A stretch of 64,000 nucleotides of DNA from an uncultured virus (IMG/VR IMGVR_UViG_3300037466_002145) (Duplodnaviria > Heunggongvirae > Uroviricota > Caudoviricetes), in IMG/VR virus record IMGVR_UViG_3300037466_002145, positions 1 through 64,000 of that record. One strand, given 5' to 3'. Under the pieces are notes generated by a model. That model did no database searches and was not told the DNA's origin. It was given only the letters and a program-made list of their open reading frames with translations. Each line of letters opens with the position of its first letter. The first letter of the stretch is position 1. The position numbers and the translations under genes were made by a program. This document shows, piece after piece, positions 1 through 64,000 of this stretch.

Positions 1-1480
1 CAGGGTCCACAACCGCCGTGTAGAACAGGGAGTCGTTGTTTGAATTGGCTGTGTATGTGGTTGCGACTTGGAACGTATCGACGACGAAGTTGCCACTTTG
101 GTCGAACGTTCTTTGAGCCATTTGGTCACCCAAATCGCTGTATTGAGTATTTTTATTTTGACGGAACGGATTGCCTTCTGACCATTCAACCAGGATGTTG
201 AAGTCAGTATTGGCGCGGGCGACTTCCGAGGCCAGAAGCGTTAGCTTCGGCGTCATCTTTAGGCGGTCGGCACCAGGGGCAGTGTAATTCTTGGTTGTGA
301 GGGCATTGTCGAATAGGGTGTCGTCTTCGTTGGCGTTGACAATCGTTTCGACCGTTGAGAAGCCAACCACGACGTTATTTGGACTTTGGCTATACTTATC
401 GACAATGATAGTCTGACCAGTCACACGAAGCATGTAACCGTTTTGGTAGATAATACCGTCACCGATTTGGAAGGCATAGCCCGAGCCTGCCGCGTTGGCC
501 ACGGCCGCCACCTTGAACTTGATGTAGTAGTTTTGGGCGACAAGGTTGAGGGAGTTGATGCCTGTTAGGTTATTAACTGAACGAACCGAAACGGTCGGCG
601 GATACAGATAGCCGTTACCGCGATCAAAGACGGGAGCCGACGTGATTTTACCGATACCGTTGGTGATGATGCCCGCTTCAAGTCCCGTACCAAACGATTG
701 GACAACGAAGCCTGAAATCGAGTTGGACGGGTTGGAAATGGAATCGAGAGCATTGATTGTCCAGGCCGCCGAATTGACGGAACCGTTTGCCAAGTCGGCA
801 TTGCGAGGCGCAAGAGTCAACAGAACCTGATTGGCCGAGGCATAGGTTGTATAGTCGGCAGTCAGAACCTTGACGTTGGCATCACCTTGCGTGATGTAGT
901 CGTTATTGGCAATCGTGCCCGTATCGAGAGACACCAGGATCGCGGGTAAGACGACGACAGTATCATTGTTGGAAAAGCCCGAGGAACCCGCAACGATATC
1001 GATATCGAAGACGGCGTTTTGGGCATCATAGGCGGTCAACGTATCATCGGCGGCATAGGTCGTCATTGCGCCTGTGTTGCCTGAGTTGGTGTACGCCAGA
1101 TACAGTGTCTTAAGGTCGGGGTTGGTAGCTTCGAAACCGTCTTCCGAGTTAATGACAAACGCCTGAAGGTTGGCGGAACTGACAAGTTTCAGACCGACAA
1201 GCAATGACGGATCGATGGTTAGACCATTAACATCCGAGTCCAGAATTTTGATATAAGGATAGTCGTTATGGAATGTGAAGTTACAGCCATTGATGATTGT
1301 GCCGCGCTTGAAAATGTTGTCGGCAAATCGTTCAATCTGTGTTTGGGTTAAATCTTGTAGCTGGTTAAGCTCACGAACCTGAACGGATTGTCCAGGTCGC
1401 CAGATCATACGATAGAAATCCTTGGCAGGATCATAATCGTCAAAGTAAGGGCTTACATTGAGGTTTGTGCTTAACGGCAA
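1..1480 (-). CDS. DUF4815/VrlC-like large virion/baseplate protein, N-terminal part (runs off window)
   Basis: Not in ORF track. TTG start at 1480 after AAGGA gives MPLSTNLNVSPYFDDYDPAKDFYRMIWRPGQSVQVRELNQLQ, the hallmark N-terminus of this T4-like family; follows gp8. Confidence 0.8.
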   Translation of the reverse strand, partial: MPLSTNLNVSPYFDDYDPAKDFYRMIWRPGQSVQVRELNQLQDLTQTQIERFADNIFKRGTIINGCNFTFHNDYPYIKILDSDVNGLTIDPSLLVGLKLVSSANLQAFVINSEDGFEATNPDLKTLYLAYTNSGNTGAMTTYAADDTLTAYDAQNAVFDIDIVAGSSGFSNNDTVVVLPAILVSLDTGTIANNDYITQGDANVKVLTADYTTYASANQVLLTLAPRNADLANGSVNSAAWTINALDSISNPSNSISGFVVQSFGTGLEAGIITNGIGKITSAPVFDRGNGYLYPPTVSVRSVNNLTGINSLNLVAQNYYIKFKVAAVANAAGSGYAFQIGDGIIYQNGYMLRVTGQTIIVDKYSQSPNNVVVGFSTVETIVNANEDDTLFDNALTTKNYTAPGADRLKMTPKLTLLASEVARANTDFNILVEWSEGNPFRQNKNTQYSDLGDQMAQRTFDQSGNFVVDTFQVATTYTANSNNDSLFYTAVVDP

Positions 1481-1492
1481 AAAAGTGTATCC

Positions 1493-3496
1493 TTAGAAAT
1501 CGAATATAATTTGTAGGGTTTCGCTGGTGTTGGCGCTTCGGGTAACTCTATCGATGTTTTCAATGAAGATCACTTCACCAGAATTAAACTCGATTTCAGG
1601 TCCATAGCGGGCTGACACCAAAAACGAGGCGGCAGAGTTTGCACCCGTGATAGTATCGCCACTATTTATGATGCCTATTTGGTTTGAAACATACATGGCG
1701 GTCTCGGTATTGGAGACGACAACCGAATGCAGCAACGCGGTAGCCCCGTGAGTCGTGGTGACAGTTTCGTTTTCATCGAAGCTTCCACTCTCAACAGTTC
1801 CTGAATATTTCTGTAATCCAATAAACGTATTGAAGCCTTTGGAAATACCGCTGCGTTGAACGTCGGTGACCGACATTTTAGCGCCTGAGTTGGTGCCGAT
1901 GACCAAATCATCGGTTGCAAAAATGCCGTAGACGTTGGCCAGTTGGATCGCCACGCCGTTGGTGAAGTAGCAGGTTCCATAGGCAGTCGGATTGGCGAAG
2001 TAGACGGTCGCCGCAGTGCTATCGAAAAAGCCGTTGGTTGTGAGTTGAATCGTTGTTGAGTTCACCACACTGTTGACGGTCGCCAACTGGAAACCAGTGA
2101 CGTTATCGATGAAAAGTTGATCGCCTTCCTGAATGTTATTGTTGTAGGGATCGAGCGCAATCGTGATGGCGTTCGACGTTGTATTAATCGTGGCGTTGGT
2201 CGCGATCAAGGATGGCGACACCTTGTAGACGGTTTCACCTGGAGAGAACGCGCCGACAGAGTTGGCAAGCGACAGCGACACGTTGGCGAATAGAGGGTCC
2301 TTAAGAATTCCAAGTTGACGGAAGCCATTGTTGGCCAGAATGGTGTCGCTTTCGGTGTTGGAAAACTTCAACGAAAGCTCAAGTTTGTTGGCCAGCAATT
2401 CATCCTGAGGCCAGAATCCATGGCCCCCCGATGGTGAAAAAATGACCTTAAGTTCGGCGTTGGATTGGACACCAACTGCAACATTGGCAACCACATTCGC
2501 GATGGCATAATAGGTGTAGCCCGCCCCTCTATCGAACATTTCAACGCGATAGATGGAGTTTGATGCCGTGGCATTCACCAGGGCTCGGGCACGCGCCACG
2601 GTCGTTTCACGTCCCGTGCCTGTGATCTTGACTTCGGGCGTTATGTCATAGGTCGTGCCGTTTTCGGGAGTTGTATCAAATGGCGATTGCAGCGTAATGT
2701 ACTTGCCAGTGGTATTGCTGACATAATCCACAACTGTGCGATACTGCCCCGATCCTGTGCCCGTTGTCAGGTAGATAATGCAGCCCGAATAGAATGAGTT
2801 GGAGTTTTTTCCGTCGCTGGAAATACCATAAATCGAGGCATTACCACCAACACGGATATCGGGGACCGCAAAGGCTCCTGAGATATAGTTGTCGTATTTT
2901 CGCCCCGCGCCTTCAACTTTGACAACATCGATGACCCCCGCCACAGCGGTATCTGACACTGTGTTATTGGCAATGACAGGAATATATTTCGACGTAGAGA
3001 ACGACACGTCATCGGCACTGGAGAAGGAATACATGTATTTCCAGGCATAACCATCCGAGGTGCGATAGAACAGGGTGTTCGCGCCGCTGATGTGAGAAAA
3101 TGTAGGTTGTGCCGTTGATGGATTGCCTAAATTATTATCAAGGCATTTGTAAACGTGAATGAAACTACCTTCAGACACCGAGACATAAAACACCTTGTCC
3201 AAAAGTTCTACATCATGTTCGTACATATCGTACACATCGCCTGAGTGCCATGTGTTTTTGTTGATCACCATGTTGAAATCGGTGTTCGAAATGCGTTTGC
3301 CCTGGATCAAGTCACGATACAGATTGATTTGAGTTGATTGAATCGTATCGTTGGCGTCAGGCACCGCATTATTCGCATTTTCGGTGTGGTTCGACATGAA
3401 CACATAGTAGGTGGAGTTCGATACTTCGTTGACCGATTCGATCAACTGGCGAGCTACGTGTGTCTTGAAATTATTCGTTAGGAGTCTTGTAGACAT
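1493..3496 (-). CDS. gp8: baseplate wedge protein gp8-like
   Basis: VYKCLDN, DGYAWKYMY, FRQLGILKDP and C-terminal SGEVIFIEN..R motifs typical of gp8 in large T4-like phages. Confidence 0.8.
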   Translation of the reverse strand: MSTRLLTNNFKTHVARQLIESVNEVSNSTYYVFMSNHTENANNAVPDANDTIQSTQINLYRDLIQGKRISNTDFNMVINKNTWHSGDVYDMYEHDVELLDKVFYVSVSEGSFIHVYKCLDNNLGNPSTAQPTFSHISGANTLFYRTSDGYAWKYMYSFSSADDVSFSTSKYIPVIANNTVSDTAVAGVIDVVKVEGAGRKYDNYISGAFAVPDIRVGGNASIYGISSDGKNSNSFYSGCIIYLTTGTGSGQYRTVVDYVSNTTGKYITLQSPFDTTPENGTTYDITPEVKITGTGRETTVARARALVNATASNSIYRVEMFDRGAGYTYYAIANVVANVAVGVQSNAELKVIFSPSGGHGFWPQDELLANKLELSLKFSNTESDTILANNGFRQLGILKDPLFANVSLSLANSVGAFSPGETVYKVSPSLIATNATINTTSNAITIALDPYNNNIQEGDQLFIDNVTGFQLATVNSVVNSTTIQLTTNGFFDSTAATVYFANPTAYGTCYFTNGVAIQLANVYGIFATDDLVIGTNSGAKMSVTDVQRSGISKGFNTFIGLQKYSGTVESGSFDENETVTTTHGATALLHSVVVSNTETAMYVSNQIGIINSGDTITGANSAASFLVSARYGPEIEFNSGEVIFIENIDRVTRSANTSETLQIIFDF

Positions 3497-6255
3497 TATG
3501 ATCCAGAAGAAATGAGTGTCGTTTCAGTATTTAGAGTGGCAGGTATCTCCGATTGGTTGACAAACGCACCGAAGTATTTCGTGCCTGCGACGTGCAACAG
3601 TTGTTTCAACATGTCTTCATACTTTACGAGCATCAGCGATGAACGGACTTCGTATGAGAAGTCCTGATAGTACAGACCGTCGAATAGCTTCTTTTGATTG
3701 GACAGGAAGCCGCCCATTTCCTTGTAATGACCCTTGGAAAATCCGCATGAACCGAGACGTGCTACGGCCGCCCCAGGTTCCAAGCCTTCCTTTTGCATGA
3801 CGACTTGTTCGCCTTCATGAAAACCAAATCCCGTGTCAACAATCTTGACCCCCGTCATCGCCCCGACCGAAGTCTGAGTGTTGGCGGTCAAATCAAAGTT
3901 GGCCCCCATGAACCCGAACGTGCCGTCTGAAGTGTCGGCCTGAATAGAGATAATGTTAGCTTGGCCGCCCGATTGATCCCCAACCAAAATGGTTGTGGCA
4001 TTGACGGTAGGAATGAAAATATTGTTGGCATTGAAGCGGAAGTTATCGACCGTGATAAAATTCCCGTTTGAGGCGACGACGCCACCGCGCGAATTGACAC
4101 TCTCTTGGGTGACAAGTTCACCAATGAAGAATGGATTTTGATCAAGTTCGATATTAAGCCGTCCATAGTGTTCGAATGGAAAGGTTTTAGGTTCATACAC
4201 TAGGGCAAACGGCGGAATATTGTAAAGCGCGCCTTTATTGATGTTGGTGATCTTTGACGGACGACCAATCGTGAAGGTATTTTGCGCCAACGAATTTCCA
4301 ATCACTGACGACAGATTGGCGCTGGTGTTGGCAGGCAATCCATAGGCACCTGTGTTCAGCGCCATGTTCAGATAGGGGTCTAAAATATCTGTGTAGAGAA
4401 CAACGTCTTCGCTGAAGTTTAGCGTGTTACTCAACTGGAATGATGCGCCCGAGCCTGAACCGATGGCGGAAACCGTCGCATTGGTTCCAATCACTGAACC
4501 AACAATAAAGTTGTTGGGCAAGCTGGTGAAACTGTTGTTGCCGTTGATGTACCCGAGATTAAGTGAAACTGTCTGAACCGTCGCCGTCGCCCCTGAAGTC
4601 GCGCCGACAATTGTGCCGCCGACAACAAACGATGAATGCACGTTCAACAGTGTCATCGAACCGTTCGAACCGATGCCGAACACATAGTTATTCAGAGTGG
4701 CATTGGTGCTTTTGACATTCGAGCCATTGACGATATTGAATTGATAGATTTCCTCACCGCGCACAAAAGAACCAACCAAGTTCGACGTGGTGATTGTCGA
4801 GTTCGATGAAAACCCAATGACATTGCCAGTGGCCGTCACATCAAGAAACGCATTGATGTTGGCACTCATGGCATTGGCATAGGAATAAAGCTGAGTTGAG
4901 TTTAGGTTTCCTGAATCGTAGCGACATAGCAGGGTTCCCGCCGTTGAGTTGGACTCGGTAACGGCAAGAATTGAACCTTGACCTTGCAACACATTGTTCG
5001 CGTTGTAAGTGTAGACGTTCGCGCCAACCGTCCAGGTATTGTTTGCTTGACGGTATGCGATATTGGCCAGTGGTTGAGAAATACCTTCGAATAAGTCGTA
5101 ATATGTGACAGGATCACCTGCATTGACGTTGCTTAAGACCAGAACCTGTTCGGAAATGAAGACATTGGCATTGGCCGTGAAAGCATAACCCGAGTTGGCC
5201 ACGCTGAAATTGACCAGCCCAACGATATCCGAAACGCTGGTGACGCGTCCAATTGCTTGTTCACCTTTATTCGATGAAATGTTGACTTCATCACCAACCT
5301 TATAGAGTTCCGACACGCCGTCGTCATTGATTTCAACGGTCGTCAAAGACCCAATCATGCGAGGAGATTGGTCAGGCGGAACACTCCCATCAGTCGCCGT
5401 GATGATTTCATTCGTTTCAAAGGTGCCGTTGATGGCCGATATGTAGAGAATATCGATGAACCGTCCCTTGATCGTGCGACGAATAAGGGATTCGGCAAAG
5501 GCTGTGGCCCCCGATGACAAGCCGACAATCTGTTTGTTGATGAACTTGTCGGTGTTATTATTCAATGAGACTTCAATGTAACGCGGAACGAACCACTCAC
5601 CGTCCGACAACTTGAATACGTCATCGCCTGGATAGTAGAAGGTCGCGCCGACCCCGAAGACGATGCGAAACAAAAGGTCCAGGGCGCGTTCGGTGCCCTT
5701 GGCACGGTAGATATCGAGCGCGTGCTTGACCAGCATACGCGTCTTAGTTTGAGTTTCGAACTGAATACCTTGGAGGTATTTTTGTTTGAAATACAGAACA
5801 AAGTCATCGGTTGTCTTGTCGATATCGTCATAATCATAGAGACGGCGGATATGATAGTTGGCATTGCCTTTGCTGGCCAGCGTGCCGTATCCAAGTCCCG
5901 ACCCTGAAATATCCGAGGCTGTAGTCAACACGAGGTTGGTGTTATCGATGACCGAGGATACTGTGTAATTGCGGTAGTCGCCGTCTTCGTCATAAATGGC
6001 AATACCATCACCTGCCACATAAACAGTGGTGAACTCGGTATCGGTTCCAACTACATTGGCAGATTTGGGCGAAATCGTCACCGAACCATGCAACACGGGC
6101 GTTGCAATTAACGTCTGTGTTTCAAGCCAACGATAGTATGCCTTGACAAACTCGATGAACATCGGTCCATCGGTTCTAAAAAACTCGGGAAAGTTATACT
6201 CAATTAAATTACTGACAGTTTTTTCTGTTACAGTATCAAAATCAATATTAGCCAT
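3496..6255 (-). CDS. baseplate wedge protein gp7-like
   Basis: FPEFF..FIEFVKAYY, YRAKGT..LLFRIVF, LSDGEW and C-terminal YYQDFSYEVRS..LLHVAGTKYFG motifs. Confidence 0.75.
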   Translation of the reverse strand: MANIDFDTVTEKTVSNLIEYNFPEFFRTDGPMFIEFVKAYYRWLETQTLIATPVLHGSVTISPKSANVVGTDTEFTTVYVAGDGIAIYDEDGDYRNYTVSSVIDNTNLVLTTASDISGSGLGYGTLASKGNANYHIRRLYDYDDIDKTTDDFVLYFKQKYLQGIQFETQTKTRMLVKHALDIYRAKGTERALDLLFRIVFGVGATFYYPGDDVFKLSDGEWFVPRYIEVSLNNNTDKFINKQIVGLSSGATAFAESLIRRTIKGRFIDILYISAINGTFETNEIITATDGSVPPDQSPRMIGSLTTVEINDDGVSELYKVGDEVNISSNKGEQAIGRVTSVSDIVGLVNFSVANSGYAFTANANVFISEQVLVLSNVNAGDPVTYYDLFEGISQPLANIAYRQANNTWTVGANVYTYNANNVLQGQGSILAVTESNSTAGTLLCRYDSGNLNSTQLYSYANAMSANINAFLDVTATGNVIGFSSNSTITTSNLVGSFVRGEEIYQFNIVNGSNVKSTNATLNNYVFGIGSNGSMTLLNVHSSFVVGGTIVGATSGATATVQTVSLNLGYINGNNSFTSLPNNFIVGSVIGTNATVSAIGSGSGASFQLSNTLNFSEDVVLYTDILDPYLNMALNTGAYGLPANTSANLSSVIGNSLAQNTFTIGRPSKITNINKGALYNIPPFALVYEPKTFPFEHYGRLNIELDQNPFFIGELVTQESVNSRGGVVASNGNFITVDNFRFNANNIFIPTVNATTILVGDQSGGQANIISIQADTSDGTFGFMGANFDLTANTQTSVGAMTGVKIVDTGFGFHEGEQVVMQKEGLEPGAAVARLGSCGFSKGHYKEMGGFLSNQKKLFDGLYYQDFSYEVRSSLMLVKYEDMLKQLLHVAGTKYFGAFVNQSEIPATLNTETTLISSGS

Positions 6256-6940
6256 TTATTCTTTTGAAACCTTTAACATAACCATCAGGTTGTGTTCCCG
6301 CTTGTCCGTAAAAACGCAATAAAGAAATAGGATCGTAATACCATGTTTTTCCTTTAGCCGATCCATATTTTTCAGAGCGCTCTGCGGCTGTTAAGGTAGA
6401 ATTATATAATGGCACTCTAAGTTTTGCCTTTGCAGATATTATTGCTTTTGTTTGTTCGGTGTGAGTTTTTCCGATGCGACGTTTGTTTCCTTTAGCGGCA
6501 TTGGAGATTTTTTCGCGAGCTTCGGCAGTGTGCTTTATACCTAATCTCCGTGTATGCCCTTTAGCGGCATTGGAGATTTTTCCGCGAGCTTCGGCAGTGT
6601 GAGTTTTTCCATACATCCAATTATTTTCACCACGACATAATTTTCGCGCCATGGTATAATTCAATGAACATCTACCAGTTTGATATTTGTTTGATGATTG
6701 CATTTTAGACAGAGCCGCGACCATACGCTTTTTATGTTTTGGAATAATAGCTTTTACTAAACAACAATGCGCCACATAATGTTCTTTCGCAGTAAGCAAC
6801 ACTTGCTTTTTTCCACCTAGGGATTTTGGAATTATATGATGCGATTCCAGATATACATCTGTTGATTTTTTTCTATTTTCTATTTTAGCTTTATCAATAA
6901 TAGAAAAATACCACTTGCTATACTTATTGTCTTGAAACAT
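6248..6940 (-). CDS. free-standing HNH homing endonuclease with NUMOD3 repeats
   Basis: ESHHIIPKSLGG..LTAKEHYVAH HNH motif, three HT(A/E)E..KIS repeats, AT-rich relative to flanks. Confidence 0.85.
   Translation of the reverse strand: MFQDNKYSKWYFSIIDKAKIENRKKSTDVYLESHHIIPKSLGGKKQVLLTAKEHYVAHCCLVKAIIPKHKKRMVAALSKMQSSNKYQTGRCSLNYTMARKLCRGENNWMYGKTHTAEARGKISNAAKGHTRRLGIKHTAEAREKISNAAKGNKRRIGKTHTEQTKAIISAKAKLRVPLYNSTLTAAERSEKYGSAKGKTWYYDPISLLRFYGQAGTQPDGYVKGFKRING
6489..6601. repeat. intragenic ~43-bp direct repeat, 69-bp period (NUMOD3 duplication)
   Basis: cctttagcggcattggagatttt..cgcgagcttcggcagtgtg occurs at ~6489 and ~6559. Confidence 0.85.
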
Positions 6941-6947
6941 GATTGCC

Positions 6948-7454
6948 TTAGTTTAGATTTATTTTATTAGCAACCATATTTATGTTACCTCCAGATTTCA
7001 CATTTATATCTGATCCAGCATTAATGTTCAGTTGACCATCAGTGCCGACGTAGGCACTTGAGGCCCGCGCATTGAGCTTACCCATAACCGCCGCGGCCAT
7101 ATCGCCACCTGCGAATACACCCGCGTCGCCTGCGACTTCGATGTGAGCCCCGCCCGCCACCAGAAAACGTGTATGCCCTGAGAACTTCACGTCTCCGCAT
7201 TCATCCACTGAAAATGTCGCGCCACCTTTACCGTAGGACTTCGAGTCCCCAACGGTATAATTGATTTGTTTGCCGTCTGCCGAAATCTCGGTGTACGTGC
7301 CCGAAGCGTGTTGAATGAATATGCGTTCGTGCCCAGGCGTGTTGTCAATCTGGACTTGATGCCCCGAGGGCCATTCAGTGACTTGGTTGTAAGGATACTC
7401 GGCGTTGTAACTTGATTTATCGACGCGTTTGCTTGAGTTGCTATTATCGGGCAT
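6948..7454 (-). CDS. gp5 C-terminal (spike/beta-helix) module
   Basis: AEYPYNQV..SGH..DNTPGHERI..HASGTY motif followed by Gly-rich beta-repeat. Confidence 0.8.
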   Translation of the reverse strand: MPDNSNSSKRVDKSSYNAEYPYNQVTEWPSGHQVQIDNTPGHERIFIQHASGTYTEISADGKQINYTVGDSKSYGKGGATFSVDECGDVKFSGHTRFLVAGGAHIEVAGDAGVFAGGDMAAAVMGKLNARASSAYVGTDGQLNINAGSDINVKSGGNINMVANKINLN

Positions 7455-8422
7455 TAGGTTCCAGTGTTGTCAGCGGGGTTTTGCAGGATGATGCACGTTT
7501 GTTTTTGAGTCATCATTTCTGGTGTTAGAGTTGAATCATCGGCAGACAGAAGATAATTGCAATCATACTTTTGTTGATCCTGTTTGCTTGATGAATTCGA
7601 TTTAAAGAGTTGAGCCAACTGTTGAAGGATGGCCGAAAAGTTTCCTGCCCCAATCGATTCAATGGATGTTGGGTTGCCGTTCACTTGCTTTAGGTTTTGA
7701 ATGGCTGACAGGGCATTCTGTACGACTGCCGACTTGTTTTGAATCGTCTGTTGAATGAACTGTTGTGGGTCCTTACCCATGGACTTGAAGACGCCAATCG
7801 TGCCGCCATCGGGGTCTTTTGACGTAGATCGATTTTGATAGTTGTCGGTTGTCGGTGCTTGACTATGGGCAAAGTCAACTCTATCGCGTTCGGACTTGCG
7901 ACCGTCGCGCCCATCCGAGTCACGGCGTTGGCGAGCTTCCCGAGTCGTCTTCTGTTCGTAGACACGCTTGAGATTGGTTCCCCAGGCAAAGTTGCCCGAA
8001 CCGTGTTGGGCTTGACTTAAATCGGCCTTTGTATGGACATTATCGGTTTGCCCCTTGCCTTGCGTGGCACTGTTGATCGTCTTGTTATCGTCTTTTTTGT
8101 CGTTCGGTAGCGTGCCAGTGATCAACCAATCCTGCCCATGCATCCCAAAGGCTTCACACGTAACCATGGTGCCAGGAAGCAAGCCGTGCGTCGTGGTGGC
8201 CGTCTGCATTGAGGGCGTTGTGGTTGAATTACGCACCTTAACCCAAGGCAGCATTTCATCGGGAATATTGGCTTCGTCGTCATGATGCCCGACGACGCGG
8301 ATTTGCACGCGTCCCGATTTCAGCGGGTCCATAACATTGACGACCAGGGCGCGGTTTGATGAACCGCCTTGCGCACCAACTACTTTGCTAGTGTCATATG
8401 GATTTGGATGATAAGATGCCAT
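7454..8422 (-). CDS. gp5 N-terminal OB-fold hub module
   Basis: DPLKSGRVQIRVVGHH...LPW motif; no lysozyme domain recognisable. Confidence 0.75.
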   Translation of the reverse strand: MASYHPNPYDTSKVVGAQGGSSNRALVVNVMDPLKSGRVQIRVVGHHDDEANIPDEMLPWVKVRNSTTTPSMQTATTTHGLLPGTMVTCEAFGMHGQDWLITGTLPNDKKDDNKTINSATQGKGQTDNVHTKADLSQAQHGSGNFAWGTNLKRVYEQKTTREARQRRDSDGRDGRKSERDRVDFAHSQAPTTDNYQNRSTSKDPDGGTIGVFKSMGKDPQQFIQQTIQNKSAVVQNALSAIQNLKQVNGNPTSIESIGAGNFSAILQQLAQLFKSNSSSKQDQQKYDCNYLLSADDSTLTPEMMTQKQTCIILQNPADNTGT

Positions 8423-9669
8423 TAAATTTGAACTGCCCGCATGATTGTGGTGCCTTGAACTTCACGATCATCAAAATAACATTCGTGGTTCACATCAGCG
8501 ACCAACATTTGACCGCCGACCGTTTGGGCACTGTTGTTATCAGCGTCACCAATTGGCGGCAAAAGATCGGCTGTGATGCCTTTCCCAACCGTGACGTTGA
8601 AGCCTGTTTGGCATGGCACCTTGATTAGATAGTTGGTGCCGTCTTTCACGCGCGCCTGGAATGCGTTTTGAGCTACCATATTTATCTGTTGATCCGTGCT
8701 CGGAGCTTGCCGACGCGAGTCGGTTTGCATGACGTTTGGTAGGCCGCCCATGCGTCCGCGCGTAAACTGTGACGCTACGCTTCCTGCGATTCCTTGCGCC
8801 GCCGTCGCAAAGGCGTTCAATAGGGCCTCAGTGCCAAGGTTTTGATCCCATAAATTCGCCGCCCCCATCGCCGCCGCCGACACCGCTGCCATTGCCCCGC
8901 GTTGTCTGTCTTTATCTTCGTCAACCTTGGTCGTACCATGAATGATCGAACGATAAATGTCACCGCCGCCCATGGCCTCCAGATAGTTGGTGCCCCAGGT
9001 TTGTTTCTGAATGAAGTGTTCCTGCGATCCCATGGTCATAAACAAAACTTCCAATGGAGCCATGACATACTGGTAACGGTCGCGGAAATACACCGTCGAA
9101 CCTGTATCAATGCCGCCATAGGACAAGCGTTCAAGAATATCCTTGATGGCCTTGAACGGTTTCTTGTTGTTGGTATTGTAACCACCGCTTTCCGTCTTGG
9201 CGATCAATCCAAGCGATGCCATGACGATATTCAACGTCGCGTCCCCGCCCACGTACTGTTCATGGATTTGCGCCGCCGCCGCGGTACCAGGAATGTTCAT
9301 AAACGATTGTTGAACGATATTGGCGCGATTATTAAAGAATGATTCCGTCGCCGTTCGGATACTGTAGAACATAGTGCGATAGTTGTCATTAATTTCAGTT
9401 TCGTCAATCGACAGAATGTATTGAACTGAATCATAAATTGACTTGGAATTTTGCATTCCGTTGTCAACCGCAAACTCTATACGTTCCCCACCTTTGAGCC
9501 CGAGATTGTTGATGATGTTACCACTATCATTAACTGAAATGGTTGCCGTGATATACGGTTTGCACATCGTTTCAAAAATGGAAATACCCTGAATTTGTGG
9601 AGTTACATTAATTCCTTTGATTGTGCAGCCTCTTAGAGCTACCTTACAGGGTTGAATAATATCTGGCAT
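8422..9669 (-). CDS. baseplate hub/tail protein (gp27-like)
   Basis: ISIFE...ITATISVNDS..GGE N-terminus, position between gp53 and gp5. Confidence 0.6.
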   Translation of the reverse strand: MPDIIQPCKVALRGCTIKGINVTPQIQGISIFETMCKPYITATISVNDSGNIINNLGLKGGERIEFAVDNGMQNSKSIYDSVQYILSIDETEINDNYRTMFYSIRTATESFFNNRANIVQQSFMNIPGTAAAAQIHEQYVGGDATLNIVMASLGLIAKTESGGYNTNNKKPFKAIKDILERLSYGGIDTGSTVYFRDRYQYVMAPLEVLFMTMGSQEHFIQKQTWGTNYLEAMGGGDIYRSIIHGTTKVDEDKDRQRGAMAAVSAAAMGAANLWDQNLGTEALLNAFATAAQGIAGSVASQFTRGRMGGLPNVMQTDSRRQAPSTDQQINMVAQNAFQARVKDGTNYLIKVPCQTGFNVTVGKGITADLLPPIGDADNNSAQTVGGQMLVADVNHECYFDDREVQGTTIMRAVQI

Positions 9670-10541
9670 TAGGTATTCAATTGCTTTCTTAGTTGTTCGC
9701 TGATCTTGGGGGCGTACTCGGACGCGATAATCAGCAAATCCTTGCGGCTTTCATTCAAGGCAAACTCGTAGTCATAGGCTGTCACAGGGTCCCAAAATAC
9801 CGCCTCAAGATCACTAATAGAAATCTGCACAACATTGGATTGGTTGGTCGTGACGCTGACGTTGCTGGTTTCCCCAATTAAGGTTCGCGTGACTGTAGAG
9901 TTGGCCGTGGTGTTGCCCGAGACGTGTTGAATCATCACGTCTGAACTGTTGGATGTGACGACATACCCCAAGCCAATTTCATTACCGATGCCATCCCAAA
10001 TGTGCAGACGTTCATCGGTCGTGAATGTCGAAGTCGCGTTGACCGTAAAATTCATGATGCGATTGGTTGAAACCGTCCAGTCTTCGCCGCGTCGAATGTA
10101 ACGAAGGATTTTCAGATTGTCGGCAAATTCAGGTGTATAGTATTTCTTGAGCACAGGGGCCAAATTGTTTTCGTAATATGAGGGCGTCAAGGTTTCCTCA
10201 AGCTTGCCCCAATTATTTTGATAATAAAGAATTGTCTTCACGGCATCTTCATAGGAACCGTACTTCGTTGCAATGAAGTCATCAAATTCAAGTTCCGACA
10301 GATACCAGTTGTAATAAGGATCGGTGATGTTGTTGGTCAACCAGATCAACCAGTCCATTTCGGCGTCGCCATAGTAGGCATCGGCCAAGGCATCGGGTCG
10401 CAAGCCCGCATTGAGTTCCAATGGATAGAACAAAGTGCCTTGCTTGCGGGCAAGGTCGGTGAAACGCGACGACCGCGAGATATCCTTGACGGTCAGACCA
10501 TTGTATTGAACGGTTGGTAGTTTTCGAAAATAGGCGTCCAA
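9669..10541 (-). CDS. gp53: baseplate wedge protein gp53
   Basis: YF..LP.V.Y, RPDALADAYYGD..WLIWLTNNITDPYYNW; probable TTG start at 10541 just after the gp2 stop. Confidence 0.8.
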   Translation of the reverse strand: MDAYFRKLPTVQYNGLTVKDISRSSRFTDLARKQGTLFYPLELNAGLRPDALADAYYGDAEMDWLIWLTNNITDPYYNWYLSELEFDDFIATKYGSYEDAVKTILYYQNNWGKLEETLTPSYYENNLAPVLKKYYTPEFADNLKILRYIRRGEDWTVSTNRIMNFTVNATSTFTTDERLHIWDGIGNEIGLGYVVTSNSSDVMIQHVSGNTTANSTVTRTLIGETSNVSVTTNQSNVVQISISDLEAVFWDPVTAYDYEFALNESRKDLLIIASEYAPKISEQLRKQLNT

Positions 10542-10543
10542 GT

Positions 10544-11146
10544 TTATGTAATCCCCAACATGCGGCGAGATTCGTTCCACACAAAGCTTTTGTTTTTCTT
10601 TTGGAAGCGTTCGACAGGTAGCATCAAGACCATATCCCATTCTTGAGGATCAACCTGATAGAACTTGCTTTGACAATGTTGCCACAAGTAACGTTTGACG
10701 CAAGGCTTGAAGAAGCGCAGACGCGTTGCCGATTTGATTTGTTGATAGCTCAGGTTCAACTTGCGGTTTTCGTCAAGATGCTTGCTATGATAGATCGTGT
10801 AGAGACCGTCCAGAAGACGGGCACGCAAATCATAGGGTAGGTAATGAAGGTTTAGGCCCAGAAAGCCGTCCTTATAGAACTTGATTGGAATGACCAGCGG
10901 AAAAATATCGTAGTATGGTAGTTTTTTCTTGAGTTTTGGGTCATAGAAAAACAGATACATGCGCCCAATCGAACGCACGGTCATGTTCGCGCGAGGCACA
11001 AGGCGTTCGCGGTTGATATTCATAATCGCATTTGATCCGATCATGGACGCGGTCTTCGCGAACCATTCGCGCGCCTTGGCTACACTTTGAGTAAAGCGAG
11101 CTTTTTGTGCTTGGTATTTCTGTTCAAGAGCCCCGAGTAGACTCAT
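10544..11146 (-). CDS. gp2: DNA end protector protein
   Basis: YDPKLKKKLPYYDIFPLV..GFLGLNLHYLP..R, CVKRYL, LPVERF. Confidence 0.9.
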   Translation of the reverse strand: MSLLGALEQKYQAQKARFTQSVAKAREWFAKTASMIGSNAIMNINRERLVPRANMTVRSIGRMYLFFYDPKLKKKLPYYDIFPLVIPIKFYKDGFLGLNLHYLPYDLRARLLDGLYTIYHSKHLDENRKLNLSYQQIKSATRLRFFKPCVKRYLWQHCQSKFYQVDPQEWDMVLMLPVERFQKKNKSFVWNESRRMLGIT

Positions 11147-11613
11147 CTGGTTTTAATTCCTAACTGTTGCTCTGATAAAATCTCGAAAATGAAGCCGTTG
11201 CGTTGACACCACATGTCAGCGGCTTTCCACTTGGCTTGATTAATAAGGTAGGTTGTGTGTTCGTTGATTAGTTTCTTGCGGTTTTTGGTATTACGTTTCG
11301 GGGGAGCAACTTCCTTCGATGGTTTAATTTCAATGACAAAGGTCTTGATATCACCGCCTGGATACTTCTTCTTCACGAGGAAGTCAGGATAGTAGTGGTG
11401 CGTTCGCATATCGACAGGTGACGTGTAAGGAATTGAGAATTCTTCGCTGGACCAAGCTATGACAGAAGGATCGGCATCCAATTCACGCATGTATTTAAAT
11501 TCCCAACCGCTGCGATACTGGATATTGGCGACGTTACCGATATATTTTGAAGGGTTGAGGGGGTTGTACAATCCTTGCCGCCACCTCTTTTTTTCCTTTG
11601 TCTTCCAAACCAT
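11143..11613 (-). CDS. gp4: head completion nuclease (TnsA-like)
   Basis: NPSKYIG..YRSGWE..WSSEE..IPY..HHYYPDF..EIKP..NQAKW. Confidence 0.9.
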   Translation of the reverse strand: MVWKTKEKKRWRQGLYNPLNPSKYIGNVANIQYRSGWEFKYMRELDADPSVIAWSSEEFSIPYTSPVDMRTHHYYPDFLVKKKYPGGDIKTFVIEIKPSKEVAPPKRNTKNRKKLINEHTTYLINQAKWKAADMWCQRNGFIFEILSEQQLGIKTR

Positions 11614-11659
11614 CTAAATACTCGTTGAACTGAAATAACTAAACCTAACGAGTATTTAG
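11614..11659. promoter_or_regulatory. paired late promoters (CTAAATA) in a 13-bp inverted repeat
   Basis: CTAAATACTCGTT (11614-26) / AACGAGTATTTAG (11647-59) between divergent gp4 and gp48; resembles T4 late TATAAATA. Confidence 0.65.
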
Positions 11660-11666
11660 GACACTA

Positions 11667-12698
11667 ATGCCCATTACCCTCAACGAGGTTCCACAACAAA
11701 CCATCAATCAAGATACTGATGCTCTAAGTCGTGTCGTCCCTAACACGGGTCGAAACGACGTGGTGCAGAAGCTTGCGGCATGGAAACAAATCAATTCAGG
11801 GGCACATACGCTGCGATTTCCATCCGACTTGGGCAAATACTACATGCGTATTCAGTTGGCGGATTATAAACGTGCCAGCGCGACCAGCTTAACATTCACC
11901 CCTACAGCGACGATTGTCCTGCCAATGACGGCACAATTAGCCGACACCAATCAAGTCAGGTATGAGGAAGGGTCTCTTGGACCGCTTGGAGGTGAAATTG
12001 CCGACGCTACTTTAAAATATTTGAACAACGTCGCGAAATCGATGAATAACACTCAATTTTCCATAAGCGGTTTACAAAAAATACTTACTGCCACTGTTGG
12101 GGCAGACTTTAGTGGCCAGGGGTCACTTCGCCAAACTGATGGAACTGGAATTAGGGATGCTGGATTACTGACCGCAGGGAGATTTGTTAATGATGTTATT
12201 ACTTCAGCATCTGATGGAACTATTAAAATTCCCCTTGATGAAGCTATCGGTTTCGCAGGATTTGCGGTGAACCAATTCTTCGTGGTCCTTATGAAGGGAC
12301 CGACTTACAAGGAATACACGTTCCATTGGCGACTAATGCCGCGCAACGCAGGCGAATCTGACACCATCCGCAATATCATCACGACGTTGAACAACGCCGC
12401 GGCAGTTGGACTTACCGAAAGTAAATTGTTTTGGAAATTTCCTCAGGTTGCGCGTCTATCCTTTGTGCCCAATAGTTCATACTTATTCAAGTTCAAACCC
12501 GCCGTCATTGAATCAATTCAAGCCAATTATGCCCCACAAGGTTCGGCCGCTTTCTATCATTCAACAGGCGCACCCGAAGCCGTAGACCTTACAATCGTAT
12601 TCAAGGAAATGGAATACTGGTTGACTGGTGACTTCTCCAATGGGGATGACCCTGGTGCCTCCACCTTAGACACAAGCGGCGCGGGATTAGCAGGATGA
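11667..12698 (+). CDS. gp48: baseplate tail-tube cap
   Basis: N..F.GPTYKEYTFHWRLMPRN..E..I..I, FKPAVIESI..NYAP, F.EME. Confidence 0.75.
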   Translation: MPITLNEVPQQTINQDTDALSRVVPNTGRNDVVQKLAAWKQINSGAHTLRFPSDLGKYYMRIQLADYKRASATSLTFTPTATIVLPMTAQLADTNQVRYEEGSLGPLGGEIADATLKYLNNVAKSMNNTQFSISGLQKILTATVGADFSGQGSLRQTDGTGIRDAGLLTAGRFVNDVITSASDGTIKIPLDEAIGFAGFAVNQFFVVLMKGPTYKEYTFHWRLMPRNAGESDTIRNIITTLNNAAAVGLTESKLFWKFPQVARLSFVPNSSYLFKFKPAVIESIQANYAPQGSAAFYHSTGAPEAVDLTIVFKEMEYWLTGDFSNGDDPGASTLDTSGAGLAG

Positions 12699-13009
12699 CA
12701 CAGAATATAAAAGGCGGTTTTCTTGATACCATTGAAAGAGGCGCGTCCAAACTTTCTTCATCCCATGTCGCCAAGAAAATACGTGGACCTTACAGAAGTC
12801 CGAGCCTCAAGACACGATTGGGCGTTACTAAACTTAAGAAAAACTTTCGAAAGGCTACAGGTCTCAACGCAATTGCGCGATGGTCACCCTCGCGCGTTGG
12901 TCAACGCATAAAACAAAAATACGGATGGTATAGTGATTCCATGAAGGATTTGCGCGCCACTCTATCGTTCAATCGCTTCAATCCGTTCAATAGAATACCG
13001 AAACTATAA
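12695..13009 (+). CDS. small basic hypothetical protein
   Basis: ORF coupled (ATGA) to gp48; K/R-rich. Confidence 0.5.
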   Translation: MTQNIKGGFLDTIERGASKLSSSHVAKKIRGPYRSPSLKTRLGVTKLKKNFRKATGLNAIARWSPSRVGQRIKQKYGWYSDSMKDLRATLSFNRFNPFNRIPKL

Positions 13010-13018
13010 GGAACCTAA

Positions 13019-13279
13019 ATGATTATCTTTGGAATTGTCGCATGTTACTTTTCAACCTTGACTCAATGTGGTGCGGTCTATGACCATGTGAATATCTATG
13101 CAAGTCCCCAGGCGTGTTTGATGCATATAGATGACATGAAGGCCAAGGAACCCGACAAATTCACTGATGATGAAAAATTTAGGTCCAGCTATGTATGCAT
13201 GGAATTTCGCGGACCAAAAAAGAAGATAGTTCCTTTCCTCATGATGATGGAAGGGTACCATGCAAAGGAGAAAGCATAA
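13019..13279 (+). CDS. hypothetical protein
   Basis: RBS AAGGA; stop overlaps the PAAR start. Confidence 0.5.
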   Translation: MIIFGIVACYFSTLTQCGAVYDHVNIYASPQACLMHIDDMKAKEPDKFTDDEKFRSSYVCMEFRGPKKKIVPFLMMMEGYHAKEKA

Positions 13280-13566
13280 TGCCTAAGGCACATCGCGACG
13301 GCGATCTAAGGGCCTGTGACGCAACAACCGTTGTCGTCGGACAATCAACAGTCTTCGTGAACGGTAAGTTATGGGCGGTCAAAGATGACCCCAACACTCA
13401 TGCGGACGGCGGGCTCATTCCCACCAAATCAACGGTCTTCATTGAAGGTAAACCCGTTATCGTTCATACACCCGACTTAGCGAAAGTAGACGGTTTAGAG
13501 CACGTAGGTAGCGAAGACGAAACGGCGGAAGGTAGCGATAACGTGTATGCCTACGAGCAAACCTAA
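13279..13566 (+). CDS. PAAR spike-tip protein (gp5.4-like)
   Basis: MPKAHRDGD..C..QSTVFVNGK..D..H..STVFIEGK..GSDNV; ATG at 13279. Confidence 0.85.
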   Translation: MPKAHRDGDLRACDATTVVVGQSTVFVNGKLWAVKDDPNTHADGGLIPTKSTVFIEGKPVIVHTPDLAKVDGLEHVGSEDETAEGSDNVYAYEQT

Positions 13567-13753
13567 ACCAAGCAAGCTTGCGCGAAAACTCCTACACGAT
13601 GCCAACAAAATAACGGCCTGCCATAACTGCAAATTCAGTTGGATCAACCATGACACTGGATACGGCAAGTGCGGGCATTCACCCTTCCCGAAACCAATTG
13701 AAGAATGGGACACGTGCGTACATTGGGAAAATAAAGAGATAAAGAAAAAGTAA

Positions 13754-14179
13754 ATGGTAACCCGAGGTGATCGATTTACGATCAAAACCAAACAAATCGA
13801 AGCCTACAGCGACTTCACTACCAATTTCGCACTCAACCCTATAACAGGCTATCTGGCGCGCGTTACCAACGAAGACGCCGTAAAGCAGTCCATCAAGACA
13901 TTGCTTCTGACCCAACGCGGTGAACGTTTCTACAATGCGGCATGTGGATCGCGTCTGTACTCGCTTCTGTTCGAACCGATGGATGATGTGACCGAAACTT
14001 CCCTTAAGGAAGAAGTTGTGACGACCATCAAGAACAATGAACCGCGCGTTGGTAACATCGATTGCACAGTTGTCGGCAATCCTAATGCTGATCTTTACAA
14101 CATCAGCATTTCCTACTCCATCATAAATATTCCAACTCAAGTTTTTACCCTAAACCTTACCCTAAGTCGCGTGAGGTGA
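13754..14179 (+). CDS. gp25: baseplate wedge subunit gp25
   Basis: YSDF..NP.T..NEDAVKQSIK.LLLT..GER...LLFEP..EPRV. Confidence 0.9.
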   Translation: MVTRGDRFTIKTKQIEAYSDFTTNFALNPITGYLARVTNEDAVKQSIKTLLLTQRGERFYNAACGSRLYSLLFEPMDDVTETSLKEEVVTTIKNNEPRVGNIDCTVVGNPNADLYNISISYSIINIPTQVFTLNLTLSRVR

Positions 14180-14222
14180 CGGCCGCTGTTGTCTAAAATA
14201 AAACAAAAAAGAAAAGAATTAA

Positions 14223-16025
14223 ATGGCTGCTAATAACGTTTCTACTTCAATAAATCTTGTTGACTTAGATCAGGGCGCACTACTCAATGACTTTCGAAAT
14301 TACCTCCGTACTCAGGACATTTTCAAAGACTATGATTTCAAGGGTTCTGATATCAACATCCTTCTTGACGTTATGTCGTACAACACGTTCAAGAATGCCT
14401 TCTTTCTCAATATGGCATTCTCGGAACGCTGGTTGGACTCGGCACAATTGCGTTCAAGCATCTTCTCCCATGCCAAGGAACTGAACTACCTGCCGCGCTC
14501 GATGCGGAGCGCCAAGGCATCGGTGACCATCAATTTCACGGCGACGGGTGACCAAGCCCCTTACATCATTCCCAAGGGTGCGCAACTATCAACCATCGTC
14601 AAGTCAACAGCCTTGACCTTCTCAACCCCCGAAACCATCGTCGTATCGTCGGTTGATCAGAACTACACGTTTACCACGGATATCTACGAAGGCGTCTATG
14701 TTCGTGATCCCTACGTTTACACTCAAACCGATCAAAGATTCAAAATCACCAATCCCAACATCGATACCACGTCATTGACTGTCACGGTATTCGAGGATGG
14801 TTCAACCGTTGGTGACGTATACAAACAAGCAATGACCCTTCTGGACCTTGACGAGTTCAGTAAGGTGTTCTTTGTGCAAACAAGTGAGACAGGAAGTTAT
14901 GAAGTTATATTTGGCGATAATATCTTGGGCCGTAGACCAAAGTTTGGAGCGGCTATCGCCTTTGATTATCGAATTTCAAAAGGCAGCGAGGGTAATGGCG
15001 CTAAACAATTTAGCGTTGATTTTGACCCTACTGGAGTTGCAGAGCTTACAGGGTCTCCAACCATTGAAGTCATCGAAGCATCCAATAATGGAACTGACGC
15101 TGAAACAAATGAGTCCATCAAATACTACGCGCCCCGTAGTTATCAGGTTCAGGAACGCACAGTCACAGCAACCGATTACGAAGTCGCGCTAAAGCAACAG
15201 TTTCCCGAAATCAATGCCGTCGCAGTCTATGGCGGTGAAGAACTCGATCCGCCCATCTTCGGTAAGGTGTTCATCGCCATCGATATCAAGGATGTGGACG
15301 GCTTGCCCGACTCCAAGCGGGATCAGTATTTTTCGTTTCTGAAGTCCCGCGCGCCGTTCTCGATTGATCCGCAGTTCATTGATGCCGACTTCATGTATTT
15401 GGCCATCGATACGCTTATTCGTTACAACATCAACGTCACGACGAACTCAGCCAACCGCATGAAGGCCATTGTCGCAGATACAATCAATAGCTTTAACAAG
15501 GTCAACCTGAACGACTTCAATGTGATCTTTCGCAACTCGATTTTCTCCAAGGCAATCGACAATGCGGATACTTCTATCATTTCGAACATCACCAATGTTG
15601 CGGTCTACAAGAAGGTCAACCCGTCGCTTACCAAGTCGAACAACTTCGATATCAACTTCGGAATCGCCATCGAGTCTGACATTCCCGCAAAAAACAAGAT
15701 TTACCCCGCGATTGACGACAAAGCCGTCTGGTCATCATCCTTCACATTCCAGAATCAGACTTGCACAATCGAAGACGACGGCAATGGCGTACTCAACATC
15801 GTCAAACCTCAACAAGGTAACAAAATCGTTGTGGTTAGTGTTGGCACGGTCGATTACAAAAACGGTTTTGTCTCATTAAAAGACTTTTCCTTGACCAACT
15901 ATGACGGTTCGGCCCTGAAGATTTATGTCTCGCCAGCCGACAAGGATATTTTGGCTTCGAAAAATAACGTCATGCTTATCGATCCAACCGACGTAACAAT
16001 CGCAGTCGAGACACTTAGAATCTAA
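14223..16025 (+). CDS. gp6: baseplate wedge subunit gp6
   Basis: FKDYDFKGS..LLD..YNT, LDSAQLRSS..AKELNY.PRS, Q.R.VT..DY. Confidence 0.9.
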   Translation: MAANNVSTSINLVDLDQGALLNDFRNYLRTQDIFKDYDFKGSDINILLDVMSYNTFKNAFFLNMAFSERWLDSAQLRSSIFSHAKELNYLPRSMRSAKASVTINFTATGDQAPYIIPKGAQLSTIVKSTALTFSTPETIVVSSVDQNYTFTTDIYEGVYVRDPYVYTQTDQRFKITNPNIDTTSLTVTVFEDGSTVGDVYKQAMTLLDLDEFSKVFFVQTSETGSYEVIFGDNILGRRPKFGAAIAFDYRISKGSEGNGAKQFSVDFDPTGVAELTGSPTIEVIEASNNGTDAETNESIKYYAPRSYQVQERTVTATDYEVALKQQFPEINAVAVYGGEELDPPIFGKVFIAIDIKDVDGLPDSKRDQYFSFLKSRAPFSIDPQFIDADFMYLAIDTLIRYNINVTTNSANRMKAIVADTINSFNKVNLNDFNVIFRNSIFSKAIDNADTSIISNITNVAVYKKVNPSLTKSNNFDINFGIAIESDIPAKNKIYPAIDDKAVWSSSFTFQNQTCTIEDDGNGVLNIVKPQQGNKIVVVSVGTVDYKNGFVSLKDFSLTNYDGSALKIYVSPADKDILASKNNVMLIDPTDVTIAVETLRI

Positions 16026-16678
16026 TGGCCATAGACACGCATCGCGGCTTTAATATCAACGTCTTTCGGGCGGCGATCAACGAACTGAACATCGCCCGCC
16101 CCAACCTGTTCCTGGTGGAATTTAGCGTTCCACAGGGGTTGACGACGGCTGGACAGGGAATGCTGACAACCGTCAAGACACTCGAATACTGGTGCGAAGT
16201 CGCGGCCCTTCCTGGTGTGCAAATTCAAACCTATCCAGGCCAACGCTACGGTTACGGCAATTACGAAACGCGCGCCTTACTCAATGCCTTTGCCGAGCTT
16301 GGGGTTGATATCTTCTTCGATACCAACGCTGCCAACTGGCAATTCTTTGCCGATTGGATGAACCTGATTATCAATCGTAATGGACAGAATGGTCCGTTGG
16401 CGCAATCAGGTCCAAACGGCGCATCCCAAAACGAATTGGAGTATCGCGACAACTTTGTGGCCGATGTGGGTGTCTACATATTCGATCCCATGGGCAATGT
16501 CATCAAACACATTATCATGAGAGACGCCTTCCCCAAGGCCATTGGCGACATTCGTCTTGGTTGGGGGGAACTCAACTCAATCATGCGCCTGCCCGTGCAA
16601 TTTGCTTACAACGACTGGTACGAAGCTCCTGTCCAAAACGCCTTACCTACGGTTCCTGCGCTTCCACCATTGAAATAA
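16025..16678 (+). CDS. tail tube initiator (gp54/gp19 fold)
   Basis: ARPNLF.V, C..AALPG, DAFPK.IG.I.L.W, V.F.Y.W. Confidence 0.7.
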   Translation: MAIDTHRGFNINVFRAAINELNIARPNLFLVEFSVPQGLTTAGQGMLTTVKTLEYWCEVAALPGVQIQTYPGQRYGYGNYETRALLNAFAELGVDIFFDTNAANWQFFADWMNLIINRNGQNGPLAQSGPNGASQNELEYRDNFVADVGVYIFDPMGNVIKHIIMRDAFPKAIGDIRLGWGELNSIMRLPVQFAYNDWYEAPVQNALPTVPALPPLK

Positions 16679-16693
16679 TAATTTGGAGATTTA

Positions 16694-17395
16694 ATGCTAC
16701 CTACTCTGACTCATCCGCTATTCACCGTGACCATACCATCCACCAAGAAACAGGCCAAACTACGGCCCATGTTGGTGAAGGAAGAAAAGATACTTCTCAT
16801 GGCCAAGGAATCTACCGACGCCATGGCCGTCATGTTGGCCGTCAAACAGATTGTTCAGAACTGCATCGGTGACAAGGTTGATATCGACAATCTGACGCTA
16901 TTCGATATCGACTACCTGTTCATTCAGATACGGTCGAACTCTATCGATCCGACCATCAAGGTCACGGTCGAAAAGAACGGCAAACCCTATGAACAGATCG
17001 TCAACTTATCTGAGGTTCAAGTCAAGTTTCCCGAGGGTGTTGATAAGGTCATCAAGTTTGGTAAGGATCAAGCCATAACGCTGAAGTATCCCGAAGCCAA
17101 GTTGTATGAATCGCCCGAGTTACAGGATGTGACCAGCACGGAAAAGCTGATTGAGGAATTGATGTTCAACTGTTTCGAAAGTTACGCCGAAAAGGATAAA
17201 ATCTATAACTTCAACGAAGCCACGCGTGAAGAAGCCTTGACCTTCATCGATAACCTGCCCGTTGACGTGTATGGTAAGGTCTTCAAGTTTTTTGAAAACA
17301 TGCCTCATATATTCTATGAAGTAAAATTCAAAAATGAGGAAGGAAAAGAGGAAGCAATTCCGCTTACGAAGTTAAACGATTTTTTTTCCTTTTAA
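16694..17395 (+). CDS. gp26: baseplate hub assembly protein gp26
   Basis: IPST..RPMLVKEEKILLMA, FDIDYLFIQIRS.S, C-terminal DFF. Confidence 0.85.
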   Translation: MLPTLTHPLFTVTIPSTKKQAKLRPMLVKEEKILLMAKESTDAMAVMLAVKQIVQNCIGDKVDIDNLTLFDIDYLFIQIRSNSIDPTIKVTVEKNGKPYEQIVNLSEVQVKFPEGVDKVIKFGKDQAITLKYPEAKLYESPELQDVTSTEKLIEELMFNCFESYAEKDKIYNFNEATREEALTFIDNLPVDVYGKVFKFFENMPHIFYEVKFKNEEGKEEAIPLTKLNDFFSF

Positions 17396-17553
17396 TGCAG
17401 CGCAATTCGCTGCAACTGTACTACAAAAATCATTTCATGATGAAACTCATGTATAACTTCTCGATTCCAGAAATTGAGAACATGATGCCTTGGGAACGTG
17501 ACATGTACATTGACATGATCAACGCCGAAGAAAAGAAGAAAGAACGTGCCTAA
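17395..17553 (+). CDS. gp51: baseplate hub assembly catalyst gp51-like (52 aa)
   Basis: Below ORF-track cutoff; MQRNSLQLYYKNHFMMKLMYNFSIPEIENMMPWERDMYI matches the EIENM.PWER motif. Confidence 0.75.
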   Translation: MQRNSLQLYYKNHFMMKLMYNFSIPEIENMMPWERDMYIDMINAEEKKKERA

Positions 17554-20500
17554 TACCCTTGGTTCTGGCCTTAAGACGCTTGCAGGAATGGTCTTCAACA
17601 CGAAACCCGTTGAAGCCCCTAAATCGACTACGGCCAAGGCTCCAAAAGTTGTCGTCACCCCGCCCGTCATTCCAACACAGACGGCAGTCAAAGTCTCTAC
17701 ATCAGGTGTCGAGGCTCCAGGGCAAGCCTATATCACTCAGGGCGCAACCTATGCCTATGACCGTATCCTTGCGCAGATCGGTGTCAATCAACGCTGGCGT
17801 CGTATCGGCAAAAGTGCGGCTGACCAGATCAATGATCAGTCACACGAACTTATCGACGTAAGCGTTGAATCCGACAACATTCAAAGCAACTTCGATGTAA
17901 TTCAGGAACAATTTGCGGTCGTCTCCAATTTCATGATTGGGCTCGATAGCAAATTCACCCTCTTTGAAGGGAACATCAAGAAGGGTCTTGCTGATATTCT
18001 CAGCGAGGGCGTCAAGTCTCAATCGAAGATCGTCAGTCAGGTCAACACTCAACTTGAGACCTTTGACGATAACATGGAAGCGCTGCAAAAGCGCATCGAT
18101 GACCAAGATCGCCAAATCGATGAAATGTTCGCGAAGTCGAAAAGGAATGACGACCTTGCCGAACAATTAAAAAAAAATCAAGAACAGTTAGCCCTATCAA
18201 AGGACGTTTCCCAAAAATCCGAACCCGCTAAAGTAGTCAAGAAAGACGACGCGGGAAGTATTACCAAAAGCGTTATTGAAAACCTTTTTGAGGATTATCT
18301 TCTCTACAAAGGGGCCACTAAACTTGCCCCGATGATATTGAGTACCGTCACCCGAGCCTTTCCATGGGTTGTCGGTCTCGTGTCTCTTTATGAACTGTAT
18401 AAAGGCGGCGCGTTCGACCCCCTATTCAACGTCTGGGGGGATGCCAAACGGGCTGGCAAACCACACTCATGGTGGGAAAAGTTCACAGGCTCGGAAACTC
18501 GCGACAACATGGCGGGAATGCGTGAAGCTGAAGCCAACAAGAACAAACCCGAAAAAGACGAAGACTTACAACTTCCCCTAAGATATATCGCAGGCGATAT
18601 TATCAAGGTTCAGGCAGCCAACCGTCTTTTGCTCAAGGCTAAAGTCCTTCGCATCGAAGCCGACCGTATCGAATGGGCTGTCAAAGAGGGCAGCGGTATT
18701 GGTGGCGGAAGTGGTAAAGCGACGGCCGATCCCAAAGATAGTATTGTCGGCGGCATGTCTGAGACAGCGACTGGTAACAATCAGTCTGTCTTGGGATACC
18801 TTGGATCAAAGGTTGGTAGTTTCTTTGCGGGCGGCCAACAACAAACCACAAGCACTCCAGGACTTTTCGGTCTTGGCCAACGCATGGGTCAAATGGAAGG
18901 GTTTCACAATGCTGTACCGCTTGGTGCCGAGTCCCTGCGTGGACGATTTGGTCCTGGATTTAGCGAGTTCGGCAACGGACTTCTAGGTGGTGGTCATCCT
19001 GGAGCGCGTGGCGGCGGTGGCGGTGGTGCAGGAGGTGGAGATTATACACCCGCGCCGACAAAAGTAGACCCTAAGCGAAACGCATTGCAAGATACTCTTG
19101 AGCCTAGACCATCAGGCGGTCCTGGAAGTTCACGTTTTCTTGCCGAGCAACGTTCTCATTTCTTCGATGAATTGGATAAGAATCCAAAGCTTCGTGATGA
19201 AGTCATGCGTTCGATCCGTTCAGAGAATGGCAAGAGTTCCCAATCCATGTCAGAAGTCTTGGAGTCCATGGTGAACCGTGCTGATATGCATGGATACAAA
19301 TCACTGGAACAACAACTTCACGATGGTTTTTATGGTCCTATTAATCGTGGTGATCGCGCATTTACGCGCCCATTGTCAGAAAAAGAAAGAGCAATGGGTG
19401 AAGACGCCATTGCAAAAGTCAGAGGTGGTTCCAACGCTATTGATTTCCGTACCGACCAAGGCATGTTAACTGACCCTGGTAGTCGAGAATATATGGCTGA
19501 ACCCGACCATGGTGGGCATATCGTAGCCTCAGGTGAAAACTACTTCTTCATGGGAAAGAAGGGGCGTGATTGGGCAGCGCGAATGCGTGCTGGTGACGCT
19601 GAATTCGAACGTACCCATCCTGTTCAAAAAGAGGGTGAATTCACTTCACTTCAAGCAATGAACAAGATCGAAGGCCCGAAAGGAAAGATCGCCAAAATTT
19701 TGGCAGGGTCAAAAAAGAGTGCGCAAGCTATTGCTGATGCAGAAACTGCCAAACTTGTGCATGGTATTCCCAATCGAATTGTCGAAACTGCACGCCAGAT
19801 CGCAACTGCCAAAGGTCCAGGCGCAGTTGAACAGTTTATGGCTCAACAAGGCTATCCAAAATCTGGGGCATGGTGTGGAAAATTTGCAGCCTCGGTTATT
19901 ACAGCGGCTGGCGGTACTCCACCTAAGAACCCGCAACTTGCGTCCAATTGGAGAAACTACGGGGTACTTGATCCTAATGGTCCACACCCTGGAGATATTG
20001 CGGTGAGAAAACCGCAATTTCATTCGAGTTTGGGTGACGGGCGCACAGGGAATGCAGGATCGCACGTCACTATCGTCAATACGTTTGATCCAAAAAACCC
20101 TAACAGATTTGGTTCGATTGGCGGCAATCAAGGCGCTTTAGTTACTTCTATGCCAACCAATCAATATGATTTCTATAGTCCGTCACTTCCACCTAAGGAA
20201 GTAACAACACCCAATGCCACAAAGGTAGAAGTTCCAACAACACCTGTTGCCGTCGAACATCCTACTTCAATGACTCATGAACAATTTAAGGATCGCGTTC
20301 ATACTACCCGAACTGATCCCAATTCTTCATTATTCGGACTTGGCAAAGCAATTGCGGATACAGATTTCAAGTCGGCATTGAAACCCGTCACACCCGTTAC
20401 GACCAATCGCGCGGGTAATGGTGCAATTCTTGATCGTATGACTCATGCTCAATTCAAGCAACGGGTAGCCATGGCTGGCGATCATGAACATCATGATCCC

Positions 20501-20875
20501 AATGCGCAAAAGGCGATGAATGGCGCTATTCTCAGTCGTGCGCTTCCTCATAAGGATATGAAGGAACGCGTGCATACGGCGCGTGAAGGAGTTGCCAACC
20601 GTCAGACAAATACCAATGGCGCAATTCTGGATAGGAAGAAGCCATCAGGACCGCAAGTCAAAGCCGCTGATCCTAATGCGCAAAAGAATACCAATGGCGC
20701 TATCCTGGATCGGAAGAAGCCTGAACCTCCACAAGGTAAAGCCGAGACAAGCTCTAAGCCAAAAGACTATACCAATCAATTTAGTGCATCGCCATCATCG
20801 AGTAATGCGGGCGACTCGATTCCACCGTCTGAATCCGATGATGGTTCGGGTGATTACGGGAATTGCTTGATATGA
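17546..20875 (+). CDS. gp29-like hub/tape measure with CHAP/NlpC-P60-like domain and C-terminal repeats
   Basis: Follows gp26-gp51; coiled coil, Gly-rich linker, WCGKF..PGDIAV..SHVT..GGNQ motif, NGAIL(D/S)R repeats. Confidence 0.65.
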   Translation: MPNTLGSGLKTLAGMVFNTKPVEAPKSTTAKAPKVVVTPPVIPTQTAVKVSTSGVEAPGQAYITQGATYAYDRILAQIGVNQRWRRIGKSAADQINDQSHELIDVSVESDNIQSNFDVIQEQFAVVSNFMIGLDSKFTLFEGNIKKGLADILSEGVKSQSKIVSQVNTQLETFDDNMEALQKRIDDQDRQIDEMFAKSKRNDDLAEQLKKNQEQLALSKDVSQKSEPAKVVKKDDAGSITKSVIENLFEDYLLYKGATKLAPMILSTVTRAFPWVVGLVSLYELYKGGAFDPLFNVWGDAKRAGKPHSWWEKFTGSETRDNMAGMREAEANKNKPEKDEDLQLPLRYIAGDIIKVQAANRLLLKAKVLRIEADRIEWAVKEGSGIGGGSGKATADPKDSIVGGMSETATGNNQSVLGYLGSKVGSFFAGGQQQTTSTPGLFGLGQRMGQMEGFHNAVPLGAESLRGRFGPGFSEFGNGLLGGGHPGARGGGGGGAGGGDYTPAPTKVDPKRNALQDTLEPRPSGGPGSSRFLAEQRSHFFDELDKNPKLRDEVMRSIRSENGKSSQSMSEVLESMVNRADMHGYKSLEQQLHDGFYGPINRGDRAFTRPLSEKERAMGEDAIAKVRGGSNAIDFRTDQGMLTDPGSREYMAEPDHGGHIVASGENYFFMGKKGRDWAARMRAGDAEFERTHPVQKEGEFTSLQAMNKIEGPKGKIAKILAGSKKSAQAIADAETAKLVHGIPNRIVETARQIATAKGPGAVEQFMAQQGYPKSGAWCGKFAASVITAAGGTPPKNPQLASNWRNYGVLDPNGPHPGDIAVRKPQFHSSLGDGRTGNAGSHVTIVNTFDPKNPNRFGSIGGNQGALVTSMPTNQYDFYSPSLPPKEVTTPNATKVEVPTTPVAVEHPTSMTHEQFKDRVHTTRTDPNSSLFGLGKAIADTDFKSALKPVTPVTTNRAGNGAILDRMTHAQFKQRVAMAGDHEHHDPNAQKAMNGAILSRALPHKDMKERVHTAREGVANRQTNTNGAILDRKKPSGPQVKAADPNAQKNTNGAILDRKKPEPPQGKAETSSKPKDYTNQFSASPSSSNAGDSIPPSESDDGSGDYGNCLI

Positions 20876-20952
20876 AACCAAATTTACCATAAGTAAATAC
20901 TTGAAAAACTACTTGACTGACGTATATTAGACACAAAGGAGAACTTTGTGTT

Positions 20953-21375
20953 ATGAAAAAACTATTGGTATTTTTACTATGCTTATTTCTTGTTACGCCT
21001 GCCGTAGCTGAGAATTGGCAGCCTATTTCCCAAAATCCGAATGGCAACCTTTTATTGGGCGACACTCAGTCGGTTAAGCTCATAAATGAAGCCTATGGCA
21101 ACGATACGCTGATCTATGGGTTGTTCAAAGTTGTGGGGCATCGCAAGACAGATGAAGCGATGTACCGCGCGCCGTTTGAGATTTATGCTTCGCTTCATCA
21201 ATGCATGGGTCCACAAAAGGGTAAGTTAATCATTCGGGCAACAGACGCAAAAGCTTATGACGGCGGTAGATCGTTTGATTGGACGAACGATGGAAATTCG
21301 TCTGTTGATCGGGCGGCGCAAGCTCTGTGTGAAGCGGGAATTGGACTTGGAAAAATGACTGGAGGTTCACAGTGA
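20953..21375 (+). CDS. exported hypothetical protein
   Basis: Signal peptide MKKLLVFLLCLFLVTPAVA; two Cys in mature part. Confidence 0.6.
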   Translation: MKKLLVFLLCLFLVTPAVAENWQPISQNPNGNLLLGDTQSVKLINEAYGNDTLIYGLFKVVGHRKTDEAMYRAPFEIYASLHQCMGPQKGKLIIRATDAKAYDGGRSFDWTNDGNSSVDRAAQALCEAGIGLGKMTGGSQ

Positions 21376-22034
21376 TAAAGTTTCTTGCGCTGATTGCACT
21401 GCTATTTGTAACACCCGCCTGGGCAACCGAATGTGAGACCGACGCGACTGTCAATCAGGTGCGAGAAATCTTACTGTGCCAACAGTTTTTCAATTGTAAA
21501 GTCCTTGGTATTACATCAATCAAGGACTTACCTACCGCCGTGAATAGGTTGGCAGACTTTCCAACGGCGGCGGATAAAGCCGCTGGTAGGACTAAAAACG
21601 ACACCACGACGCAATTAAACCGTCAGTTGGTTGATTCATTTCGAGAGGCAGTTGCAGTAGTCAACACCACCGTTACATTCAGTGTCGCCCATGCCGTCGA
21701 TTACAATGATAACATTCAACGCTATGAATGTGAACTTACAGCCACGTTCGATCCGCAAGCGCTGAAAAAAATCATGCATTACGGAATATATGTCGGCATC
21801 GGTAACGCGGTGACTAATGGCGATATTTCTAACACGCTATATGCACTGGTTATCGAACTGGCCAACGAAGACAATGCGCCTAAAATGAATCAGACGCTGG
21901 CAATGCTCATGGCGTACATGGACAGCATTGTTGACAAACGTTTCGGAACGCCGTTATCTTTGCACTACTCGGTTCAACAGACGGAACGCGGGGAACTCAT
22001 ACAGGTCCAGAATTTTGCCGCGGCCATGAGGTGA
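21372..22034 (+). CDS. exported hypothetical protein
   Basis: Signal peptide ..LLFVTPAWA. Confidence 0.6.
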   Translation: MIKFLALIALLFVTPAWATECETDATVNQVREILLCQQFFNCKVLGITSIKDLPTAVNRLADFPTAADKAAGRTKNDTTTQLNRQLVDSFREAVAVVNTTVTFSVAHAVDYNDNIQRYECELTATFDPQALKKIMHYGIYVGIGNAVTNGDISNTLYALVIELANEDNAPKMNQTLAMLMAYMDSIVDKRFGTPLSLHYSVQQTERGELIQVQNFAAAMR

Positions 22035-22166
22035 AACTATGCTTGACGTGCTTCTTCAAAATGCGGCGTTTGTCAACCCCTGGTGCTTCCTTGTTATTGC
22101 CATAGTTGTCGGGTTTGGGATCATGGAGGTTCTGTAATATCGAACACCGATATATAGGGGGTCTCC

Positions 22167-22580
22167 ATGCGCGCCCACGTCTATGCCTTTATGACCGTGC
22201 TTTGCATCACACCCGTCGAAACGATGTTGACGCCTGCCGCCAACGCCGAATGGATCAGCCTCGCGTCCAACGTCCAGGGCGATTCCTCTACGCTTTCCCT
22301 GGTCAAGGCGGATCGGCCTAACGATTGGATGGTTAGTGCAAATATACGGTTCGACGGCTTCTCCGAACATTATAACGCCTACGTTTATCTTAACGATTGC
22401 CTTACGCGTGGCGATGGTGTAGTTTCTTTCATCCAACACTTCGGACCAACAACGCATTTCTTTTGGACAGAGAACGGCAATCGCGCCTATGACGTGGTCG
22501 CCGTTTCTCTTTGTGAATGGGCACAGAGTCAGACACAGCATTGGGGCGTGCGCGAGGCGGGTTATACGCTTGCGCACTGA
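22167..22580 (+). CDS. exported hypothetical protein, probable paralog of 20953
   Basis: AEW..(A/S)N.(Q/N)G, L..C, WT.(N/D)GN...D..A..LCE shared with 20953 ORF. Confidence 0.55.
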   Translation: MRAHVYAFMTVLCITPVETMLTPAANAEWISLASNVQGDSSTLSLVKADRPNDWMVSANIRFDGFSEHYNAYVYLNDCLTRGDGVVSFIQHFGPTTHFFWTENGNRAYDVVAVSLCEWAQSQTQHWGVREAGYTLAH

Positions 22581-22987
22581 GGGGGCATGAGGGTAGCAAG
22601 ACCTACGCGGAATGTGGAAATGAGCTTTGTTGAAGAATTGCGGCAACGTGATGAAGCAACGGGTCTCGATTCGCGCTACGTGATCTGGGGGCCAAAAGCC
22701 GAAACACTCACCGAAAATGAAAAAGCACGAATCGTTCTCGCCTTGGATTGGGAGAATGATCGCGGCTGGATTCCTTCCACCACTGGTAATCACTTCGCAA
22801 ATGCTTGGGCAGTCTTCAAGGCGAAACTCTATCGCGCAATCGATTGGGTCTTCGGCATTGAGAATCCGTATAAGGAGCCGTTGCATGATCCCATTGGAAG
22901 ACATTGAGTGGTTTGCCTTAATCTACGCCGCCGTTATTGGAGTTTCAATCTTCGTCAACGCTTGGTTCCACATAGGAGAGTGACACA

Positions 22988-23440
22988 ATGGATGCACTAA
23001 GAAGTTGGATCGAACCACAGACAATACCCGTCAACTTCGTTTTGGTTCCCGACAGTGAACCTTCTCCAAACATCATCAAGGGTAAGTATCATTCCTTCCC
23101 TCAGATCGCCCCAGGTGACAATTTAGGCTTGGCCCGAGCCATTCGTGCCCTCTTTCAAAATCGCTTTCATTGGTGTGCCTTCGCGTTAGGGCGCGAGGTG
23201 GACGGAAGCACTCCTTATGTGGACCTCCATCACGGGTATGCGTTTTGTCTCAATGGAGCCGCATGGGTTCACGATAAAAACTGGTCGCGGGCACAAAAAA
23301 TAAACTTCTTCCGCTTCCTGGGGTTTGAACCTCAAAAGACAGAATGGGGTTACGGGGAAGAATCCGCACACTTCAACAATCACCAAGGCTACGAAGCCGT
23401 CATTCGGCGGCTGGATCGTGTCATCGCAGCACACTCATAA
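22988..23440 (+). CDS. hypothetical protein
   Basis: RBS GGAG, compact packing. Confidence 0.5.
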   Translation: MDALRSWIEPQTIPVNFVLVPDSEPSPNIIKGKYHSFPQIAPGDNLGLARAIRALFQNRFHWCAFALGREVDGSTPYVDLHHGYAFCLNGAAWVHDKNWSRAQKINFFRFLGFEPQKTEWGYGEESAHFNNHQGYEAVIRRLDRVIAAHS

Positions 23441-23446
23441 AGGAGA

Positions 23447-23899
23447 GTGACTATGCATATCGAGCGAATGAAGAAATGGGCTTCGGCCGTCGCCAACTTC
23501 TCAGGCACCTTTTATCTGGGGTTCTGGGCTGATTATAATTCGGACGGAAGCATGAAGTGCGGTTGTGCGGGCGCTATCGCAACCCTTGTCTTTGACGAGT
23601 TGGAAATGGTGGGGATGCGCGGCCTCACAGCCCGCAATGGACACGTCGTTTATTACGACGGGCATTATGATTATACGGCCATCGCTAAATTCTTTGGTAT
23701 CCAAGTATCCGATGCCGTATCAATCACATCACCGTCCGAATATCATCGCGGGAGTGCCACGCCAAAGGATGAAGTTGTGGCGCGGATATACCAATTTATC
23801 GAACATGAGGAACAATCCAGGCATGAGGCTATCGTTACAGCCTTCCATCTGGATAATCTCTTGGGCGCGCCTCCCGTTCGGGAACTTGAGGCGGCATGA
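23447..23899 (+). CDS. hypothetical protein, paralog of 63145-63594
   Basis: GCAG / AIAKFF / EVVARI..IE match GCLAG / AFAKFF / EVLDRL..IE. Confidence 0.55.
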   Translation: MTMHIERMKKWASAVANFSGTFYLGFWADYNSDGSMKCGCAGAIATLVFDELEMVGMRGLTARNGHVVYYDGHYDYTAIAKFFGIQVSDAVSITSPSEYHRGSATPKDEVVARIYQFIEHEEQSRHEAIVTAFHLDNLLGAPPVRELEAA

Positions 23900-24772
23900 C
23901 ACCCGAGACGGCGGTAGCGTTATCTGAGGCGGGTTGGATTGTCGGTAGCAATACCGAACACCAGTCATGGATGCGCTGGCCGCTTGGGGCCTTGCCCGCG
24001 ACAGTGCTAGGGGTGCCTGTGTTCGACTATCAATGGAGTGACGGCGATATCGTCAAAGAACAGGCGTTAGAAGACTCAGGCTATACACTGATCTTCAAAT
24101 CCCTATGGCGACGACAGATTCAGCCCTAAGTTGTTTTGGTCACTCTCACAACTTGAAGGCTGATAGGTAGGGGGCGTATCGGAAATCCGTCCCCTACCGT
24201 TCTTATTGCGTGTTTGCGCTTGGTGTCGGTGTTGGTGCCACCGTGGCTGGTACATTGACATTGACAACCACAGGCGCGACGGCGGGAGGGGTTGCTTGGG
24301 CCTGTTGGGGGGCCACGGGCTCGGCTTCCCCTCCCATAGCTGCATCAATGAGATTGGCTCCTAGCTCGCTGGCAGCGCCAGCAATGAGCCCTCCGACGAA
24401 GGTGCCACCAAACGATGGTCTTCGTCGCCAGTCAGGTCGTGAACGACCCCAACGATTACGAAACATGGGTTTCCTCTTAGGTTAATTGAACAGAGGTATT
24501 TATCCAATGGCTGACGTTTCGAGACGGGAAGTGGCGGCAGAGTTAGAACGCGTCATTCGACAGGTTCGGCGGCATCCGCGTTATTATAACGTTCTGATGC
24601 ATATCCTTCATGAGGATGATCGCCAACTTGTCGAGCGCATCGGTTGGGAAGGGGCTGACTTCCTGATTGACGAAGGGCGGTGGTGTTTTCCCTTGACTTT
24701 CTTTTTTCAACGCCTTCGCATTGCCATGGAGATTACCCGCAGTCGGGTTGACGGAAAGCTTCCTGATATAAC

Positions 24773-25882
24773 CTACTTGACAAGGTAGTCTTTCGAGACG
24801 AAGCCAACCGAGGCGTCGCCGCGCATATGTTCTTTGACACGTACACGCCATTGCCCACAGGACGGGCACACCCAACGCCCGTCCTGGTCAGGGTAGAGCG
24901 GCCATTGGTGCTCGCAACCTTCGTGCTTGTTGAAGTTGCGGAAGTACGCCTGCACCTCATGGCGGCGATGCTTGGAATGCTCGCGGAAGACGTTCAGAGC
25001 CCGCCGACGCGTCACTTCCTTTTTGATATCGACAAGGTGATACGCCGAATACGGACGGAACTTGCCCTTGTAATAGCCGCGCGCCGCGGGCACTGTCTCG
25101 ATATCAATCAATCGCGGTTGGTTCAGCCAAAGCAAGCACATGAGGATGTTGCGAACTTCACCAATCGAACCGTCCATCATTGCTTGTATGCTGTCTTCCA
25201 CTCCATGTCGCATTTCGAAAACTTCTATTGCGGGAGCTTCGACGCAAATTTGATTTAACATCAGAAAGTTGGCTTGTTCTTGAGTGAATTCAAATTTTGG
25301 ATTGGTCATTGTTGACCCAAGCATTTGAGCAAGAGTCCGCCATTCGTCGGCATCTTGTCGAGGTGTTCCATCACCTTCTATAAATTTTTGAACTGGCGGT
25401 CCTTCATGGTTAGTGATGATGATTGGGCGAAGACCTTTAAGCGATACGGATTCGTCGGTGCCTTCGAAATACATCTTGTAGACCATAGGTGACAGACTGA
25501 TCTTACCATCCTCGGTCTCTACAAGAACGTGAATTGTGCGACCGACAATAAGATAACCAGCTTGATTGTCGCGACTAAGGCCAGAGTAATACTTCTCTAC
25601 CAGCAAAGAATTAGATCGCTGCCCAATTCGATTGAGAAAGGTGCCAATGGGAAACTCAATATAAGTCACGTGATAGGGCGGCAAAGCGAATTGCAGATTA
25701 TCAATAAAAATATTCGGATGGTCAACCATAAGGCCAGCCATCATGTCTGCAACTTGATCGGTAAAAACAAATTTGCGCGCGTCATACTTCTTTTCGACAA
25801 ACGCCTTGTAAGCGGTCGGCATTAAGTCCTTATCGACGATGGACGGACCCCACTTGTCCAAGAGGGTGCGCGGCGCGGTCAT
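24773..25882 (-). CDS. conserved phage hypothetical protein with RRHEV and Cys motif
   Basis: 369-aa ORF ending RRHEV..C.H..CPSCG..HMRGD. Confidence 0.55.
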   Translation of the reverse strand: MTAPRTLLDKWGPSIVDKDLMPTAYKAFVEKKYDARKFVFTDQVADMMAGLMVDHPNIFIDNLQFALPPYHVTYIEFPIGTFLNRIGQRSNSLLVEKYYSGLSRDNQAGYLIVGRTIHVLVETEDGKISLSPMVYKMYFEGTDESVSLKGLRPIIITNHEGPPVQKFIEGDGTPRQDADEWRTLAQMLGSTMTNPKFEFTQEQANFLMLNQICVEAPAIEVFEMRHGVEDSIQAMMDGSIGEVRNILMCLLWLNQPRLIDIETVPAARGYYKGKFRPYSAYHLVDIKKEVTRRRALNVFREHSKHRRHEVQAYFRNFNKHEGCEHQWPLYPDQDGRWVCPSCGQWRVRVKEHMRGDASVGFVSKDYLVK

Positions 25883-28800
25883 GACTTGATCACATCATTA
25901 GCGAGCAACAGATACACCTTCGCGACGGCCATGCCCGCGAAGAAGCCGCCGATAGAATTCCAAGGCGTCTGCAAGTGCAGCGTCGCGATGATTGCCGTGA
26001 AGATCACAAAGTACACTACCAGAACGATGAACGCCTGAATTGTCTGTCCACGTGTCATTGTATCCTCGCTGCGGTTGCTCCTGGACCTTGCCGTTGACTT
26101 GGTTTGTTGACGATCCAATTTCCAGGGGGATCGCCTTCACCATCCCAATTGGCGACTGCGACAAGTGCGTCATTGAGACTAGAATAACACCAGCGTTCGT
26201 TGTAGCCAACATCATCGAGACCCTTCACAAGACCCCAGGTGAAGACGAAGCGAAAGAGGGCGATCCATTCTCCATCAGCGACTTGTCGCGGGAATAGGTA
26301 GCCCATTTCTTCAAGCAATTCTTTCGTCATTGAGTACCTTCCTTTGGTGATATTGCCAGCGACGGCGGGCTAACTTCGCCCAAGATGGTTCGTCAATTTC
26401 GGTCGAAACCTTATGGAGCTTTTGCCCGACGCCATGGCCGCACGGCAACCACAGTAACGGGGACGCAAGTGAGTAGGGAATATAGTCATAAAAATATTCC
26501 TTTCCACACTTGTTACACTTGATCCATTTCCGTTTGTAGCCAAAGGCAGGGGGCGCGAGCTTGATGGTTTTATTGGTCATGGACTCTCCCCAGGCTTTTG
26601 ACTTCGTGATACATGCCGTGCTCGGCAACCTGCATGGCCAGCCAATCTTGAAAGGTGTCCTCAGTCAGGCCATCCGTGCTGACGTTGGCTAATTGGGGAA
26701 ACTGCCGTAGTAGTTCGGGCGCGCAGATATCGGTCGCCCATGGGATTTCGTGCGTGAAGATGTTCGCGGACAACATGAAGTTCAGGATGTTGTACACACC
26801 CTGAATCCCATGTGGTGAACAGAGCTTGTGCGTCGTGATCGATAAAATGTCGCCAAGATGAAAGGTCTTGGTTTCATACGTGGGTTCCATTGATACTCTC
26901 AGTGGTTACGCCTTGTTCGCGTAGAGCAAGGCCATTAGGACAGATGCAAAGATTTTTCCGCCCGCACTGAACATTGGCAGACGTCGTCACGTCAGAGGTG
27001 TCAATGATACCCGTGTTGCCGCAAAGTGAACAGTGGTGATCCTGAACATAGAAGTTGGCCCAAAAATCTTCTAAGAATTTCAGGCCCCATTCACTGGCAA
27101 ATCGCGATACACTTTTCTTCATGACTTCCTTTCCTCGGGATAGAACTCAAGATTAACCAATTGCTCATGGGCGTCGTAAAGAGCCCGAATGTCCAACCAG
27201 TCTTTCTTGCGCCCGTCTTCGGGTTGCAAGCCAATGATCACCCCGCCGTCGTGGGCAGGTTCGCTAAACAGTTTACCCGAGCCCAAAACAATCCTGGTGC
27301 CGATCTGAGGCGTGCGCGGAAAGACCCCTCGGAACACGTCACCGATATGGGTGCTTTCTCGGGCGTCAACCACGGTTGCCACAAGTGTTCCTTGGCGACC
27401 GTCGTTGCTCACGGCGGCAAGTTCATTGACCAAACTCGGCGTCACCCCGAACGACATGGAATCGGCCCCATCTTGTATAAGATAGACTGCCCCGTATCGA
27501 TCTGTACGGCGTTCGCGGGCGGGCCAAGTCAGAATGCCATGACCGAAATTTACAACTTCCTTTGTCATTCCGTTTCCTTTTCTTCCTCATGAAGTCACGG
27601 CAGGATGCTTCTGTCCCTGAAAATCAATGTTGAGGACATTGCATTCATGCCGATTGCACCAAACCTGCAAGCCATAGGGTGTGAATCCTACGTCCAGGCG
27701 CGCGTAGGACGATGGTGACTCGTTTGGAGCCTTGCCTTCCTTCCATTCCTCAACACACTTGTGACAATGGCAGAATGCCGTGATTTGGTTGGCGCTAGTG
27801 ATTCGGTCAGTCATCGTGTTCTCAATCTCCTGTTTCAGGTTCATATGCGACAGTGTAAGTCTTCGTAATTGGATTGTATTGATCGAAGCGTTCGGAACGC
27901 TTCTTTTTGGTAGTCTCGCCCAAGATGTGTTCTACGTCGATTACGGCACCGTCTTTCAGGATATCGTAGTTCGATTCGATGTAGTCATGGGCAACCGTCC
28001 AAGTTCGGTTTCCCCAATCGTAGGGATCGCACTCAGCGCGACCATGCCCGCGAGGGTCCACCAACAGGATTGGCGTGATCGATGGATCATAGCCCGCCTT
28101 CCGTAAGAGCCATTGTTGGTTAAGGTTGTCAGCCTTGACTTTGATGGCGATCACGGGAATGAAGGTGGCCCTATCGCGAACTTCAAACACCTTAGTTTCC
28201 ATTATTGTGACTCCTTTTGATCCTCATACTCACGGGCCAGCTTTTCGCAGGCATACCAAACCACGAGATTCTTGAATTGGTCATCGGAGCCGACGTTATC
28301 GGCACCGTTCCAAGACGCGATGAACGACAGGATATTTTTCGAGCCGAACGATTCGCGGTCTTCCTCGATCAAGTCCCAAAGTTCTTCCGTGAACTTGTTA
28401 TAAAGTTTCACAGTGTCCGTGTAGTAGGTGATTCCAGGCCAACCACAGTTTGCGCCATGGTTGGCGATATCCGATGCTGATTCCTTCAAATTGGCATCAA
28501 ACCACTTGCGGAACGTCTTGGCTCTAATGATCATGCTCCCCCCACTTCCAAACCGTCGTTGATGATGCCGTTGACGATATCATCAACGTAGCGATGTTCG
28601 ATTACCACGGCCTTGCCGAAGTATTGCCGATCCTCGGGTAGGTGTTCCTCTACCCATTCCTTAGCGGCGTCGCTGATAGGAAGTAACAGCGAAATCGTGC
28701 CCTGATAGTTCAGTGTAAAGTCAGGCATGTCTGTCTCCTCAGGCGTCTCGGAAGTCCACCACGACGACGGCGAACCGTTTCTTCAATTCTTCTACCCGTT

Positions 28801-29176
28801 TCTTGACCAAGGGGTGTTCCATGGCCTTGTCGCGGTCAGGTGTATAGGTAATTCCGAAGTCTTCCGCCACTTCCCAAATGGGATAGTTAGTAGACCTACG
28901 GGCCTTTACAATGGCGCGGGTGTGAATTTCCATGTTCTGTTTCCCTTAATATCTGACGCTTTTGCCAAGATGACCCGCAAGTTGCAACTCCCCTTGGCGA
29001 TTGAGCAACCGATTGTACTTCTCATACTTCTCGGGAGACAGATCGTCCATTCCGAGGCGGCCGAAGTCGTTCAAGTCATCGATCTTGTCGTTCACTTCGG
29101 CGTACTCACGCGAACACGGGGTAAACCCTTCGCCGTTCGGCCATTCAATGTGACTGTCATGCTTGATCTTTGACAT
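25879..29176 (-). other. early small-ORF cluster (about 12 hypothetical genes)
   Basis: Tightly packed small ORFs with overlapping stop/start and GGAG RBSs downstream of the promoter at 29229-29257. Confidence 0.6.
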
Positions 29177-29228
29177 GTTTCCTTGTCTCCCTTGGACAGG
29201 CGGTTCATTGCCGCCTGCCCATAATCAG

Positions 29229-29257
29229 AATATAAGTTAGACCCATCTGACTGTCAA
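29229..29257 (-). promoter_or_regulatory. sigma70-type early promoter
   Basis: TTGACA-17 nt-TATATT. Confidence 0.7.
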
Positions 29258-29353
29258 TACTTTTATTATGAAAATATTAGAACCATGATTTTACACACAA
29301 AAAACCCGACACCAACTAAGGCATCGGGTTTTAAGCTACCAAAAACTAAGAGT

Positions 29354-30265
29354 TTAGTCTTGGTCTACATCATTGAAGAAGTCTTCGTTGATTTCGTCGT
29401 CGCCTTCCCAGGCAGGCTTGGCTTCGGGACGGCTTGGAGCTTCGGCAGAGGCAAACTCAGGTGTCTCCACCTCGGTATCGCCTTCACCCAACACTTCGTC
29501 CAGCTTCTTTTTCAGGTAGTCGTAGGACTTGAACTGATCTTCGGCCAGGAAGGGAAGTAGGGAGTAAACCTGATTGTAAACTTCCTCAAGCTTTTCGTCT
29601 GAATCGAACAGGGGTGCCCGTTCCAAGAATTCCGACTTTTCGTAGTTGCGGTACTTCTTGTCTTTGAGATAAATCTTGAACTTGAAGTTCGCACCGCCGC
29701 CTTCACCCTTGGCATCGGGACCCCACATGTCGAACGCGTTGATGCGCGTTTCGCCTTGGAATGTCGGGAACATCTTTTCCATGATGATACCATGGAGTTG
29801 CGGCCCATAGCGCAGAAGGAAGACCTTGCCGTTGTTGTCGGGGTTGATCGGGTCATCCACGACGTAGATGTTGGAAATGTATTCGGTCTTGCGCTTGCGT
29901 TCGCGAACGATTTCCTTGATCTTTTCGGGAACCTGTTCCCACTTCAACTTGCCGACCATCTTGCGATTAAGATCGTTGACGGGATCGGGCTTGTCGAGAG
30001 TCGTGAGGCAGTTGTTGATGTAATACTTGCCTGTTGGCCCTTGGAAGGAACGTCGGAAGATTTTGACGATGGATTGTTCGCCATCGGGGGCGGGAAGGAA
30101 GCGGATAGTGGCAATACCATTGCCTTGCTTATCTACCGCGGGTCGCCAGAAGCGGTCATCTTCGTATCCTTCGGAATTGAACTGACCCTTGGCTTGTTTC
30201 TTGAAGTCTTCGGCAATTTTATCGAGATTGGCTTGACGATTTTGTTTTAGTTCGCGTAGTGACAA
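29354..30265 (-). CDS. gp32: single-stranded DNA-binding protein
   Basis: DDRFWRP..DKQGNG.A.IRFLP, GPTGKYYI.NC.TT, DP.NP.NNGKVFL, acidic tail; probable TTG start at 30265 after AAAGGA. Confidence 0.92.
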   Translation of the reverse strand: MSLRELKQNRQANLDKIAEDFKKQAKGQFNSEGYEDDRFWRPAVDKQGNGIATIRFLPAPDGEQSIVKIFRRSFQGPTGKYYINNCLTTLDKPDPVNDLNRKMVGKLKWEQVPEKIKEIVRERKRKTEYISNIYVVDDPINPDNNGKVFLLRYGPQLHGIIMEKMFPTFQGETRINAFDMWGPDAKGEGGGANFKFKIYLKDKKYRNYEKSEFLERAPLFDSDEKLEEVYNQVYSLLPFLAEDQFKSYDYLKKKLDEVLGEGDTEVETPEFASAEAPSRPEAKPAWEGDDEINEDFFNDVDQD

Positions 30266-30350
30266 ATTTTTTCCTTTTATCGAGTTTAGTAGTTTTATCG
30301 GTTTTGGATTCAGAAGATAATCATCTAAATCGTTGAGAAGTATAGCAAAT

Positions 30351-30926
30351 TTAGTATCCCTTGTCAAGTAAAATTTGCTTAAATTGAGCTTTACTTGGCA
30401 CAAAAGGTAGATACTTCACGAGCTTATTCTTTCGTAATTTCCAGTACGGATTTTCCTTCATATCTACATTCCAACTCTCAATGCAGTTGGTGTAGTTCAT
30501 AACAATGGCCAGCGTATCCTTTTGGATTTCACCAGCGACATACCTACGAAAGATATTAGGAACGGTATGTCTATCACCCGTGAGTTCATCGGCGGGCGGT
30601 CCAAGTTTCTTCATGTCATTTTGGAAATGATAACCTAGCGCGTTACGATGCGCCGACCATTCGAGATAGGTCTTATCGTAAAGCGGGTCTACCGCCAGCG
30701 CATGAATATGAAGCTTGTTTTCAGAGAGGTTGGCCAACAGAAAGTTGGGCGTTGCCTTTCCATATTTAGCAGTGATTTTTTCGGCCCAACGGCGGTCGGG
30801 ACTATCATTGTATTCTTCGGGTTTGATATGTTTCAATTTCCCGCGAAATTTGAAGTAATCGTAATGTTCAGTATGGAAATGAAACTTCAGGGCTCGGTAG
30901 AGTTTGAAAGTCTCATAAGGATGCAT
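30351..30926 (-). CDS. gp59: helicase loader
   Basis: Y..Y.ALK.HF...YDYFKF.GK, ..GEI..T, KY.PF; adjacent to gp32. Confidence 0.8.
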   Translation of the reverse strand: MHPYETFKLYRALKFHFHTEHYDYFKFRGKLKHIKPEEYNDSPDRRWAEKITAKYGKATPNFLLANLSENKLHIHALAVDPLYDKTYLEWSAHRNALGYHFQNDMKKLGPPADELTGDRHTVPNIFRRYVAGEIQKDTLAIVMNYTNCIESWNVDMKENPYWKLRKNKLVKYLPFVPSKAQFKQILLDKGY

Positions 30927-30934
30927 GGAACTCC

Positions 30935-31153
30935 TTAGATAGGCAATTGGGACTCGCGTCTTAGATAATGTAAGTCTTCGGCCTCTAATTGTATCTTGGA
31001 AACGAGATTAAGGTCTTTGGAAATGATCGCCCCAATCGTTTCGACTTCAAGGTCATTGACTGCGCAAAAATGAATGATTGCGTCGATATAATCGGTGCCA
31101 GAGGTGCGAACGATTTCTTCGATGCTATTATGGAGTGAGAGTGAGTCGAGCAT
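30935..31153 (-). CDS. gp33: late-promoter transcription coactivator
   Basis: IE.IV....YIDAI..FC..N..EVE....I...L..KI..EA..L.YL; gp33-gp59-gp32 synteny. Confidence 0.8.
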   Translation of the reverse strand: MLDSLSLHNSIEEIVRTSGTDYIDAIIHFCAVNDLEVETIGAIISKDLNLVSKIQLEAEDLHYLRRESQLPI

Positions 31154-31316
31154 TACTTTACGGCGATTACCTTAAGTGTTTGTTTCGGCTCGAAACTCAA
31201 ATAATTGGTGATGGTATAAGAGGTATTATAAGTCCCGTCTGCATTATAGACTTCGACTACAAGTTCGCGCATCCCCTCGGGGATTTCGAACGTTTCTGAT
31301 TTGAGAATGTTGGTCA

Positions 31317-31940
31317 TTATTGTTTTTCAATTTTTCCTTGTTTGAAACCTTCCAATTGCTGCATGGCCGCGATCATGGCGTCCTGTTGGGCGTCAGTCAG
31401 CTTATACAATGGGGTTGTTCTATCGATGCCGATCTTCTTCGATACGAAGTTGGCATATTCTTTGGGATTGTTGCCGTCGTCGGCGGGCGCGTAACGCCGA
31501 ATGGCATCCACGATAGAAAGCTTATAATACACTGAATCCGTGGCAAATAGAAGTTTTTTCTGGGCTTTTTGGCCGTCTTCGTAAGTTGGGAAAACAGAGA
31601 AGTGCTTGTAGTCGCGGTTGACCGCGCCGTTCTCAGCCGCGAAGCTCCCATAGACGATGTTGCCAGGGTTGTTGTTGCGCCATGAAATGGTGCCGCCCGA
31701 GAACTTGAACTTATTACCCTTTGTATCGAACACAGACAGCCAACCAGGGCCTGAATCGATGACCTTGGCTATGACTATAGCGTCGCCTTCTTTCCAGGAT
31801 GGTTCGGGTGCTGGTACAGGTTTCGCTGCAACGGGTTTGGGTTTGGTTGGTTCGGGTGAGGTTGAAATTTCAATCGCGGTATTGCCAGCTTGTAGTTCAA
31901 TATCGAGACCGCGGGTTGAAGGGATAATATCTTTGGGCAT
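31317..31940 (-). CDS. lysozyme-fold virion/cell-wall protein (RNNNPGN family)
   Basis: WRNNNPGNI, F.VF....G, RYAP..D.N....Y, EG. Confidence 0.65.
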   Translation of the reverse strand: MPKDIIPSTRGLDIELQAGNTAIEISTSPEPTKPKPVAAKPVPAPEPSWKEGDAIVIAKVIDSGPGWLSVFDTKGNKFKFSGGTISWRNNNPGNIVYGSFAAENGAVNRDYKHFSVFPTYEDGQKAQKKLLFATDSVYYKLSIVDAIRRYAPADDGNNPKEYANFVSKKIGIDRTTPLYKLTDAQQDAMIAAMQQLEGFKQGKIEKQ

Positions 31941-32770
31941 TACTTACCTTTGCTTAGGTCGGTGACATTCGTGACATTACCAACAATCCAATGTTCGTAA
32001 TCGCGAATGGCAGTCAAAACGTCGGCGCGGTCGTCTGCCGTCATGGTAGACAGAACCGTCTTAGCTTTGACTTTGGAGTGAGAGAGAATGTAGTTGAGAT
32101 AGGTTCGCGGATTATAACCGTCCTTGGTCGGCGCGAACTTCTTGATGGCATTTTCAAGTGACAAATCTTTATAACCGAAGTCCGATTCAAAGAGGTAGGA
32201 CTCCAGGGCTGCCATGCCGTCATCTTCGGATGCGAAGATAGCGAATGAACCATCGAAGCCGATGGCCTTATGCGTCTTGGCGAAGTTGTCGTAGAGAAGC
32301 TTGCCAGGGTTGTTATATCGCCATGATATTGAGCCACCAGTGCGGACTTCAAAAGTGCCGTCTGGTTTCTTCATCGCGAAATAATACTTTTTGATCTTTT
32401 CGATGGTTGGGAAGACGGGAATCTTCGCTTCAAGGGTCGCGGCTTTGGCCTGTGCCGCTTGTGCGGTTTGCGTTGCCGTCTTGACCTGTTCGGTCAGAAC
32501 CTGCGTCTGTGAAATACTCGATTGCAGTTGTGGGGCGATCTTCTTGGTCGTCGTGACCGTCGCGGCCTGATAGGCAAGGAACCCCGAGAACAATGCCGTA
32601 ACGAAGATATGGCCGAGTGATTTCCACATCGGTTGAATTTCGACTGTCTTGGTTTCGACAGGGATCGGCGGCGGGTTTTCACTAATTTTCGGTGTTTCAA
32701 CAGTTGCTGAAACAGGCGTATCTACTGAAACAGGTTGAACAGTAGTATCAATAATTCTTTTTTCAGCCAT
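31940..32770 (-). CDS. membrane-anchored paralog of the RNNNPGN protein
   Basis: TM segment, coiled coil, GG.ISWRYNNPG..FAIF..KFAP..D. Confidence 0.6.
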   Translation of the reverse strand: MAEKRIIDTTVQPVSVDTPVSATVETPKISENPPPIPVETKTVEIQPMWKSLGHIFVTALFSGFLAYQAATVTTTKKIAPQLQSSISQTQVLTEQVKTATQTAQAAQAKAATLEAKIPVFPTIEKIKKYYFAMKKPDGTFEVRTGGSISWRYNNPGKLLYDNFAKTHKAIGFDGSFAIFASEDDGMAALESYLFESDFGYKDLSLENAIKKFAPTKDGYNPRTYLNYILSHSKVKAKTVLSTMTADDRADVLTAIRDYEHWIVGNVTNVTDLSKGK

Positions 32771-32810
32771 TGCTTATACCCAATTTGTGAGGAAATACGT
32801 CCTATTTAGT

Positions 32811-33167
32811 AAAATGCCTGCCTTCTGTTTCCAGGTGGCAGGCGACCCATGAAGCTTACGCCGCGAGGCGGATATCTTCGATAACGCTATTATCGTTTGC
32901 GTTTATACGTTTTCTTCGCGTTAACCCAGCTTAGATCGGGTACTGTCTTCTTCTCTTTTAACGTCATTCGATCCTATTTCGCGCCCATAAAGAAACACAC
33001 TAACGAGTCCTACTTTGTCCAACCGCGAAGATGGTCATATCCTAACTCGCTTCTGGTATACCCTTCATCTAGTGTGAAGGCCCATGCGGTCCAATAGTAG
33101 TGTGTTTTTTGGTGGACGCGTCGGCTTTGCAGCCGAGTCATGTCCGTATTATTACAAAAGCGTCATA
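32811..33167 (-). ncRNA. ssrA: circularly permuted (two-piece) tmRNA
   Basis: Acceptor piece TCGGC-TGCAAA-GCCGA-CGCGTCC-A-CCA (CCA 33110-12); intervening 32987-33109; coding piece starts GGGCGCG (32986, G3:U70); tag at 32900-32856 = ANDNSVIEDIRLAA*; outer limits approximate. Confidence 0.92.
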
Positions 33168-33456
33168 CAGTAATTACTTCTGCCTCTTTAGTTGAGACAA
33201 TTCCTTACCCATTTCTTTGATCTTCTCATTCAGCATGGCGATTTTTTGATCCTTACGCGCGAGTTCGCCGTTAATGCCGCCCATGATGTGATACAAAGTG
33301 TATATCTTTGGCACCTTCAATTCACCTCCGATGATTTCACGTAGAACGTGAGTCTCACCAGTTTTATGAAAGTCAGTTACCAATTCAGCCGCCAAGTCCA
33401 TTAGGGCTTGAGGCTTGCCATACTTATACAATGGATCAATTTTTATCATGGTGATT

Positions 33457-33531
33457 TGGAGTGAAGGGCGGGAATCGAACCCGTATGCTCAGTTTTGCAG
33501 ACTGGCAAGGCACCCAGGCCAATCCCGACAC
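33457..33531 (-). tRNA. tRNA-Cys(GCA), degenerate acceptor stem
   Basis: Loop CTGCAAA, TTCGATT, U73-CCA; two acceptor mismatches. Confidence 0.7.
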
Positions 33532-34989
33532 TTATTCCTTTTTGCTATCAAACAATTTTTTCATTTCAGGTGGTGGTTCTAATGGAGCATCACCGATATA
33601 TTCTTTAATCGATTGTTCAATAATGACTGGAAAGTTCTTTTCCAGTATACCCATCATCACTTTGTCAAGACCGCGCGATTCCATCTTTGGTTCATACCAC
33701 AAACATTCAGGATCGTGGTCATGAATACCATTGATATTTTCAGCACCGCAACATATGCAAAATGACATTCTATTTTATTCGTTATTTAGTGATTTGAGGA
33801 TTGTATCCCCGACCGTCTGAGCACCTGTGCCGATCACAGCCCCTGTTGCTGCATCAATGGTACCCGAACCGACTGCCGCCGCGGCCTGTGTCTGGACGAT
33901 AGCTACTGCCGCCTTGATCGCGCCAGCTTCGGCATTATGAATAGCCTTGATACCTTCTGCGGCCCCAACCGTCAAAAAAGTCGTTTCAGCTACCGCTACG
34001 CGTTGATCTGAAGGAGCGACCGCAGCGGCGGCCACAGAAGCAAGCGCTGCCTTTTTAAGAACTTCAAGGCCAGCCTGTACGTCTTCCTTACCCAACTCGT
34101 AGGCTACATCTTTCACTTGCGCCATAAGCGGCCCGAAAAATTCAATAATGGCTTTATCTTCGGCCGAGAAAAATGCGAGTAGGCGATTTTCAATATTTGT
34201 AAACCAACTTCCGATAGACAATGTATTTCTCCTAATGTTTGAATGCTGATTTGAGACCGCGCCGCTCGATTTCTGCCAAAACTTCTTCCTGAAGCATGGT
34301 TGAATACTCACGGAAGTAGAACATATCGGCATCCGACATTTCTTCAATTCTACCTTCATAGATCATATTGATCAGTTCCTGAAAGTCTTCGTCCAGGTGT
34401 TCAATTAGATCGGGAATCGACATGACTGTTTCGGCATAGTGCATGAATGCTTTGCGCATCTGTTCATCAATTTCCATTATTTAGGTCCCCATATTTAATC
34501 AGAATTTCTGTTTTCTTTGGTGATTTCATTTTGATCAAGTTCATGTCCGTGAGGTTTCTACCTCGAAACTTGAACCTGAACGCAAGCAACATTGCTTCAT
34601 CACCGCCGTCGTAGGCGTTCGCAATTGAGTAGTCGAAATCTGGCCACTTCTTTCGAAACTCAGGTGTGTTGAGGAAGACGATGATTGAAGTGCCGATGTT
34701 CATGTAGCCATCGTTTTCGGATGCGAGACGCTTCATGGCATCGGTGACTTCAATTTGGAATTTTATTTGATCAGTCGGTCTTATTCGTTCTGCGGCTGAT
34801 GCTTGCTGTGCAGTGATAGCGAACATCAAATATACCAACCAAATTCGCATATCTTATTCCCCCCAAGTTCGGAAAAACAGAACGGTCTATCCCGATGCAT
34901 GTTTCTGGTATGTTTCTGGTCAAAGTAATGGATGCAATGCCAAAACCAGACAAACGACCAACCGTCTTCATAGAAGAACAGGTGGGGTA

Positions 34990-35823
34990 TTAAATTTGAA
35001 AACATTTAGCGGTGTATCCCGTCCAATTGTCTCTACGGCGGTCGTAGCCCCCAGGCGGATAACCACGGCAGTTCGAAATCATGCGCGTGTTGCCAATCAT
35101 GTAATCGATGTTGTAGTGCGTGTGACCTGATATCCAGTGCGTGATGTGCTGATGTTGAAGAATCAAATCTTCCAAGTCAGACGCATACCCAAAATTCAAA
35201 CTGTCACCCTTGAACGCGGGATCGATACCTTGAAACGACGGTAGGTGGTGTGTCATCACCACGAAGTTTTTGGACGTATCGAGTAGTTCTGTCTTCAACC
35301 ACTTGACCGTTTCGTCGAAGATATCGGCGGCATCAGTTGTTGTGAACGGAACTCCCTTGTAGTAGCAGACGCGGAAGTCGTTCAGCCCGTACTGGACATA
35401 CTCAAGTGACAACGGATTGCGCTTGTTCATATCGGTCCAGAGTGTCGCCGCCAAAAGGTCCGTGTCGTCCGTGAGGGGGAAACGTTGACGTTCCACCATC
35501 TGAATGTTGGTGTATCCCTTACGGTCAATAAAGTCATTGACCATCTGTTTGTTGCTCGCAACGTCTCCCCCCATGTATGCCTCATGGTTGCCTGCGATGA
35601 TGTAGACATGCTTGAACTTCGTTGCTTCATCAAGAAACTTTTGAAAGCGTCTTTGCATCTGCCGACCGAGACCGTCTGTGCGCTTTTCTTGAAGCGCGAC
35701 GGCCAGGATCGTATCACCAGCTACCAGAAGTATTTCGTCGTTGTGTGGGTCAAGTTCGTGAGGTTCATTTGGAAAATCTGAAAACTCAAGATGAATGTCC
35801 GAAACGTATTTAATTGTCTGCAA
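34990..35823 (-). CDS. calcineurin-like metallophosphoesterase
   Basis: SDIH, AGD, AGNHE, THH.P, GHTH. Confidence 0.9.
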   Translation of the reverse strand: MQTIKYVSDIHLEFSDFPNEPHELDPHNDEILLVAGDTILAVALQEKRTDGLGRQMQRRFQKFLDEATKFKHVYIIAGNHEAYMGGDVASNKQMVNDFIDRKGYTNIQMVERQRFPLTDDTDLLAATLWTDMNKRNPLSLEYVQYGLNDFRVCYYKGVPFTTTDAADIFDETVKWLKTELLDTSKNFVVMTHHLPSFQGIDPAFKGDSLNFGYASDLEDLILQHQHITHWISGHTHYNIDYMIGNTRMISNCRGYPPGGYDRRRDNWTGYTAKCFQI

Positions 35824-36211
35824 TTAGTCCCTCAGGTTCAGATTCAATAATATCCGCTATTTCTAAAAATGATTTTTTGTCGTCGTCGTTATCGTCAATT
35901 AAGCCCCATGTGTCTTTTTTTGGATTTGCGTAAAGGCCATTTGAAGCTGCCAACCCAAGCCAATCCATAACAACATTGGGAAGGGAGAAACCGCTGTAAG
36001 TCATGTACTGATGTTTATTCGGCATGAATTTGTTGTCGTGCCAAACCGCTTCGGGAAATTGCTTGGCATACAGATCGCAGGCGACGCCGAGACAACAGAA
36101 GCTATTTCCAAGTTTGAGCTTGCCGTGGGTTTGTTCGTACTCACCCGACCGCAAGGCTTCGATCCAAAGCTTGCGATGTTCTTTCTGTTGGTCGGCTGTC
36201 CAGTCGGTCAT
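35810..36211 (-). CDS. conserved phage protein (W..ALRSG.Y.Q / CCLGV)
   Basis: Tandem paralog of 36208-36669. Confidence 0.6.
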   Translation of the reverse strand: MTDWTADQQKEHRKLWIEALRSGEYEQTHGKLKLGNSFCCLGVACDLYAKQFPEAVWHDNKFMPNKHQYMTYSGFSLPNVVMDWLGLAASNGLYANPKKDTWGLIDDNDDDKKSFLEIADIIESEPEGLIADN

Positions 36212-36669
36212 ATCACACTCTTGGTAAACTTGTTGGCTTCGATAAGATTGGCGAGTTCGTCAAATGACCTTCCATCGTCATTGACGGACCATAACGATAG
36301 TTCCAATTCTTTTTTGGCGGGCGGATAATAAATCATGATCGTGTCAGGACAACCGTTATCAGGTATCAACCCCATAGCTTTCGATACTTTAGCGGGCATA
36401 ATGCCAGCATCGATTGTCTCTGTTGTGCGGAAGTCGCTGTCATAGCCTTTGTTATTATCACACATACGAATTCGACTTGGTTTTGAAAAGCTATCACCGA
36501 ACACGAGACAGGCCGCGCCCCATATGCAATAGCACCGATCCCCATCTTGGGTTTCTTGACATAGACGATACTTACCTTGTTTCACTGTGCCAGATCGAAG
36601 TAGCTCAACCCAAGCCTTGCGGTTGGCTCTGATTTCTTCGGGCGTCCAGTCGTCTTTCATCGGGATCAT
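36208..36669 (-). CDS. conserved phage protein, paralog of 35810
   Basis: W..LLRSG..KQG..L, C..GAAC, ND...F.E.A..IE. Confidence 0.6.
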   Translation of the reverse strand: MIPMKDDWTPEEIRANRKAWVELLRSGTVKQGKYRLCQETQDGDRCYCIWGAACLVFGDSFSKPSRIRMCDNNKGYDSDFRTTETIDAGIMPAKVSKAMGLIPDNGCPDTIMIYYPPAKKELELSLWSVNDDGRSFDELANLIEANKFTKSVI

Positions 36670-37044
36670 GGTCTACTCCACATACTTGTATTCAGGTTTC
36701 CAACCGTCTTGATTGCGCAAACGTTTGATCATGGCGATTGCGTCTTGCTCGGTCTCACATTGTTTTGGAAGCGCATACCAATATTGTGAATTTATTGATT
36801 TGGCAAAATGTTCGACGGTCCATTTACCGTTCGAGTCTTCATAGTATCGGTAGTCCTGACTCATCATCTCCCCTCAAGATACCAATGAATTGAAAAGAAT
36901 AACCAAAGTGACAGAGCCCCCGCGGCTGTACCATACACCAAAACTTCCAATCCAGTCGTGGCGACAACGAAATGATACCAACACGCAATAGTGCTGTAGG
37001 TGAGAACCGCGAAGTAAACTACCCCAAGCAAAAGTTCGAAAAAG

Positions 37045-37635
37045 CTATCCATGATGCTTCATTCTCTTTTGAAGTTCATCCATATGAATTGGTGTGTAGT
37101 TGATCTTTTCGACACAGACATTGATGTAGTGCCAGTCGGGCATTCCACCTTTGCCGATGTTGCCCCACTCGTAGTGATCGGAATTGGCCATCACTTGTCG
37201 TTCGTGAATGTGACCATGCACGCAATGAATTGCGCCGCCGCGCCCGTAGAGCGAATCCTTGTGAAGTGGGTAGTGGCAGCAAATGAACGGGATCGGCATG
37301 TCTTTGAACTGCCGCCAACTCATGAACTTTTCGAACCACGGTTTGTAGAGGTCGATATTTGTATGGTCGTGGTTGCCGAGAATTAGGCGCTTGCGGCCCG
37401 CGAGACGAGTAAAGAGCTTGGGCCAGTCTTGCTTCGGACCAAAGGCCACGTCGCCTAAGTGATAGACTTTGTCCCCAGGTTTGACCGTCTTGTTCCAATT
37501 ATCGATGATGATTTCATTCATCTGTTCGACGGAATCGAACTGCGGTCGTACTTTATTTCCGTGGGCGTCTGAGAAGGTCAGGATGTTGGAATGCGAGAAG
37601 TGGGTATCGGATATGAACCAAATATTATGTGACAT
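37045..37635 (-). CDS. calcineurin-like phosphoesterase (SDTHF.H subtype)
   Basis: SDTHFSH, NW..VKPGD.VYHLGD, GNHD, CHYP, HGHIH, NVCVE. Confidence 0.9.
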   Translation of the reverse strand: MSHNIWFISDTHFSHSNILTFSDAHGNKVRPQFDSVEQMNEIIIDNWNKTVKPGDKVYHLGDVAFGPKQDWPKLFTRLAGRKRLILGNHDHTNIDLYKPWFEKFMSWRQFKDMPIPFICCHYPLHKDSLYGRGGAIHCVHGHIHERQVMANSDHYEWGNIGKGGMPDWHYINVCVEKINYTPIHMDELQKRMKHHG

Positions 37636-37832
37636 GATTAAACGTTTGAATGCAGTATAAAAATGTAGCAGTCATCCAACCACAAAGGGAGGGCCAATTT
37701 GACTCAATAACTACGAATAAGATGTTTAGAAGAAAAATACCAAGAACGATTAAATTCCAAATTTCCCATCATGAAAATTTTCCCCCAACTAATAATGAGC
37801 TATTATAAACTACTTTTTCGAAAAAGTAAAGA

Positions 37833-37910
37833 TGGTACTCCCTGTAGGAGTCGAACCTACCTGATGCCTCGGTGTAAACGAGGTGCCTTCACCGCGATTG
37901 CTAAGGGAGC
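37833..37910 (-). tRNA. tRNA-Val(TAC)
   Basis: Cloverleaf, loop TTTACAC, ACCA end. Confidence 0.9.
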
Positions 37911-37922
37911 TTTCAGTCGAAC

Positions 37923-38252
37923 CTATTTATTATGTAGGTTCCAAAACCGATTACAGGACAGAAGACCCAATTCGAGATAGCGGCGACCCTCGGGGTTCAT
38001 CGAATGAATTGCCCATTCGATACGCGGTCCTTCGCCGCGAGCCGCCCGAAGTTCGATCCAATCGACAACGGGTTCGGAAGTCATGGCCTTGCCCTGGTCG
38101 TCCAGCCCCAGGTCATGGTCGAAGGAAATTATGCGAATGTCATAGTCGGGAGACGATAGGATCGCTATCGCCTCCCCTGGTGTCTTGGCCCAAAGCCAAC
38201 CCTCGGGGGCTGGCCTTAGGTCATCGATCCATAGTTGTTGGGCAGGAGTCAT
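37923..38252 (-). CDS. cyclic-phosphate-processing receiver-domain protein
   Basis: LWIDDLRP.P..W, ISFDHDLG, HSMNP.G; start at MTPAQ. Confidence 0.75.
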   Translation of the reverse strand: MTPAQQLWIDDLRPAPEGWLWAKTPGEAIAILSSPDYDIRIISFDHDLGLDDQGKAMTSEPVVDWIELRAARGEGPRIEWAIHSMNPEGRRYLELGLLSCNRFWNLHNK

Positions 38253-39093
38253 GCAGCCTTTAGAATTTCCAACCGACGTTCGATCCATTTGGAGTTCGTC
38301 AGGTCGGCATGAAGGGCAAGGACAAGGGCGGTGAACTCACCCGTGTTCCAATCCACGTCACCGATACCCAACAACATATCGTGACGGGGTTCGTAAGTCT
38401 TATTCTGATTTTTCAGGTCGGCCAGCGAGGCGACCCGAAACGGGGTCACCACCACGCATTTCACCAGCCCATGGTTGTGGTCAAGTGCATAGCGAAGATG
38501 TTTCATTCGTTTGTAGTTCTGCGGTGTCTTCTGCCACTGGCAATCCTCACTGCGTAAGAACTGCGGTTGGTCTTTTTCGAAGTTCGTATACATCAGATTT
38601 GCTCCATAGGCCATAAACTGATGCGCCCATAGGGAGAGGACTACCGAGCCATCTTCGGCTATGTTGGACCATCCTCGGGCCATCTTGCGATAGTCGGGGA
38701 AGATCGAGCCCATAGCCTTATGGGCCTCAAGTAGCGATGTGTAGATCATCGTCATTCAACTCCAATGGTCGGGCGGATAATTCCGCAGGCGACACCTTGG
38801 AGTCTATCACAGGTACTCCGTCTTTCAAATGCACGATGGTTCCGCAGTTGAAACAACAGAGTAGTTCGCGTTTCGAACCAACGGCCAGTGTTGGGAACTC
38901 ACAGTCACAACCTTCTTCGCGAAGTTGTCTGACTTGTTCGGTTTCCTCAACCGTTAGGGCTTTCCCCCAGGCGAGGGGGATCGGGCGGTTTGATTTCATG
39001 GAAAGGCTCGTTATCAAGAACTGATAACGTCAAGTTTATCAGCCTTTCCAGCGTAAAGGAAGATAGGGTGTCGTAATCCAACCGTGTTGCGAT

Positions 39094-39174
39094 TGGAACG
39101 CCCGACAGGATTCGAACCTGCATCTTATCCAGTTACCTTTGTCCTTGATTCGTATTCAAGAGGGATACGGGCGC
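39094..39174 (-). ncRNA. non-canonical tRNA-like RNA (ACG loop, no D arm)
   Basis: Acceptor GCGCCCG/CGGGCGT, T arm, T-CCA; CTTGA-ATACGAA-TCAAG stem-loop nested in TCC/GGA and CCT/AGG pairings. Confidence 0.7.
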
Positions 39175-39356
39175 TTAAGCGCTTGAGACGCATACGATTT
39201 CGTTGCGCTCGGATTTGATCAGCATAAAGAGAATAGGAATGATACCACAGACGGCGATCACGTTCGGTAACACGCTGTAACACATTTTTACTAGCCGCCG
39301 CAAAGGCAGCCGCCGCGTCATGTTCAGTCATGTTGAAGTTCCCCGTTTAGGCAAGA

Positions 39357-39385
39357 ATTATATCCCCATTCTCGCCAAATTTCAA
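39357..39385 (-). promoter_or_regulatory. sigma70-type promoter
   Basis: TTGAAA-17 nt-TATAAT. Confidence 0.65.
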
Positions 39386-39663
39386 GCTTAAAAGAAGGTA
39401 ATGGGTCAAGTAATTCCCCGCTACTTGACCCTGAAATACCTAATTCAGAGAACGACGATCAAAAGACTCCGTGATGGCATACCCTACTTCGTCGTTACTC
39501 AAAACATTGCATTGAAAGCCTGCCTTGAGTTCTCGTGCTATGAGTTCCAGGGCTCGCGAGAGGGGACGGACAAATCTCGCAACATGTTCCGTTCCCTCTT
39601 TTCCCCATACATCCACTGCAATAAATGATTCCTCAATTACAGCCATGGACACCCCCCTTATGC

Positions 39664-39739
39664 TGGTGCCAATTGGAGGAGTCGAACCCCCGACCAATCG
39701 ATTACTAATCGATTGCTCTACCGACTGAGCTAAATTGGC
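39664..39739 (-). tRNA. tRNA-Thr(AGT)
   Basis: Canonical cloverleaf, ATCGA-TTAGTAA-TCGAT, ACCA. Confidence 0.85.
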
Positions 39740-41004
39740 GATTTCCCCGATAGTCGTTCGTAAAGGTCCGTTAGCAAGTCGAACTGACCCTTGATGTACA
39801 ACGGGTCTTTCTTATCCGAGAACGGAACCTTAGTTGTCCCGTAATACTGAATTAGTAATTCAGAACAACGGTCTAACTGTGCCTTAATATAGGCTAATTC
39901 AGTATGACGGTCAAGTGACATAAATGCCTCGGGAAGCCATTACTCAATTGTTCCGTCGCGTATTTAGAAAACAAAATAGGAGGGGGCATTTCTACCACAC
40001 CTCCTATTCTGCGGGCGGCCCTCCCTCGGTAAACCGAGTTAGGCGATAGCGGCTTCGTCAGTCGCCTTCTTTTCAGGTGCGGCTGACTTTTTAGAAACCG
40101 ATTTGGTTTTCTTCGCGGCACTCTTGGCAGCAAGAGTTTTTTCTTGCTCCTTCTTCCGCCGATGAAATTCAGCCCAACGCTGTTTCTGAGAAGCTGAAAT
40201 CTTGGCACGCGTCGCGGCCGAGAACTTCTTGCGCGGCTGCGGCTCGGCATAGGCGACAGTAGGTTTGCCGTTCGCACGCTTACCAAAGGCGATTTGAGTA
40301 TCGAGACCCTTGCGCATGAACTTGTTATGAAGAATTGCAAGCGCCTCAGGACCATTTGGTGACATACCCGCAATTCGTTCCACACCCTGCGACAGAAGCG
40401 CGGCGAGCTTATTAGGATCGCTGTGCGGGTTTCGCGCGGCTTCTACCAGACGTGTAATGATAACCGATGTTTTCATAGTTACTCCCATTTTCAAAGTTTT
40501 AGTGTGTCAAGATAAATTTCCTCTTGACTTTCGACTATTGGGTATATGGTCCAAACCTTGAAAATTGCAAGCTATTTTTTTCAAAACAATATCAACGAGT
40601 TGTAAAAACTCGGATAGTTCCAGCCGCGTAAGCCATTGTAATTTCGTGAGGTTTCGGTATCTGAACTAGCCCCTTCAAGATATTCTCGTAGAACTCAACT
40701 ATTTGGTCCTCAGAGGTTTGGCTTCGTAGGAATTTTTCACACTCCATAAACTTGGGCAGCAAGTCGTTTGGGATCGGTACCTCTTCGGTGAACTCCATGG
40801 CTCGGGCCACCGACATAGGCGGGACGGTGGCCGTCTTTGCCCTAATCACCAACGCTGAAATCAAAGGAAAATCTGAAACTCGTTTCATAACGTCCAGTCC
40901 TGTTTTTACGAGGCGCGGACCATATGAGGTAATCGTAGAAAGGAAAAGGTGCTGATTTTGGTTAACAGAATTAAACAGTGTGCGCCGTAACCGTGTAGTA
41001 ACAG

Positions 41005-41032
41005 AAAAGGGGGCCGATGGAGCCCCCTTTTT
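41005..41032. terminator. bidirectional intrinsic terminator
   Basis: AAAAGGGGGC-cgatgga-GCCCCCTTTTT. Confidence 0.7.
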
Positions 41033-41724
41033 GATCGTTCTCAAGCGACTGAGAAGCTGAACATAGAATGTAGGTTTCCCCGTAGGTTCCGCATCCCTAT
41101 TTTACCTCGCTTTATCGCCCGATCCCCTAGCTGAATAACTTTCGCCCCTGGTGACTTGCGGATCGCTTCCTTCAAGGCTGGCGGCGGTGGTGGTGGAGCA
41201 TAGGCTTTAGCCGCCAGCGGCTGAGGGGTTTCGATAGGTGGTTGCGGTTCAGGTTGAACCTTAATGTCAGTGTCGTTGATACGGCCTAGCAGGGCACGCA
41301 ACTCTTCATCGGCCTTGGCCTCAGCCGCCGCCGACAAGGCTTCGGCGCGATCCAGGCGGGCAATCTCATGCATGAGATATGTACACGCCATGACTAAATC
41401 TTGCCGATATGTTTCGCAAAGACGGAACTGGTGAAGCGCATATGGATAGACGCGATGCGAAATAATTGTCTGCGGACCAAGAGGAATCGTAATTTCAGGT
41501 GCGCCAAGCGCATATGCACAAGCCGCTTTTGCAAGCTCACAATCAGTGTTCTTATCCGCCTGTTCATCCCTCAATCCTTTCCCCTTCATAATCAGGCATT
41601 GAGTCATAACGTCTATGCCGATTTTCTCCATTACACTGTCTATTACACTATGCATATTTGCACTCCCGTCGTTTTTAAATGGACGCTGTGTAATGTGCGA
41701 AGAAAATGTGAGGGAATTAGGATT

Positions 41725-41808
41725 TGGAGCTACCTGAGGGATTCGAACCCCCGCGTCTTTCGAGACTGATTACAAAACAGTTGCCGTCGTCCACTTGGCT
41801 AAGGTAGC
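41725..41808 (-). tRNA. tRNA-Thr(TGT) with long variable arm
   Basis: GCTACCT/AGGTAGC, loop TTTGTAA, variable CTCGAAAGACGC, T-CCA. Confidence 0.8.
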
Positions 41809-42383
41809 GTCCTGGAAATCCTATTTAGACATTTGCTCCATCACCGATAGCAGGGTTAGAAAAAACCAGACGAGTGCGACGTAGACCGCGATGGCAACCG
41901 CGACTCGAATGATCCATTTCATTTTAAACTGCTTAGGGGTTGGGCTGTCTTCACAGTAGCCCATTACCAGAAGGCGCGCATCAAAGGTCATAATCAGGGT
42001 AAAGAACCAAGATAGACCGAGCGCAAACCCAACCCCTAACCCATTGCCATATCCAAGACTTTGAAACAAAAAGCACCGAACCAAAGTCCAATGGCAATTG
42101 CGAAAACCAGAAGGGCGTAGTAACCTCGAAAAGAAGGGGGGTAACGCAAAACCTTTCACCCCCCTATCAAGTTAGATGCCCCCCATCTAGGAAAGAAGGC
42201 ATCGCGGAGGAAACGCATAACAAGGAAAAGGAATGTAGGGAGAAGCGTGAATGAAGCAAGCGCGACCAAATAGAACAATGATCCAGGCTCCGAAGGTGTG
42301 CTGGTACATTTCCATAAAGCCGCGCTTGCTTTCCCCCTGCGTGCAACTTTACATTCCTACTGGTTTAGACCCGAGGTAAAACC

Positions 42384-42773
42384 ATGTTCAATACGACTAC
42401 TCAGAAAAAGGTTCCAACACAAATCACAAATTATTACGACACAAACCTCCCCGATCCGATTCTGGTGCAAGAGTGTCGCGAACGAATCAGATATGGGCTC
42501 AAACGCGCCCAACAGATTTACGGCTGTGACTTCCAAGCTTGGCGTAAGATGGAGCGCGAGTGCATAGATAACAAATCGTTTTTACGACTTCTTATAAATG
42601 CGACTCACAAAGGCGAAAATACTCTTTGGCGGCGTTTCAAGACATGGCGAATGTTGGAATACACGCCGCAAGCCTGTGTGATCAAATATGGTGACAAATT
42701 ATTCGACGCTGTGACCATCGCCTATGCTGAACATCAAATGCCCTTGTCGGTGATAAAAAAGATTCGGGGTTGA
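42384..42773 (+). CDS. hypothetical protein
   Basis: GAGG RBS; isolated plus-strand ORF. Confidence 0.55.
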   Translation: MFNTTTQKKVPTQITNYYDTNLPDPILVQECRERIRYGLKRAQQIYGCDFQAWRKMERECIDNKSFLRLLINATHKGENTLWRRFKTWRMLEYTPQACVIKYGDKLFDAVTIAYAEHQMPLSVIKKIRG

Positions 42774-43375
42774 CAGTCAGTCGTTCTGTCTTCTATATCG
42801 AGCGGGTCGGTTGGGGTGACCCTTACTTCAATCGCCATCTGTACGCTTCCAAGGAAAGTCAGGAGGTTGTCCTGCTTACCTCCTGACTTTTCCATGGAGG
42901 GCTTCCTTGATATCTTGTGTTCAACGTCTCAAACTCATTCCCCCTGCGACTCATCGCGCAGGGGGTTTTTTTGTGTTGACGTGAAGACGATTATGTGATT
43001 AAAAAAGAATTCGTCAGGGGAATTCAGATACCCATCAGAGTTTTTGCCCGCCGCCTTTCCCTCACAGACCCCCCTCTGTGTGCGCGGGCATCAGGCCCAT
43101 GGAAGTTCTCCCCCCAGACTTCCATGGGCCATTTCATTTCCGTAACAAAACGTGAATGGACAGAAGTGAGTAGAATCACTTACAAGAATTTCCGTTAGGT
43201 GACTGCCATCCTTCCCAACTCCAGTCAGTCTCCTATGGTTGCTAACCCAAGAAGAAACCCCCAAGGTGCTAATCCATAGTGCCACCTTGGGGGTTTTTAT
43301 GTTAATGAAAAAGGGTAGATCGTGCAATCCCGATCTACCCCTTCGTTTACTACCTGACTATCAACAAGTTCCAGA

Positions 43376-44830
43376 TTAGGCAGTCACACCTTCAATGCTA
43401 TAGCGCTTGTCATTGAGGGTTTCCAACATGACGTTGTATGGAGAGAACGTCTCCAGCTTGTTGGATAAAATGGACTTGAAGATAGCAGGCGAGAAGCCCG
43501 ATACCATCGCAGTGCCATTTTGGTCTTCCTTGACGGGACTGTTGTCAGCCCGTCCGTTCACATGCCAGAACACAACCTTTGGCAGATCGTATCCATGCGC
43601 CGCGAACTTGGATTTCGCGTTGTTATAGGCCAAGTCAGACAATCCAGCGCGTTGCGGATTGAATTCCATGTCCGACACAACAAGGATCATGTTTGGCAAG
43701 TCGGCTTGCGGAACATTGTAGCGAATCGCGTGGTTCAACACGAGGTCGAACGTCGCTTCGATATTCGTTCCGCCGTAGGCGTCGGCAAAGTCCAACTGTT
43801 GGTACATGTTGGATAGGGTCAACGGCCCATTGAGCTTGTTCATGCGCGGAACATTTGAGAACCCAACCCACATACCTGCGAAGTCGCCCGTTTGCTTACC
43901 AGCGGTATACAAACCGATTGACACAGAGATATCCATCGGCGTCACGTTGCCTGGAACCGCATTGCGTTGGCCGTAGTAGCTCCATGATCCCATCGAGCTT
44001 GACAAGTCAATGAACGGCAGAATCTTGTTGTCGCCAAGCAAGTTCGGCAGCGCTTCCCATTGCGCGTCGGCAACCTTTCGATCACCGTGGTTCAGGGACT
44101 TCAGCACGTCGTAAGGGAACACCGCGCCCGCATTGATCTTGCGCTCGGCCTTACCCGTTTCAGGATTGATCTTCACCAAGCCATCACGATAAGCCTTGTA
44201 CCCTTCGGGGTCGTGCTTGAAGAATGCCTTTTGATAACGTGCTGCGGCGACCGATGGCACGTGATCGTAGGTGATGCCCTTCCATTCGCGGGCGCACATT
44301 GGCGTTTCGACAACCTTCGTTAAAGTAACGAGGGTCTTGCGATAACGCTTGGGCGACCAGCCCAGGTAATTGCGGAGTGCCACGGCGTCCTTGCCCTTGC
44401 GAGGCATCCACTTGGCGCATAGGCCATTCTTGGCGTTCAGCGCGGCGGCAATGACCTTAAATGCTTGGTTGCGGGCGAAGTCGGTTTCGAAAACCAACAG
44501 GTCATCCCAACGGCCATACTCGGCCCAATATGGAAGGATCGCGACAAGGTCATCCTGATAGTTCTTTTCCATATGGCGAAGAATCTTGCGCGCAACTTCA
44601 CGTTCGCCAGCGCCACCGCGGATATCGCGGGTCCACAACAGGGTGCGGATGGCGAGTCTCTTGTCTTCGGCGGTTGCCAAATCAAACTCTTTCGAGAGGT
44701 CCGCACCGCGTTGGCCCACAGCCTTGAATAGGTTCAGAACTCGCGAACCTGAATCAGCATAGGTCACGGCACCATTGAAGGTAAGGCCCATGCTTGGCTT
44801 ATTGGAAACTGAATTGACAAACTTGTTCAT
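43376..44830 (-). CDS. DUF2828-family TROVE/Ro60-like protein with C-terminal vWA domain
   Basis: T.NGA..Y..SG, RDIRGGAGER, YGRWDDL, AKWMPR, VE..MCA.EW..I.Y..VPS, MIDAS DLSSS..GGTN..SDMEF, FW.V, SGFSP; ATG at 44830 after GGAG. Confidence 0.85.
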   Translation of the reverse strand: MNKFVNSVSNKPSMGLTFNGAVTYADSGSRVLNLFKAVGQRGADLSKEFDLATAEDKRLAIRTLLWTRDIRGGAGEREVARKILRHMEKNYQDDLVAILPYWAEYGRWDDLLVFETDFARNQAFKVIAAALNAKNGLCAKWMPRKGKDAVALRNYLGWSPKRYRKTLVTLTKVVETPMCAREWKGITYDHVPSVAAARYQKAFFKHDPEGYKAYRDGLVKINPETGKAERKINAGAVFPYDVLKSLNHGDRKVADAQWEALPNLLGDNKILPFIDLSSSMGSWSYYGQRNAVPGNVTPMDISVSIGLYTAGKQTGDFAGMWVGFSNVPRMNKLNGPLTLSNMYQQLDFADAYGGTNIEATFDLVLNHAIRYNVPQADLPNMILVVSDMEFNPQRAGLSDLAYNNAKSKFAAHGYDLPKVVFWHVNGRADNSPVKEDQNGTAMVSGFSPAIFKSILSNKLETFSPYNVMLETLNDKRYSIEGVTA

Positions 44831-44852
44831 TGTTATCACTCCTTTTTGTTAC

Positions 44853-44913
44853 AGAATTATTGCAGGCCAGTCGTGCCTGCGTGTCAGTGACGATTTTAAG
44901 CTGAAATAATTCT
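44853..44913 (-). ncRNA. CAGC-clamp RNA module E1
   Basis: AGAAUUAUU-UCAGC...AAUAAUUCU(G); internal GCAGGC/GCCUGC hairpin. Confidence 0.7.
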
Positions 44914-44919
44914 CTTACT

Positions 44920-45009
44920 GACTAATAATATGCCCCCAACGGGCCATTCCCTATAAAGGCGGGGAATGTTGGATTCGAACCAACTGTTTTTTGTGTGCTG
45001 AAATTAGTC
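44920..45009 (-). ncRNA. CAGC-clamp RNA module E2 (permuted T arm/closed acceptor/D arm)
   Basis: GACUAAU-UUCAGC...AUUAGUC; GUUGG-UUCGAAU-CCAAC, AUUCCC/GGGAAU, GCCC-GUUGG-GGGC. Confidence 0.8.
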
Positions 45010-45018
45010 GAAATTGAC

Positions 45019-45134
45019 AGATTTGCTTTTTTAAGGGTTGGAATCGAACCAACTACACTTCGCTTTGAATGCGAATGCTCAACCAAATGAGCTTCCCGTC
45101 CAGATGGACGATATTTGTTTGCTGAAACAAATCT
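45019..45134 (-). ncRNA. CAGC-clamp RNA module E3 (D, anticodon UCA, T arms)
   Basis: AGAUUUGU-UUCAGCAA...GCAAAUCU; GCUC/GAGC, UUCGC-AUUCAAA-GCGAA, GUUGG-UUCGAUU-CCAAC. Confidence 0.8.
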
Positions 45135-45152
45135 TAATCTGAAAAATTTAGC

Positions 45153-45256
45153 AGGCTTACTTTGATCCAGGCTCGCGCCTGTTTCGGGATCGAACCGAAT
45201 AACCAACTGAGTTGCCTCAGTAAGTATCTACCAGATTGTTTTGCTGCAATAAGCCT
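45153..45256 (-). ncRNA. CAGC-clamp RNA module E4 (T-arm containing)
   Basis: AGGCUUAU-UGCAGCAA...GUAAGCCU; ACUGAG-GCAA-CUCAGU, UUCGG-UUCGAUC-CCGAA, CAGGC-GCGA-GCCUG. Confidence 0.8.
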
Positions 45257-45268
45257 ATAATTAGTGGC

Positions 45269-45415
45269 GGAATAGCAGTGCTGGCACTTGAGTTTTTTTG
45301 AGTACGCCCAGGGTCAATGCTGAAACACCCTTCGTCGTAAGAACTTACCCGAAGGTTTTGTCTTACATCGTTTTACAAATGCCCTTGCGGGCGGTTTGGC
45401 TGCGGTATCTATTCC
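45269..45415 (-). ncRNA. CAGC-clamp RNA module E5 (divergent, nested second motif)
   Basis: GGAAUAG..CGCAGC...CUAUUCC; GCAA and UUCG tetraloops; nested AGGGUGUUUCAGC..ACCCUG. Confidence 0.6.
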
Positions 45416-45431
45416 AGTATTCGTGTATGTC

Positions 45432-45521
45432 AGAATGATTATCTACTTCGGGATTAATGTGGCGAAATCGAAGCCCACTTCTCTATACCAGAAAGTTTTA
45501 TTTGGTTGCTGAAATCATTCT
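45432..45521 (-). ncRNA. CAGC-clamp RNA module E6
   Basis: AGAAUGAUU-UCAGCAA...AAUCAUUCU(G); T-loop-like UUCGAUU in a GUGG/CCAC hairpin. Confidence 0.75.
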
Positions 45522-45530
45522 TGTATTCAG

Positions 45531-45869
45531 TTAGTGATGTTCGTCGCGATGTTCATCGGCCCATTCCTTGGCCGCAGCGTTACGAACAGATTTAGGAAAC
45601 ATCTTAGACCAGTGCTGATCCTTTGATCCAAACTCCTTGTGGTAAGCTTGGGCTGCACGGTCGGCATGATATCCCCAAAGCTTGATGGCTTTTTCGTGAT
45701 TGTACACGCCTTTGGCATGTTTCTTCAAAAGGTTCTTTTCAATCGGAACTTTCGAAGAATGATACAAGTGAGAATCGTTATCAGCAAAGATGCGGAGTTC
45801 TCTTACATCGGTGTGATTTACATCACCATCCTCTTTTTCAAGAAGGATTTTTCTTAGGGATTTGGACAT
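45531..45869 (-). CDS. hypothetical protein heading the RNA array
   Basis: 112-aa ORF preceded by ACTAAATA late-promoter motif (~45903-10). Confidence 0.6.
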   Translation of the reverse strand: MSKSLRKILLEKEDGDVNHTDVRELRIFADNDSHLYHSSKVPIEKNLLKKHAKGVYNHEKAIKLWGYHADRAAQAYHKEFGSKDQHWSKMFPKSVRNAAAKEWADEHRDEHH

Positions 45870-47072
45870 TACGCTTCCTATTAGAGTGAGGGTTAGTAAT
45901 GTCTATTTAGTCATTCCAAGTTGCAACGATGGCATTCACATGAGCAAAATATCTCGGACCATCTGGACCTTGAAAAGTGAAGTATTTGGCGACTAATAAA
46001 TTGGCTCCAGGTTGGAAATCCCTATCTCTAATCGCAGAGACTGCATCAACCAGCTTGCACGAATATAACAAATTCTCGGGCAAGTTTTTCTTCGACGGTT
46101 TGGACAACGGAAAGATGCCCGACACTTCAACGTAATCTTTAGTAACTGACATCTTAACTCCTATAGGGGAACTTGGTGTTGACGATGCCCATAAGGTATC
46201 CAACTGATGCCAAAAGGACCAAAGTCAAAGTGTAGGCAAAGACATTAGGGAAACTCATTATCGCAACAAGACCGATCAATAGGGCCAATCCGAGGATGAT
46301 AACCGTTTCGATCATAAATCTTCCATAGTCAGGATTTTGCATTTCAAATTACTCAGTCAAATAGCTGCGCTTGTCTTGCTTTTCCCAGGACGGTGAATCG
46401 CCGTCCTTGATGTATTCTTCCTGAATGATCCAATCGCGAATAATCGGTGCGATGGTCTCGGACGTGATCACCCATTCGGTTGCAATCGTGGCAACCACCA
46501 CAGGAAGAATGACGTACCATTGAGTCATCCACGGACCGAGGAAGTAGACGAAGATTCCCAAACTGAGGAACATCGCCACGTTGAGAACTACCCAGGCGAC
46601 ACAGGCTCGGCCCATAAATCCTGGACGGCGTACTTTCTTTGCGTCACGGTCATACATATTATAAGGTTCCTTAAAAGTCGGACGACGAGAAGTCAGGGGT
46701 TGAAAAATCCGATGTAGAATTCCCAGAATCGTCGCTACTAAAATCAGAGGTGCCCATTCCAGCCAATCCCGCGTCTTCGGTCCCACTATCCATCCCAGGA
46801 ACGGGAGACAAATCAGGAATATCGCAAGATACATCAGAAGGTCGAGTATCGTCATTATATACGTCCTGATTGGGGATCAATTCCGACATTACGATATTGA
46901 GTAAGATTGCATCCATAATCAGATCGCCGTCGTCCTCAGTTACGTTGGACCGTTGTAAGGAACGCCGTGCTTCAAACATCGATAGTGGCAGAAGGCCAGC
47001 GTTCCGACGTTTGGTATTAATTTCAGTAAGCTTCTTTTCAGAAAGCATTAGGTTCCCCCTCATGGTATTTAC

Positions 47073-47357
47073 AGGATCATCTTTATAAGTGTGCTACCCT
47101 TACACCAAGAGCCCATCAGAGATACATAAAAGCTGGCACCTGTATCAGAACCAATTAAGGCACACTTCTTAGCACACGAAGTCTAAGCACATGCCACTAC
47201 CCAACTACGAGTAGCTATCTGACCACCGAAAACCTTGCCAGTCGGCGTAGGTAGTTATCCTACTTGGCTTTCGCAGTTATGTATCTTTGGTGGACTCCCC
47301 CCGAATCGAACGTGGACCACTGCTTTGATAGAGCAAATTAGTTGCTGAACTGATCCT
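47073..47357 (-). ncRNA. CAGC-clamp RNA module E7: permuted Ala-type tRNA with internal CCA and 173-nt insert
   Basis: AGGAUCA-GUUCAGCAA...UGAUCCU; anticodon-like arm, T arm, GGAGUCC-A-CCA (47288), insert 47115-47287, GGGCUCU (47114) plus D arm. Confidence 0.8.
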
Positions 47358-47394
47358 TGATCGTTTTCATTCAAGGATATTTGGAGTATTTACC

Positions 47395-47464
47395 TGAATA
47401 GCTTTTACAGATCGATTAAAGGTCGATTGCTGGAATACCAGCGTTTATTTGCTGAAACTATTCA
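47395..47464 (-). ncRNA. CAGC-clamp RNA module E8
   Basis: UGAAUAGU-UUCAGCAA...GCUAUUCA; GCUGG/CCAGC and AUCGA-CCUUUAA-UCGAU hairpins. Confidence 0.75.
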
Positions 47465-47471
47465 AACTAGG

Positions 47472-47544
47472 TTCAATACCACGCCTGCAATCTTACGAGT
47501 AGCAGCATCCCTCCGCGAAGGGACGTTCTCCGTATGGTATTGAA
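47472..47544 (-). ncRNA. putative three-way-junction RNA
   Basis: UUCAAUACCA/UGGUAUUGAA closing helix with two internal hairpins; strand inferred from context. Confidence 0.5.
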
Positions 47545-47548
47545 ATAG

Positions 47549-47618
47549 TGGAGCCAAGTGAGGGATTTTCACCCCCGTCATCACTCATGGTGATGTTTTA
47601 GGTCAAAACTAACTCGGC
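47549..47618 (-). ncRNA. tRNA-like RNA with non-canonical loops
   Basis: GCCGAGU/ACUUGGC-U-CCA, T loop UGAAAAU, D arm GUUUU/AAAAC. Confidence 0.65.
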
Positions 47619-47624
47619 AAGAGG

Positions 47625-47721
47625 TGGAGTCGGGGGAAGGATTTGCGCCTTCAACTCTTGATGTTTGGGAGGCGGCGAGGCGTCCAAAAAATCAATACTC
47701 TAATATTTGAGTTACCCCGAC
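47625..47721 (-). ncRNA. tRNA-like RNA with expanded anticodon arm
   Basis: GUCGGGG/CCCCGAC-U-CCA, T loop CGCAAAU, 28-nt segment in place of the 7-nt anticodon loop. Confidence 0.65.
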
Positions 47722-48099
47722 ATAAAGGGAGTTATCAGATTGGCTTTTGCTTTTTTTCTCCAAAAGAAAAGGCAATTGTTTGCTGCAACCAATCTTTCAA
47801 TTTTTGTATTCTACTCGAAACGAATTAGAAAGTCAACAATTATTTTCAATTCCGAGTCATTTTTTCTTTCGTTTCTTGCGGATATCCCAATATATCTAAT
47901 AGGGTATTATCCTGTGACTTATGCCATTCCTCTATCATGGTCGATACCGTCGATATCGGAGATTGAACGATGAAGGCACGCCCATTCTCTAAGAATATCT
48001 CAGTATGGTTGGCATCCACATCCATATAGGCGGCAATCTGATAATTAAAGACAACCAATTGATTGCCAGCGTCGGTCGTGAAATAGAAACGATTATCCA

Positions 48100-48447
48100 T
48101 TAGCGTAGAATCCATAGCGTTAGAATGAGGCACATGTAGTGCAGGAGTTGATCGAAGCCGATCACGACAAAGAAGTTGTGGCGGTCGCCCTTGGCCCAGA
48201 GCCGCGCCGTAATCTGACTGGTGAAATGATCCACCACAAAATGTAGGGCACCGTTGACCGCGAGGTAGGTCACAAGATTGGAGAAGTGAAAGAGAGGAAA
48301 CATGATGACGAAGAAGGTTGTGATATAGGCCAGAACATGAAGGCTGAGGGCCTTATTGCTCTTGCACTTGTTCGTTGCCATCCAATCGGACTGAAACACA
48401 AAGTCGCCAATCCAGTGCAGAATAATTACGGTCAGAACCAGCGTCAC
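48100..48447 (-). CDS. DUF3307-like membrane protein
   Basis: HWIGDFVFQ..MA..K, H...Y, HF.VD, G.DQLLH. Confidence 0.75.
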   Translation of the reverse strand: MTLVLTVIILHWIGDFVFQSDWMATNKCKSNKALSLHVLAYITTFFVIMFPLFHFSNLVTYLAVNGALHFVVDHFTSQITARLWAKGDRHNFFVVIGFDQLLHYMCLILTLWILR

Positions 48448-48692
48448 ATAACCCTCGCTTTCAATATGGCTTCTATTTCGTCGGTGATATTTACAGGGTC
48501 TTCCTCAATTCTATCTCTAAAACGTTGGATAAAATATGAAAGTCTACCGTCATATAAAGAGTGATTATCTCGTTTCCATAACCAAGAAATCATTTCATGT
48601 TTGACCGTGAAAGCGATGGCCACTCCATCATAGGGAGAATACGAAACGACGTAGATGTAATTGGATCGCGCCATGCATAATATCTCGAAAAG

Positions 48693-48770
48693 TGGTGCCC
48701 CTGGTAGGAGTCGAACCTACAGAACTCCTGATTCTAAGTCAGGCGACTTTACCAGTTTGCCCACAGGGGC
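48693..48770 (-). tRNA. tRNA-Leu(TAG), short variable loop
   Basis: Loop CTTAGAA, ACCA. Confidence 0.9.
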
Positions 48771-48970
48771 TTATTTCGTGTGGAAGCGGTTTGTAGTAGT
48801 TGCAGGATCGCAGGTCGCGCTTCCGAAACTCGCCTGCCTCGGTGACGATAAGGTTCTGTTCCGTCTTCCGTATAAATTTCGTGATGATGACCGTGCCATC
48901 ATTCAGGATGACGCGGATTTTCGAGCCTTTATGAAATGAGGAATGAATAGTCATTGCTTTCCCTCAAATT

Positions 48971-49044
48971 TGGAACGGTGAGGGGGTAACGATCCCCCGC
49001 CTAAAGTGTGGCACACTTTGATACTTCCATTATACTATCACCGC
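48971..49044 (-). tRNA. tRNA-Gly(GCC)
   Basis: GCGGTGA/TCACCGT, loop GTGCCAC, T-CCA. Confidence 0.8.
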
Positions 49045-49529
49045 AAATGTCTATTTTTTCTTCCGTTGCCCTTATTTAGAAATCCAAAATTAGGTGTCAG
49101 AGAATGACACGATGGACAAAGTAACTCTACATTTTCTTCACAGTTATTGTTTGAATTTCCGTCAATGTGGTTTACCTGAAGTGGTATTTTTCCTGTAGTA
49201 GGATTTATTTCTGACCATCCACACTTTACACATTTACTATTATGCTTCTCAAATAAATACCGTCGAATATAGTGTCGGATTGGATTATTTCGACCGCCAT
49301 ACGATGTTTTAACAACTTCACCATTTTTCCATTTTATGATGAAATCTTGATATTCAAATTCCCATCTACAATCATGGGAACAGTATTTACTCTGATGATG
49401 ATTCAGAAGAATACCGCAGTTTTTACAATATCGAGTTGATGTTCGTAATCTATTATTGAACGACACTGAACAAGATCGGCAACAAAATTTTATCGAAGCT
49501 TGATTGTCACAATTAAGACATTTCGGCAT
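49038..49529 (-). CDS. HNH endonuclease
   Basis: C..CGW...LQVNHIDGN..NN..EN..LLCPSCH; Cys-rich N-terminus; stop codon lies inside tRNA-Gly. Confidence 0.85.
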   Translation of the reverse strand: MPKCLNCDNQASIKFCCRSCSVSFNNRLRTSTRYCKNCGILLNHHQSKYCSHDCRWEFEYQDFIIKWKNGEVVKTSYGGRNNPIRHYIRRYLFEKHNSKCVKCGWSEINPTTGKIPLQVNHIDGNSNNNCEENVELLCPSCHSLTPNFGFLNKGNGRKNRHLR

Positions 49530-49723
49530 TTAGAACGGCAGAATATCGTACCACGTGAAGGCTGGCGCATTATCAACCAACCATTGCCAGTAGGCGGCAG
49601 TGAAGAAAGCGGGATTGAGGTATGCCATCATGCTCATGAATCCCAAAAGCGTCACGGTTGGGAGAATGAAAAATTCGTCCATCATGTTGACGGCCTCTTG
49701 GTTTTCACACACCACTTCGACGG

Positions 49724-49957
49724 TCACTTTGCCTTTGGGCTTTGACTCCAAATTATCTGTAGTAGCTGTCTTGGGCTTACGCTTCGACATTGATCTTCAA
49801 TCTCCTTTAGTCGTCTCTTGGGAATGTCATAGTGTGGATAGGGTTTGGAATGATACCAACACCGCTTGATATTTAGGTCGGACGCCATGCGATGAAGATC
49901 ATCGATAGAGTATGGATCACATATCAGGTGCCGTCGCTTATCGGTGTAATAGATCAT
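49724..49957 (-). CDS. DUF4031-like protein
   Basis: HL....LH.MA..L..KR.W...PHYDI. Confidence 0.6.
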   Translation of the reverse strand: MIYYTDKRRHLICDPYSIDDLHRMASDLNIKRCWYHSKPYPHYDIPKRRLKEIEDQCRSVSPRQLLQIIWSQSPKAK

Positions 49958-50259
49958 CTTAGGTCATGTCCTACTGCAATAGGCGTTGTTCGAAAAAGAA
50001 AGGTTGCAGCCAAACTTTTTACTTATATCCCTCCCCTTGGGGCGGGGCCTAAAATAAATCATCCGATGGTAATTGATTTGATGACGAATTTGTTGGTGTG
50101 ATTCCGAGCGAATTGCTCGGCTTCGGCGACAGACGCATGGGTATTGCAGACATCACCCTGACCCCAGCACTGAACCCAAAAGGGGAACCACCAACGCCAG
50201 ACTTCGACTTGGTATCCAGCGAAATCGTCTTCAACGATGCGATAGTATTTTTTCATGAT

Positions 50260-50338
50260 TGGTATCCCTGGTCGGAGTCGAACCGACACACAATTATTTT
50301 TGAAACAATCGGCTTTACCTGAGTTTGCCTACAGGGAC
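50260..50338 (-). tRNA. tRNA-Leu(CAA), short variable loop
   Basis: Loop TTCAAAA, ACCA. Confidence 0.85.
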
Positions 50339-50998
50339 TTAATCGTCATGTATTCCTAAGTATTCTTCACGATAGATCACTTCCCCTTCCTCAAGCCCGA
50401 AAGTTCTCTTATACCATTCAAACATCGCCAAATCCCAAATCGGATCAATACCCTTTGTTTCATTTTGGGTATCCCAATCAAATCCTTCTCTATCAAAGAA
50501 TTTCAAATAGGATCGATATTCTTTTAGACGTTCAATGTCATTTTTGATATGTCGCTGGCAAACATCAATATGTTGTTTGACAAACAACGATCCCTCAGAC
50601 CAACCCATTACATAGGTTCCTCAACTTGTAATTCGACCACCGTATAATTCTTGTCGGGGATATTCTGTTGCCGCGCCGAATTGGTGGCGTGACCCTTCTT
50701 ATTATATATACGACAATCGGCAAAATCGACGTAGCGATAATGATATCCAACATACTTACCCGACTTCAATTTGATCACGTAGATGGTTCTCATCCGAAAT
50801 ATGCCCTCAGAAGCCCATAGGCGATACCGCCGACAAGACCGATAACAAACCAAGTAGTAGTTGACCAATTCATCATGCTGAAATCCAGGCTATGGTGAGG
50901 ATGCTTGTTACGATGCCGCTGTATACCAGCGAGCCCAACAGAAAGGCATAGAGGTTCGGGTAGTCGTAGGTGAAGTCGATAAATTTATCGAACATGAA

Positions 50999-51075
50999 TG
51001 GTGCCTTCTACAAGGAGTCGAACCTGTTTCTACTGTTCTTCAGACAGCCGCTATGACCGCACTAGCTCAGAAGGC
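50999..51075 (-). tRNA. tRNA-Phe(GAA)
   Basis: Loop CTGAAGA, ACCA. Confidence 0.85.
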
Positions 51076-51445
51076 TTAAAGAAAAGCTTGGCGTCCGCTT
51101 TTTAAGGAAGACGCCAAGTATAGTCTAATTCTACTTAGAAAACAAGAGGAATTAGAGAGGCAGGCGCTGTAGGTAGGGCAGGTGTTGTAATTGAGCCAAG
51201 CAAGCTTGAAATCCAAGCTGTAGGGTCAAGGCCCAGGTAAATCGCAACACCAGCCGCTATGGCAGCAACGCCAAGTTTGATAGCAAGCGAGTATTTTTGT
51301 TCCATGATGGACTCCGTTAGTTATTTGCCTATCGCTATTTAGCGTTTAGGATGGTTTGAACCGAACCATGACATTTGGCGAATCTCGGCAACCGTCATCT
51401 TAGAGGCGGCTTCCAAACAGGCTGCATAAATTTTGTCATACAGTG

Positions 51446-51934
51446 TCATGCGCCGACTGCCCTTACCATATCCGAACTACGCCCCAGGCGATCCGCAGCG
51501 TAAGAAGCGGCGAAGGCGTCAGGCTTGATCATAGGGATGATATTCGTGGTGCCGCGGATGTATCCGATGGCTTGTTCGATTATCAGGTTCGACGCGTATT
51601 TCTTGTCAGGATTGAGGTCTAAGTGAAGCTCTACGGCGCGATCCCCGATGGCGTCGGCAAGCTCCAGGTATGCGGCCGAACACTTGTAGACTTCCTGCAT
51701 GAGGCGATAGGTCGGCTTCTTTTTGTTCGGGCTGAAATCCTGTTCGGTTTCAATTTCACCGAATATTTTACAGCCGTTGCACCCATTTTTATGAATGACC
51801 ACGACGGTATAGAAATCGGCAAACCATTTCCCGTGTTTCTTCCGAACGGTCGAGTCGACTCCAATGTAGATACGAGATTCCAGAGGTTCCTTGTCTATGA
51901 ATTGGCGTATCTTCTCTAAGGTAATTTCTTTCAT
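51446..51934 (-). CDS. RNase H-like YkuK/DUF458 protein
   Basis: IYIG.DS, RL..E, HLD.N, G......IKP.A.AAS..AD. Confidence 0.8.
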   Translation of the reverse strand: MKEITLEKIRQFIDKEPLESRIYIGVDSTVRKKHGKWFADFYTVVVIHKNGCNGCKIFGEIETEQDFSPNKKKPTYRLMQEVYKCSAAYLELADAIGDRAVELHLDLNPDKKYASNLIIEQAIGYIRGTTNIIPMIKPDAFAASYAADRLGRSSDMVRAVGA

Positions 51935-51960
51935 GAATCTGGACGCAATTATTCATTACC

Positions 51961-52210
51961 CGTACTTAAGGTAACTTGATTTCTACTTATGGGTTATTTA
52001 TGGATCAGGAGAAGCCGAAGGCTTCGACAACCGCGAAGCGGTTCCAAGCGGTACTTAAGTTCACTTAAGTCCAACTTAAGGTACCTTGGGGCAGGAAGCT
52101 AACGCTTCCTAAGCCTACGCTAACGCTTCGGCTGGATTCAGTAAGGAATACCTAAGTGATAAGGTAATTACCAAACCACTTAAGTCGCCAATCACTAAAG
52201 GATTGGCATT
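51961..52210. repeat. non-coding tract with ACTTAAG repeats and GAA mini-hairpins
   Basis: ACTTAAG at 51964, 52053, 52063, 52074, 52178; GAAGCC-GAA-GGCTTC; AACCGC-GAA-GCGGTT. Confidence 0.65.
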
Positions 52211-52239
52211 AGGCTAAGGAATGGGGAATCAAGAATCTA

Positions 52240-52269
52240 ATTATACACCCCTCTGAAATACCTTGTCAA
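52240..52269 (-). promoter_or_regulatory. consensus sigma70 promoter
   Basis: TTGACA-18 nt-TATAAT with TG immediately before the -10 box. Confidence 0.8.
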
Positions 52270-52686
52270 GTAAAAAATAGACATTTCAAGGTATTATTTC
52301 AGATTTTTTATGATTTTTTCATCATTCGATATGTCAAATGCCCTTCGACTGAATTTCCAAGCGGCGTCGGCATTTATTTTGACTGACGAAAACGCCATAA
52401 CGCCTTTCAATACGAAATAATTGGCATCGAAATAGTAATCTCCTTCATCGGCCCCCATGTGTTTCTTGACATTGGTGACAACAATATATGCCTTGTATTT
52501 GTAATCGTCGGCCTCGGCATTCTCGATAATGAAAGGAAATCGATATGGCGCGCAATCTTCCATGAGGTATTGATAGACTTCATTCTCTTTTTTGACGACA
52601 GCTTCGGGATAGACTTTGACGTGCATTTTTCAGACTCCACGTACAAAAAAAGGTGGTCAATTCCACCTTTTGAAAATTGAATGATA

Positions 52687-52762
52687 TGGAGGGCGGCATG
52701 GGAATCGAACCCATTTTGGTCGGGGTTAAGAGGCCCGTGCATCGCCATTCAGCTTGCCGCCC
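52687..52762 (-). tRNA. tRNA-Lys(CTT)
   Basis: GGGCGGC/GCCGCCC, loop CTCTTAA, T-CCA. Confidence 0.85.
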
Positions 52763-53641
52763 GTTTTGTTTGTCTAAATTCTTTTAATGCGATACAGTAT
52801 ATGTCCATCACGTCACGGCCCAAATGTTCGGCCGCAAATTCTTCAACCAGATGGTCTTCGACGAATTGTAAGTATCTTGTCTCACCGCGAAAACGTCCGC
52901 TGGCGATTTGAGACACCGATGCGACTTGTAGATCGGCCCGTCCTAAGTTCTTGACCATCGGTCGCCATACACTCGGTTCCTTCAAGACAACGAATATTGC
53001 ATTGAGTGGAGCCGATTGGATCAAGCGAGTCGTGCGGCCCGTCTGCCTCAGACGTTCACGATAGTCCATATTTCATTCCTTTCATTCTATATTCACAGGA
53101 TCATAGTAAATCCAGGGATCGCTTTTTTCTTTGTACATCAATTCGAGCTTGTTAAAGGCAGGTTCGTTTACGCACATCTTGCGAAAGATATCGAGTGACG
53201 TATCATCGAGCGGCTTGAAGCGCCAAGCAAAGAAACTGGCAAGAGGAATTTCGTATACCTCAAATAGGTCATCATCCTCTTTGCAACGACGTTCCCAATC
53301 CATTGGTACAATCTTGGTGATCGTATACACGTTTCCCGCGTCAATGTAGGGCGGGACGGTAATGGGGATTATGTGATCATCAATGCAGAGTACGCGTTGT
53401 CCAACTTTGAAATCACGCATTATCATCACCGATAAGTAGAACCAATTGCGAGGACATAATATCTAAGAATTGTTCAACAGGAAAGTCAGACGGATAATCA
53501 GCATGGGCCGCTTTAGCTTTTACGACCATATCGTTTAGTCCTGCGATGTGGTCGCAAATTTTAGGACTTCCCTTGCGTAATGTCAGAATTTCTTCAATGA
53601 GATTGGATTCAATTTCTTCCATGATAATATCCTTGAAAAAT

Positions 53642-53727
53642 TGGAAGATCAGGTGGGATTCGAACCCACGTGGGCTTTCGCCAGGAGATTAAAAGTCAAC
53701 TACCATCGGCCACTCGGTCACTGATCT
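53642..53727 (-). tRNA. tRNA with TTT (Lys) anticodon and long variable arm
   Basis: Loop CTTTTAA, GGC-GAAA-GCC arm, two anticodon-stem mismatches, T-CCA. Confidence 0.75.
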
Positions 53728-53876
53728 AAATTTTGTTATCGCTGAATGTGATATAAGAGAAAGGTTTTAGGATCGCAAAAAACGTCGGGAGAAATTACCA
53801 ATACTGGAGTTTGATGAAACTTTATTAGAGCTTCCGCGACTGTTATTTCTATCATTGTAATATATCCATTGGATGT

Positions 53877-53952
53877 TGGAACTGACGGGAGGGATCGAAC
53901 CGCCTTATCGGGAGCCACAATCCCGCGCACTAACCAAATGTGCTACGTCAGC
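53877..53952 (-). tRNA. tRNA-His(GTG) lacking G-1/C73
   Basis: Loop TTGTGGC, T73-CCA. Confidence 0.8.
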
Positions 53953-53954
53953 AT

Positions 53955-54030
53955 TGGTAGTTCCTATAGGGTTCGAACCTATGTCTAACGATTATCGGTC
54001 GTTTGCACTCACCAACTGTGCTAAGGAACC
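53955..54030 (-). tRNA. tRNA-Ile(GAT)
   Basis: Loop CCGATAA, ACCA. Confidence 0.9.
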
Positions 54031-54283
54031 ATTAGAAGGTATTCGCAGATTTTATACTGTCTAATACCGCCTGGGCATCTTCTTTAGAACAATTTCGAGC
54101 TTCCATGATGACTTGAAGAAGTTTGTCGTCGGATGATAGCTTCGGCGGTGAAATGATATTGGCGACGGTATCGGCGGTAGCGGTGTAGGTTTTGATCCCC
54201 AAATCCTTGGTGGATTCTACCCATACCTTGAACGCGTCTTTTACATCAGACATTGTAGTTTCCCTCTTTGCTACAAATGAAAA

Positions 54284-54361
54284 TGGTCAAGGCGACAGGC
54301 ATCGAACCTGCATAAACTCCAGTTCCCAAAACTGGCGCTTCTCCATTTAAGCTACGCCCTG
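54284..54361 (-). tRNA. tRNA-Pro(TGG)
   Basis: C1:G72, loop TTTGGGA, ACCA. Confidence 0.9.
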
Positions 54362-54371
54362 ATAAAAAAAG

Positions 54372-54461
54372 TGGTGGGTAGTAGGCTGAATCGAACACCT
54401 TGCCCATAGGGACCGCGTTTACAGCGCAGTGACAGCACCAGCTATCCTTATTTTACTACCC
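54372..54461 (-). tRNA. tRNA-Tyr(GTA), atypical D region
   Basis: Loop CTGTAAA, variable arm, ACCA. Confidence 0.75.
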
Positions 54462-54473
54462 ATTATTCCTTTG

Positions 54474-54547
54474 CTCGGGAGGTAGGGATCGAACCTACGC
54501 CTTTCAGGGTCAAAGTCTGACTGCCAATACCAACACAGCGCTCCCGA
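54474..54547 (-). tRNA. tRNA-Gln(TTG)-like, no CCA, inside a 20-bp inverted repeat
   Basis: Loop CTTTGAC, GTAGG-TTCGATC-CCTAC, ends G-CAA. Confidence 0.65.
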
Positions 54548-54571
54548 GCAAAGGAATAATTCAGAACGCGA

Positions 54572-54601
54572 ATTATACCCTATTTAGTCAACTTTTGTCA
54601 A
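54572..54601 (-). promoter_or_regulatory. sigma70 promoter with embedded late motif, driving the tRNA cluster
   Basis: TTGACA-18 nt-TATAAT; CTAAATA in the spacer. Confidence 0.7.
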
Positions 54602-55100
54602 GCAAATTATACAAGTATTTCTCGCGATGTAATTCTTTGATGACTAAACTTGCCTTCTTATTGGCGTCTATTTCAACAGGGCGTCTCGGATATACTCCCT
54701 GAAAGAGATTAACATCCTTGTCTTTGTAGAAATATCGCCCATCCTTGTTTATAAGGTCTCCATCAACGAACTGCTTGTAATGAGCAAGTTCGTGGGCAGC
54801 GACAAAAGTCAACCAGTTAGGTTTATAATATCTCAATTTACGCCGCTGGTATTTGTCAAAGGCAGGATATTTATTATCAACTGCTCGACGCGACAGATAA
54901 CCGACATTGACGTAGATACAGGTCGTAGGTTCGTCAATAAAGAACGTTCCCATATAGGCAGGTCGCCACATATCCAGGTTAATCAGCGGACAACTTGATA
55001 AGTTCAAGATACGACAAATTTCGGGAATAGTTTGTCGTAGATGATCAACTTCCTTAGGGTGATTCTGTATAGTTCTTTTTGCAAAAAATTTAACATCCAT
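54588..55100 (-). CDS. HExxH zinc-metallopeptidase-like protein, paralog 4
   Basis: HELAH..Q, EIDA, KELHREKYLY; start reassigned to MDVKF. Confidence 0.7.
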   Translation of the reverse strand: MDVKFFAKRTIQNHPKEVDHLRQTIPEICRILNLSSCPLINLDMWRPAYMGTFFIDEPTTCIYVNVGYLSRRAVDNKYPAFDKYQRRKLRYYKPNWLTFVAAHELAHYKQFVDGDLINKDGRYFYKDKDVNLFQGVYPRRPVEIDANKKASLVIKELHREKYLYNLLDKS

Positions 55101-55617
55101 ACAAATATTTCTCCCGATGCAATTCCTTGATGACATATCTTGCCCAGCTATTCGCGTCGCGTTCCTGCGGCAGATCATGGTGGGATCGCGGATAGGTTTT
55201 TTGAGTTTGCGTTTCCAGTATTGGTTGCAGTTTGCCTTTCCAAATGGAACGACTCTGACCATCCATCAACACATTAGTTAGATCGCCGTCGCAGTATTGT
55301 TTCCAGTGGGCAAGTTCATGCGCCAGCGTATGGATGAACAAATCTGGTTTGTATGGCCGCAAGACCCGTCGTTCCCGCTTCCACCACGGCCAATCGACAT
55401 TATGTGCCCGTTGGATATTATGGATATCGATATGGATGAAGTGTGTATCGTGAACGAAGGCCCCCAGATAATAGTAGGTGTCTTGAAACTTTACACGTAA
55501 GGGTAAGGGACAATCGATCATCTTACAAATTCTTGGTATTTGTTTGATTAAGCTATGGATGGTTGCCCGATCATTATCCGAGTAGTAATTTGCGATATGA
55601 TAGTTTTCAAACTGCAT
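55090..55617 (-). CDS. HExxH zinc-metallopeptidase-like protein, paralog 3
   Basis: HELAH..Q, ERDA, KELHREKYLY; start at MQFEN. Confidence 0.7.
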   Translation of the reverse strand: MQFENYHIANYYSDNDRATIHSLIKQIPRICKMIDCPLPLRVKFQDTYYYLGAFVHDTHFIHIDIHNIQRAHNVDWPWWKRERRVLRPYKPDLFIHTLAHELAHWKQYCDGDLTNVLMDGQSRSIWKGKLQPILETQTQKTYPRSHHDLPQERDANSWARYVIKELHREKYLYGC

Positions 55618-55628
55618 TATCAAATCCC

Positions 55629-56150
55629 TCAGTACAGATACTTTTCGCGATGGAGTTCCTTGGTGACGTAGGTCGCCCAACTATGGGCGTCCCTTTCGGG
55701 GGGTAACGCGTGATAACGCGGATTGGATACATCATATCGTTTGACTTCCTTGCCGCGCCAGTAATGTTTCCATCTACACTTGACGATGTTACTCACGAGA
55801 ATCTTGTCTATGCGTGCCTGCCGATAGTGCCCAAGTTCATGGGCCAATATGAAGATGAACGTGTCGAATTTGTAAGGCTTCAGGTCGCGGACTTTACGTC
55901 GCCAAAATCCGTCTCCTTTCCCATAATCAAAATGGGCTAATATTTTTCGAACACAGATTGTTATCTTGGGGCCATAATAATCTTGATAACACCCAAAACC
56001 CCCATTTTCTTCGAAGGTAATAAGAGGGGGATTTGTAATACCCATAATTCGACAGATTTTTCGAACTTTTTTTGAAGTTCGTCTGATAATTTTCATTTCA
56101 TAATCAGAGTATTGATCAGTAGGATGACAAATCTCAATATCAACTTTCAC
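55629..56150 (-). CDS. HExxH zinc-metallopeptidase-like protein, paralog 2
   Basis: HELGH..Q, ERDA, KELHREKYLY; probable GTG start. Confidence 0.7.
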   Translation of the reverse strand: MKVDIEICHPTDQYSDYEMKIIRRTSKKVRKICRIMGITNPPLITFEENGGFGCYQDYYGPKITICVRKILAHFDYGKGDGFWRRKVRDLKPYKFDTFIFILAHELGHYRQARIDKILVSNIVKCRWKHYWRGKEVKRYDVSNPRYHALPPERDAHSWATYVTKELHREKYLY

Positions 56151-56722
56151 TGTAGTCCCCGTATGTGCAACCCTGATATAACCTTTATTGCCTCGGAATT
56201 GGCGTCTATTTCCCATGGTTTCTCATAGTGAGACCCCCATGGATGGTAGCGACTGTATTCTTTTCCCTCGAATACATGAGCTTCCACCATTTTGAATTGG
56301 GCAAGCATACCACTCGCATAGACTCTATCGATTAGTCGCCCCTCCAGATATTGCTTGAGGTGCGCCATTTCGTGGGCCAGCGTGTAGACGTGCCAGTCGA
56401 AGTTTGGAGGGAGCAACGGCGCGACGGTCTCGGTCCAGTACGAACCTGTTGACGGTTCGTCCATACTGATTTGGATATAGTTGTCCGTTGGATTGTAGTA
56501 AGCACCTTCCCAGATGTAAAAGAGGGGATTGTGGTCGAAATTCTTGCGAATCCAAATATCGCATTTAGTATTGATTGGGATGTTCAGAATTTCACAGATG
56601 TGAGGTAGAAGGCGTTTGTACTTCTTGGCGAGTTTTCGTTTGGTCCGATAATGAAACCATTCGCCAAAAACATTTCTTAAATTCGGATACTGAAAATACG
56701 CATGACAAATACGAACGCGCAT
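56147..56722 (-). CDS. HExxH zinc-metallopeptidase-like protein, paralog 1
   Basis: HEMAH.KQ, PWEIDA. Confidence 0.7.
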   Translation of the reverse strand: MRVRICHAYFQYPNLRNVFGEWFHYRTKRKLAKKYKRLLPHICEILNIPINTKCDIWIRKNFDHNPLFYIWEGAYYNPTDNYIQISMDEPSTGSYWTETVAPLLPPNFDWHVYTLAHEMAHLKQYLEGRLIDRVYASGMLAQFKMVEAHVFEGKEYSRYHPWGSHYEKPWEIDANSEAIKVISGLHIRGLQ

Positions 56723-57363
56723 GATTACCACCAGTAGATGTGAGGTCGATAGTCCAATTCAAACAGGGCTTCGTCGGGATCGAGTTCGCCCTTGATGATT
56801 TTGCGTGCAAGAAGTTTATCGCGCATCCGCTTCGGGCGCGTTTCTACAAGGTTGGTCCACCAACCAGGATTGCGATTGTAAGAAATGTTCCACCAGTTAT
56901 CGACGTCGCGTCGGCGATGGGGGTGTTTTTCGAGAAAGGCAAGCGCCTCGGGATCGGGGTCCCGATAGAGACGCCAATAATATGCGCCCTCTCGGTGTTC
57001 CCCAATATCGTAAGAACGAATTTCGGGAAGCCAATCGGTCTTGTGGCCGCGGGAAGTGCGGCGATAGGTTTTAGACATTAGGTTACTCGGTTGTTGTTTC
57101 TTATAACCTCATGTTATTCTCCTTTGATTTTAAAATGGGGATTTGTCAGTTGACATATTTAACGACGTGAGACGGGGTACGATTTTTGTATTCGATCAAC
57201 CATCGTTCCGCCGCTTCTAATGTGAATTCGTATTTGATCGGCATATAACCAAGAAGTATCCCTTGGTATTGTTCAACAAAGTACCCGTGTCGTTCGGCAT
57301 CCCAAGAGATTCTGTATTTTGGCTTGAACCCGAACCATGGCATACTAATTTTCCTAATTGAAA

Positions 57364-57439
57364 TGGTACCCAAAGCAGGAATCGAACCTACTACATTCGC
57401 CATGTCGAGACGACGTTCTAACCAATGAACTATTTGGGT
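57364..57439 (-). tRNA. tRNA-Val(GAC)
   Basis: Loop TCGACAT, ACCA. Confidence 0.85.
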
Positions 57440-57741
57440 TTTCGAAAGAACTTCTTTAGGGGACGGATTACAAATTCATCCGCGGCAATCCAGGCGACAC
57501 ACCCCACGAATAGGATCAGTAGTATGCTCAGAGGGAAGACGAGTTCCCACATCATCTTGCCGATGAAATAGTCTTGCCACGTCATTTCCCTACCTCGATG
57601 ACTGCGTTCTTACTAAAGCATTGGTGAATTTGCCAATTGTAGACGCCATTCTTGTCTTTGCATTCTTGCGCGTTTTCATCATAGCAACCGCAAAGTAGTA
57701 GGCATATTACAATTACAAATCTCATGTGTATCTTTCGTATA

Positions 57742-57827
57742 TGGCGGAAAATGCTGTACTTGAAACAGACTCCTTGCGGAGCGCATCCTTTAGCAGGGGA
57801 GCCCGCCACCTTGGCGATTCACTTTCC
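57742..57827 (-). tRNA. tRNA-Ser(GCT)
   Basis: Loop CTGCTAA, long variable arm, G73-CCA. Confidence 0.8.
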
Positions 57828-58869
57828 TAATTTGTCGATTAATTTCGTGCAGAATTCGGTTTGTTGCGAATTGAGGGAACACGTAAGAACGGCATCTTGA
57901 TAAGGTTTTTTCATATACTGTTCGGCTGCGCTTCCCAAGAATAAGAAAATAACGAATGCCAATATAAATCCACCGATTAATAAAATGTCGGTATGATCTT
58001 CATTCCACATCATGCACCTATACAGGTTTATATATCTTGTCGTTCAGTGTTGTTCTCACATCGCCACTTATTCAAAATGAAGTTGGGATGTTGATCCTTC
58101 CATTTATTGATAACGATTTGGCCGTTCATCACGCATTGGGCGGGAGTGACTCCTTCAATCGGTTTGTCAATCGTAATCGGTTGATCCACCGAACCATAAG
58201 GCGTGTATTCTGGTTGAAAAATTTCTTTGAACTCTCGGCATGTCCCGTTCTGTAGGGCGGGCGACGAATTGTCGATAGGTCCCGAAAAAAGAATGGAGCA
58301 CGCTGTTATAACCACAGCGATAGCTGGCATTTGTTTATCCTGAAATTGATGTTAAACTCCGACGATTGGCAAGTTCTTTTGCTTTCAATTGCTTTTCGTC
58401 CATACAGGCACCGACATGCTGGACATACCAAAGACCTTCTTCGCCTTTGAGTTCAACACGCGCGCCCTGTTTGGCACCTTTTTCTTCAATCCAAGCCACT
58501 AAGACAGCCGTGCCTTTGGGGTTCTCGGATTCCTGAAGCATTCTGCACTGGTAGTATTTCATTGGACTATTTATACCATAAAATGGACGGAAAAAGTAGT
58601 GTAAGAAAGACACTACCTATCGATCTTGCGCATTACAAAATTGTCTGACTTGGGAAAGTATTTGATCAAGTAAGTTAGGGCTACACCACCAGCTTCATTG
58701 AAGACTGAAATGGTTTCCCACTTGGCTACTTCTTCCTTGGACAGAGCCCCCGCCCGATAGATGGCCTTGGCTTCGCCAAGTAGGACGCCGATGGTTTCGC
58801 GTAGAGGACTTTCATGACTCATTAAGTCATGAAGGTAGTCCTTATAGCCTTCAATATCGATTGTTTTAG

Positions 58870-59469
58870 TCATGCACCATTGATCTTTCGGAGAACACTT
58901 TGTCGTATTTTTTCTTTTTCAGCTTCGGTGCGAGGTTTACCTTTGTTCCAAGGAGTTTTGCCGCTATTAGCGGTGCCTATACGTTTTTTTGATTCTTCTG
59001 AATGAGTTTTATTTTTGAACGTTCCATTGGGGAATTTTTTTCGCAAACTTGCTGTTCGCTTGGCACTTTGCTTCTTGTAAAATTCTTTTCCATCACTGGA
59101 ATTTTTCCATTTTTGGAAACCAGCTTTACGGGCGTCAATACCACGTTCATACATATACTTGGCTTTTTCTGGCGACATACCTAAACCAAGACGATTGATA
59201 TATCCAAAGCCACCCTTGCCACCTGGACATAGGTTGTAGGTATCTTCTGATATGACGACTAATTCTTTTTCTTTAGCATTCATTTCGTCTTCATTATCGA
59301 AGATGTGTAGAATCTCTTTGTGAAAATTTTCTATACCGTATTTTTCAATTGCTCGTGTGATAAGAATACCTGAACCCATGTAGCCATCATTCAGGTCTTC
59401 TGTTTGATGTTTACCGATATAGTATTTGAAATTGATTTTATTGGTAATACGATAGATAGTGTAGTACAA
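58870..59469 (-). CDS. GIY-YIG (Seg-like) homing endonuclease with NUMOD3
   Basis: YTIY.ITN..N.K.YIG.H...DGYMGSG...KYG.ENF.KE, YNL..GG.GG. Confidence 0.88.
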   Translation of the reverse strand: MYYTIYRITNKINFKYYIGKHQTEDLNDGYMGSGILITRAIEKYGIENFHKEILHIFDNEDEMNAKEKELVVISEDTYNLCPGGKGGFGYINRLGLGMSPEKAKYMYERGIDARKAGFQKWKNSSDGKEFYKKQSAKRTASLRKKFPNGTFKNKTHSEESKKRIGTANSGKTPWNKGKPRTEAEKEKIRQSVLRKINGA

Positions 59470-59534
59470 TGATACTCTACAGTTGTTCTAATAGGTCTTA
59501 CGATATGCCTATTTAGACAACTGTAGAGCTTATG

Positions 59535-59616
59535 CGGAGCCCAAAGGAATCGAACCCTCAACCTTTCGGTTGGCAATCGCTTTCAAGGCGATCTGTCCCC
59601 ATGGACGCTGGACTCC
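59535..59616 (-). tRNA. tRNA-Ser(TGA), CCA not encoded
   Basis: Loop CTTGAAA, long variable arm, ends G-CAT. Confidence 0.8.
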
Positions 59617-59821
59617 AGCTTTGTTTATTTAGATATGCCTAATGCAGCGTCTATCATTTCTTGCCAGATGGATTCAAAAGTTGTGCCGCGTTCTGTAGCA
59701 GCTTCGATCATATCAGGCGTTGGATCACGCATCGCTTCAAGAACTTTGCGGGCAATCCATATAGGTTCACCCACAAATCTTGTGTCATGAATGACTTGTT
59801 GAAGACGCGCTTTCATTGGTG

Positions 59822-60052
59822 TCATTTGTATGTTCCGTATCGACCGATGTATCCAGGGTGTTCTTTACAGTACGTGATGGATTCTTTAATCTGTGCGTCA
59901 GATATGTGCGGAAAACATTCCCTGACTTCTTCGATACCGTGGCGTTCATAGAGCTTGGCCACGTCGTAGGGTTCGACGCGCGTCCCTTTGATGGTCGGTC
60001 TACCACCACACAACCCTGGAATTTCAACGATCATTGATTTCATCCTGGCCAC
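59822..60052 (-). other.  Confidence 0.
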
Positions 60053-60974
60053 GGCACAGAGAAGGTGATGTTCCCTACGTCTCCACTGCGATGCATGATA
60101 CCCAAGTATTCCGTGTGTCCCGAATCTTGGCTTGGTTGGATCGAGAGTGTAAATTGGCCAGCGTTAGTGATCCAGACGCGATGCTTTTTGCAGAGTTCGT
60201 TTAGGTCATTCATGAAAGCCAATGCTTGTTCGTCGGTCATTTCGCGACCGCTATTTTCATAGCTTCGGTTTCGAAGTGTTCATAGTATTGGATAGCCGCC
60301 TCTAAGCGAGTCGTATTGACTCCCCCAGCCACCCCAGGTCCCCCAAGACCAGTGTTGTGAACCTTCATAAGGTCAAGCACGGCCCGTGCAGTCTCGATTA
60401 GTAGTCGTGATTCAGGTCCGTTCATTTATTCACCTCTACAAGAAACCCATTACTGACTTTAAGATATCCAGTTTCGATAAGGTCTTCGATAATGGAGTGT
60501 TCGCGCACGGTCCATTCGCCATAATAATTGAGACCATCGAACAAATTGGCATATTGGACTAGTGACTGAACGGCATCCCCAGATACACTCATGCGAATGC
60601 TACTCCCCAACCCATTTTTCCAGGTAGTTTCACGCCTGCGAGGAACGCAATGCGGGCAATGTCCTTATAGAGAACCTTCGCGGCCTCGGGAGCCTCTACG
60701 GCTTCCCACCAAGCTTCGAAATGTTCTTCGGCGGTTCGATTGTCTCTGACCCATTCAGGCATGACTCAAAATCTTTCTCCACAATGCGGGCACACTGTTG
60801 CCAGCGGCGGTTTCTCGATGCCGTAGTCTTCAGGATCAACGTTGTATTTGGATTTGATGTAATTGTAGGGATGGTCGGGATCGTCGCCGTCAAGGGCGTA
60901 ACGATTGACCATCATTTGGCCACGCTTGACCCAAACGGACATTTCAAGGTCTTTGGTCATTCAATATTTTCCCG

Positions 60975-61049
60975 TGGTAGCTCCAGTGGGTTTCGATCCC
61001 ACTTCGCCCGCTTGAAAGGCGGAAATTCTAGCCACTAAACTATGGAGCC
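60975..61049 (-). tRNA. tRNA-Glu(TTC)
   Basis: Loop CTTTCAA, ACCA. Confidence 0.85.
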
Positions 61050-61641
61050 ACTATTCCGAAATACGCGGCAGATATTATAGTATAGTTAAGCGATTTTTTC
61101 AAGCTCTAAATTTTCAGCTTGACACGACTCAAAGACTATGATGTTCTGAAAGGTTATATACCAACCAAGTTTGAAGACCCATGTGCGACGGGCGAACATG
61201 GCGAGGGCCAAATCCCCCTGTGCCCTCTGAAACGCATCGTGAATGCGCGATTCGAGAGTTGACGAATAAACAAGACTGTAGCGATCCAATTAACAAGGCA
61301 CCCTCGATAGTAGTTGACACTGGAGCTATTTAGTAGGTTTCGTAATTAGGTTCGCCAGTCGTCCCCCAATCTTGCGATTCTTGGCAATGTCTTTGATGTG
61401 ATCATACTTGCCGTCATTCAGGTCGGTCTCGATTTGAGCCAAGTTGACGACACCCAATTCTTCCAAAAACTGAAAAGCATTTTGCATTCCGTACAGGATG
61501 CCCTCGATCTTGCCTGCCGAGTAACCCGACTTGCGGCCCTGGTCGTATTGCATCTTCCCGTACTTGGCGAATAAATAGCCAATGGCGGCGAAAATTGCCG
61601 CGAACCAATAATAATTCATTAAACCCCCAAAGGATACTCAG

Positions 61642-62097
61642 TTGACATTGCCCTGGATTACCGAAGCTCAAAAACACTTAGGTATAAAAAAAGATGGATT
61701 GGATGATATGACTATCGTGACGGACGCGAGTTATGACCCCGCGACGCAACCTTGGTCAGGATTGTTCATGGCCTTTGTCTTCGCACAGATCGGCACAGAG
61801 CCGCCGCCGAACTTCTTGGACCCCAAGGCATGGGTAGACTTCGGAACCGCCCTAGATGAACCTGCTATGGGCTCTATCATTGTCCTCGGCCCTGGGACAC
61901 GGGACACCCCCCATGTTGGCATCTATCTCGGGGAAGATGCCAACTACTACTTTCTACTTGGTGGAAATCAGAATGACACAGTTTGTGTCACGCAAGCGCC
62001 AAAGGGGAAGGATGATGTATTCCGCTGGCCGCCCGACTTCGTGAATGCGCTGGTGAAAGGCAGAGTGAATACTACCATAGAAAAAGCAAAACTTTAA
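61642..62097 (+). CDS. TIGR02594-like NlpC/P60 protein with Cys->Ser
   Basis: PWI..A..LG, PW(S)GLF, A..W..FG, HVG, LGGNQ.D.V, RWP. Confidence 0.75.
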   Translation: MTLPWITEAQKHLGIKKDGLDDMTIVTDASYDPATQPWSGLFMAFVFAQIGTEPPPNFLDPKAWVDFGTALDEPAMGSIIVLGPGTRDTPHVGIYLGEDANYYFLLGGNQNDTVCVTQAPKGKDDVFRWPPDFVNALVKGRVNTTIEKAKL

Positions 62098-62218
62098 GCA
62101 AGCGGTATTAACGGTCCCGAATCGAACGGGAGTTTGACAATCGAGTTGCCTGTCTTTCCATTAGACGAATCGTTTCACTTATGATTCGGGTAGCTTTCCC
62201 GTAAGTGACACCGCTTGC
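62098..62218 (-). ncRNA. structured RNA containing an internal tRNA-like domain
   Basis: GCAAGCGGUG/UACCGCUUGC closing helix; D arm GUCU-AAUGGAA-AGAC; T arm UCCCG-UUCGAUU-CGGGA; promoter TTGCAC-17-TAGTAT at 62260-88. Confidence 0.7.
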
Positions 62219-62307
62219 CGTTCCCTAACGATCATGCATAACCGTTTCGGTACTTTAAAATACTACCATAGACAAGGCTAAAGTGCAAGCCTAAAAAGGA
62301 AGGGCAA

Positions 62308-62430
62308 GGGACGGCGGGATTCGAACCCGCGCGCAAGAACGTCACCTCAGTTTTTTCGAGCTTCCATACTCTACTTCAACCTTAGATCAGTCCCTGGTGG
62401 AAGATACCCAGCAATGCCCGCTGGCGTCCC
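62308..62430 (-). ncRNA. enlarged tRNA-like RNA
   Basis: GGGACG/CGUCCC acceptor, CCAGC/GCUGG, CUUCCA/UGGAAG, GCGGG-UUCGAAU-CCCGC; no CCA. Confidence 0.65.
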
Positions 62431-63144
62431 CATAGCGACTAACTTAGTAATAGGTAGGCTAAGTGTCAAGATCAAATGGTTTCCAATCTTTGAAGTAGGT
62501 CGTGCCGACGAAGTTGAATAGCTTCTGCACCCGCTTATCGTCCTCGGGGAACAGTTCCCAGAGCTTGGCCATTTTATACATGCTATAGTTAACCAACTGA
62601 TAGTCAAACTCAGCCGCACTTGTCCGCCCCTCGGAAAAAATAACATCCTCGAAATCGAAGATGAATTTCTTCAAGGGACTCAAATCTTGAGTGACCCATG
62701 CCCGACATACAGTCTCGCGTAGAGCATCAATATCACTTGGAACTAATCTAACACCAGCTTTGATCATCACCACCGCCCCCGTTGCCCTACATGTTTCCCG
62801 TGGTCGTCATAGACATGATAGAACAACATTTGTTCCCCCGCGGTTTTCTCGGTCGCAACCTGCATAGCTTCTTCAAGGGTATCGTAATCGCCTTGAAGCC
62901 AATCGTCGCCGTCGAAGGTATCAACACCCACAAGCCTGAACTTGCCCGCGGGTGCCTTGCGTGAAAAGTCTACGTCAATGGCCATGCTTCACCTTCCTGT
63001 TTGTTACACGCCTAAGACTATACGCCTTAGGCGTTCCTTTTCGATAGACGGGTAGCACTGCCCGCCAAGTCAGCTTGCCGCTTCCCCAATCGCGTTTCTC
63101 ATAGGCCCGATAGATTTTCATTGGCCGTCTTCGTAGACATTTCA

Positions 63145-63594
63145 TTAATCCTCCACGTGGAAAGATACATGGCCAGGGTGGTTGCCGTGCTCAATGACAT
63201 AGTCAAGTCTGTCCAGGACTTCTGCCTTGGATATCTTACGATCATTCCAGGTATTATGGTAATAATTTGGGTTAGTGAGCCAATGAGTTGTCACCATTGG
63301 TAATTCAAAGAATTTTGCGAAGGCATTAAAGCCATTATAGCGGGTCGCCTCATTTTTACCATAATAGATATCTCCAAGATACCTATTTCCTGCATCCTGA
63401 CGAAAATAGAATCCTTGTTCCACGAATGGCTTATAGACTCCTGCCCAACCTGCAAGACATCCTGCTGTCAAACAACTATATTCTTCGTTCTTGCCTTCAG
63501 GATTCAAATTTCTACCCCAGGAATACATATTGATCTTTTCTTCTGGGGCGTTTGCGAAGAAGTTCCGTAATTCTATCAGGCGTGCTTTATTCAT
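63145..63594 (-). CDS. hypothetical protein, paralog of 23447-23899
   Basis: GGAGG RBS; shared motifs with 23447 ORF. Confidence 0.6.
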   Translation of the reverse strand: MNKARLIELRNFFANAPEEKINMYSWGRNLNPEGKNEEYSCLTAGCLAGWAGVYKPFVEQGFYFRQDAGNRYLGDIYYGKNEATRYNGFNAFAKFFELPMVTTHWLTNPNYYHNTWNDRKISKAEVLDRLDYVIEHGNHPGHVSFHVED

Positions 63595-63674
63595 CAGTTC
63601 CCTCCTGCTACGATTCCTAAGAGATATAAAAGAGAAGAATTAAGGCAGGCATACGTGATCGTCTTCGCCATGTG

Positions 63675-63991
63675 TCACCTATAGAATTTGCAGTTCGGAA
63701 ACTCCTCGCGCAAAATGCGCTTGGCGTCATCCCGCGACTTGGCGTCAAAAAAGCGACGGATAGTCTCCTGTTCATTGGTCGCCCAATAGAGAGACCAGCC
63801 ACGGCTTCGCAAGCCCCAATAGGCCCGCCGCTATCATAGCCGCCCGAATCCAGTTTCACCTTTTGCAGGTAGAACTTATGGGGATGTTCAGGAATTGCCT
63901 GAAAATCTTCATAGGCATAAGGCAGGTCGGCACGCCCAAGCGGCGCACCATACTTACCACTGAGTTTTTCCAGTTTAGGCATGTCAACCAT
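63675..63991 (-). pseudogene. small phage gene with an apparent 1-nt frameshift near 63824
   Basis: GYDSGG continues as AYWG..LYWA..SRDDAK..FYR* only in the shifted frame. Confidence 0.55.
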
Positions 63992-64000
63992 CCGTTGTTT

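What the first reader, a model, noticed from the sequence alone, without database searches (positions are those of the whole stretch)
44920..45009. E2 has YrlA-like permuted tRNA topology on a different handle
T arm, then a loop-closed acceptor-like stem (AUUCCC/GGGAAU), then a D-like arm with UGG, all inside the clamp. This is the domain order of the YrlA tRNA-like module and supports a Y-RNA analogy for the whole array.
Basis: partly seen in the sequence, partly recalled or inferred. Interest (0 to 1): 0.7.

Follow-up and report, generated by a model that had tools for sequence, protein, structure and literature searches.

The report
Phage Y-RNA-like permuted tRNA mimic
A 90-base stretch of a phage genome encodes a small RNA shaped like a tRNA with its parts in rotated order, one of a row of similar RNAs just ahead of a gene for a Ro60-like ring protein, so it looks like a phage version of bacterial Y RNAs.

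Summary
Read on the minus strand, 45009-44920 folds as a 7-bp terminal clamp enclosing a canonical T arm, a loop-closed acceptor-like stem and a small D-like hairpin with GG. That is the T, AS, D order of YrlA.

The next gene downstream (43376-44839, minus) is a DUF2828/DUF7788 protein. Its predicted fold matches Ro60 over its full length.

A covariance model built only from 25 elements in other phage contigs scores E2 at 52.9 bits (E about 2e-10), the best hit in the window. The family shows strong covariation in all four helices. All 137 hits lie on the Ro-like gene's strand.

E2 is not a member of Rfam YrlA: no hit, against a cut-off of 69 bits. It also lacks the GNCGAA(N)G motif. In its place it carries a different conserved handle, a clamp with an invariant G-C and U-A followed by UNCAGCA.

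Best reading: a Y-RNA-type partner of a divergent phage Ro60. It is a new variant of a known kind. Binding, expression and the D/T elbow remain untested.

The parts
44920..45009 (-). E2: the whole clamp-flanked permuted tRNA-like element. The family model aligns 44915-45012.
   Evidence: MFE fold, z = -2.48. Model R1 scores it 52.9 bits, E = 1.9e-10, full length. It is 93.4% identical (85 of 91 columns) to its homolog in L002, against 76.0% for the adjacent gene.
45003..45009 (-). 5' strand of the clamp (GACTAAT). It pairs with 44920-44926.
   Evidence: 7 bp in the MFE fold. In the family, 5 of the 7 clamp pairs show compensatory changes, and two are invariant: G-C in 127 of 128 rows and U-A in 123 of 123 rows. 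E2 has both invariant pairs.
44996..45002 (-). Conserved handle motif TTCAGCA. The family consensus is U-U-W-C-A-G-C-A-A directly after the clamp.
   Evidence: Column frequencies over 132 rows: C 98%, A 90%, G 100%, C 100%, A 100%. The motif is present in E2.
44985..44995 (-). A-rich linker in place of the V arm or variable region.
   Evidence: Sequence. The model aligns it with a 14-position deletion of the V region.
44968..44984 (-). T arm: a 5-bp stem and a 7-nt loop, TTCGAAT.
   Evidence: Sequence, fold and model alignment. In L002 the stem change A to G keeps a U.G pair.
44946..44967 (-). Acceptor-like stem closed by a loop: ATTCCC / CGCCTTTATA / GGGAAT. The 3'-acceptor-type strand is followed by G-C-C.
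   Evidence: Fold. The stem is 7 bp in L002, ATTCCCC/GGGGAAT. All 7 family AS pairs show compensatory changes.
44932..44944 (-). D-like hairpin GCCC-GTTGG-GGGC. The loop holds two G.
   Evidence: Fold. The model aligns its UGG with the family's UGG. The same mini D arm recurs in L055:2387-2478 and L062:4061-4162.
44920..44926 (-). 3' strand of the clamp (ATTAGTC), followed by AGT. The family consensus 3' flank is G-U-U-A.
44854..44912 (-). E1: a clamp-flanked element without a tRNA-like module. It is the last one before the ribosome-binding site of the Ro-like gene.
   Evidence: Script. Fold z = -3.19. It is 95% identical in L002. R1 does not report it at E <= 10.
45019..45134 (-). E3: a clamp with an extra hairpin followed by D arm, anticodon-like arm and T arm in normal order, with no acceptor stem.
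   Evidence: Rfam tRNA, 38 bits, model positions 6-65. R1 gives 35.4 bits. Script.
45153..45256 (-). Clamp-flanked element with a T arm and a closed hairpin after it.
   Evidence: Script. R1 gives 32.2 bits. It is 98.1% identical in L002.
45433..45520 (-). Clamp-flanked element with a degenerate T-arm-like hairpin.
   Evidence: Script. R1 gives 26.3 bits, E = 4e-4.
47073..47797 (-). Second cluster of handle elements: 47797-47733, 47466-47391, and a long one at 47357-47073 (permuted tRNA-like, with ACCA and a roughly 173-nt insert in the AS loop).
   Evidence: R1 gives 30.7, 31.9 and 18.6 bits. Sequence reading. The fold recovers the clamp, the AS and the D arm.
43376..44839 (-). Ro60-like gene (HEAT-type ring plus a vWA domain with a MIDAS site). 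The probable start is the ATG at 44830, behind AAGGAG.
   Evidence: Pfam DUF7788 at 1.1e-33 and DUF2828 at 3.9e-22. AF2 pLDDT 88.8. The 12 best Foldseek rows are all Ro60 or Rsr. D278, S280 and S282 are invariant in 50 sequences.
47808..47836 (-). Promoter-like site TTGACT-17-TAGAAT just upstream of the first element of the second cluster.
   Evidence: Consensus scan, 10 of 12 matches. The scan found 8 sites against 6.8 expected, so this is a pattern match only.

Best explanation
E2 is a small non-coding RNA of the Y-RNA type. It is encoded on the minus strand of a T4-like phage contig, in an array of at least 8 clamp-flanked modules that precede a divergent Ro60 gene.

Shown or strongly supported:
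- Its two ends pair into a 7-bp clamp.
- The clamp carries the family's invariant G-C and U-A pairs, and the conserved UUCAGCA motif follows its 5' strand.
- The interior is a circularly permuted tRNA upper half: T arm, closed acceptor stem, mini D arm. The clamp stands where the anticodon stem would be.

Inferred by analogy with Ro60-Y RNA complexes:
- The array is transcribed together with the Ro-like mRNA and cut into single modules at the conserved flanks.
- The Ro-like ring binds the clamp plus the UNCAGCA handle.
- The T loop (UUCGA) and the two D-loop G form a tRNA-like elbow. That elbow either recruits a tRNA-binding partner or protects the RNA from exonucleases.
- The different cargo modules of the array give the same protein different partners.

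In E2 the acceptor loop keeps only G-C-C of a former NCCA, and the stem has 6 Watson-Crick pairs. It therefore probably stays closed, like Salmonella YrlA, rather than being opened by RNase P as M. smegmatis YrlA is.
For: Structure of E2: the MFE fold equals the described structure.

Family membership:
- Model R1 was built from 25 elements of other contigs.
- It scores E2 at 52.9 bits, E = 1.9e-10, the top hit in the window. It also finds 5 more elements at E <= 1e-3, all between 44915 and 47797 on the minus strand. These are the only hits in the whole 83-kb virus record.

Family covariation, on 137 hits (133 distinct rows):
- 95.9% of cells are paired, against 34-44% when the partner is slid.
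- 607 cells have changes on both sides, against 91-133 when slid.
- 20 of 23 pairs show compensatory change.

Linkage to the Ro-like gene:
- All 137 of 137 hits lie on the gene's strand. 108 are upstream, 29 downstream and 0 inside it.
- A motif-plus-clamp script found 151 elements upstream on the same strand, against 18 on the opposite strand. 69 of 76 loci have at least one within 1 kb.
- Reverse test: scanning IMG/VR for the handle motif alone returned 80 loci. 38 of them hold a Ro-like gene in the fetched stretch, all 38 on the motif's strand and 37 downstream of it.

The protein: DUF2828 plus DUF7788. The AF2 model has pLDDT 88.8. The 12 best Foldseek rows are all Ro60/Rsr, including phage phiLo Ro60, with TM 0.41-0.63. 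The MIDAS DxSxS is invariant.

Selection: E2 is 93.4%, E1 95.0% and the 45153-45256 element 98.1% identical to L002, against 76.0% for the gene. L002's E2 has a 1-nt insertion in the linker, which rules out a conserved reading frame.

Precedent:
- YrlA has the same module order. Y RNAs lie within 4 kb of Ro60 on the same strand, several per locus, and are processed from one precursor.
- A phage Ro60 binds two Y-like RNAs encoded upstream of its gene (PMC12135203 passages).
Against: - The Rfam YrlA model does not see E2. There is no hit at E <= 10 in 1 kb or at E <= 5 in 34 kb. In the whole record at E <= 10 there are only T-arm hits of 13.1 bits or less, all elsewhere.
- The GNCGAA(N)G motif, thought to be the Ro60 contact, is absent.
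- The D arm is minimal, there is no V arm, and the AS has an A.C at its top.
- The neighbouring protein has no Pfam TROVE match at E <= 0.01 and no sequence match to PDB Ro60 chains at E <= 1. Its Ro60 assignment rests on a predicted fold.
- There is no direct evidence of transcription, strand, ends or binding. Contigs from four rhizosphere RNA libraries are 100% identical to parts of 44700-47515, but they also cover the neighbouring ORFs. Only 1 of the 4 runs spans E2, and DNA carry-over cannot be excluded.
- The link is not universal. 20 of 80 sources had no R1 hit. 2 of 3 named phages had none at E <= 1 within +/-3.5 kb. 42 of 80 motif-selected loci showed no Ro-like gene in the stretch fetched.
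- Some loci hold 10 or more elements spread over 6-14 kb, so many copies lie far from the gene.
- A4 was aligned to the model, which biases the pair counts towards its structure.
Confidence: 0.7

Rival explanations
1. The clamp-flanked elements are structured RNAs that act without the Ro-like protein. One version: free tRNA-elbow mimics that titrate or recruit host tRNA-binding enzymes or tRNA-targeting defence nucleases. The linkage to the Ro-like gene would then reflect only a shared location in the phage's tRNA region.
For: - The elements sit among 16 tRNA genes and a permuted tmRNA.
- In motif-selected loci they are spread over many kb, up to 10 or more per locus.
- 42 of 80 such loci show no Ro-like gene in the fetched stretch.
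- 2 of 3 named phages with the gene lack detectable elements nearby.
Against: - 74 of the 151 same-strand upstream script-detected elements end within 250 nt of the Ro-like start codon.
- All 38 motif-selected loci that have the gene show it on the same strand, and 37 of 38 downstream.
- The part common to all elements is the handle, not the tRNA-like cargo. 78 of 117 elements within 1 kb upstream of the gene have no T arm. This fits a shared protein-binding site.
- The fetched stretches were short, so absence of the gene from them is weak evidence.
Confidence: 0.12
2. The array is mainly a cis-acting part of the Ro-like mRNA leader. The tRNA-like and clamp structures would serve as processing punctuation (RNase P, RNase Z or RNase E sites) or as an autoregulatory binding site, and the excised pieces would have no function of their own.
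For: - The last element ends about 24 nt before the start codon, next to the ribosome-binding site.
- The upstream distance of R1 hits is 18.7 nt at the 10th percentile and 35.5 nt at the 25th.
- 17 of 39 complete elements carry (N)CCA after a 7-bp acceptor stem, which makes them likely RNase P substrates.
Against: - 29 of 137 hits lie downstream of the gene, as does the Ralstonia phage RSP15 element.
- Arrays extend more than 2.9 kb upstream, across other ORFs.
- The interiors are more conserved than the gene and show covariation of a full tRNA-like core. That is more than a cleavage signal needs.
Confidence: 0.12
3. E2 is a decaying tRNA fragment, or a rearranged tRNA pseudogene left by recombination in a tRNA-rich region, with no function.
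For: - The D arm is minimal, the AS has an A.C mismatch, and CCA is reduced to CC.
- The fold z-score is only -2.48.
- Modules can be swapped: E3 keeps its handle but has a different interior in L002, 65.5% identical.
Against: - E2 is 93.4% conserved, against 76.0% for the neighbouring gene.
- The same mini-D design recurs in contigs whose Ro-like proteins are only 44-46% identical to the window's.
- An independent model scores it at E = 1.9e-10.
- Every handle position that is at least 95% conserved is present.
Confidence: 0.03
4. E2 is a circularly permuted tRNA gene whose transcript is rearranged into a decoding tRNA, or it is part of the 94-codon ORF at 44922-45206.
For: - Permuted pre-tRNAs with a closed acceptor stem and paired ends exist in algae and in one archaeon (discussion passage of 10.1101/312249).
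- The ORF listing reports a TTG-started 94-aa ORF over E2 and E3.
Against: - E2 has no anticodon stem-loop. ARAGORN and Rfam tRNA report nothing there.
- The ORF is not conserved. In L002 the E3 and E2 homologs are separated by another gene, and E2 carries a 1-nt indel.
Confidence: 0.02

Closest known systems
YrlA, the tRNA-like bacterial Y RNA (Rfam RF02553; Chen et al. 2014, PMC4201824; structure preprint 10.1101/312249)
   Same: - Same module order: paired 5' and 3' ends, then T arm, loop-closed acceptor-like stem and D arm.
- T loop UUCGA, with two G in the D loop for the elbow.
- Encoded close to a Ro60-type gene and on the same strand.
- Several Y RNAs per locus.
- Found in phages too: 22 bacteriophages are reported.
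   Different: - E2 gets no RF02553 hit, against a cut-off of 69 bits. Relatives of E2 with full D arms reach only 27.6-39.4 bits.
- The GNCGAA(N)G motif is replaced by a clamp with an invariant G-C and U-A plus UNCAGCA(A).
- There is no V arm, and the D loop has 5 nt.
- The partner protein is DUF2828/DUF7788, not a Pfam TROVE match. Chen et al. collected only genomes with TROVE-annotated proteins.
- The arrays are larger, at least 8 elements here.
Mycobacterium smegmatis YrlA (Chen et al. 2014)
   Same: A 7-bp acceptor stem makes it an RNase P substrate. The 5' half gains CCA, and both halves stay with Rsr. In the phage family, 17 of 39 complete elements already encode (N)CCA right after a 7-bp acceptor strand. 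All 3 with loops over 30 nt do so.
   Different: E2 itself has only G-C-C followed by U, and 6 Watson-Crick pairs in the window, so cleavage is doubtful for this copy. No processing data exist for the phage RNAs.
Thermus phage phiLo Ro60 with Yrl1 and Yrl2 (PMC12135203)
   Same: A phage-encoded Ro60-fold protein with two Y-like RNAs upstream of its gene. Its structures 9KOP and 9L5Y are among the best fold matches of the window's protein.
   Different: By the passages seen, the phiLo RNAs were found through CGAA motifs and are stem-bulge-stem RNAs, and no tRNA-like module is mentioned. E2 has no CGAA handle and does have a tRNA-like core.
Circularly permuted tRNA genes and two-piece (permuted) tmRNA
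   Same: In the gene, the 3' acceptor-side half precedes the 5' half. A permuted alpha-type tmRNA gene lies in the same window at 32765-33201. Some family members have long intervening segments after NCCA.
   Different: E2 has no anticodon arm and no tag reading frame. It cannot decode, and nothing indicates trans-translation.
Canonical tRNA (RF00005)
   Same: The T arm sequence, and the acceptor-like and D-like helices.
   Different: The order is permuted, there is no anticodon arm and the acceptor is closed. Neither Rfam tRNA nor ARAGORN calls it.

Membership tests
Rfam RF02553 (YrlA) | Bit score at or above the gathering cut-off of 69 bits. | tested here: not met
   No YrlA match over E2 at E <= 10 or E <= 5, nor in the whole record, where the best hit is 13.1 bits and lies elsewhere. 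The 14 control genomes also had none above the cut-off, so there was no positive control. Sub-threshold hits of 27.6-39.4 bits in relatives' loci show that the model does reach the family.
YrlA-type Y RNA as described by Chen et al. 2014 | Conserved T stem-loop with a tRNA-like T loop. | tested here: met
   GTTGG-TTCGAAT-CCAAC at 44984-44968.
YrlA-type Y RNA as described by Chen et al. 2014 | Stem-loop (AS) between the T and D arms, in the position of the acceptor stem. | tested here: met
   ATTCCC/GGGAAT at 44967-44946. It is 7 bp in L002. All 7 family AS pairs show compensatory changes.
YrlA-type Y RNA as described by Chen et al. 2014 | Conserved D stem-loop with the residues that make the elbow. 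| tested here: inconclusive
   A 4-bp stem with a 5-nt loop, GTTGG, holding two G. This is shorter than the family's usual 7-8-nt loop. Elbow formation cannot be computed here.
YrlA-type Y RNA as described by Chen et al. 2014 | 5' and 3' ends pair into the stem that stands for the anticodon stem and leads to the Ro60 site. | tested here: met
   A 7-bp clamp, 45009-45003 with 44926-44920. The family clamp covaries.
YrlA-type Y RNA as described by Chen et al. 2014 | GNCGAA(N0-1)G motif near the 5' end, the presumed Ro60 contact. | tested here: not met
   The 5' part of E2 reads GACTAATTTCAGCACAC.... The family consensus there is UUWCAGCAA.
YrlA-type Y RNA as described by Chen et al. 2014 | Encoded within 4 kb of a Ro60 ortholog, on the same strand. 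| tested here: met
   E2 ends 81 nt upstream of ORF 43376-44839, on the same strand. The protein is assigned to Ro60 by predicted fold. It has no Pfam TROVE match.
YrlA-type Y RNA as described by Chen et al. 2014 | Bound by Ro60/Rsr, and carries pseudouridine-55 and dihydrouridine. | not testable with these tools
   Needs immunoprecipitation and modification mapping.
Phage handle-clamped RNA linked to DUF2828-type Ro-like genes (model R1, defined here) | Full-length match to R1, with the invariant handle positions. | tested here: met
   52.9 bits, model positions 1-120. E2 has G-C at clamp pair 2, U-A at pair 5, CAGCA, and the 3' flank G.
Phage handle-clamped RNA linked to DUF2828-type Ro-like genes (model R1, defined here) | Same strand as a DUF2828/DUF7788 gene and close to it. 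| tested here: met
   In the family, 137 of 137 hits are on the gene's strand.
tRNA (RF00005), a functional decoding tRNA | Cloverleaf in normal order with an anticodon arm and a free acceptor end. | tested here: not met
   No tRNA call over 44920-45009 by Rfam or ARAGORN. The sequence has no anticodon arm.

The most novel reading that the evidence does not exclude
E2 belongs to a large, so far undescribed class of phage small RNAs. In this class one conserved Ro-like-binding handle carries exchangeable tRNA-derived cargo cassettes.

Observations behind this reading:
- Close relatives keep a handle but swap its interior (E3).
- Nearly half of the complete copies encode NCCA after a 7-bp acceptor stem, and some have long intervening segments. 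They would therefore mature, through RNase P, into two-piece tRNA-like RNAs with a free CCA end, possibly chargeable, tethered to a Ro ring.

In this reading the arrays are a phage counter-measure in conflicts over tRNA. They would act as elbow decoys or sensors for host tRNA-targeting nucleases, or as adaptors that bring damaged tRNA to repair or decay. They would not be housekeeping Y RNAs.
Probability: 0.15. Interest if true: 0.85.

Novelty: new variant of a known kind. Interest (0 to 1): 0.6.

Why it matters
Ro60-Y RNA particles are known from animals, from bacteria and from a few phages, but what the Y RNA modules recruit is still open. Three things follow from this locus.

- A tRNA-mimicking Y-RNA design also accompanies a divergent Ro60 family (DUF2828/DUF7788). 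Searches based on TROVE annotation could not pick that family up.
- The family is common in phage contigs. 540 of the first 600 pattern matches in IMG/VR encode a relative.
- It uses a different, sharply conserved handle.

Together these supply hundreds of natural handle-plus-cargo variants, with covariation already visible. They can be used to define the protein's RNA code, to ask what the tRNA elbow is for, and to test whether phages use these particles against host tRNA-directed defences.

The finding also marks unannotated RNA genes in a cultured phage, Ralstonia phage RSP15.

Tried and rejected
- **Rfam scans.** Rfam has no family for E2 or for the handle-only elements. This rests on the gathering scan of the window, E-value scans and 10 relatives' loci at E <= 0.1.
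- **RF02553 on the whole record.** It gave only T-arm noise, and the 14 control genomes gave no positive control.
- **Sequence search of the protein against PDB chains.** The only match was a chance one at E = 0.3. The Ro60 link needed a fold search.
- **Nearest phage records.** There were only 4 weak DNA matches, all within the gene, so they did not help with the RNA. Of the three named phage loci, DLP_6 and vB_OspM_OC gave no R1 hit at E <= 1.
- **Earlier findings of this scan.** Nothing is on record.
- **Expression.** 18 RNA-labelled runs hold some words of the stretch. I laid 4 of them. Their contigs are identical to parts of the region, but they cover ORFs as well, give no strand or ends, and only X2 spans E2. 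This is no evidence of transcription, and parts without cover mean nothing.
- **Promoter and terminator scan.** Promoter-like sites are at chance level, 8 against 6.8 expected. Several of the terminator-like calls fall on hairpins of the array elements, for example 44968-44984 and 45097-45110 read on the opposite strand, and 45221-45206 on the minus strand.
- **First MAFFT alignment, A2.** One row had wrong coordinates, so I replaced it with A3.
- **Script counts.** They include near-duplicate contigs: L028/L029 and L012/L015 gave identical rows. L001 and L029 were left out as duplicates.
- **Pfam on 26 ORFs of the window.** No RtcB, RNA ligase or PNPase was found, so no repair partner is visible here.
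- **Literature.**
  - A search for 'DUF2828' returned 5 papers, none about RNA or phages.
  - Searches for YrlA, Y RNA, tRNA-like, Ro60, bacteriophage, vWA and TROVE turned up no description of this handle or of DUF2828-linked arrays.
  - The 2020 review (PMC10870794) is not held.
  - The supplements of Chen et al. 2014, which list the 22 phages, could not be seen.
Full report
**What is at the coordinates.** The window is part of an 83-kb virus record. It has a T4-type gp32 homolog, 16 tRNA genes and a permuted alpha-type tmRNA gene, all on the minus strand.

E2 must also be read on the minus strand, from 45009 down to 44920. In that direction it consists of:
- GACTAAT, the 5' strand of the clamp
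- TTCAGCA
- an 11-nt A-rich linker
- a canonical T arm, GTTGG-TTCGAAT-CCAAC
- a hairpin, ATTCCC / 10-nt loop / GGGAAT
- one G
- a small hairpin, GCCC-GTTGG-GGGC
- ATATT
- ATTAGTC, the 3' strand of the clamp

The thermodynamic fold of the 90 nt returns exactly these four helices. It gives -23.8 kcal/mol, z = -2.48, and 3 of 200 shuffles fold as well. The fold statistic by itself is only moderately better than chance.

**The surroundings.** The 690-nt gap between the ORF ending at 45531 and the ORF starting at 44839/44830 holds no conserved reading frame.

A simple script looked for a 7-bp clamp whose 5' strand is followed within 0-2 nt by T-N-CAGC. It finds five such elements there: 45520-45433, 45256-45153, 45134-45019, 45009-44920 (E2) and 44912-44854.
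- One of them (45134-45019) contains a D arm, an anticodon-like arm and a T arm in normal order but no acceptor stem. Rfam tRNA scores it at 38 bits over model positions 6-65.
- A second cluster with three more elements lies at 47797-47073.

The ORF directly downstream of the array (43376-44839, minus strand, 487 codons) matches Pfam DUF7788 (1.1e-33) and DUF2828 (3.9e-22).
- It has no sequence match to PDB Ro60 chains.
- An AlphaFold model built on 50 homologs (pLDDT 88.8, pTM 0.86) has the following as its 12 best Foldseek rows: Xenopus and human Ro60, Thermus phage phiLo Ro60, and Deinococcus Rsr. The alignments run over about 520-590 columns, with E from 4.5e-9 to 7.5e-6 and TM 0.41-0.63.
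- The vWA MIDAS residues D278, S280 and S282 are invariant in the 50 sequences.
- A homolog in Ochrobactrum phage vB_OspM_OC is annotated 'putative Ro sixty-related protein', citing HHpred.

**Relatives.** 540 of them encode a relative, and the best 80 loci were fetched, with 42-82% protein identity.

The clamp-plus-motif script gave the following over about 187 kb on each side of the gene:

| Position relative to the gene | Elements |
|---|---|
| upstream, same strand | 151 |
| upstream, opposite strand | 18 |
| downstream, same strand | 53 |
| downstream, opposite strand | 24 |

- 69 of 76 loci with enough upstream sequence have at least one element within 1 kb.
- 74 elements end within 250 nt of the start codon.
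- These counts include a few near-duplicate contigs.

Of the 117 elements within 1 kb, 39 have a T-arm-like hairpin and 78 do not.

Many of the T-arm-bearing ones show an unmistakable permuted tRNA upper half. A T arm is followed by a 7-nt acceptor 3' strand, a short loop, the acceptor 5' strand, two nucleotides (mostly TA), and a canonical D arm of the GCTC-AGTGGTA-GAGC type. After that come an A-rich stretch and the 3' clamp strand.

**An independent test of E2.** I aligned 25 such elements from 22 contigs (A3). None came from the window, and E2's homolog in L002 was not included.

RNAalifold on the plain MAFFT alignment predicted the clamp, the T stem and the acceptor-like stem. 16 of its 19 pairs show compensatory changes. 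I added the D stem and built model R1, with 120 positions and 23 pairs.

In the window its best hit is E2: 45012-44915, minus strand, 52.9 bits, E = 1.9e-10, model positions 1-120. Every helix is aligned, and E2's UGG lies on the family's D-loop UGG. E-values from the shortened calibration are rough.

Five further elements score at E <= 1e-3 (35.4, 32.2, 31.9, 30.7 and 26.3 bits). In the whole record, hits occur only between 44915 and 47797 on the minus strand.

**Family-level structure and linkage.** Across 79 loci plus the window, R1 found 137 hits at E <= 1e-3 in 60 of the 80 sources.
- All 137 lie on the strand of the Ro-like gene.
- 108 are upstream, 29 downstream and none inside the gene. 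The median upstream distance is 176 nt.

On the resulting alignment of 133 distinct rows:
- 95.9% of cells form standard pairs, against 34-44% when partners are slid by 1-3 columns.
- 607 cells differ on both sides from the commonest pair, against 91-133 when slid.
- The covariation score is 0.343, against 0.055 or less.
- 20 of 23 pairs show compensatory change.

That alignment is fitted to the model, which favours its structure. The earlier RNAalifold result on the unfitted alignment points the same way.

The shared part of all elements is the handle. Over 132 rows the consensus is as follows:
- 5' flank: UU
- clamp 5' strand: A64% G100% G79% A56% U98% N N
- motif: U U95% W C98% A90% G100% C100% A100% A82%
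- before the clamp 3' strand: A95% A86%
- clamp 3' strand: N N A99% U C79% C99% U67%
- 3' flank: G99% U79%

E2 has every position that is conserved at 95% or more. Its clamp sequence differs from its neighbours' only at the covarying positions.

- 38 of those 80 hold a Ro-like gene in the fetched piece. All 38 have it on the motif's strand, and 37 have it downstream of the motif.
- Of 53 motif sites with at least 3 kb of downstream sequence, 32 have the gene.
- The rest may be chance matches, short fetches, or arrays far from the gene.

R1 finds 210 hits in these 80 loci, with 10 or more in some loci spread over 6-14 kb. The elements are therefore abundant in the tRNA-rich regions of these phages and are not confined to the gene's leader.

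In the species-representative genome set only 35 loci encode a relative, nearly all of them metagenome bins. R1 hit 14 of the 36 sources searched, always on the gene's strand.

Among three named phages:
- Ralstonia phage RSP15 has an unannotated 67.9-bit element and a 34.5-bit neighbour. They lie in a gap about 940 nt downstream of its 'RNA-binding protein' ORF108.
- DLP_6 and vB_OspM_OC show nothing at E <= 1 within 3.5 kb.

**Conservation of E2 itself.** The closest contig, L001/L002, has 82% protein identity. It keeps E2 and E1 directly upstream of the gene.

| Region | Identity to L002 |
|---|---|
| E2 | 93.4% (85 of 91 columns) |
| E1 | 95.0% |
| 45153-45256 element | 98.1% |
| Ro-like gene | 76.0% (nucleotides) |

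The differences in E2 are:
- a T-stem A to G change that keeps a U.G pair
- an A to G change that completes a seventh acceptor pair
- one extra A in the linker, which would shift any reading frame
- four changes in unpaired positions

E3 keeps its handle in L002, but its tRNA-like interior is a different one (65.5% identity). This suggests that cargo modules are exchanged. In L002 a methylase-like ORF splits the array.

**Comparison with what is known.** Chen et al. 2014 describe YrlA RNAs as follows (I read section 4, parts 1 and 2):
- They lie within 4 kb of Ro60 orthologs, on the same strand.
- They are reported in 254 bacteria and 22 bacteriophages.
- They carry a 5' GNCGAA(N0-1)G motif, thought to contact Ro60.
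- They have nearly invariant T and D stem-loops, an AS stem-loop between them, and often a V arm.
- There are several Y RNAs per locus, processed from one precursor.
- In M. smegmatis the acceptor stem has 7 bp, is cut by RNase P, and CCA is then added.

The structure preprint (passages only) gives the order AC 15-27, TSL 33-49, AS 50-64, DSL 67-81, AC 83-93. In it, the T loop U-U-C-G-A contacts two D-loop guanines. It calls most YrlAs circularly permuted tRNAs with closed acceptor stems.

E2 shares the topology, the T loop, two D-loop G residues and the genomic position. It fails two membership features:
- The Rfam YrlA model gives no hit. Relatives with full D arms reach only 27.6-39.4 bits against a cut-off of 69.
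- The GNCGAA(N)G motif is absent.

Its partner protein is also outside Pfam TROVE, which was the criterion Chen et al. used to collect genomes.

A phage precedent for function exists. Thermus phage phiLo Ro60 binds two upstream-encoded Y-like RNAs and forms a complex with host PNPase (passages of PMC12135203). Iyer et al. 2021 note ROT/TROVE proteins in some jumbo phages, with a tRNA-like partner in cellular systems (one passage).

I found no description of this handle or of DUF2828-linked arrays. The Chen et al. supplements and the 2020 review could not be read.

**Mechanism and how sure each step is.**

Well supported:
- E2 is a conserved, structured RNA element of a large phage family.
- It has a tRNA-like permuted core on a clamp.
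- It is genetically linked to a Ro60-fold protein.

Inferred by analogy:
- It is co-transcribed with the neighbouring elements and excised from the precursor.
- The handle is the protein's binding site.
- The elbow recruits a tRNA-binding factor or shields the RNA.

Speculative: opening of the acceptor loop.
- 17 of 39 complete family members encode (N)CCA directly after the acceptor 3' strand, where about 3% would be expected by chance.
- All 3 with loops over 30 nt do so.
- This points to RNase P-type maturation into two-piece RNAs in those copies.
- E2 has only G-C-C followed by U and a weakened stem, so it probably stays closed.

**Evidence against, and limits.**
- There are no binding, expression or probing data.
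- The metatranscriptome contigs do not distinguish RNA from DNA and also cover the neighbouring ORFs.
- The Ro60 assignment rests on a predicted structure.
- 20 of 80 sources and 2 of 3 named phages lack detectable elements near the gene.
- Many elements lie far from any detected Ro-like gene.

**Verdict.** E2 works like YrlA but is not a member of Rfam YrlA. It belongs to a distinct phage subfamily with its own handle and a divergent Ro60 partner. That makes it a new variant of a known kind, of moderate to good interest.

Noticed in passing
window 47467-47732 (minus strand): Between two handle elements lies a strongly structured stretch: fold z = -3.20, with 0 of 200 shuffles as good. It holds two tRNA-like pieces, each with a 7-bp acceptor stem ending in U-CCA and a T-arm-like hairpin with a non-canonical 7-nt loop. 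One, at roughly 47721-47628, has a D-like arm and a very long anticodon-like arm. The other, at roughly 47618-47547, has no D arm. Neither ARAGORN nor Rfam calls them.
   Followed up: partly
window 47073-47357 (minus strand): A long handle-clamped permuted tRNA-like element. Its acceptor 3'-type strand is followed by ACCA and then by a structured insert of about 173 nt before the acceptor 5' strand and the D arm. The same design, NCCA followed by a 58-76-nt insert, occurs in L052:271-460, L051:1963-2153 and L037:2043-2217.
   Followed up: partly
window 45019-45134 (minus strand), against L002:1267-1372: E3 keeps the same clamp and motif as its counterpart in the 82%-identical relative, but the tRNA-like interior is a different one: 65.5% identity, against 93-98% for the neighbouring elements. 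This looks like cargo exchange on a fixed handle. The window's copy has an anticodon-like loop, AUUCAAA.
   Followed up: partly
L002:1400-2310 (also L001:1900-2820): In the closest relative a DNA-methylase-like ORF sits inside the array, between the homologs of the 45153-45256 and E3 elements and those of E2 and E1. The window has no such gene there.
   Followed up: no
L125:1574-1770 (minus strand) = NC_030948.1 86512-86708: Ralstonia phage RSP15 has two unannotated family members in a gap downstream of its Ro-like ORF108. One scores 67.9 bits and is a permuted tRNA-like element with GCCA after the acceptor strand. The other scores 34.5 bits and is a handle-only element.
   Followed up: partly
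L130-L209 (IMG/VR loci found with the handle motif): Model R1 finds 210 elements at E <= 1e-3 in these 80 loci. Some loci (for example L150, L144, L166, L192, L204) carry about 10 or more, spread over 6-14 kb and interleaved with tRNA genes and small ORFs.
   Followed up: partly
window 32765-33201 (minus strand): A circularly permuted (two-piece, alpha-proteobacterial type) tmRNA gene with tag ANDNSVIEDIRLAA. A related one lies in L026:1114-1542, near that contig's Ro-like gene.
   Followed up: no
window 45263-45432 (minus strand): The 170 nt between two array elements hold another TTTCAGCA preceded by AGGGTG, but with no matching 3' clamp. They also hold a good hairpin at about 45366-45331. 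The fold of 45263-45335 is no better than shuffles (z = +1.0). This may be a decayed element.
   Followed up: no

What the first reader, a model, noticed from the sequence alone, without database searches (positions are those of the whole stretch)
47073..47357. Permuted G3:U70 tRNA with internal CCA inside a CAGC clamp, built like the two-piece tmRNA
Seen order: clamp, anticodon-like arm (loop CUAUCAA), T arm, GGAGUCC-A-CCA, 173-nt insert closed by AGAUACAUAA/UUAUGUAUCU, GGGCUCU, D arm, clamp. The acceptor has G1:C72, G2:C71, G3:U70 and A73 (AlaRS identity). The junctions (GUCCACCA-AA ... AU-GGGC) mirror those of the phage tmRNA at 32986/33110. Inference: RNase P plus 3' trimming would give a two-piece, alanylatable RNA whose mRNA domain is replaced by a protein-binding handle.
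Basis: partly seen in the sequence, partly recalled or inferred. Interest (0 to 1): 0.88.

Follow-up and report, generated by a model that had tools for sequence, protein, structure and literature searches.

The report
Phage Y RNA shaped like tRNA
This is a phage non-coding RNA of the Y-RNA kind, a circularly permuted tRNA look-alike that probably partners a Ro60-like phage protein, and it is unusual in having a built-in CCA end and a 173-base insert in its acceptor stem.

Summary
On the minus strand, 47357-47073 holds a 7-bp terminal clamp, a hairpin, a T arm, an acceptor 3' strand, ACCA, a 173-nt insert, an acceptor 5' strand and a D arm.

It is not a tmRNA and not a one-off. A covariance model built from relatives matches it full length (64.1 bits, E 2.8e-12). 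The family lies beside DUF2828 genes in phage contigs, always on the gene's strand. The window's DUF2828 gene (44839-43376) folds like Ro60.

The topology, the 15:48 covariation and the gene linkage are those of YrlA, the known tRNA-mimicking Y RNA. Rfam's YrlA model matches only the tRNA-like core of relatives, below threshold. The terminal "handle" (clamp plus a UUNCAGCAA motif) is different.

New at family level:
- CCA sits exactly at positions 74-76 in 23 of 34 acceptor loops.
- G3:U70 is enriched, in 9 of 38 members.

This points to opening by RNase P, as shown for M. smegmatis YrlA. The closest relative, however, has a closed 3-nt loop with no CCA and no G3:U70. RNA contigs read about 44 nt past the CCA. 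Alanylation remains speculative.

Verdict: a new variant of a known kind.

The parts
47351..47357 (-). Clamp, 5' strand (AGGAUCA). It is half of the 7-bp terminal stem of the handle.
   Evidence: Read. It pairs with 47079-47073. This helix is 97.6% paired, with compensatory changes at all 7 pairs, across 136 distinct family rows.
47337..47350 (-). 5' single-stranded linker with the conserved UUCAGCAA motif. Proposed protein-recognition motif of the handle.
   Evidence: A motif of the form xxxCAGCAA or a near variant is present in all 38 curated members by the selection filter; the commonest forms are UUUCAGCAA (8), UUACAGCAA (7) and GUUCAGCAA (5). It occupies the place of GNCGAA in YrlA (alignment).
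47320..47336 (-). V hairpin (UUGCU-CUAUCAA-AGCAG). It sits at the tRNA variable-arm position.
   Evidence: The loop is 6 nt in L002 and the region varies across the family. The loop begins CUAU, as the YUAY described for the YrlA V loop (PMC4201824, section 6).
47299..47315 (-). T arm: CCACG-UUCGAUU-CGGGG.
   Evidence: The family helix is 97.6% paired with covariation. The T loop is UUCGAxU in most members.
47292..47298 (-). Acceptor 3' strand (GGAGUCC, positions 66-72).
   Evidence: It forms 7 of 7 pairs with 47114-47108, including G3:U70.
47288..47291 (-). A73 followed by the genome-encoded CCA.
   Evidence: CCA is at this exact offset in 23 of 34 family loops of 4 nt or more.
47115..47287 (-). 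Intervening insert of 173 nt in the acceptor loop. It is closed by a 10-bp stem (47286-47277 with 47129-47120) and ends with the 5-nt leader CUGAU.
   Evidence: -56.5 kcal/mol, z = -2.89. It is absent from the nearest relative. Inserts after the acceptor 3' strand also occur in L043 (83 nt), L005 (103 nt), L081 (71 nt) and L057 (139 nt). No sequence likeness was found among the inserts.
47108..47114 (-). Acceptor 5' strand (GGGCUCU). G1 at 47114 is the predicted RNase P site, with U at position -1.
   Evidence: The cleavage itself is inferred, not shown.
47091..47105 (-). D arm (GUGU-AAGGGUA-GCAC), with A14, A15, G18 and G19.
   Evidence: helix 93.9% paired. A15 pairs with U48 (47316). Positions 15:48 are G:C or A:U in 30 of 38 members, against 13.9 expected.
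47080..47090 (-). A-rich 3' linker of the handle.
   Evidence: The family consensus ends AAAAGU (12 of 38) or a similar A-rich run.
47073..47079 (-). Clamp, 3' strand (UGAUCCU).
43376..44839 (-). Gene for a DUF2828/DUF7788 protein with a Ro60-like fold. Proposed protein partner.
   Evidence: Pfam DUF7788 at 1.1e-33 and DUF2828 at 3.9e-22; phrog_850 'RNA-binding protein' at 5e-128. AlphaFold2 model with pLDDT 81.4. The top 11 Foldseek PDB hits are all Ro60/TROVE structures, E 2.7e-7 to 8.9e-5.
47737..47795 (-). Further handle unit with a small payload. It is the first of the array.
   Evidence: R2 hit at 25.6 bits; clamp and UUGCAGCAA motif. A promoter-like site lies at 47836-47808.
47395..47464 (-). 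Further handle unit (clamp UGAAUAG/CUAUUCA, motif UUUCAGCAA) directly upstream of the finding.
   Evidence: It is nearly identical in L002. L002:3414-3490 scores 27.6 bits.
45432..45521 (-). Further handle unit.
   Evidence: R2 hit at 26.5 bits; clamp and motif.
45153..45256 (-). Further handle unit, with a T-arm-like hairpin.
   Evidence: R2 hit at 32 bits.
45019..45134 (-). Further handle unit carrying a tRNA-like payload in normal order (D, anticodon-like and T arms, no acceptor stem).
   Evidence: R2 hit at 42.3 bits. Rfam tRNA, 38 bits, at 45035-45096. Fold.
44916..45013 (-). Further handle unit: a second, small permuted tRNA-like RNA with acceptor loop GCCUUUAU. It lies 77 nt upstream of the DUF2828 gene.
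   Evidence: R2 hit at 49.5 bits; parsed.

Best explanation
The RNA is a phage Y RNA of the YrlA kind. It has two modules.

The first module is a conserved handle: a 7-bp clamp of the two ends, a single-stranded UUCAGCAA motif on the 5' side and an A-rich run on the 3' side. This handle most likely binds the phage's Ro60-like DUF2828 protein, encoded 2.2 kb downstream on the same strand.

The second module is a tRNA look-alike in circularly permuted order: variable-arm hairpin, T arm, acceptor stem, D arm. It folds into the tRNA L-shape and presents a tRNA-like surface to a host or phage factor.

This RNA is one of at least seven handle-bearing RNAs in an array at 47795-44916 upstream of that gene.

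In this member the acceptor stem is not closed by a short loop. It is closed by ACCA, a structured 173-nt insert and a 5-nt leader. I infer that RNase P cuts before G1 (47114). I also infer that the insert is then removed or trimmed, as in the same phage's two-piece tmRNA. That would leave two pieces held together by the acceptor stem, the clamp and the D/T contacts.

Shown here: the structure, the family, the gene linkage and the Ro60-like fold. Inferred: protein binding (about 0.7), opening by RNase P (about 0.45) and charging with alanine (about 0.15). The confidence figure given for this explanation refers to its core: a YrlA-like Y RNA that partners the Ro60-fold protein.
For: 1. Family and structure.
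- CM R2, built from 21 relatives, hits the window RNA full length at 64.1 bits.
- On 136 distinct rows, 92.1% of cells pair against 58.1% in shuffles and 33-46% with slid partners. All 28 pairs show compensatory changes.
- The tertiary 15:48 pair is G:C or A:U in 30 of 38 members, against 13.9 expected. The window has A15:U48 and L002 has G15:C48.

2. Linkage to the gene.
- All 155 R2 hits at E <= 0.01 lie on the strand of the DUF2828 gene.
- 36 of 83 sources have a hit of 41 bits or more.
- Of 57 such hits in fetched loci, 45 lie within 1 kb of the gene and 54 within 2.5 kb.
- Mycobacterium phage Whirlwind has a 67.2-bit member directly after its 'Ro-like RNA binding protein' gene. Felixounavirus AYO145A has a 59.5-bit member.

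3. Partner fold. The top 11 PDB matches of the protein model are all Ro60/TROVE, including the Ro60 of Thermus phage phiLo.

4. Likeness to YrlA.
- Rfam YrlA matches L002 at 32.1 bits (E 2.9e-5), L087 at 38.3 and L048 at 39.9.
- The order V-T-AS-D, the YUAY start of the V loop and linkage within 4 kb on the same strand are the published YrlA features (PMC4201824, sections 5 and 6).

5. Opening of the acceptor loop.
- CCA is at positions 74-76 in 23 of 34 loops, on 20 distinct acceptor stems in 17 contigs. Composition predicts 0.015 per loop.
- 19 of those 23 have a perfect 7-bp stem.
- M. smegmatis YrlA, with a 7-bp stem, is cut by RNase P and gains CCA (PMC4201824, section 8; bioRxiv 10.1101/312249, passages).
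- The window's tmRNA has the same junction design.

6. Expression. Metatranscriptome contigs from 4 runs of 4 studies match 47243-47525 at 100% identity.
Against: - No binding, processing or charging was measured.
- The handle lacks the GNCGAA Ro-binding motif of YrlA. Pfam TROVE does not match the protein at E <= 0.01.
- Rfam YrlA finds nothing in the window at E <= 10. It stays below its gathering score of 69 in relatives, where it matches mainly the core.
- 47 of 83 sources have no R2 hit of 41 bits or more. Five of 8 GenBank phages with the gene show nothing above 20 bits: Vibrio nt-1, Listeria LP-125, Staphylococcus SEP9, Campylobacter F356 and Stenotrophomonas DLP_6.
- Several small ORFs lie between this RNA and the gene.

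Against opening at the CCA:
- The nearest relative has a closed AGU loop.
- 11 of 34 loops lack CCA.
- RNA contigs X7 and X10 read through the CCA for about 44 nt and stop at 47243/47244. No RNA contig covered the predicted 3' piece. Depth was low and contigs cannot show ends.
- DNA carry-over in those RNA libraries cannot be excluded.
Confidence: 0.72

Rival explanations
1. The same Y-RNA identity, but the RNA stays in one piece. The insert is a lineage-specific extension of the acceptor arm, like the long acceptor stems reported for some cyanobacterial YrlA RNAs. It would serve as an extra protein- or RNA-binding platform. The ACCA would then be a relic of the tRNA or tmRNA cassette from which this acceptor arm came, sitting in an internal loop.
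For: - RNA contigs from two studies run uninterrupted from the T arm through the CCA into the insert.
- The 10-bp closing stem starts 2 nt after the CCA and could stack on the acceptor stem.
- The acceptor hairpin differs completely between the window and L002 while the flanks are about 80% identical, as expected for a swapped cassette.
- G3:U70 also occurs in 4 members without CCA.
- Most YrlA RNAs are thought to keep closed acceptor loops (bioRxiv 10.1101/312249, passage read).
Against: - A relic would not keep CCA at one exact offset on 20 different, fully covarying acceptor stems while the rest of each loop drifts.
- The same phage must already excise a similarly built intervening segment from its tmRNA precursor.
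- Contigs cannot show RNA ends.
Confidence: 0.3
2. After RNase P cleavage and 3' trimming, the two-piece RNA is charged with alanine by host AlaRS. It then acts through the translation machinery (EF-Tu, SmpB or the ribosome), like a tmRNA without a message.
For: - The window RNA has G1:C72, G2:C71, G3:U70, A73 and CCA. The phage's tmRNA has the same top of the acceptor stem.
- G:U is enriched at 3:70: 9 of 38 members on 8 distinct stems, against 5 of 228 at the other six positions, Fisher p 1.2e-5.
- Five members combine G3:U70 with NCCA.
- The YrlA authors noted that cleaved M. smegmatis YrlA 'could potentially be aminoacylated' (PMC4201824, section 10, passage).
Against: - 29 of 38 members, including the nearest relative, lack G3:U70. 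The discriminator varies (A 13, G 5, U 3, C 2).
- No tag reading frame exists. A canonical D stem is present, unlike tmRNA.
- ARAGORN and the Rfam tmRNA models do not call it.
- No SmpB gene turned up among the 30 window ORFs scanned against Pfam. This is a partial scan.
- No aminoacylation data exist.
Confidence: 0.12
3. A decayed junction between two tandem tRNA genes (T arm of one, D arm of the next) with no function of its own.
For: - The string NCCA, short A/U-rich spacer, G1 looks like a tRNA-tRNA junction. Such junctions scored weakly with the models (for example L025:2822-2938).
- The YrlA authors warn of this false positive (PMC4201824, section 18, passage).
Against: - The two acceptor strands pair with each other: 7 of 7 here and in 28 of 38 members.
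- No D or anticodon arm precedes the T arm, and no anticodon or T arm follows the D arm. The conserved handle flanks them instead.
- The covariation and the gene linkage argue for selection.
Confidence: 0.03

Closest known systems
YrlA (Y RNA-like A; Rfam RF02553), partner of bacterial and phage Ro60/Rsr
   Same: - Ends paired into a terminal stem.
- Permuted tRNA-like module in the order V, T arm, acceptor-like stem-loop, D arm.
- 15:48 covariation and a V loop starting YUAY.
- Encoded within 4 kb of, and on the same strand as, a Ro60-fold protein.
- Several Y RNAs per locus.
(PMC4201824, sections 5, 6 and 8.)
   Different: - The partner is DUF2828/DUF7788, which is Ro60-like by fold only.
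- The handle motif is UUNCAGCAA, not GNCGAAN0-1G.
- The Rfam model matches only the core, or the full length weakly, at 32-40 bits against a gathering score of 69, and does not match the window copy at all.
- The acceptor stem is mostly 7 bp with a genome-encoded NCCA (23 of 34). S. Typhimurium YrlA has a closed 6-bp stem and no CCA (bioRxiv 10.1101/312249, passages).
Mycobacterium smegmatis YrlA
   Same: It has a 7-bp acceptor stem. It is cut by RNase P in the acceptor loop. The 5' half ends in CCA, and both halves stay with Rsr (PMC4201824, section 8). This is the model for the processing proposed here.
   Different: - There the terminal CA is added after cleavage. Here the full CCA is encoded.
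- Here 173 nt lie between the CCA and G1.
- Processing of the window RNA is not shown.
Two-piece (circularly permuted) tmRNA, including the window's own copy at 33201-32765 (-)
   Same: - Gene order: T arm, acceptor 3' strand, ACCA, intervening segment closed by a 10-bp stem, short leader, G1.
- G1:C72, G2:C71, G3:U70, C4:G69 and A73 are identical.
   Different: - No tag reading frame, no pseudoknots and no mRNA-like domain.
- A canonical D stem.
- No match to the tmRNA models.
- The intervening sequences are not homologous.
Yrl1/Yrl2 of Thermus phage phiLo with phiRo60
   Same: Phage-encoded Y RNA-like RNAs lie upstream of a phage Ro60 gene. phiRo60 is among the best structural matches of the window's protein (PMC12135203, abstract and passages).
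   Different: - Those RNAs are described by a CGAA-bearing bulge and a stem-bulge-stem design. The word 'tRNA-like' does not occur in that paper.
- That protein was identified as a Ro60 homologue by database search, whereas the window's protein is Ro60-like by fold only.
Circularly permuted tRNA genes of the red alga Cyanidioschyzon merolae
   Same: The 3' half precedes the 5' half. The acceptor starts closed and is opened by RNase P or RNase Z. The comparison is drawn in bioRxiv 10.1101/312249 (discussion passage); the organism name is recalled.
   Different: Those precursors are circularised and become decoding tRNAs. Here there is no anticodon arm, and no splicing endonuclease is known in bacteria.

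Membership tests
YrlA-class Y RNA | Permuted tRNA-like module: V region, T arm, acceptor-like stem, D arm between paired 5' and 3' ends | tested here: met
   Covariation is seen in all six helices.
YrlA-class Y RNA | tRNA tertiary signature, including covarying 15:48 (G:C or A:U) | tested here: met
   30 of 38 members against 13.9 expected. U8 in 34 of 38, A14 in 36 of 38, GG in the D loop in 34 of 38. The window has A15:U48.
YrlA-class Y RNA | Encoded within about 4 kb of a Ro60 orthologue, on the same strand | tested here: met
   The RNA lies 2.2 kb upstream of the gene at 44839-43376, on the same strand. Family: 54 of 57 hits within 2.5 kb, all on the gene's strand.
YrlA-class Y RNA | GNCGAAN0-1G motif near the 5' end (proposed Ro60 contact) | tested here: not met
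   The 5' linker reads GUUCAGCAACUAAU. The family motif is UUNCAGCAA.
YrlA-class Y RNA | Score at or above the Rfam RF02553 gathering threshold (69 bits) | tested here: not met
   No match in the window at E <= 10. Relatives score 32.1, 38.3 and 39.9 bits. None of 10 loci reaches the gathering score.
YrlA-class Y RNA | Partner protein is Ro60 (TROVE ring plus vWA domain) | tested here: inconclusive
   Pfam TROVE is not matched; DUF2828 and DUF7788 are. The fold search puts Ro60/TROVE structures in the top 11, TM 0.31-0.56.
YrlA-class Y RNA | Physical binding to the Ro60-like protein | not testable with these tools
   Needs a pull-down or EMSA.
Two-piece tmRNA | Permuted gene with internal CCA and G3:U70 in the acceptor | tested here: met
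Two-piece tmRNA | Tag reading frame with a resume codon and a stop, plus pseudoknots | tested here: not met
   Only 11 nt lie between the D arm and the 3' clamp. ARAGORN calls one tmRNA in the window, at 32765-33201 only.
Two-piece tmRNA | Match to the tmRNA covariance models | tested here: not met
   No tmRNA family matches 46700-47700 at E <= 10.
Canonical tRNA | Anticodon arm with a 7-nt loop; contiguous order of acceptor, D, anticodon and T arms | tested here: not met
   ARAGORN and Rfam tRNA do not call it. The hairpin loop is 7 nt here and 6 nt in L002, and varies across the family.
AlaRS substrate | G3:U70 with A73 and a free 3' CCA (identity rule recalled from established knowledge) | tested here: inconclusive
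   The sequence elements are present. A free CCA end is not shown, and RNA contigs read past it.

The most novel reading that the evidence does not exclude
DUF2828 phages carry a large, unannotated class of Y RNAs. In this class the tRNA-like module is routinely opened by RNase P to expose a genome-encoded CCA end while the RNA stays tethered to a Ro60-like ring. A subset, of which this RNA is the fullest example (G3:U70, A73, CCA), is then alanylated. Such nicked, chargeable acceptor mimics could act as decoys or sensors for host defences that attack the tRNA acceptor end. Alternatively they could bring aminoacyl-tRNA-binding factors to the Ro-like protein.
Probability: 0.15. Interest if true: 0.9.

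Novelty: new variant of a known kind. Interest (0 to 1): 0.62.

Why it matters
Ro60-like DUF2828 genes occur in 709 GenBank phage records. These include Felixounavirus, mycobacteriophages and T4-like phages. A preprint reports that the Bas63 homologue counters the Ppl defence system and only guesses that some neighbouring 'tRNAs' might be Y RNAs (bioRxiv 10.1101/2024.10.10.617714, passage read).

This work supplies the missing RNA partner as a defined family with a structure model. It shows that the RNA is modular: a constant handle with variable tRNA-like payloads. It also shows that an encoded CCA end is under selection, which canonical YrlA lacks. Whether Y RNAs can act as open, possibly charged tRNA mimics therefore becomes directly testable in tractable E. 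coli phages.

The library searches I ran found no description of this RNA family:
- 'DUF2828'
- 'YrlA' with 'phage'
- 'Ro60', 'phage' and 'Y RNA'
- 'Ro-like RNA binding protein'
- 'YrlA'
- 'permuted tRNA' with 'bacteriophage'

The supplementary tables of PMC4201824 list its 22 phages and might include some members. They could not be seen.

Tried and rejected
- blastn of the region against GenBank phages found no match.
- An exact 24-mer of the T arm, acceptor strand and CCA found nothing in IMG/VR.
- A degenerate pattern found only the contig of L002.
- MAFFT could not place the 173-nt gap when aligning the window with L002. I rebuilt it from its own hits.
- My descriptor scan and handle scan were too permissive to count on their own. 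The handle scan gave 6-28 hits per shuffled strand. They were used only to point at candidates.
- I tested whether the insert is homologous to the tmRNA intervening segment or to inserts of other members. It is not.
- tmRNA, canonical tRNA and tRNA-dimer readings were rejected (see the membership tests).
- Sequence search of the protein against PDB chains found nothing meaningful, best E 0.3. Only the fold search showed Ro60.
- No RNA contig covered 47242-46930 in the four runs laid. Contigs at depth 3-6 cannot show absence, so this is not counted for or against processing.
Closer relatives (proteins P0002 at 93% and P0003 at 85%) could not be examined.
- Two reviews, PMC10870794 and PMC6047535, are not held.
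Full report
**Setting**

The window is part of an 83-kb IMG/VR phage record estimated to be 38% complete. It has T4-like baseplate genes and a gp32-like gene. It carries 17 tRNA genes and one circularly permuted tmRNA, all on the minus strand. The finding lies in a non-coding stretch of that strand. The next gene starts with a GAGGGGG ribosome-binding site and an ATG near 47047.

**The observation**

Read on the minus strand, the sequence holds all of the following:
- clamp AGGAUCA (47357-47351) paired with UGAUCCU (47079-47073);
- hairpin UUGCU-CUAUCAA-AGCAG;
- T arm CCACG-UUCGAUU-CGGGG;
- acceptor 3' strand GGAGUCC, then A73-CCA ending at 47288;
- 173 nt closed by a 10-bp stem;
- leader CUGAU;
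- acceptor 5' strand GGGCUCU from 47114;
- U8-G9 and the D arm GUGU-AAGGGUA-GCAC.

ARAGORN and Rfam call nothing here, even at E <= 10. The MFE fold of the 291-nt RNA recovers the clamp, the hairpin, the acceptor stem and the insert stem. The insert alone is more stable than all 200 shuffles (z = -2.89).

**A relative without the insert**

The DUF2828 protein encoded at 44839-43376 led to one close IMG/VR relative, L002, with 82% protein identity. At the syntenic place, L002:3503-3617, it has the same clamp, linker, hairpin, T arm and D arm. Its acceptor stem, however, is CAGACGC-AGU-GCGUCUG. That is 7 bp with a completely different sequence, closed by three bases, with no CCA and with G3:C70. 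The T stem (C-G to G-C), the D stem (G-C to U-A) and the 15:48 pair (A:U to G:C) change in a compensating way between the two. So the architecture is conserved, and the insert with its ACCA is specific to the window's lineage.

**A family next to DUF2828 genes**

- The protein has 709 tblastn matches among GenBank phage records. It has more than 7,000 relatives at E <= 1e-20 in the protein collection.
- I fetched 80 IMG/VR loci around homologues.
- A covariance model seeded on L002 alone found 29 matches at E <= 0.001.
- A second model, built from 21 of these, found 155 matches at E <= 0.01 in 83 sources. Every one lies on the strand of the gene.
- That second search includes the window RNA end to end (64.1 bits, E 2.8e-12).
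- 36 of the 83 sources have a hit of 41 bits or more. Of the 57 such hits in fetched loci, 45 lie within 1 kb and 54 within 2.5 kb of the gene, either just upstream or just downstream.
- On the 136 distinct aligned rows, 92.1% of cells pair. Shuffles give 58.1% and slid partners 33-46%. All 28 pairs show changes on both sides. The alignment was fitted to the model, which favours the structure, but the margin is large.
- In GenBank phages, Mycobacterium phage Whirlwind has a 67.2-bit member in the gap after its 'Ro-like RNA binding protein' gene. Felixounavirus AYO145A has a 59.5-bit member inside its tRNA cluster. Synechococcus phage B3 has a 35.3-bit match.
- The other five phages tested (Vibrio nt-1, Listeria LP-125, Staphylococcus SEP9, Campylobacter F356, Stenotrophomonas DLP_6) gave nothing above 20 bits.

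**What the family is**

The constant part is a handle:
- a 7-bp clamp that covaries freely;
- UUNCAGCAA followed by an A-rich stretch on the 5' side;
- an A-rich run, often AAAAGU, on the 3' side.

The payload between the two sides varies:
- most often the permuted tRNA-like module;
- sometimes a tRNA-like module in normal order, such as window 45134-45019 and L020;
- sometimes only small hairpins.

The window has at least seven such units between 47795 and 44916, all upstream of the DUF2828 gene.

An AlphaFold2 model of the protein (pLDDT 81.4) has Ro60/TROVE structures as its top 11 PDB matches. They include the Ro60 of Thermus phage phiLo, Xenopus Ro and Deinococcus Rsr, at E 2.7e-7 to 8.9e-5.

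A constant stem with a single-stranded motif, variable loops, several paralogues per locus and linkage to a Ro60-fold gene together describe Y RNAs. The permuted tRNA-like module is the published hallmark of YrlA: the V, T, AS, D order, a YUAY start of the V loop, 15:48 covariation, and linkage within 4 kb on the same strand (PMC4201824, sections 5 and 6 read). Here 15:48 is G:C or A:U in 30 of 38 curated members, against 13.9 expected.

Rfam's YrlA model does recognise relatives, but below threshold. It scores 32.1 bits over its full length in L002. It scores 38.3 and 39.9 bits over the core only in L087 and L048. Its gathering score is 69. The GNCGAA motif of YrlA is replaced by CAGCAA, and Pfam does not call the protein TROVE. 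I therefore file the RNA as a YrlA-like Y RNA of a distinct sub-family, not as a member of RF02553.

**The CCA**

I curated 38 distinct permuted members from the 150 best R2 hits. The filter required clamp >= 6 of 7 pairs, T >= 4 of 5, acceptor >= 6 of 7, D >= 3 of 4, and a CNGC motif. Rows that failed were mostly tRNA-tRNA junctions, other payload types or duplicates.

- Of the 34 acceptor loops of 4 nt or more, 23 have CCA exactly at positions 74-76.
- At the other nine offsets examined there is 1 CCA in about 205 places. Base composition predicts 0.015 per place.
- These 23 sit on 20 different acceptor stems in 17 contigs, with all four discriminators. 19 of them have a perfect 7-bp stem.
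- The rest of each loop is not conserved.

That pattern indicates selection on the CCA. It does not look like a relic.

A 7-bp acceptor stem with a 3' NCCA is what bacterial RNase P recognises (established knowledge, recalled). M. smegmatis YrlA, the one YrlA with a 7-bp stem, is cut by RNase P at the expected site. Its 5' half ends in CCA, and both halves remain bound to Rsr (PMC4201824, section 8 read). S. Typhimurium YrlA is described as lacking a free CCA end (bioRxiv 10.1101/312249, abstract and passages). Routine opening of the acceptor loop in this phage family is thus a reasonable inference, but nothing here shows it.

**The insert and the tmRNA parallel**

The window's tmRNA gene reads ...CGCGUCC-ACCA-AA, then a 10-bp stem enclosing about 100 nt, then CUUUAU-GGGCGCG. 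The finding has the same layout. The two share GUCCACCAAA and AUGGGC, and the same top four acceptor pairs. The interiors are unrelated.

Two-piece tmRNAs are matured by removing that segment (established knowledge). So the host-phage system already handles this design.

Long inserts directly after the acceptor 3' strand occur in four other members:
- L043, 83 nt, after ACCA;
- L005:4602, 103 nt, after ACCA;
- L081, 71 nt, after ACAA;
- L057:6444, 139 nt, after GCUA.

By eye, the start and end of the L043 and L081 inserts are complementary, which suggests a closing stem like the window's. I did not fold them.

**G3:U70**

G:U, with G on the 5' strand, occurs at 3:70 in 9 of 38 members on 8 distinct stems. 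At the other six acceptor positions together it occurs in 5 of 228 cases (Fisher p 1.2e-5). Relatedness inflates such tests, but the stems differ.

Five of the nine also have NCCA. Only the window RNA adds A73. Four have no CCA. Either the module descends from an alanine-type acceptor, or a subset is recognised by AlaRS. The data do not decide between these.

**Expression**

The stretch is held nearly whole (0.93-1.00 of the sampled words) by six soil or rhizosphere DNA runs, five of which may be the source of the window. It is held in part by rhizosphere metatranscriptomes.

Contigs of four RNA runs from four studies lie at 47243-47525, 47244-47392, 47335-47478 and 47344-47515, all without a mismatch. 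They cover the upstream handle unit, the 5' part of this RNA, the CCA and about 44 nt of the insert.

- Two studies stop at 47243/47244. This is a weak hint of an end or of a strain branch point.
- Contigs cannot show ends or strand.
- DNA carry-over cannot be excluded.
- At face value, some molecules are not cut at the CCA.

**Verdict**

The framing as a tmRNA-like, alanine-accepting molecule is not established, and the closest relative partly contradicts it.

The best reading is a YrlA-like phage Y RNA for a Ro60-fold protein, probably opened by RNase P. The permuted tRNA mimicry, the Ro60 link and the RNase P precedent are all in print, so the kind is known. The following appear new in the literature I could search:
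- the DUF2828-linked handle;
- the modular array;
- the conserved encoded CCA;
- the tmRNA-style intervening segment.

Noticed in passing
window 47552-47618 (-); L002:3338-3405: A weak tRNA-like gene (Rfam tRNA 36.1 bits) lies 200 nt upstream. It has a 4-bp 'anticodon' stem with only a 5-nt loop, a T loop GAAAAUC and an encoded CCA. The L002 orthologue (37.8 bits) has a different, longer anticodon region. ARAGORN calls neither.
   Followed up: partly
window 45019-45134 (-); L002:4766-4871: This handle unit carries a normal-order tRNA-like body without an acceptor stem. Its anticodon-like loop reads AUUCAAA (UCA, which would read UGA). ARAGORN calls the L002 orthologue tRNA-SeC(tca).
   Followed up: partly
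window 47354-47377 (-): A hairpin UCCUUGA-(10 nt)-UCAAGGA is present only in the window, not in L002. It overlaps 4 nt of the clamp's 5' strand, so it could compete with clamp formation.
   Followed up: no
L083:6389-6520 (Escherichia phage AYO145A, NC_028825.1): The Felixounavirus member of the RNA family lies inside the tRNA cluster. It is antisense to an annotated hypothetical CDS (AVT61_gp131, L083:6359-6616), which may therefore be a mis-annotation.
   Followed up: no
L048:3113-3439: Another DUF2828 phage contig carries an alpha-type permuted tmRNA (142.5 bits) about 1.4 kb upstream of the gene, next to two family RNAs. Permuted tmRNA and these Y-like RNAs thus occur together in this contig as well as in the window.
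   Followed up: no
L086:5861-7072 (Listeria phage LP-125): An RtcB-like 'tRNA-splicing ligase' gene lies 1.3 kb downstream of the DUF2828 gene on the same strand. This recalls the Rsr-YrlA-RtcB operon of Salmonella. Model R2 found no RNA above 20 bits there.
   Followed up: no
window 47808-47836 (-): A promoter-like site, TTGACT-17-TAGAAT (10 of 12), lies just upstream of the first handle unit. The count of such sites in the region is not above shuffles (8 against 5.9 +/- 2.4).
   Followed up: no
window 47243-47244: RNA contigs from two different studies end at the same place inside the insert. The site is just 3' of the small hairpin GUAGG-AUAACUA-CCUAC. It could be an RNA end or a strain branch point.
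   Followed up: no
L090:4806-4906 (Synechococcus phage B3): A 35.3-bit family match overlaps a feature annotated 'tRNA-Pseudo-GCA' just downstream of the DUF2828 gene. Some phage 'pseudo-tRNAs' may be Y-like RNAs.
   Followed up: no
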